Shown here piece by piece: positions 1-32,726 of a stretch of DNA of 32,726 bases. How positions within the stretch are numbered: the stretch's first letter is position 1; each line of letters starts with the position of its first letter. This stretch comes from Chiloscyllium plagiosum. Its lineage: Eukaryota. Below the pieces are notes generated by a model. That model saw only the letters and a program-made list of their open reading frames with translations. It was not told the origin of the DNA and did not search any database. A program made the translations under genes and the position numbers. The stretch spans positions 1 to 32,726 of the forward strand of contig NW_025214029.1 of NCBI RefSeq assembly GCF_004010195.1, written 5' to 3'.

Positions 1-245
1 TCTCTCTCTCTCTCATGTACACTGTTTTGCTCTCTCTCTGTCTTGCATACACTATTTTGCTCTTGCTCTCTCTCTCACGTACACTCTGTTTTGCTCTCTC
101 TCTCTGTCTTGCTTACACAGTCTGTTTTGCTCTTGCTCTCTCTCTTGTCTCTCCCTTGCGCGCACACTCACAGGCACACACACTCACGCGCACTCCCTTG
201 TGTGCTCTATCTCTCCCGCATTCCCCCACACACACGTGCATGCAC
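1..245. repeat. CT/CA-rich low-complexity repeat
   Basis: Imperfect repeats of ctctctctctgtcttgc..tacac..tgttttgctc followed by CA-rich tracts. Confidence 0.8.
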
Positions 246-295
246 GCCCTGACAACAGGCAGGCAGCTGGCATTTCTCTCTCTCCTTCCTTGCAG

Positions 296-480
296 CTGTT
301 ACAATGAGTGCAGGCACGGCCAGTGCAGTGGGCCCCCTCACTACTCCTGTATCTGTGAGCTGGGCTGGACCTCTGACATGGAGACCGTCAACGAGACTGG
401 CGTCGAATGTGACATTGACTGCGGCTGTCACTTCCACAGCACGTGCCGTGATGGCATTGGAAAGTGTGACCAATGCATGG
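296..480 (+). CDS. MEGF8: MEGF8 internal exon A (EGF-like / start of laminin-EGF)
   Basis: Pyrimidine tract plus tgcag|, ends ATGG|gtaagg. Encodes CYNECRHGQCSGPPHYSCICELGWTSD...DCGCHFHSTCRDGIGKCDQCM, matching my recollection of MEGF8 (CGHGVCSGPPDFTCVCDLGWTSD...DCGCSFHSHC). Phase 1 joins exon B (G+AC=Asp). Confidence 0.93.
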
Positions 481-757
481 GTAAGGGTTTGAGCGCGCTC
501 CCTCTGTGGTTCACTGAACTCCGCAGTGATTCAGGAGCAGCGAGTCTGCGAGTGCATGATAGGCTCTTCAAATGAACACGGGCACAGACTGTGAAAAGGG
601 AGTCTATAGAGAAACCATCCCACCGCACCCTTGGAATCTTCTACCCTCTCCGAGGTTCTGAATGACGACTGGCCCAACCTGGTTGACGTCCTGCGATGAG
701 ACCCACCCCTCCATCTCAGGAATGAGCCAAGTGGACTGTCTCTGGGCTGTCCCTGCC

Positions 758-910
758 TCAGAGTCGAGGTTAGTGTGGTGCTGGAAAAGCACAGCAGGTC
801 AGGCAGCATCCGAGGAGCAGGAAAAATCGGCGTTTCGGGCAAAAGCTCTGACCTGCTGTGCTTCTCCAGCACTGCTCTAATCTTGACTCTGATCTCCAGC
901 ATCTGCAGGA
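758..910. mobile_element. Fold-back remnant of two inverted Penelope-like terminal repeats
   Basis: 45-nt inverted repeat (758-802 vs 848-892, 6 differences) is seen directly. The GCTGGAAAAGCACAGCAGGTCAGGCAGCATC...CGTTTCGGGC motif is recalled as typical of shark Penelope pLTRs. Confidence 0.6.
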
Positions 911-989
911 CCCACTTCTGTCCTTTCCCTGCCACAGGTCTCAACCCCCTCAGCACACGTCTTTATTGCTCAGACCTTTCAATGCAGGG

Positions 990-1565
990 GTTGGGACATC
1001 ATGTTGAGGTTGTACAGGATATTGGTGAGACCCCTTCTGGAATACTGTGTCCAGTTCTGGTTGCCCAGTTATAGGAAGGATATTAGGAAGTTGGAGAGGG
1101 TTTAGAAGGGATTTTCCAGGATGTTGCCGGGTATGGAGGGGTTTGAATTATAAAGGAAAGGCTGGATAGGCTGGGACTTTTTTCACTGGAATGTAGGGGG
1201 TTGACGGGTGACCTGATAGAGCTTGGTAAAATCACGAGGGGCAACGCTAAGGTGAACAGCAGGGGTCTTTTCCCTGGGGGGGAGATTTCAAGAGGAGGGG
1301 ACATATTTTTACAGTGAGGGGAAAACGATTTCTAAAAAGGCATGAAGTGCAGGTACATTCACACACAGTGTGTGGCTTGTGTGGAATGAGCTACCAGAGG
1401 AAGTGGTGGACGCAGATACAGTGACAATGCTTAAAAGGGATTGAGATAAGGACATGGATAGGAAAGGTTTGGAGGGAGTTGGGCCAAGTGCAGGCAGGTG
1501 GGAGGAGTTTAGTCAGCACGGACTGGTGGGACTGAACAGTCTGGTTCTGTACTATCAGACTCTGA
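990..1565 (+). mobile_element. CR1-type LINE 3' fragment (RT C-terminus and tail), decayed
   Basis: Translates MLRLYRILVRPLLEYCVQFWLPSYRKDI...MLPGMEGLNYK..LDRLGLFSLE...GDLIE, the conserved CR1 ORF2 C-terminus. Contains stops and frameshifts. Confidence 0.88.
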
Positions 1566-1821
1566 GCTCCACACTGTCCACTGCACGCGAGGTGTAGTCT
1601 CACCAACGTCCTCTCCCTATCTCCCACTCCCCCTCGTAATTAAAGGCCCTTGCTCTCCTGAATCACTTGCTGAGCCTGGTAACCTCCGGGAAACCCGAAC
1701 CTCGAGGCATCTCCCAATTTCCCATCCGCAAGAAGGCCATTCAGCCCATCAACTCTCTGTCTGCGGAGCTCTCTGTGCTCTCCCATTCGTCTCCCTGTGT
1801 CCCTGTCGCTCCTGCCCTCCA

Positions 1822-1927
1822 GAAACAAGGACAGAAATAGCTGGAGAAACTTGACAGGCTCTGGCGGTATCTGTGAACAGAGAAACTAAGTGAATGTTTT
1901 GGATCCAGTGACCCTTCTGCTGAAACC
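1822..1927 (-). mobile_element. Penelope-like terminal repeat fragment with degenerate hammerhead motif
   Basis: Minus strand reads CAGCAGAA-GGGTC ACTG GATCC-AAAAC. A stem-II-like hairpin is flanked by decayed CUGANGA and GAAA boxes, and the flanks resemble the 758-910 arms. Confidence 0.5.
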
Positions 1928-2107
1928 TCGCTGCCCCTGACACAGCCCCCATCCCAGACAAAATACATGCAGTTCAGGTCTTCATGAGAGCAATTTCCCG
2001 ATGCGTATTCCTTATCATCTTGCCGAGTTGTTCGTGGGGAAAGGAGCAAGAAACACCGATAGGCCACTCTGCCACTCAGTAAGATCACAGGGCGATCGGA
2101 TTTTAAT

Positions 2108-2385
2108 CTTCTCTACATCAGGGAGACTGAACGTAAACTTAGGGAACGGTTCACCGAGCATCGCAGCCAGACCCACAGGGACCAAACGGACCTCCCAGTC
2201 ACCGCCCATTTCAATTCCCCTTCCCACTCAATTTCCAACATGACCATGTTCCACCTGGGCACCCTACAGCCTGGAGGACTCAACATTGAGTTCTCCAATT
2301 TCAAATAACCTCCCTTTCCATCCCTAGATTCCCTTCCCAGACCCTCTGCCTGGTTTGCTGTGTTCTTCCAGCCTCCTGCCTGTCT
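2108..2385 (+). mobile_element. Penelope-like retroelement GIY-YIG endonuclease C-terminal fragment plus 3' tail
   Basis: Manual translation of 2108-2308: LLYIRETERKLRERFTEHRSQTHRDQTDLPVTAHFNSPSHS...FHLGTLQPGGLNIEFSNFK*. It carries the YIGET-R-L--R--EH, HF and GLN motifs of PLE GIY-YIG, with an internal deletion. Confidence 0.82.
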
Positions 2386-2467
2386 ATTGTGGACAGTTTT
2401 TATGCCTTTAATCTGGATTCAACTTTCCCTCATTCCTGATAATAAAACCAACAGATGTTCTGGTTCC

Positions 2468-2700
2468 AGGGCATGGGTTTCCTCCCACAGTCCAAAGATA
2501 TGCAGGTTAGGGTGGATTAGCCATGCTGAATTGTCCTGTAGTGTACAGGGATGTGTAGGTTAAGTGGATTAGACATGGGGAAATGCAGGGTTACAGGGAT
2601 AGGGTAGGGGTGTGGGGTCTGGATGGGATGCTCTTCAGAGGGTCAGAGTGGACTCGATGGGCTGAATGGCCTCCTTCCCTGCTGTAAGGATTCAATGATG
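2468..2700 (+). mobile_element. V-SINE (HE1-like) fragment with LINE-derived tail
   Basis: GGTTTCCTCCCACAGTCCAAAGA..TGCAGGTTAG..GTGGATT..CCATGCT V-domain-like core and GGACTCGATGGGCTGAATGGCCT tail. The family name is from memory. Confidence 0.75.
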
Positions 2701-5600
2701 TAGGAGTGGAAGGAAGCCATTCAGTCGATTGAGTCTGCTCCACCATTTCCATGGGATTATGGCTGATCTGATCATCCTCAACTCCACTTTTCCTGCCTTT
2801 TGGTAATGTGGGGACCAGAACTGTACGCAGCATTCCAAATGTGGCCGAACCAGAGTTTTATACAACTGTAACATGACTTGCCAACTCTTGTACTTGATAC
2901 CCCATCCGATGAAGGAAAGCATTCCATGTGTCTACTTGACCACTCGATATCGACCTACATTACCACCTTCAGGGTGCAGTGGACCTGAACACCCAGATCT
3001 CTCTGTACATCAATTTTCCCCAGGGCTTTTCCGTTTACCATATAGATCACTCTGGAATTGCATCTTCCAAAATGCACCACCTCACATTTGTCCAGATTGA
3101 ACTCGATCTGCCATTTCTCTGCCCAACTCTCCAATCTATCTGTATTTTGCTGAATTCTCTGACAGTCCCCTTCACTATCTGCTACTCCACCAACCTTAGT
3201 GTCATCTGCAAACTGACTAATCAGACCACCTATACCTTCCTCCAGATTATTTATGTATATCGCAAACAACAGTGGTCCCCACATGGATCCCGGTGGAGTA
3301 CCACTGGTCACAGATCTCCACTTTGAGAAACTCCCTTCCACTGATAGTCTTGGTTTCCTGCTGCCCAGGCAGTTCTCTATCCACCTAGCTGGTACACCCT
3401 GCACCCATGCAACTTCACTTTCTCCATTAGCCTATCATTGGGAACATACTCAAACGCCTTACTGAAGCCCAGGTATATAACATTTGCAGCCCTTCCCCCA
3501 CCAAGCAACGTTGTCACTTCCTCAAAGAATTCTGTTAACTTGGTAAGCCTTTGACCTTCCCTGCTGCCTTTCACTGATAAGCCCATTTTCTTCCAAATGG
3601 GAATAGGTCCTGTCCCTCAGTATCTTCTCCAGCAGTTTCTCCACCACTGACATCGGGCTCTCTGGTCTGTAATTACCTGGCTTATCCCTGCTACCCTTCT
3701 TAAACAAGGGGACAATATTAGCAATTCTCCAGTCCTCTGGGACCTCACCCATGTTCAAGGATGCTGCAATGGTGTCTGTTAAAGCCCCAGTTATTCCCTC
3801 TCTCGCTTCCCTCAGAAACCTGGGATGGATTCCATCTGGACCTGGGGAATTGTCCACCTTAATGCCTTTTAGAATATCCTCCCTCCTTATGCTAACTTGA
3901 CCTCGAGTAATCAAACATCTATCCCTAACCTCAACATCTGTCATGTTCCTCTCCTTGGTGAATACTGATGCAGAGTACTCATTGAGAATCGCACCCATTT
4001 TCTCTGACTGCACACATATCTTGCCTCCTTTGTCCTTGAATGGGCCAACCCTTTCCATCATTACCCTCTTGCCTCTTATATGCAAATGAAAGCCTTTGGG
4101 ATTTTCCTGATCCCTGGTTGTTACAGATATTTCATGACCCCTTTTAGCCCTCTTAATTCCTCATTTGTTTGGTCCTACATTCCTGATATTCTTCCAAAGC
4201 TTCTCCTGTTTTCAGTCGTCTAGACCTTATGTACGCTTCCTTTTTCCTCTTAGCTAGTCTCATAATTTCACCTGTCATCCATGGTTCCCTAACCTTGCCA
4301 TTTCTATCCCTCATTTTCAAAGGGACGTGTCTGTCCTGCACTCCAAACAACCTCTCTTTAAAAGTCTCCCACATGTCAGATGTGGATTTACCTAAAGCAG
4401 CTGCTCCCCATCTACATACCCCAGCTCCTGCTGAATTTTGGTATCGTTGGCCTTGCCCCAATTTAGCACTCTTCCTTTAGGACCATTCTTGTCTTTGTCC
4501 ATGCATATTCTAAAACTTATGAAATTGTGATCACTATTCCAAAGTAATCCCCTTCTGAAACTTCAACCACCTGGCTCGGGTTCATTTCCCAACACCAAGT
4601 CCAGTACAGCCCCTTCCTGAGTTGGGCTATTTACATACTGCTGGAGAAAATCCTCCTGGATGCTTCTTACAAATTCTGCTCCATCTAGACCTCTAACACG
4701 AAGTGTATCCCCGTCAATGTTGGGAAAATTAAAATCTCCTCTCACCACCACCCTGTTGCTCCTACATCTTCCCATAACCTGTTTACATATTTGTACCTCT
4801 ATCTCACGCTCGCTGTTGGGAGGCCTGTAGAACAGCCCCAGTATTGATACCGCACCCATCCTATTTCTGAGCTCTGCCCATATTGCCTCACTGCTTGAGT
4901 CCTCCATAGTGCCCTCCTTCAGCACAGCTGTGATATCCTCTCTGATCAGTAATGCAACTTGCCCACCCCTTTTACCTCCCTCTCTATCCTGCCTGAAGCA
5001 TCAATATCCTGGGATATTTAGTTGCCAATCGAGCCCTTCCCTTAGCCACCTCTCAGTAATAACAATAACATCATACTCCCAGGTACTAATCCAAGCCCTA
5101 TGTTCATCTGCCTTACCTACTTTACTTCTTGCATTAAAACAAATGCAGTTCACATCACCAGTCCCTCTGCATTCATCCTCTGTTTCCTGCCTACTCTTCT
5201 CTTTAGTCACACTGACTTCATTATCTAGTTCCTTCCAGGCTTTAGTTACGATCTCCTTCCTGTCCACTAACCTCTACATTTGGTTCCCATCCCCCTGCCA
5301 CATTAGTTTAAACCTTCCCCAGCAGCGATAGTAAAAGCACCCTGAAGGACATTGGTTCCAGTCCAGCCCAGGTGTACACCATTCAATTTGTAATAGTCCC
5401 ACCTCCCCCAGAATCGATCCCAATGTTGCAAAAATCTGAACCCCTTCCTCCTGCACCATCTCTCAAGCCACACTTTCATCCTGAACATTCTATCATTCCT
5501 ACTCTAACTCGCAGGTGGCACATGGTAGCAATCCTGAGATCACTGCCTCTGAGGTCCTACTTTTTAACTTAGTTCCTAATTCCCTAAATTCAGCTTGTCA
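2700..5600 (-). mobile_element. Long decayed CR1 LINE (3' part of ORF1 esterase, APE endonuclease, reverse transcriptase)
   Basis: Consecutive minus-strand ORF pieces in correct order: WLERWCRRKGFRFLQHW...NGVHL (SGNH esterase), CICFNARS, YRPPN, GDFNFPNI, VLDLVL (APE), SPGPDGIHPR, PEDWRIANIVPLFKKG, GPLLFAIYINNL, FADDTK, LYKTLVRPHLECCVQFWSP (RT). Multiple frameshifts. Confidence 0.95.
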
Positions 5601-5619
5601 GATCTCATCCCGTTTTTAT

Positions 5620-6195
5620 CTACGTGTGTGTGTCTGTGTACGCATGTGTGTGTGTCTGTGTACGCATGTGTGTGTGTCTGTGTACGCATGTGTGTGTGTC
5701 TGTGTACGCATGTGTGTGTGTCTGTGTACGCATGTGTGTGTGTCTGTGTACGCATGTGTGTGTGTCTGTGTACGCGCGCGTGTGTGTGTGTGCGCGCGCG
5801 CGCGTGTGTGTCTGTGCGCGCGCGTCTGTGTGTCTGTTTGCGCGTGTCTGTGTGTGTGTGCGTGCGTCTGTGTCTCTATGTGCGTGAGTATGTATGTGCC
5901 TGTGTGTACGTATGTATGTGTTTCTGTGCATGCGTATGTGTGTCTGTGTGCGTGAGTATGTATGTGTCTGTGTGCATGCATATGTGTGTCTGTGCGTGCG
6001 CATGCATATGTGTGTCTGTGCGTGCGCATGTGAATATATGTTCTGTGAGTATGTGTGTGTGTGTGCGCGCATTCATGAGTGTGTGTATCTGTGTATGTGC
6101 GTGTGAGAGAGTATGTGTGTCCCTCTGCGTGTGTTTGTGTGTGTGTATGTATGTCCGTGTGTGTGTGTGTGTGTGAAAGAGTGTGTGTATCTGTG
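5620..6195. repeat. (TG)n/(CG)n-rich compound microsatellite starting with a 22-bp unit
   Basis: tgtgtgtgtgtctgtgtacgca about 6 times, then degenerate TG/CG repeats. Confidence 0.93.
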
Positions 6196-6352
6196 ATTGT
6201 GTGCTGAAAGAACTTGGGGTCGGGTGGGGGTTGCATCTGTTGATGGTTCGGTGCTGGAGTGGCTGTCAATAGAAAGTTTCTGTGTGAGTTGGAATGACTA
6301 TGTGGCTGACTGTCCATTTCTGACTGAGTTTAATTCACACTGTTTCCCACAG

Positions 6353-6563
6353 ACTGGACCATGGGGCAGCACTGTGAGCTGTGCCAACCAGGCAGCTATG
6401 GCAATGCCACCCAGAAGGATGGCTGCCAGCAGTGTGCGTGTAATGGGCACGGGGCCAGCTGGTTGGGTGACTGTGACCGGGCGACAGGCAGATGTTTTTG
6501 CACCGAGAACACTGAAGGGCCACACTGTGAGGACTGTGTCGCAGGTTACTATGGAGACCCACG
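6353..6563 (+). CDS. MEGF8: MEGF8 exon B (laminin-type EGF repeats)
   Basis: cccacag| ... CG|gtgagt. Encodes DWTMGQHCELCQPGSYGNAT...CFCTENTEGPHCEDCVAGYYGDPR (MEGF8 DWTWGEHC...GYYGDPR). Confidence 0.95.
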
Positions 6564-6641
6564 GTGAGTGAAGCTGTCAGGTCTGTCCCCCTGTCTCTGA
6601 GAGAGAAGCTACAGGCAGCACCTCCCAGCCCCCTTCTCTCT

Positions 6642-6875
6642 TTCTCACACTCACACACGCACAGAGACACACGCACTGACACAGACAGGCATTCACGGAG
6701 ACTGACACACAAACACAGACACATACATATGCACGTGCACGCACAGACAACAGACGCACATGCACACGCACACACACAGATGCGCACACATGCGCACACG
6801 CACACACAGACGCGCATGCACAGACAACAGAGACGCACACAGACGCGGACACACACACAACCTTTGCACGCTCAC
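6642..6875. repeat. (CA)n-rich degenerate microsatellite
   Basis: Runs of cacacacagacgcacatgca. Confidence 0.9.
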
Positions 6876-7004
6876 ATAACTGCCCACTGAACACCGATAC
6901 GGATTCACATTTTCACTCTCATACTCACTCTCAAACTGATTTTCTCTCATAATTCCTCTCGTACATTCCTGAGATCCCCGCTTGATTGGCCCCATATCCA
7001 CAAG

Positions 7005-7350
7005 TATTCAATCACCCCACCACCGACGCTCAGTAGCAGCAGTGTGTACCATCTACAAGATGCACGGCAGAAATTCACCCAAGATCCTCAGGCAGCACCT
7101 TCCACACCCACGACCACTTCCATCGGGAAGGACAAGGGGCAGCAGATAGATGGGAAACCACTCCCTGCAAGTTCCCCTCCGAGCCACTCACCATCCTGGC
7201 TTGGAAATATATCGCCATTCCTTCAGTGTGGCTGGGTCAGAATCCTGGAATTCTCTCCCTCAGGGACGTTGTGGGTCAACTCACAGCACCCGGTTCACAG
7301 CCACCTTCTCAAAGGGCAATGAACGATGGGTGGTAAGTGGTGGGCCATGA
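7005..7350 (+). mobile_element. CR1/L2-group LINE 3' fragment (second family)
   Basis: Translates HHRRSVAAVCTIYKMH...LEIYRHSFSVAGSESWNSLP, a typical LINE ORF2 C-terminal F...WNSLP motif, followed by a tail. Confidence 0.7.
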
Positions 7351-7532
7351 ATATATTTTACAGAAGTCTCTGTATCTGTCCCATTGTCAGCAGCGACTCT
7401 CCTCAGTCCCTGCAATGGTTCAGCTGCCCTGTACACAAAAGTACCACCCACCTCCATCCGGCCTGTCCCTTGGAATGTAAGGGAGGGGGAGTGGGTGATA
7501 GTAGGTGACTGCAGCCTTTGCTTTGTCTCCAG

Positions 7533-7755
7533 AGAGAATGGAAGATGTTACCGCGAGTGCGTGGGCCGTGTCCTGCTGCAGAATATCTCCTCATCGGCCC
7601 TGGGCTCTACGCGGGGTCAGGGCCTCTCCGCCAAGGGCCTGGCCTACTGCCTGTGGGTGCTGACCACCTCCAACAGCCTGGACTCCTGCGAGGGACAAAG
7701 TGGCTGCCTGACCGTCAGCCTGACCATTGGGCCCGACATCAGGGTGACATGTGGT
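7533..7755 (+). CDS. MEGF8: MEGF8 exon C (start of second CUB domain)
   Basis: ctccag| ... GGT|gtgagt. Encodes ENGRCYRECVGRVLLQNISSSALGS...GLAYCLWVL...SLTIGPDIRVTCG (MEGF8 CFRECGGRALLTNVSSVALGS...GLSYCVWV). Confidence 0.93.
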
Positions 7756-7885
7756 GTGAGTATCTCCGAGACGTGGCGGTGCCGGGTTTGGGGTCAGGGG
7801 TGAGCGAGCGAGGGGGAGTCAGTATTCACGCGGCCTTGCTCTCTCGGGTCAGTCTCCATCACCTGCTCACTTTGCTCCTTTTCAG

Positions 7886-8030
7886 CAAAACTATGTCTAC
7901 GTCTTTGACGGGGTGCCAGGGTTCCTGAGCCAGCCCCAGCAGCACAGTGCCCTCTATGCAGATCCGAAACTGATCGGCGCCTTCTGTGGCAATGGGCACA
8001 CACGGGCGGTCAAGGTGGATGCTGTCTCAG
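7886..8030 (+). CDS. MEGF8: MEGF8 exon D (CUB domain)
   Basis: ttttcag| ... TCAG|gtacgg. Manual translation QNYVYVFDGVPGFLSQPQQHSALYADPKLIGAFCGNGHTRAVKVDAVS (CUB YVxxFDG and LIxAFCG motifs). This frame is not in the ORF track. Confidence 0.92.
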
Positions 8031-8065
8031 GTACGGCGGTAAATCACCGTGAGTGAAGCGGCAGG

Positions 8066-8232
8066 CTCACCGGGAGGTGACGGTTCCCGGGCAGTCACCG
8101 GGAGGGGACGGTTCCCGGGCAGTCACCGGGAGGGGACGGTTCCCGGGCAGTCACCGGGAGGGGACGGTTCCCGGGCAGTCACCGGGAGGGGACGGTTCCC
8201 GGGCAGTCACCGGGAGGGGACGGTCACCGGGC
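8066..8232. repeat. 28-bp minisatellite, about 6 copies
   Basis: Unit gggaggggacggttcccgggcagtcacc. Confidence 0.93.
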
Positions 8233-8335
8233 TGTAACTGGGGGAGAGCCCTGTATCGCACTATGACTGGGTGAATGGAGAAAGCTGCCTGTGTTTGGGT
8301 TTCCCCACTGTATCCGTTTTCCCGATCTTCACCAG

Positions 8336-8559
8336 GTGTCCTCACTGTCTACTTCGAAGCCAACATCTCCAGGGCAGCGGGCACAGAGGGTTTCAATGCC
8401 ACCTACACCATCAGCAGCTGTCAGCCCAGATGCCTGGAAAACCAGAGATGCCAGGACGGGCACTGTGTGTGTGAGACGGGCTACAGCGGCGAGAACTGCA
8501 CCTCAAGTATGTGCCCCAATAACTGCTCATCTCGAACTCACAACGGGCACTGCCACATG
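8336..8559 (+). CDS. MEGF8: MEGF8 exon E (end of CUB plus EGF)
   Basis: accag| ... CACATG|gtgagt. Encodes GVLTVYFEANIS...GFNATY...CVCETGYSGENC...CPNNCSSRTHNGHCHM. Confidence 0.93.
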
Positions 8560-8609
8560 GTGAGTGTCAGGCCAGGGGTGGACGGGCAGCTCGTGGGGGT
8601 GGGGGCAGA

Positions 8610-11600
8610 AATATTCCCCCTGGGACACTGCAGAATGGGAATATTCCCCACGGGGCACTGCAAACGGAGAATACTCCCCCCCGAGGCACTGTGTGATGGG
8701 GATACTCCCCATGGGACACTGTGTGATGGGAATACTCCCCCCCCAGGACACTGTGTGATGGGGACACTCCCCCTGGGACACTGTGCGATGGGAATACTCC
8801 CCCTGGGACACTGTGTGATGGGAATACTCCCCCCCCAGGACACTGTGTGATGGGGACACTCCCCCTGGGACACTGTGCGATGGGAATACTCCCCCTGGGA
8901 CACTGTGTGATGGGAATACTCCCCCCCCAGGACACTGTGTGATGGGGACACTCCCCCTGGGACACTGTGCGATGGGAATACTCCCCCTGGGACACTGTGT
9001 GATGGGAATACTCCCCCCCCAGGACACTGTGTGATGGGGACACTCCCCCTGGGACACTGTGCGATGGGAATACTCCCCCTGGGACACTGTGTGATGGGAA
9101 TACTCCCCCCCCAGGACACTGTGTGATGGGGACACTCCCCCTGGGACACTGTGCGATGGGAATACTCCCCCTGGGACACTGTGTGATGGGAATACTCCCC
9201 CCCCAGGACACTGTGTGATGGGGACACTCCCCCTGGGACACTGTGCGATGGGAATACTCCCCCTGGGACACTGTGTGATGGGAATACTCCCCCCCCAGGA
9301 CACTGTGTGATGGGGACACTCCCCCTGGGACACTGTGCGATGGGAATACTCCCCCTGGGACACTGTGTGATGGGAATACTCCCCCCCCAGGACACTGTGT
9401 GATGGGGACACTCCCCCTGGGACACTGTGCGATGGGAATACTCCCCCTGGGACACTGTGTGATGGGAATACTCCCCCCCCAGGACACTGTGTGATGGGGA
9501 CACTCCCCCTGGGACACTGTGCGATGGGAATACTCCCCCTGGGACACTGTGTGATGGGAATACTCCCCCCCCAGGACACTGTGTGATGGGGACACTCCCC
9601 CTGGGACACTGTGCGATGGGAATACTCCCCCTGGGACACTGTGTGATGGGAATACTCCCCCCCCAGGACACTGTGTGATGGGGACACTCCCCCTGGGACA
9701 CTGTGCGATGGGAATACTCCCCCTGGGACACTGTGTGATGGGAATACTCCCCCCCCAGGACACTGTGTGATGGGGACACTCCCCCTGGGACACTGTGCGA
9801 TGGGAATACTCCCCCTGGGACACTGTGTGATGGGAATACTCCCCCCCCAGGACACTGTGTGATGGGGACACTCCCCCTGGGACACTGTGCGATGGGAATA
9901 CTCCCCCTGGGACACTGTGTGATGGGAATACTCCCCCCCCAGGACACTGTGTGATGGGGACACTCCCCCTGGGACACTGTGCGATGGGAATACTCCCCCT
10001 GGGACACTGTGTGATGGGAATACTCCCCCCCCAGGACACTGTGTGATGGGGACACTCCCCCTGGGACACTGTGCGATGGGAATACTCCCCCTGGGACACT
10101 GTGTGATGGGAATACTCCCCCCCCAGGACACTGTGTGATGGGGACACTCCCCCTGGGACACTGTGCGATGGGAATACTCCCCCTGGGACACTGTGTGATG
10201 GGAATACTCCCCCCCCAGGACACTGTGTGATGGGGACACTCCCCCTGGGACACTGTGCGATGGGAATACTCCCCCTGGGACACTGTGTGATGGGAATACT
10301 CCCCCCCCAGGACACTGTGTGATGGGGACACTCCCCCTGGGACACTGTGCGATGGGAATACTCCCCCTGGGACACTGTGTGATGGGAATACTCCCCCCCC
10401 AGGACACTGTGTGATGGGGACACTCCCCCTGGGACACTGTGCGATGGGAATACTCCCCCTGGGACACTGTGTGATGGGAATACTCCCCCCCCAGGACACT
10501 GTGTGATGGGGACACTCCCCCTGGGACACTGTGCGATGGGAATACTCCCCCTGGGACACTGTGTGATGGGAATACTCCCCCCCCAGGACACTGTGTGATG
10601 GGGACACTCCCCCTGGGACACTGTGCGATGGGAATACTCCCCCTGGGACACTGTGTGATGGGAATACTCCCCCCCCAGGACACTGTGTGATGGGGACACT
10701 CCCCCTGGGACACTGTGCGATGGGAATACTCCCCCTGGGACACTGTGTGATGGGAATACTCCCCCCCCAGGACACTGTGTGATGGGGACACTCCCCCTGG
10801 GACACTGTGCGATGGGAATACTCCCCCTGGGACACTGTGTGATGGGAATACTCCCCCCCCAGGACACTGTGTGATGGGGACACTCCCCCTGGGACACTGT
10901 GCGATGGGAATACTCCCCCTGGGACACTGTGTGATGGGAATACTCCCCCCCCAGGACACTGTGTGATGGGGACACTCCCCCTGGGACACTGTGCGATGGG
11001 AATACTCCCCCTGGGACACTGTGTGATGGGAATACTCCCCCCCCAGGACACTGTGTGATGGGGACACTCCCCCTGGGACACTGTGCGATGGGAATACTCC
11101 CCCTGGGACACTGTGTGATGGGAATACTCCCCCCCCAGGACACTGTGTGATGGGGACACTCCCCCTGGGACACTGTGCGATGGGAATACTCCCCCTGGGA
11201 CACTGTGTGATGGGAATACTCCCCCCCCAGGACACTGTGTGATGGGGACACTCCCCCTGGGACACTGTGCGATGGGAATACTCCCCCTGGGACACTGTGT
11301 GATGGGAATACTCCCCCCCCAGGACACTGTGTGATGGGGACACTCCCCCTGGGACACTGTGCGATGGGAATACTCCCCCTGGGACACTGTGTGATGGGAA
11401 TACTCCCCCCCCAGGACACTGTGTGATGGGGACACTCCCCCTGGGACACTGTGCGATGGGAATACTCCCCCTGGGACACTGTGTGATGGGAATACTCCCC
11501 CCCCAGGACACTGTGTGATGGGGACACTCCCCCTGGGACACTGTGCGATGGGAATACTCCCCCTGGGACACTGTGTGATGGGAATACTCCCCCCCCAGGA

Positions 11601-13686
11601 CACTGTGTGATGGGGACACTCCCCCTGGGACACTGTGCGATGGGAATACTCCCCCTGGGACACTGTGTGATGGGAATACTCCCCCCCCAGGACACTGTGT
11701 GATGGGGACACTCCCCCTGGGACACTGTGCGATGGGAATACTCCCCCTGGGACACTGTGTGATGGGAATACTCCCCCCCCAGGACACTGTGTGATGGGGA
11801 CACTCCCCCTGGGACACTGTGCGATGGGAATACTCCCCCTGGGACACTGTGTGATGGGAATACTCCCCCCCCAGGACACTGTGTGATGGGGACACTCCCC
11901 CTGGGACACTGTGCGATGGGAATACTCCCCCTGGGACACTGTGTGATGGGAATACTCCCCCCCCAGGACACTGTGTGATGGGGACACTCCCCCTGGGACA
12001 CTGTGCGATGGGAATACTCCCCCTGGGACACTGTGTGATGGGAATACTCCCCCCCCAGGACACTGTGTGATGGGGACACTCCCCCTGGGACACTGTGCGA
12101 TGGGAATACTCCCCCTGGGACACTGTGTGATGGGAATACTCCCCCCCCAGGACACTGTGTGATGGGGACACTCCCCCTGGGACACTGTGCGATGGGAATA
12201 CTCCCCCTGGGACACTGTGTGATGGGAATACTCCCCCCCCAGGACACTGTGTGATGGGGACACTCCCCCTGGGACACTGTGCGATGGGAATACTCCCCCT
12301 GGGACACTGTGTGATGGGAATACTCCCCCCCCAGGACACTGTGTGATGGGGACACTCCCCCTGGGACACTGTGCGATGGGAATACTCCCCCTGGGACACT
12401 GTGTGATGGGAATACTCCCCCCCCAGGACACTGTGTGATGGGGACACTCCCCCTGGGACACTGTGCGATGGGAATACTCCCCCTGGGACACTGTGTGATG
12501 GGAATACTCCCCCCCCAGGACACTGTGTGATGGGGACACTCCCCCTGGGACACTGTGCGATGGGAATACTCCCCCTGGGACACTGTGTGATGGGAATACT
12601 CCCCCCCCAGGACACTGTGTGATGGGGACACTCCCCCTGGGACACTGTGCGATGGGAATACTCCCCCTGGGACACTGTGTGATGGGAATACTCCCCCCCC
12701 AGGACACTGTGTGATGGGGACACTCCCCCTGGGACACTGTGCGATGGGAATACTCCCCCTGGGACACTGTGTGATGGGAATACTCCCCCCCCAGGACACT
12801 GTGTGATGGGGACACTCCCCCTGGGACACTGTGCGATGGGAATACTCCCCCTGGGACACTGTGTGATGGGAATACTCCCCCCCCAGGACACTGTGTGATG
12901 GGGACACTCCCCCTGGGACACTGTGCGATGGGAATACTCCCCCTGGGACACTGTGTGATGGGAATACTCCCCCCCCAGGACACTGTGTGATGGGGACACT
13001 CCCCCTGGGACACTGTGCGATGGGAATACTCCCCCTGGGACACTGTGTGATGGGAATACTCCCCCCCCAGGACACTGTGTGATGGGGACACTCCCCCTGG
13101 GACACTGTGCGATGGGAATACTCCCCCTGGGACACTGTGTGATGGGAATACTCCCCCCCCAGGACACTGTGTGATGGGGACACTCCCCCTGGGACACTGT
13201 GCGATGGGAATACTCCCCCTGGGACACTGTGTGATGGGAATACTCCCCCCCCAGGACACTGTGTGATGGGGACACTCCCCCTGGGACACTGTGCGATGGG
13301 AATACTCCCCCTGGGACACTGTGTGATGGGAATACTCCCCCCCCAGGACACTGTGTGATGGGGACACTCCCCCTGGGACACTGTGCGATGGGAATACTCC
13401 CCCTGGGACACTGTGTGATGGGAATACTCCCCCCCCAGGACACTGTGTGATGGGGACACTCCCCCTGGGACACTGTGCGATGGGAATACTCCCCCTGGGA
13501 CACTGTGTGATGGGAATACTCCCCCCCCAGGACACTGTGTGATGGGGACACTCCCCCTGGGACACTGTGCGATGGGAATACTCCCCCTGGGACACTGTGT
13601 GATGGGAATACTCCCCCCCCAGGACACTGTGTGATGGGGACACTCCCCCTGGGACACTGTGCGATGGGAATACTCCCCCTGGGACT
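8610..13686. repeat. About 30-bp minisatellite organised as a 92-bp higher-order repeat, about 54 apparently identical copies
   Basis: Three monomers (30+30+32 bp) of ggacactgtg(t/c)gatggg(aat/gac)actccccc. The line pattern recurs every 1380 bp (15 x 92). Degenerate monomers at 8610-8715. Confidence 0.97.
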
Positions 13687-13855
13687 TTCTCTCTACTTCT
13701 CCCTCCCTTCCTTCCTCCCTCCCTCCCTCCCCCCCCTGCTGTAACCTGCCTGGCTGTGTGTCTGTGTGGGGTGCTCTCACTGGGCCATGTTGCTCTGGGA
13801 GCTTCGGGGCCCAGTTTCCAGGCTCTGACTGTGAACATTGCCTCCCCCCCCCCAG

Positions 13856-13971
13856 GAAGATGGTGGCCCCTTGAAGCGCATGGGCCACTCGATGGTGGAA
13901 GGCCCAGGCTCCACCCTTTGGATCTACGGAGGCCTGTCCCTCAGGAAGGGGATTTTAAACAGTGTTTACAG
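13856..13971 (+). CDS. MEGF8: MEGF8 exon F (first Kelch repeat of second propeller)
   Basis: cccccag| ... TACAG|gtaagt. Manual translation EDGGPLKRMGHSMVEGPGSTLWIYGGLSLRKGILNSVYR (MEGF8 HRLGHTMVDGPDATLWMFGGL...GNLYR). Confidence 0.92.
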
Positions 13972-14051
13972 GTAAGTGGCAGCTATCAGTTACTGGAGTT
14001 GGAGACCCTGTCGGGGGGGGCTCAAATCATACCCTTCATTGGTTCACTGTG

Positions 14052-15003
14052 CTGGTGGCCATTTGCAGTGCATCTGCTATCCCCACACAAGCGGCCATTT
14101 ACAGTGTGTCTGCTGTCTCTGCTCCGGCAGCCATTTGCAGTCTGTCTGGTGTCCCCGCAATGGCGGCCATTTGCAGTCTGTCTGCTGTCTCCACAGTGGC
14201 GGCCATTTGCAGTGCATCTGCTGTCCCCGCTCCGGCAGCCATTTGCAGTCTGTCTGGTGTCCCCGCAGTGGCGGCCATTTGCAGTGTGTCTGCTGTCCCC
14301 GCTCCGGCAACCATTTGCAGTGTGTCTGCTGTCCCTGCAGTGGCAGCCATTTGCAATATGTCTGCTGTCCCCGCTCCGGCAGCTATTTGCAGTCTGTCTG
14401 GTGTCCCCGCAGTGGCGGCCATTTGCAGTGTGTCTGTTGTCCCTGCAGTGGCGGCCATTTGCAGTGTGTCTGCTGTCCCCGCAGTGGCGGCCATTTGCAG
14501 TCTGTCTGCTGTCCCCGCAGTGGCAGCCATTTGCAATATGTCTGCTGTCCCCGCTCTGGCAGCCATTTGCAGTCTGTCTGGTGTCCCCGCAATGGCGGCC
14601 ATTTGCAGTGTGTCTGCTGTCCCCGCAGTGGCGGCCATTTGCAGTGTGTCTGCTGTCCCTGCAGTGGCGGCCATTTGCAGTGTGTCTGCAGTCCCCGCAG
14701 TGGCAGCCATTTGCAGTGTTTCTGCTGTCCCCGCAGTGGCGGCCATTTGCAGTGTGTCTGCTGTCCCTGCAGTGGCAGCCATTTGCAGTGTGTCTGCTGT
14801 CCCCGCAGTGGCGGCCATTTGCAGTGTGTCTGCTGTCCCTGCAGTGGCGGCCATTTGCAGTGTGTCTGCTGTCCCCGCAGTGGCGGCCATTTGCAGTCTG
14901 TCTGCTGTCCCCGCAGTGGCGGCCATTTGCAGTGTGTCTTCTGTCCCCACACTGGTGGCTATTTGCAGTGTTTCTGCTGTCCCCGCAGTGGCGGCCATTT
15001 GCT
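14052..15003. repeat. 36-bp minisatellite, about 26 copies
   Basis: Unit gtggcggccatttgcagtgtgtctgctgtccccgca with scattered variants. Confidence 0.95.
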
Positions 15004-15201
15004 GTGCCTCTCTGTACCTCTGTGTTATTGCACTGTTGGAAATTGCCATCTACAGAATAAGCAACTTTCTGCTTCCCAGCTCCAGGATTGTATGGAAACG
15101 GTGGGGGTGGGAATGCATTCCGTTTCAGGCCTGGTCACAGACGGAGAACGCAAGGGACTGTTCCTGGATAGTGACCTTGCTCTGGGTCTTGTCTCCTGCA
15201 G

Positions 15202-15400
15202 ATTCTCCCTCAGCGATCGTCGGTGGAGCGCCGAGGTAAGGCCTGAGGGCCGGGCGCCCAGAGCACGATATTTCCACGCAGCAGCAACATCAGGCCCTGC
15301 CCTGGACACCATGTACGTGGCTGGAGGACTGACCGACAGCGGGGTGGCTAGTGATTTCTGGCTGCTGGACCTGGTCAACGCAGAGTGGACAGAAGGAGAG
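15202..15400 (+). CDS. MEGF8: MEGF8 exon G (Kelch repeat)
   Basis: ctcctgcag| ... GAG|gtacac. Encodes FSLSDRRWS...PRARYFHAAA...MYVAGGLTDSGVASDFWLLDLVNAEWTEGE. Confidence 0.92.
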
Positions 15401-15413
15401 GTACACTGACTGG

Positions 15414-15503
15414 TGCCCCCTCGGCTGTGCCCGAGGGCCCCCCGCCCCCCTCGGCTGTGCCCGGGGGCCCCCCGCCCCCCTTGGCTGGGCCCAGGGGCCC
15501 CCT
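15414..15503. repeat. 30-bp GC-rich repeat, 3 copies
   Basis: gcccccctcggctgtgcccg(a/g)gggcccccc. Confidence 0.85.
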
Positions 15504-15697
15504 GATGCTCAGCTCTCACTCGGACCGAGCTAGCTCCTCAATTGAGGACTGTGTGTCACCGGGAAGTGAAGAGCTCACCCCCCCCCTCCACCCAGCCCAG
15601 TAGTTCCTACTAAAGGCTGTGGCTGACGATTCCTGTTTCACGTGAGTTGCCTCGTTGCTGTCATCACGTTTGCCTCTTGTTCTCTGTCTGTCTGTAG

Positions 15698-15869
15698 TCG
15701 GGTCTCCTGCCTCCAGTAACTGGCCACACTCTGACCCTGTGTCGGAACTCCATCCTGCTCCTCATCGGAGGCTACTCCCCACAGAACGGCTTCAACAACA
15801 AGCTCCTGGAATACGACATCCGCTCCACAAACTGGAGTGTCCGCCAGCACACAGGAACGGCCCCAACAG
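15698..15869 (+). CDS. MEGF8: MEGF8 exon H (Kelch repeat)
   Basis: tctgtag| ... ACAG|gtacag. Manual translation SGLLPPVTGHTLTLCRNSILLLIGGYSPQNGFNNKLLEYDIRSTNWSVRQHTGTAPT (MEGF8 GHTLT...GGYSPENGFN...GTPPT). Confidence 0.93.
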
Positions 15870-17105
15870 GTACAGGCACGAGGACTGCCCCGACAGGTAC
15901 AGGCACGGGTACGGGACCAGCCCCGACAGGTACAGGCACAGGGGCCGCCCCGACAGGTACAGGCACAGGGGCCGCCCCGACAGGTACAGGCACAGGGACC
16001 GCCCCGACAGGTACAGGCACGAGGACTGCCCCTACAGGCACGAGGACTGCCCCGACAGGTACAGGCACGAGGACTGCCCCAACAGGTACAGGCACAGGGG
16101 CCGCCCCGACAGGTACAGGCACGAGGATTGCCCCGACAGGTACAGGCACAGGGGCCGCCCCGACAGGTACAGGCACGGGGACTGCGCCGACAGGTACAGG
16201 CACGAGGACTGCGCCGACAGGTACAGGCACGAGGACTGCCCCGACAGGTACAGGCACGAGGACTGCGCCGACAGGTACAGGCACGAGGACTGCGCCGACA
16301 GGTACAGGCACGAGGACTGCGCCGACAGGTACAGGCACGAGGACTGCGCCGACAGGTACAGGCACGAGGACTGCGCCGACAGGTACAGGCACGAGGACTG
16401 CGCCGACAGGTACAGGCACGAGGACTGCGCCGACAGGTACAGGCACGAGGACTGCGCCGACAGGTACAGGCACGAGGACTGCGCCGACAGGTACAGGCAC
16501 GAGGACTGCGCCGACAGGTACAGGCACGAGGACTGCGCCGACAGGTACAGGCACGAGGACTGCGCCGACAGGTACAGGCACGAGGACTGCGCCGACAGGT
16601 ACAGGCACGAGGACTGCGCCGACAGGTACAGGCACGAGGACTGCGCCGACAGGTACAGGCACGAGGACTGCGCCGACAGGTACAGGCACGAGGACTGCGC
16701 CGACAGGTACAGGCACGAGGACTGCGCCGACAGGTACAGGCACGAGGACTGCGCCGACAGGTACAGGCACGAGGACTGCCCCGACAGGTACAGGCACGAG
16801 GACTGCCCCAACAGCGGGACCAGCCCCGACGGGCACAGGGACGAGCCCCGACAGGCACAGGGACGAGCCCCGACAGGGACAGGCACGGGGACAGCCCCGA
16901 CAGGGACAGGCACGGGGACAGCCCCGACAGGGACAGGCACGGGGACAGCCCCGACAGGGACAGGCACGGGGACAGCCCCGACCGTTAGAAGTACGGGAAC
17001 AGCCCCGACCGGTACAGGCAGGGGATCCGCCCCCGACCGGTACAGGCAGGGGAGCCGCCCCCGACCGGCACAGGCAGGGGAGCCGCCCCCGACCGGCACA
17101 GGCAA
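15847..17105. repeat. 27-bp minisatellite containing the exon H splice donor
   Basis: Unit gcacgaggactgcgccgacag-gtacag. The first copy overlaps the exon H end, and the array degenerates after about 16810. Confidence 0.95.
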
Positions 17106-17311
17106 GGAAAGGCTTCCTATGGATCTCGAGTGCTTGTCATGGTGTTCAGACCTTGACAGTCCGAGTTGGGGGGAGAGAGAGAGAGAGACTCTGATTTGAC
17201 ACAGTGGCTGATGGAGCGCCTGTGGATGGGCTGTGTTCAATCTGCAGTTGTGTGTTTGACCTGCTGTGCATGGGCCATGTCTGTTCTGACGATGCTTTCT
17301 GCACCTTCCAG

Positions 17312-17475
17312 GGTTATACGGGCACTCAGCCGTTTACCACCCAGCCACGGATGCAGTCTATGTGTTTGGGGGCTATCGGTTTTACCTGGAGAGTGTGTCA
17401 GCGTCCCGTGAGCTGTACAGCCTGTACCTCCCTGGGCTGAGCTGGAGCTTGCTCGCCCCCTCCCACGGTGCAAAG
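17312..17475 (+). CDS. MEGF8: MEGF8 exon I (Kelch repeat)
   Basis: cttccag| ... AAG|gtatcg. Encodes GLYGHSAVYHPATDAVYVFGGYRFYLESVSASRELYSLYLPGLSWSLLAPSHGAK, near-identical in motif to MEGF8 GLYGHSAVYHEATDSLYVFGG...WSLLAPSQGAK. Confidence 0.96.
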
Positions 17476-17585
17476 GTATCGCTGGAAACTGCTTGGATGT
17501 CTCTGACCAGCTTGGGGAATTGGGGCAGGAAGGGGGCTGTGTTCCCGCTCCGAGTCTAACTGTCCCTGTGTTCACTTGGTTACAG

Positions 17586-17730
17586 CCCCTCGCTCACTTC
17601 TTCCATGTTTCCGGCTTGTTTCGGGACACGATGGTGGTAGTTGGAGGTCGTACAGAGACAGAGGACTTCAGTGCCGCCATCTTGCTGTACCACATCAACT
17701 GCAACACCTGGATCACGGTGAACCAGACAG
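17586..17730 (+). CDS. MEGF8: MEGF8 exon J (Kelch repeat)
   Basis: ctaac branch-like site, tacag| ... ACAG|gtacag. Encodes PLAHFFHVSGLFRDTMVVVGGRTETEDFSAAILLYHINCNTWITVNQT. Confidence 0.93.
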
Positions 17731-20700
17731 GTACAGTCACACCGGGATCGCGGTGAACCAGACAGGTACAGTCACACCTGGATCGCGGTGAACCAGACAG
17801 GTACAGTCACACCGGGATTGCGGTGAACCAGACAGGTACAGTCACACCGGGATCGCGGTGAACCAGACAGGTACAGTCACACCGGGATCGCGGTGAACCA
17901 GACGGGTCCAGTCATACCTGGATCGCGGTGAACCAGACAGGTACAGTCACACCGGTATCACGGTGCAGCAGACAGGTCCAGTCACACCGGGATCACGATG
18001 AAGCAGACAGGTCCAGTCACACCGGGATCACGGTGCGGCAGACAGGTCCAGTCCCACCGGGATCACGGTGCGGCAGACAGATACAGTCGCACCGGGATCG
18101 CGGTGAACCAGACAGGTACAGTCACACCGGGATCGCGGTGAACCAGACGGTTCCAGTCACACCTGGATCACGGTGAACCAGACAGGTACAGTCACACCGG
18201 GATCTTGGTGAACCAGACAGGCCCAGTCACACCGGGATCTCGGTGAACCAGACAGGTCTAGTCACATCGGGATCACGGTGCAGCAGACAGGTACAGTCAC
18301 ACCTGGATTACGGTGAACCAGACAGGTACAGTCACACCGGGATCGCGGTGAAACAGACATGTCCAGTCACACCGGGATCGCGGTGAACCAGACAGGTCCA
18401 GTCACACCGGGATCGCGGTGAACCAGACAGGTCCAGTCACACCGGGATCGCGGTGCAGCAGACAGGTACAGTCACACCGGGATCACGGTGCGGCAGACAG
18501 GTACAGTCACACCGGGATCACGGTGCAGCAGACAGGTACAGTCACACCGGGATCGCGGTGAACCAGACGGGACCAGTCACACCTGCATCACGGTGAACCA
18601 GACGGGACCAGTCACACCTGGATCACGGTGAACCAGACAGGTCCAGTCGCACCGGGATCGCGGTGAACCAGACAAGTACAGTCACTCCGGGATCGCGGTG
18701 AACCAGACGGGACCAGTCACACCTGGAGCACGGTGAACCAGACAGGTCCAGTCACACCGGGATCGCGGTGAACCAGACAGGTACAGTCACACCGGGATCA
18801 CGGTGCAGGAGACAGGTCCAGTCACACCGGGATCACGGTGAAGCAGACAGATCCAGTCACACCGGGATCACGGTGAAGCAGACAGGTCCAGTCACACCGG
18901 GATCACGGTGAACCAGACAGGTCCAGTCACACCGGGATCGCGGTGAACCAGACAGGTCCAGTCACACCGGGATCACGGTGCGGCAGACAGGTACAGTCAC
19001 ACCGGGATCACGGTGCAGCAGACAGGTCAGTCACACCGGGATCACGGTGAACCAGACAGGTCCAGTCACACCGGGATTGCGGTGAACCAGACAGGTACAG
19101 TCACACCGGGATCACGGTGCAGGAGACAGGTCCAGTCACACCGGGATCACGGTGCAGGAGACAGGTCCAGTCACACCGGGATCGCGGTGAAGCAGGCAGA
19201 TCCAGTCACACCGGGATCGCAGTGAGGCCGACAGGTCCAGTCACACCGGGATCGCGGTGAGGCCGACAGGTCCAGTCACACTGGGATAGCGGTGAGGCCG
19301 ACAGGTCCAGTCACTCCGGGATCGCGGTGAGGCAGACAGGTCCAGTCACTCCGGGATCGCGGTGAGGCCGACAGGTCCGGTCACACCGGGATCGCGGTGA
19401 GGCCGACAGATCCGGTCACACCGGGATCACGGTGAGGCCGACACGTCCGGTCACTCCGGGATCGCGGTGAGGCCGACACGTCCGGTCACACCGGGATCAC
19501 GGCGAGGCCGACACGTCCGGTCACACCGGGATCACGGCGAGGCCGACACGTCCAGTCACACCGGGATCGCGGCGAGGCCGACACGTCCAGTCACACTGGG
19601 ATCGCGGTGAGGCCGACACGTCCAGTCTCTCCGGGATCGCGGTGAGGCCGACAGGTCCAGTCTCTCCGGGATCGCGGTGAGGCCGACAGGTCCAGTCACT
19701 CCGGGATCGCGGTGAGGCCGACAGGTCCAGTCACACCGGGATCGCGGTGAGGCCGACAGGTCCAGTCTCTCCGGGATCGCGGTGAGGCCGACAGGTCCAG
19801 TCACTCCGGGATCGCGGTGAGGCCGACAGGTCCAGTCACACCGGGATCGCGGTGAGGCCGACACGTCCAGTCACACTGGGATCGCGGTGAGGCCGACACG
19901 TCCAGTCTCTCCGGGATCGCGGTGAGGCAGACAGGTCCAGTCACTCCGGGATCGCGGTGAGGCCGACACGTCCAGTCTCTCCGGGATCGCGGTGAGGCAG
20001 ACAGGTCCAGTCACTCCGGGATCGCGGTGAGGCCGACACGTCCAGTCTCTCCGGGATCGCGGTGAGGCAGACAGGTCCAGTCACTCCGGGATCGCGGTGA
20101 GGCCGACAGGTCCAGTCACACCGGGATCGCGGTGAGGCCGACACGTCCAGTCTCTCCGGGATCGCGGTGAGGCAGACAGGTCCAGTCACTCCGGGATCGC
20201 GGTGAGGCCGACACGTCCAGTCTCTCCGGGATCGCGGTGAGGCAGACAGGTCCAGTCACTCCGGGATCGCGGTGAGGCCGACACGTCCAGTCTCTCCGGG
20301 ATCGCGGTGAGGCAGACAGGTCCAGTCACTCCGGGATCGCGGTGAGGCCGACACGTCCAGTCTCTCCGGGATCGCGGTGAGGCAGACAGGTCCAGTCACT
20401 CCGGGATCGCGGTGAGGCCGACAGGTCCAGTCACACCGGGATCGCGGTGAGGCCGACACGTCCAGTCTCTCCGGGATCGCGGTGAGGCAGACAGGTCCAG
20501 TCACTCCGGGATCGCGGTGAGGCCGACACGTCCAGTCTCTCCGGGATCGCGGTGAGGCAGACAGGTCCAGTCACTCCGGGATCGCGGTGAGGCCGACACG
20601 TCCAGTCTCTCCGGGATCGCGGTGAGGCAGACAGGTCCAGTCACTCCGGGATCGCGGTGAGGCCGACACGTCCAGTCTCTCCGGGATCGCGGTGAGGCAG

Positions 20701-23250
20701 ACAGGTCCAGTCACTCCGGGATCGCGGTGAGGCCGACAGGTCCAGTCACACCGGGATCGCGGTGAGGCCGACACGTCCAGTCTCTCCGGGATCGCGGTGA
20801 GGCAGACAGGTCCAGTCACTCCGGGATCGCGGTGAGGCCGACACGTCCAGTCTCTCCGGGATCGCGGTGAGGCAGACAGGTCCAGTCACTCCGGGATCGC
20901 GGTGAGGCCGACACGTCCAGTCTCTCCGGGATCGCGGTGAGGCAGACAGGTCCAGTCACTCCGGGATCGCGGTGAGGCCGACACGTCCAGTCTCTCCGGG
21001 ATCGCGGTGAGGCAGACAGGTCCAGTCACTCCGGGATCGCGGTGAGGCCGACAGGTCCAGTCACACCGGGATCGCGGTGAGGCCGACACGTCCAGTCTCT
21101 CCGGGATCGCGGTGAGGCAGACAGGTCCAGTCACTCCGGGATCGCGGTGAGGCCGACACGTCCAGTCTCTCCGGGATCGCGGTGAGGCAGACAGGTCCAG
21201 TCACTCCGGGATCGCGGTGAGGCCGACACGTCCAGTCTCTCCGGGATCGCGGTGAGGCAGACAGGTCCAGTCACTCCGGGATCGCGGTGAGGCCGACACG
21301 TCCAGTCTCTCCGGGATCGCGGTGAGGCAGACAGGTCCAGTCACTCCGGGATCGCGGTGAGGCCGACAGGTCCAGTCACACCGGGATCGCGGTGAGGCCG
21401 ACACGTCCAGTCTCTCCGGGATCGCGGTGAGGCAGACAGGTCCAGTCACTCCGGGATCGCGGTGAGGCCGACACGTCCAGTCTCTCCGGGATCGCGGTGA
21501 GGCAGACAGGTCCAGTCACTCCGGGATCGCGGTGAGGCCGACACGTCCAGTCTCTCCGGGATCGCGGTGAGGCAGACAGGTCCAGTCACTCCGGGATCGC
21601 GGTGAGGCCGACACGTCCAGTCTCTCCGGGATCGCGGTGAGGCAGACAGGTCCAGTCACTCCGGGATCGCGGTGAGGCCGACAGGTCCAGTCACACCGGG
21701 ATCGCGGTGAGGCCGACACGTCCAGTCTCTCCGGGATCGCGGTGAGGCAGACAGGTCCAGTCACTCCGGGATCGCGGTGAGGCCGACACGTCCAGTCTCT
21801 CCGGGATCGCGGTGAGGCAGACAGGTCCAGTCACTCCGGGATCGCGGTGAGGCCGACACGTCCAGTCTCTCCGGGATCGCGGTGAGGCAGACAGGTCCAG
21901 TCACTCCGGGATCGCGGTGAGGCCGACACGTCCAGTCTCTCCGGGATCGCGGTGAGGCAGACAGGTCCAGTCACTCCGGGATCGCGGTGAGGCCGACAGG
22001 TCCAGTCACACCGGGATCGCGGTGAGGCCGACACGTCCAGTCTCTCCGGGATCGCGGTGAGGCAGACAGGTCCAGTCACTCCGGGATCGCGGTGAGGCCG
22101 ACACGTCCAGTCTCTCCGGGATCGCGGTGAGGCAGACAGGTCCAGTCACTCCGGGATCGCGGTGAGGCCGACACGTCCAGTCTCTCCGGGATCGCGGTGA
22201 GGCAGACAGGTCCAGTCACTCCGGGATCGCGGTGAGGCCGACACGTCCAGTCTCTCCGGGATCGCGGTGAGGCAGACAGGTCCAGTCACTCCGGGATCGC
22301 GGTGAGGCCGACAGGTCCAGTCACACCGGGATCGCGGTGAGGCCGACACGTCCAGTCTCTCCGGGATCGCGGTGAGGCAGACAGGTCCAGTCACTCCGGG
22401 ATCGCGGTGAGGCCGACACGTCCAGTCTCTCCGGGATCGCGGTGAGGCAGACAGGTCCAGTCACTCCGGGATCGCGGTGAGGCCGACACGTCCAGTCTCT
22501 CCGGGATCGCGGTGAGGCAGACAGGTCCAGTCACTCCGGGATCGCGGTGAGGCCGACACGTCCAGTCTCTCCGGGATCGCGGTGAGGCAGACAGGTCCAG
22601 TCACTCCGGGATCGCGGTGAGGCCGACAGGTCCAGTCACACCGGGATCGCGGTGAGGCCGACACGTCCAGTCTCTCCGGGATCGCGGTGAGGCAGACAGG
22701 TCCAGTCACTCCGGGATCGCGGTGAGGCCGACACGTCCAGTCTCTCCGGGATCGCGGTGAGGCAGACAGGTCCAGTCACTCCGGGATCGCGGTGAGGCCG
22801 ACACGTCCAGTCTCTCCGGGATCGCGGTGAGGCAGACAGGTCCAGTCACTCCGGGATCGCGGTGAGGCCGACACGTCCAGTCTCTCCGGGATCGCGGTGA
22901 GGCAGACAGGTCCAGTCACTCCGGGATCGCGGTGAGGCCGACAGGTCCAGTCACACCGGGATCGCGGTGAGGCCGACACGTCCAGTCTCTCCGGGATCGC
23001 GGTGAGGCAGACAGGTCCAGTCACTCCGGGATCGCGGTGAGGCCGACACGTCCAGTCTCTCCGGGATCGCGGTGAGGCAGACAGGTCCAGTCACTCCGGG
23101 ATCGCGGTGAGGCCGACACGTCCAGTCTCTCCGGGATCGCGGTGAGGCAGACAGGTCCAGTCACTCCGGGATCGCGGTGAGGCCGACACGTCCAGTCTCT
23201 CCGGGATCGCGGTGAGGCAGACAGGTCCAGTCACTCCGGGATCGCTATTC
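17705..23250. repeat. 35-bp CpG-rich minisatellite containing the exon J splice donor; distal part is a 315-bp (9 x 35) higher-order repeat
   Basis: Unit caccgggatcgcggtgaaccagacag-gtacagtca, drifting to ...gaggccgacacgtccagtctc. Identical 82-aa ORFs recur every 315 bp from 19941 to 23024. Confidence 0.97.
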
Positions 23251-24120
23251 AGGAAGGGGAGGAGAGATAGGCCAGGTAATTACAGAGCAGATAGTCTGAC
23301 AGCAGGGAGAGGGAAATTATTGGACACAATTCTGAGGGACAGAATGAATCAACATTTGGAAAGGCAGAGATCGATTATGGATACTCTCCCAAATTCAGCT
23401 GAGATTTTTGTTTGAAATTACGGTTGAGGATTTTGATGAGGGCAGTGAAGAAGATGGAGTTCATTAAGGCATTTGACAAGGTCACTCATGGAACGCTGGT
23501 CCAACAGACCAATGGGATCCAAGGCAATTTGGGAACCTGGATGCACAATGGTGGAGGGTAAGTTTTGTGTTTGAAATTCTTTCACCAGCGGGTGTACCAC
23601 AGGGATCTGTGCAGCAACCATTGCTGGTTATTATAGAATATAGAACATAGAAAAGTACAGCACAGAACAGGCCCTTAGGCCCATGAAGTTGTGCCGATAC
23701 TTAATCCTAATGTAAAATATAGTAACTTAACCTATGCACCCCTCAACTCTTTCTTATCCATGTGCATGTCCAGTAGTCGCGAAAATGTCCCCAATGACAC
23801 TCCTTCCACCACCGCAGCTGGCAACACATTCCATGCATTCACAACTCTCTGCGTAAAGAACCTACCTCTGATGTCTCCATTATACCTTCCTCCTTATATC
23901 TTCAAACTTTGACTTCTCATACCAGTCAATCCTGCCCTGGGGAAAAATCTCTGGCTATGGACTCTATCTATGACTCTAATTATTTTGAACAGTAATATGT
24001 ACATTAATAATTCGATGTGAAAGCACAAGGTATCATTTGTAAGTTTGCTGATGACATGAAAGATGAGGCTGTTGCCCACAGTGAGGGGGATGGTCTCAGG
24101 TTACAATCTGAAGGTTGAGG
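23249..24120 (+). mobile_element. Old CR1 RT fragment interrupted by a nested minus-strand CR1 3' end
   Basis: LFRKGRRDRPGNYR...KLLDTILRDRMNQHLE and KAFDKV before the insert, then MYINN...KFADD after it. Confidence 0.78.
23633..23995 (-). mobile_element. CR1-type LINE 3' terminal fragment (nested insertion)
   Basis: Begins with the reverse-complement tail atagaatatagaacatagaaaagtacagcacagaacaggccc. The minus strand gives FKIIRVIDRVHSQRFFP and FFTQRVVNAWNVLP. Confidence 0.85.
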
Positions 24121-24139
24121 ACAGAACAGGCGCTGAGAG

Positions 24140-24330
24140 AGGAGGAGTATTGGAGTTTCTGATCAGTGAAAACATCAGAGCATTAATTAGATAGGATATT
24201 CCTGGGGATCGCCCAGTGAAGATATAATGGTGCAACTGAGAAATGAGAATGGGTTATCAGTTTGATATGACTGTACTACAGGCCCCCAACAGTCAGCGAG
24301 AATTTCAGCAGAATGGGAAATTAGACTGAT
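24140..24330 (+). mobile_element. Highly decayed CR1 endonuclease fragment
   Basis: GGAGGAGTA...GAAAACATC and TACTACAGGCCCCCAACAGTCAGCGAG resemble GGV..LI.ENI and YYRPPNSQRE. Confidence 0.55.
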
Positions 24331-24651
24331 GCAGTGAGGGTTACACAGGGAGAATGGCACCGAGTCCCAGAGAGATCTGGAAAATCCCAGTCTCCCTCCC
24401 TGGCCTGTGCTGTTGCGTCTCTCTGGATTGGAGGATTCAGTTAGCTCAAGATCTGGAGTAGCTCCAAAAGCGAGAGACACTGGCAGAGGCAGCATTTAGA
24501 CCCTCACAGTGAGGGATACCACATGGAGAGAGACTGAGTGATATCAGCAGAGTGCAGGAAGATTTCATAATGAAACAATTATGTCGGAAGAACAGGTTTA
24601 AGTTCCTGATGCCCTGGTATCAGTGCTCAGCAATGAGCAACCTTTGAGCAG

Positions 24652-25010
24652 GTGAAGTAATGGCCTAGTGGTATTATTGCTAGAGCATGTATCCAAAACA
24701 TCACCCAATGTTCACTGGAGACAGGTTTGAATCCCATCATCAGAACTGGTGGAATTTGCAGTCAATACTTTTTTAAAATTGCAATTAACAATCCATTAAT
24801 AAGTACGAAACTATTGCTGACGTCCAAAATAACGTTTGGTCATCAAAATGATACTTGGGGACATCTGCCATCCTCACGTGGTCAGCAAAGTGATTGCCTT
24901 GCAATTACCCTCTGAAATGGCTGAGCAAGTTACTCAGCTCATGGGCAGCTAGGGCTGGGAAGCAAGGCTGGTCAGCCAGAGAAACCCACACCCCATACCT
25001 GATTTAAAAT
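24652..25010 (+). mobile_element. tRNA-derived SINE, decayed
   Basis: Pol III A box TGGCCTAGTGG (24661-24671) and B box GGTTTGAATCC (about 24724-24734). The GGGCAGCTAGGGCTGGG...GCTGGTCAGCCAG tail resembles the LINE tail near 7310-7350. Confidence 0.65.
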
Positions 25011-26129
25011 ATAATCCATTAGGATGGTCCTACTGGAACTGTGCTGGAACCAGTGTCTTGGCCAATCATGTTAGTAGGCTTAAGGACAGGGTTTCAAACT
25101 GACAGAGCGGATGCAGGGACAGGGTTCAGGTGAAAAGAGCTTTCCAAATCCAAATAGAAAAGGTGAAGCATCGGAACAACATGGGGATGTGGCTGAAGAC
25201 AAGCAGAAAGGAACAGGATGGGACAGCGATTAACTAAAACTGTGCGTCAGGGAATCGGTTTGTGACAGGAAATTGTAGGAAACGTATATTATGTTTTGTT
25301 TTGGAATGAACAAAGTCTCTGCAATTAGGTAGATGGATTTGTAACAGAGATAAAAGAGAGTTAGACACCAGGGTGACGTGGTTACAGGGTGAACAAAAGG
25401 TGGGCATAAATATTCAATGATTTGCAACCTTGCGGAATATCAATAATGGATACCAAAGGAATTATAGAGAAAGCATTTGGCCGCAGATCATGAAGTAGAG
25501 TCAGTCTGAATGTAAATTCAGTCTATTACCTGCCAAGGACACAAGCAGCAGAACAGTTTTCGGCCACCAAACAGCATTTCATTGCTCATCGCTGCATTAA
25601 ACAGGAACTCATTGGAATTTTTAATAAAGGCATAATGACAATTCAGTGAAACTTCAAAATTCGTATAATTTGGGACAATCACACTGACAACAGTGATATT
25701 GGAAGGGGAGTTCGGACAATTGTTTTCAGTGTTTCTTTGAATAACACATAGTTACAGCCCTAGTTGCACAATGTCAGATCGACCGTTGTGTGATGGAACT
25801 TAGTGAATGAGAAATGTCACCTGGAGAGATCCTCCGGGAAATTGTGATAAAGTGCAGTTTAAAGCAATATAAAATGTGAAAGTGAATCACAGAAAGGACA
25901 AGCTACAATTAAAAACAAAAATAGCCAATTACATGAGTTTAAGAGGAGAACTGACCAAGGTAAATAGGCTAAAAAGATTGAAACGTGTGTGTAAATGAAC
26001 AGTGGAAAACATTTGAAGGAACAGTGTAAAACACTCAAGAAAAAGACATTCCATTGAAACAGACAAAACCTCAACGAGAAACTCACACCTGTCCCTCACT
26101 CAGGACAAAATCGAGTGTGAGGTTGAGAA

Positions 26130-26844
26130 GATCGATTGGAAACTCTTTAGATCAAGTAGATTGGATGGGGCGGTGTTTGTGCAGTGTGTCCAGGAAGCTT
26201 TTCTAACTCAGTATGTAGATTGTCCAACCAGAGGGGAGGCCATATTGGATTTGGTACTCGGTAATGAACCGGGACAAGTGATGGGCTTGTTAGTGGGTGA
26301 ACATTTTGGTGATGGTGACCACAATTCTGTGACTTTCACCTTGGTTATGGAGAGAGATAGGTGCGCACAACAAGGTAGATTTTATAATTGGGGGAAGGGA
26401 AATTACGATGCAGTAAGGCAGGATTTGAGGAGCATACGTTGGGAGCATAGGCTGTCAGGGAAGGATGTGGTGGAAATGTGGAACTTCTTCAAAGAGCAGA
26501 TACGACGTGTCCATGATATGTATGTACCTATCAGGCAGGAAAGAAATGGTCGTGTGAGGGAACCTTGGATGACGAGGGGGGTTGAATGTCTTGTAAAGAG
26601 GAAGAAGGAGGCTTACATAAGGTTGAGGAAACAGGATTCAGACAGAGCAGTGGAGGGATACAGGATAGCCAGAAAGGACCTGAAGAAAGGGATTAGGAGA
26701 GACAAGAGAGGGCATGAAGGATCAAGGATAACCCAAAGGCATTTTATGCGTATGTGAGAAACCTGAGAATGACGAGAACGAGGATAGGTCCGATCAAGGA
26801 CAGTAGTGGGAGAATGTGTATTGAGTCAGAAGAGATAGGAGAGG
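26130..26844 (+). mobile_element. CR1 LINE ORF2 fragment (endonuclease end and tether), runs into gap
   Basis: ORF 26161-26757 FVQCVQEAFLTQYVDCPTRGEAILDLVLGNEPGQV...GDGDHN...EPWMT, homologous to the minus-strand element at 4150-4925. Confidence 0.93.
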
Positions 26845-27773
26845 NNNNNNNNNNNNNNNNNNNNNNNNNNNNNNNNNNNNNNNNNNNNNNNNNNNNNNNN
26901 NNNNNNNNNNNNNNNNNNNNNNNNNNNNNNNNNNNNNNNNNNNNNNNNNNNNNNNNNNNNNNNNNNNNNNNNNNNNNNNNNNNNNNNNNNNNNNNNNNNN
27001 NNNNNNNNNNNNNNNNNNNNNNNNNNNNNNNNNNNNNNNNNNNNNNNNNNNNNNNNNNNNNNNNNNNNNNNNNNNNNNNNNNNNNNNNNNNNNNNNNNNN
27101 NNNNNNNNNNNNNNNNNNNNNNNNNNNNNNNNNNNNNNNNNNNNNNNNNNNNNNNNNNNNNNNNNNNNNNNNNNNNNNNNNNNNNNNNNNNNNNNNNNNN
27201 NNNNNNNNNNNNNNNNNNNNNNNNNNNNNNNNNNNNNNNNNNNNNNNNNNNNNNNNNNNNNNNNNNNNNNNNNNNNNNNNNNNNNNNNNNNNNNNNNNNN
27301 NNNNNNNNNNNNNNNNNNNNNNNNNNNNNNNNNNNNNNNNNNNNNNNNNNNNNNNNNNNNNNNNNNNNNNNNNNNNNNNNNNNNNNNNNNNNNNNNNNNN
27401 NNNNNNNNNNNNNNNNNNNNNNNNNNNNNNNNNNNNNNNNNNNNNNNNNNNNNNNNNNNNNNNNNNNNNNNNNNNNNNNNNNNNNNNNNNNNNNNNNNNN
27501 NNNNNNNNNNNNNNNNNNNNNNNNNNNNNNNNNNNNNNNNNNNNNNNNNNNNNNNNNNNNNNNNNNNNNNNNNNNNNNNNNNNNNNNNNNNNNNNNNNNN
27601 NNNNNNNNNNNNNNNNNNNNNNNNNNNNNNNNNNNNNNNNNNNNNNNNNNNNNNNNNNNNNNNNNNNNNNNNNNNNNNNNNNNNNNNNNNNNNNNNNNNN
27701 NNNNNNNNNNNNNNNNNNNNNNNNNNNNNNNNNNNNNNNNNNNNNNNNNNNNNNNNNNNNNNNNNNNNNNNNN
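26845..27773. other. Assembly gap (N run)
   Basis: 929 N. Confidence 1.
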
Positions 27774-27945
27774 TGTCTCTGATAGCTCCCTCCTTCCCCC
27801 GTCTCTGTCTCTGATAGCTCCCTCCCTTCCCCCGTCTCTGTCTCTGATATCTCCCTCCCGCGCCCATCTGTCTCTGATATCTACCTCCCGCCCCGTCTCT
27901 GTCCCTGATTTCTCCTCGATATCATGTCCCTGATATCTCTCTCTC
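27774..27945. repeat. About 32-bp pyrimidine-rich minisatellite abutting the gap and merging into the exon K acceptor
   Basis: tgtctctgatagctccctccttcccccgtctc variants. Confidence 0.85.
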
Positions 27946-27964
27946 TCTGTGTCTCGGGTCCCAG

Positions 27965-28205
27965 GGCTGGCTGGGCTGGGTGAGCCGATGAGACCTTCGG
28001 TTGCTCCTGCTGCTGTTGCTGTGAAGAAGAAGCTGTACATTTCCGGAGGCTATGGTGGAGTGCTGCTCCCCTCGATGGTGACCCTGCGTGTGCCACTGGA
28101 TCCCTGCCTCATCTTCTCCAGTCCCGGCGAGTGTAACAGCAGCAGCTGTGTCTGGTGTCGCTCCCTTCACAACGGCAGCTGCCTCTCTCCGGATCAGGCT
28201 GAGAG
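27965..28205 (+). CDS. MEGF8: MEGF8 exon K (last Kelch repeat plus PSI)
   Basis: cccag| ... GAGAG|gtggga. Encodes GEPMRPSVAPAAVAVKKKLYISGGYGGV...PLDPCLIFSSPGECN...CVWC...CLSPDQAER (MEGF8 LYISGGFGG...PPDPC...CLSGDQAHR). Confidence 0.93.
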
Positions 28206-28229
28206 GTGGGATCACCAACCGATCGCTCA

Positions 28230-30490
28230 CTCCAAATCCCAGTGCGGAGAGATCACTCAATCCATGCCTAGGGGGGACACAATCTTAGTGTGGAGAGATC
28301 ACCTGATCCCTGCCTAGGGGGGACACAATCCCGGTGCGGAGAGATCACTGATCCCTGCCCAGGGGGACACAATCCCAGTGCGGAGAGATCACCCGATCCC
28401 TGCCCAGAGGGACACAATCCCAGTGCGGAGAGATCACCCGATCCCTGCCTAGGGGGGACACAATCCCGGTGCGGAGCCTAGCGGGACACAATCCCAGTGC
28501 AGAGAGATCACCGATCCCTGCCCAGGGGGACACAATCCCGGTGTGGAGAGATCACCCGATCCCTGCCCGGGGGGGGACACAATCTCAGTGTGGAGAGATC
28601 ACCTGATCCCTGCCCAGGGGGGCACAATCCCAGTGTGGACAGATCACCCGATCCCTGCCCGGGGGGGCACAATCCCAGTGTGGACAGATCACCCGATCCC
28701 TGCCCGGGGGGGGGACACAATCTCAGTGTGGAGAGATCACCCGATCCCTGCCCAGGGGGGCACAATCCCAGTGTGGAGAGATCACCCGATCCCTGCCCAG
28801 GGGGACACAATCCCAGTGCAGAGAGATCACCCGATCCCTGCCCGGGGTGGGGGAAACAATCCCAGTGCAGAGAGATCACCGATCCCTGCCCAGGGGGACA
28901 CAATCCCGGTGTGGAGAGATCACCCGATCCCTGCCCGGGGGGGGACACAATCTNNNNNNNNNNNNNNNNNNNNNNNNNNNNNNNNNNNNNNNNNNNNNNN
29001 NNNNNNNNNNNNNNNNNNNNNNNNNNNNNNNNNNNNNNNNNNNNNNNNNNNNNNNNNNNNNNNNNNNNNNNNNNNNNNNNNNNNNNNNNNNNNNNNNNNN
29101 NNNNNNNNNNNNNNNNNNNNNNNNNNNNNNNNNNNNNNNNNNNNNNNNNNNNNNNNNNNNNNNNNNNNNNNNNNNNNNNNNNNNNNNNNNNNNNNNNNNN
29201 NNNNNNNNNNNNNNNNNNNNNNNNNNNNNNNNNNNNNNNNNNNNNNNNNNNNNNNNNNNNNNNNNNNNNNNNNNNNNNNNNNNNNNNNNNNNNNNNNNNN
29301 NNNNNNNNNNNNNNNNNNNNNNNNNNNNNNNNNNNNNNNNNNNNNNNNNNNNNNNNNNNNNNNNNNNNNNNNNNNNNNNNNNNNNNNNNNNNNNNNNNNN
29401 NNNNNNNNNNNNNNNNNNNNNNNNNNNNNNNNNNNNNNNNNNNNNNNNNNNNNNNNNNNNNNNNNNNNNNNNNNNNNNNNNNNNNNNNNNNNNNNNNNNN
29501 NNNNNNNNNNNNNNNNNNNNNNNNNNNNNNNNNNNNNNNNNNNNNNNNNNNNNNNNNNNNNNNNNNNNNNNNNNNNNNNNNNNNNNNNNNNNNNNNNNNN
29601 NNNNNNNNNNNNNNNNNNNNNNNNNNNNNNNNNNNNNNNNNNNNNNNNNNNNNNNNNNNNNNNNNNNNNNNNNNNNNNNNNNNNNNNNNNNNNNNNNNNN
29701 NNNNNNNCCCCCACCCGGGACACACGATCCCAGTGCGGAGGGATCACCCGATCCCCACCCGGGACACATGATCCCGGTGCGGAGAGGTCACCTGATCCCC
29801 ACACGGGGGACACGATCCCGGTGCGGAGAGATCACCTGACCCCCACCCGGGACACACGATCCCAGTGCGGAGGGATCACCCGATCCCCACCCGGGACACA
29901 TGATCCCGGTGCGGAGAGGTCACCTGATCCCCACACGGGGGACACAGTCCCAGTGCGGAGAGATCACCCGATCCCTGCCCAGGGGGACACAGTCCCAGTG
30001 CGGAGAGATCACCCGATCCATGCCCAGGGGGACACATTCCCAGTGCGGAGAGATCACCTGATCCCCACACGGGGGGGCACGATCCTGGTGCGGAGAGATC
30101 ACCCGATTCCCACAGTGGGGGCACTATCCCGGTGCGGAGAGATCACCCGATCCCCTCATGGGACACAAGATCCCGGTGCGGAGAGATCACCTGATCCCCA
30201 CACGGGGGACACGATCCCGGTGCGGAGAGATCACCTGATCCCCAGACGGGGGACACGATCCCGGTGCGGAGAGATCACCTGACCCCCACCCGGGACACAC
30301 GATCCCAGTGCGGAGGGATCACCCGATCCCCACCCGGGACACATGATCCCGGTGCGGAGAGGTCACCTGATCCCCACACGGGGGACACGATCCCGGTGCG
30401 GAGAGATCACCCGATCCCTGCCTGGCACACTTGATCCCGGTGCAGAGTGACCATGTGAGTCTGGTGCAGCGAGCTCACCTGATCCCCATC
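28230..30490. repeat. About 44-bp minisatellite, interrupted by a gap
   Basis: Unit atcccagtgcggagagatcacccgatccctgcccagggggacaca. A variant with ccccacccgggacac occurs right of the gap and decays toward about 30850. Confidence 0.93.
28954..29707. other. Assembly gap (N run)
   Basis: 754 N. Confidence 1.
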
Positions 30491-30996
30491 TATGATACAC
30501 AAACTCAATGCAGCGACCACCAGATCCCTGTGCAGGACCCACGATGTCTGGGGCACCCAATCCTGAGCCAGGTGAGCACCCATTCCTCAACCAACGGGGT
30601 CGCCTGCTTCATGGCCAAGGGACCGGATCTGGAGCCTGAGGGTCATCCCAGATCATCCCAACTCACCCAGAGGCCAGATCCCAATGCAGACGAAGGGGAG
30701 CGACTGATCCCACACTGGTCCTAAAGGGGCATCCAATCCCAGCCCAGACAGGCCAACAAATGTTGAACCCAGGAGATCCAGCAGGTGCCAGCCTAGTCTG
30801 GGGGGATTCCGGCTCAGGAATCCAGCAGATTCCACAACGGAACTGACTCTGCCTGGCCCTCAGCTGGCCCATCCCCAGTCTGGTGTTCCCTCTCACTCCG
30901 CAGGATGGGGTGGGGGTGTGAGGAAAGGGGGTGTTCTCAGGGCCCATTGTGACAGGCTGTAGCCAGTGAACCCTCTCCCTCTCTCTGTGTTCCCAG

Positions 30997-31126
30997 GTAC
31001 GGGTGTGAGACTGCCAGCTCTCTCTGTGAGCCCCTGCCCAGACTCCCTGAAGACTGCCGCAGGCTGCGAACCTGCAGCGAGTGTCTCGCCCGACATCCCC
31101 GGGTCATCGGTCAAATGCAGCAGCTG
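30997..31126 (+). CDS. MEGF8: MEGF8 exon L (PSI domain)
   Basis: ttcccag| ... CTG|gtgagt. Manual translation YGCETASSLCEPLPRLPEDCRRLRTCSECLARHPRVIGQMQQL (MEGF8 PEECRRLRTCSECLARHPR). Confidence 0.94.
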
Positions 31127-31269
31127 GTGAGTACAGTACAGGGAGCTGGTCATACCTAGCCCCGTGCAGGGGCGATGGCCTCCCTCCCTGATACAAGTGT
31201 ATGTGTGAGAGAGAGCAAGAGCACTGTGTGAGCCTCCATCCTCCAGTGTAACACACTCACACTCGCAAC

Positions 31270-31708
31270 TCCACACGCTCACTCTCACGTACTCAGTTAT
31301 ACAGTCAGACAGCACACAGACCCTTCACACCTCCACACGCTCACTCACACGTACTCAGTTATACAGTCAGACAGCACGCACACAGACCCTTCACACCCCC
31401 ACGCGCTCACTCACACGTACTCAGTTATACAGTCAGACAGCACTTTCACAGACCCTTCACACCCCCACGCGCTCACTCACACGTACTCAGTTATACAGTC
31501 AGACAGCACGCACACAGACCCTTCACACCCCCACGCGCTCACTCACACGTACTCAGTTATACAGTCAGACAGCACGCACACAGACCCTTCACACCCCCAC
31601 ACGCTCACTCTCACGTACTCAGTTGTACGGTCAGACAGCACGCACACAGACCCTTCACACCCCCACACGCTCACTCTCACGTACTCAGTTGTACAGTCAG
31701 ACAGCACA
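31270..31708. repeat. 66-bp minisatellite, about 7 copies
   Basis: gtactcagttatacagtcagacagcac...cccttcacacccccac recurs at 31351, 31417 and 31483. Confidence 0.92.
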
Positions 31709-31729
31709 TGACACCTAACTTGTCTGCAA

Positions 31730-32726
31730 AAACTCAACCAGTCCCAGTTGCCTGCATTTGGCCTGTATCCCTCTGAACCTTCCCTCGCCATGTAGCTGTC
31801 CAAATGAATTCTGAATGTTGTTACTGTGTCTGCTTCTGCTGCACCCTCTGGGATACAGACCACCCTTGGTGTGAAAAAGATGCCTCTCAGGCCCCTCTTA
31901 AATCTTTCCCCTCTCATCTTATAAATATTCCCCATAGTTTTCGACAATCCCCGCCGAAGGAAGTGTCACCTGCCCCTCATCATTTTATAAACCTCGAAAA
32001 GGTCACCCCTCAGCCTCCTGCGCTCATTGAGAATAGTCTCAGCCTATCCAGCCTCTCCTCTACCTCCATACACGGCAGCATCCTGGGAAAGCTCTTGGGA
32101 ACCTTCTGTCCAGTTTAATAATGTCTTCCCTGTGACCGTGTGACACACTGCTCCAGAACCGGCCTCACCAATGTCCTGTACAACCTTAACATGACGTCCC
32201 AACTCCCGTACTCCAAGCTCTGAGTAATGAAGGCAAACATGGCCAACAGCTTTATAACCACCCTGTGTACATGTGACACAAACTTCAAACAATGATGTTC
32301 CTGTACACCCCCCCCGGGTCTCTCTGTTCTGCAACACTTTCCAAGACCATAGCATTAACTGTATGAGTCCTGCCCTTTGTGGCTTTTACCAAAATGCATT
32401 GATCCAAATTAAACTCCCATCTGCCATTCCTCGGCCCATTGACCCAGTCGATGAAGGTCTCTTTGTAATCAGAGATAACTTTCTTCACTGGCCACTGTGC
32501 CACCAATTTTGGTGTCATCTGCTAACTCTCGAACCCAGACTCCTGTATTCTCATCTAATATCGTTAATACAAACACAAACAAAACGGGAGTCAGCCCTGA
32601 TGCCTGGTCACAGGCCTCCATTCTGAAAAGTAACCCCTACAACCTCACCACACTCTGGCTCCGGCCGTTAAACACATTTTGTATCCAATTGATAACTCAT
32701 CTTCAATCCTTACTGATCAGTCCATC
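31730..32726 (-). mobile_element. Decayed CR1 LINE 3' portion (continues past window end)
   Basis: Minus strand gives RGERFKRGLRGIFFTPRVV, LRLYRTLVRP, WEFNLDQC and ADDTKIGG-like segments with many indels. Confidence 0.88.

Follow-up and report, generated by a model that had tools for sequence, protein, structure and literature searches.

A donor-spanning minisatellite in MEGF8 of Chiloscyllium plagiosum carries 34 in-frame copies of a splice donor, with the first copy used in the main transcript

Minisatellites that extend across a splice donor have been described in several animal genes. In human F7, the 37-bp VNTR of IVS7 contains functional pseudo-donors that become active when the first donor is inactivated, yet splicing normally takes the most upstream site and no other (Borensztajn et al. 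2006, PMC1557585). The same source cites CBS IVS13, 6-16, LAMIN B2 and PDGF as further donor-spanning minisatellites of 10-25 copies, with two nearby pseudo-sites also used in CBS and 6-16, and the real donor only in LAMIN B2 and PDGF (cited in PMC1557585). The 25-bp VNTR in intron 18 of ABCA7 is described as leading to retention of one unit in about 2% of cases and to length-dependent skipping of the next exon (PMC5954066). In amphioxus, tandem duplications of exon-intron boundaries known as mirages occur in Adh3, troponin C, the globins BflGb6/9 and PGBD5, and leave splicing undisturbed (PMC3087553, PMC3902484). General background on repeats at exon-intron boundaries is given in PMC2812944. 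The lectin repeats of prawns were considered as a further precedent and rejected, being described as exonic repeats (PMC7536079).

The window analysed here, the whole 32,726-nt stretch of Chiloscyllium plagiosum DNA (contig NW_025214029.1, assembly GCF_004010195.1), holds exons of MEGF8. A search with the peptide of the exon labelled H matched five shark protein clusters, four of them named MEGF8, and the C. plagiosum RefSeq model XP_043542300.1 (P0010) matched all 12 exons of the window in order, as expected of the MEGF8 orthologue. Identity to P0010 is 100% wherever a match stays within an exon, slightly above that to the C. punctatum and Hemiscyllium models. The 11 junctions tested translate into P0010, and GT/AG ends were fitted to it for 11 introns, including 15870-17311 (1,442 nt) and 17731-27964. 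An earlier note, made from the letters alone, had named the gene as MEGF8, placed an acceptor at 17312 and calculated that the repeated donors are in frame; the protein matches, the GT/AG fit and the motif positions show it to have been right on each point.

MEGF8 is a negative regulator of Hedgehog signalling. P0010 combines laminin-EGF domains with a Kelch propeller, as do the named MEGF8 proteins. The Pfam propeller PF24981 covers residues 369-651 and encloses the junction between exons H and I, which reads ...TGTAPT/GLYGHSAVY (here and in the motifs below, a slash marks the splice boundary); this motif we take to be the linker into a Kelch blade, consistent with the LZTR1 alignment. No MEGF8 chain occurred among the 25 PDB sequences matched, and none of the papers listed by a search for MEGF8 together with shark, its coverage leaving most subscription papers outside, concerns this locus by title and abstract opening.

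Exon H (15698-15869, 172 nt; all features are on the + strand) is a coding exon of phase 1 in the Kelch-type beta-propeller part, with boundaries fitted to P0010, and it ends ...TGTAPT-G. The array begins at its end. The founder unit (15850-15876) joins roughly the final 20 nt of exon H to the first 7 nt of the intron, a 20 + 7 split that is our reading of the unit sequences, and carries the real donor, CAG/GTACAG with its GT at 15870; it was recognised by the identity between unit and exon and by the spliced contigs discussed below. The proximal array (15870-16814, defined by motif positions) contains the real donor and 33 in-frame pseudo-donors with the exact sequence ACAG/GTACAG, their GTs at 15870, 15897, 15930, 15957, 15984, 16011, 16059 and onward to 16788, together with one additional in-frame CGG/GTACGG at 15909. 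The 33 spacings between exact sites, all multiples of three, comprise 31 of 27 nt, one of 33 nt and one of 48 nt, and the frame of exon H runs through the array with no stop, reading TGTGTRTAP and variants of it. The claim of the earlier note that a donor had been amplified into about 34 in-frame tandem copies is thus confirmed in number, position, spacing and reading frame.

For the whole repeat, TRF reports 15860-17104 with a period of 27, 46.7 copies and 90% matches, a head-to-tail tandem array with units in the range of 10-100 bp. The window contains 50 ACAG/GTACAG sites against 0.08 expected from shuffles, 34 in this array and 16 in a second one, on which the earlier note is silent; the excess is a product of tandem duplication and not of independent sites. 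The donor 9-mer is the same in every ACAG/GTACAG copy of the 27-bp array, 20 of 33 units are one identical 27-mer, and 19 of these are consecutive. Within the unit, ACAG recurs at a spacing of 6 nt. The donor-bearing part shows two length changes, +6 and -6, both of which keep the frame. Beyond it lie decayed units of 18-28 nt (16815-17104, assigned by unit length) that carry no ACAG/GT. Four of them read ACAG/GGACAG, in agreement with the loss of the GT in distal copies that had been claimed earlier, and CCG/GTACAG occurs twice, at 17012 and 17040. Counted from 16807, the distal units number 11, five of them frame-breaking (22 or 28 nt). A non-repetitive remainder of 207 nt (17105-17311, fitted to P0010) completes the intron and ends in the acceptor ...CACCTTCCAG, which is followed by exon I (17312-17475, 164 nt) and, after a further intron, by exon J (17586-17730, 145 nt), which ends in the same ACAG/GTACAG donor 10-mer. 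Both exons were delimited by the fit to P0010 and by the contigs.

The resemblance between exon end and repeat unit, also noticed earlier, holds under direct comparison. When the 20 nt ahead of each copy are set against the final 20 nt of exon H, 14-17 of 20 positions agree, with the exon ending ...GGCCCCAACAG and array units ending, for example, ...GCCCCGACAG or ...GCGCCGACAG. This supports the view that the array arose from the end of the exon. Since the exon-end motif is kept across 91 homologous protein segments, the exon end must be older than the array, and copying went from exon to array and not the reverse.

With its first unit across a real exon-intron boundary and the donor repeated identically downstream, the array belongs with human F7 IVS7, ABCA7 intron 18 and the amphioxus mirages as a donor-spanning minisatellite. 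The likeness to F7 IVS7, as described in PMC1557585, includes the first unit across the boundary, identical pseudo-donors after the real one and use of the most upstream site, here as the main form. The F7 array has 5-9 units and only 4 exonic bases per unit, against 34 donor-bearing units and about 20 exonic bases here; every copy here is in frame, and donor choice in F7 was shown by mutagenesis, whereas here it is read from contigs (PMC1557585). As in the reported ABCA7 VNTR, the unit carries the donor GT directly after the exon, but the repeat of ABCA7 opens with the GT itself and shifts the frame, whereas the 27-bp unit is in frame (PMC5954066). The mirages share with it tandem duplication of a boundary, homogenised inner units and divergent edge units; according to the amphioxus reports, however, 5' and 3' boundaries are both duplicated there and length instability has been demonstrated, whereas the present array is on the donor side (PMC3087553, PMC3902484). 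A rule that only donor-side arrays are tolerated was considered, two of the 12 donors being amplified here and 13855 being the one acceptor with look-alikes upstream, which have no more in common with it than a C-run plus AG; it was dropped, since amphioxus has acceptor-side mirages. As it stands, the array adds a further case to a class already described.

Evidence on donor choice comes from public sequencing runs, four of the 24 listed being compared with 17110-17765; none of the runs is recorded as RNA. Two runs from different samples and studies, X13 (RNA by a guessed label) and X9 (DNA by a guessed label), with word depths of 35.1 and 243.8, gave one contig each over this segment. Both contigs skip the intron at 17476-17585 from GT to AG and are therefore taken to derive from spliced RNA. 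Before the acceptor at 17312, the single loose end in each contig is a 30-mer whose only match is at 15837-15866, which implies the junction 15869/17312, that is, exon I joined to exon H's own end at the first donor. Each contig runs through exons H, I, J and K in turn, and no skipped exon is listed. Among the 10 of 32 pieces listed, neither run has repeat-unit letters at acceptor 17312, an observation that concerns major forms. Contigs lose rare variants, and a path 27-60 nt longer is of the kind that an assembler removes, so these data describe the main form. The most upstream donor is thus the main one in two of two contig runs, and the suggestion that the cell must select the first of many identical donors is upheld.

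Transcripts in which exon I follows varying numbers of units, which the isoform ladder proposed in the earlier note would produce, are absent from the major forms in X13 and X9, and the ladder is unsupported as the main product. That note had also held that the idea would fall if all junction reads used 15869/17312: this outcome is seen at the level of contigs but not at that of reads, where the two raw single-cell runs gave two reads (X21, in exon J) and none (X22) over 17110-17765, too few for a count. Nine runs contained 0.43 of the words against 0.425 expected for exon-only sequence; seven of these were not counted as evidence.

Taken together, these observations make it very probable that this is a real donor-spanning minisatellite, whose copies are pseudo-donors and whose first donor gives the main form. 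On this explanation, a piece of about 27 bp across the exon H donor would have been duplicated in tandem, and the array would then have been expanded and homogenised, presumably by slippage or unequal exchange. With all copies lying downstream of the intact exon and its first donor, the spliceosome would pick the most upstream functional donor, by a choice like that in F7, and mRNA and protein would stay unchanged. The array would have been free to grow within a former intron of about 210 nt; without it the intron measures 207 nt. The copies would be silent, or the nearest one or two would be used in traces, and the array is most likely neutral. By analogy with CBS, 6-16 and ABCA7, such trace use is plausible, at somewhat less than an even chance by our own estimate, and would not by itself imply function.

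Masking of the copies by RNA structure was tried as a reason for the choice and rejected: the chance of the 9-mer being unpaired is 0.004 at donor 1 against 0.003-0.19 at the next 19 copies. As folding around the sites does not set the first donor apart, the cue is probably its position and not its structure.

A more far-reaching alternative, in which several downstream donors are used, Thr/Gly/Pro nonamers enter the inter-blade loop and the frame is under selection, draws on the same features. All 33 copies are in frame and stop-free, the donor 9-mer is identical in all of them, and folding hides them no more than donor 1. The first five later donors would lengthen exon H from 172 to 199, 232, 259, 286 and 313 nt and add 9, 20, 29, 38 and 47 residues. 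If true, the ladder would show a minisatellite lengthening, step by step, a MEGF8 loop that is otherwise constant. Donor 1 is nonetheless the one used in both spliced contigs, the exon would exceed 300 nt by the fifth extra copy, and in F7 the use of sites is described as falling with distance (PMC1557585).

The protein family also speaks against it. Of 94 proteins gathered, 91 cover the junction region and three fragments do not; the 91 segments come from sharks, rays, bony fish, amphibians, reptiles, birds, a brittle star and a tunicate, no mammal having been matched. Loop length at the junction of exons H and I is constant in 90 of these 91 MEGF8 homologous segments, which have no insert there, so the family offers no sign of tolerating length change at this site; the sequences are annotation models, mostly cluster representatives, which can hide isoforms with small inserts. 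The one segment that departs from this, in an Albula model labelled 'hypothetical, partial', carries an unrelated insert of 21 residues. Such constancy, reaching from sharks and birds as far as a brittle star and a tunicate, indicates that inserts are not favoured. A functional ladder is accordingly highly improbable. A weaker version, in which splicing draws at a low but real rate on the one to four copies closest to the exon, the transcripts escape nonsense-mediated decay and a propeller loop of MEGF8 gains 9-38 Thr/Gly/Pro residues, as an allele- and tissue-dependent protein ladder, is very unlikely as well.

The open frame itself says little. The array body (66 T in 945 nt) has no stop in any of the three forward frames, and shuffled units are stop-free in a given frame in 82% of cases and in all three frames in 51%; openness of the exon frame is thus weak as a sign of selection. 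An array that is in frame and stop-free needs no selection, a unit length divisible by three being a one-in-three event. Coding in a different frame or on the opposite strand was considered and rejected: five of the six frames are free of stops, in line with composition. Frame-breaking units are confined to the distal part that carries no ACAG/GT, a point in favour of the functional ladder, and this is the direction that selection on the frame predicts, with about two events to be set against three. The +6 and -6 changes match the ACAG repeat of the unit with its 6-nt spacing, and slippage alone would suffice to explain them.

A second donor-spanning array, behind exon J, serves as a control (17710-23245, 35-bp unit, 158 copies; TRF and a count of CAG/GT). 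Its 96 CAG/GT sites include 16 exact ACAG/GTACAG, 77 read GTCCAG, and they fall into the three frames as 36/35/25. Read-through meets a stop within the first intronic unit. The X13 and X9 contigs leave this array at its first donor (17730) for exon K; X13 also contains low-depth contigs of 35-bp units, which are intronic or come from elsewhere in the genome. That the sister array is out of frame weighs against selection on the frame of the first, and one in-frame array out of two is the chance expectation. The two arrays place in one gene an in-frame, stop-free repeat and an out-of-frame, stop-bearing repeat with the same donor 10-mer, both spliced at the first copy, a natural test of 5' splice-site choice. 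Transcripts from later donors of the 27-bp array, being in frame and stop-free, would not be removed by nonsense-mediated decay, and read counts there would therefore measure donor choice.

A C. punctatum MEGF8 model continues into sequence of the 35-bp unit, with a match at 20 of 22 residues, and the 35-bp array is therefore probably older than the split between C. plagiosum and C. punctatum. Among the 12 donors of the window, two are amplified and the other 10 are not. The two, at 15866-15879 and 17727-17740, share 13 of 14 bases, ACAG/GTACAGxCAC. The resemblance may be a coincidence noticed in hindsight, or duplication may be seeded by the ACAG repeat inside the donor; in the latter case, donor sequence would predict where such arrays arise.

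A different effect of the array would be on splicing efficiency, with long alleles slowing removal of the intron or causing a neighbouring exon to be skipped. The analogy is with ABCA7, where the VNTR starts from the exon 18 donor and skipping of exon 19 is reported to rise with its length (PMC5954066). One feature of the contigs could be read in this way: the X9 contig ends 171 nt before 17309, about 2 nt past the 5' edge of exon H (15698), and may mark a branch in the transcript graph. This end lies upstream of the array, however, and has other explanations; in that sample the intron at 15401-15697 may be retained, or exon G may be skipped. The contigs of both runs keep exons H, I, J and K in sequence, no skip being listed, and such tuning of splicing is improbable.

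The number of copies, 34, is provisional, in view of the 19 identical units, of a shorter bound from C. punctatum and of an exon missing from the window. In C. punctatum, exons H to J lie on a 1,512-bp contig, which by our arithmetic limits the intron to about 880 nt against 1,442 nt here, a comparison with another species in which the repeat may have collapsed. These points, with the N gaps of the window and the 37-residue exon that the models of two related sharks have and the window has not, could be read as an array that is largely a product of assembly over a true locus of few copies. The first dozen units nevertheless comprise several distinct variants and distal decay is gradual, unlike a collapsed or repeated consensus, and a shorter array in another species or an older assembly equally fits real length variation or collapse there. 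An assembly product is very unlikely, and a genuine minisatellite is retained as the explanation.

The surroundings are rich in repeats. Minisatellites occupy 14,550 of the 26,993 non-N intron bases (54%) of introns 1-11. Most of them start near a donor, as expected if they grew inside short introns, and six unrelated ones within 8031-31707 begin 15-145 nt after a donor, at 8067, 8687, 14053, 15416, 28235 and 31271. Two N gaps lie inside introns and adjoin repeats, at 26845-27773 (929 nt) and 28954-29707 (754 nt). Shorter shark chromosomes are described as having more simple tandem repeats and higher GC (PMC10620051).

Between 8560 and 13855 the window has no match for the 37-residue phase-0 exon found in the Hemiscyllium (P0009, residues 681-717) and C. 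punctatum (P0011) models, and P0010 lacks this exon too. The intron in that segment is filled by a 92-bp array (8687-13685) of 54 units with 99% identity, which makes loss of the exon in assembly more likely than a real deletion. Every 92-bp unit has a run of C and then AG, similar to the acceptor at 13855, with 54 matches within 2 mismatches of 14, and these look-alikes are probably coincidental decoy acceptors.
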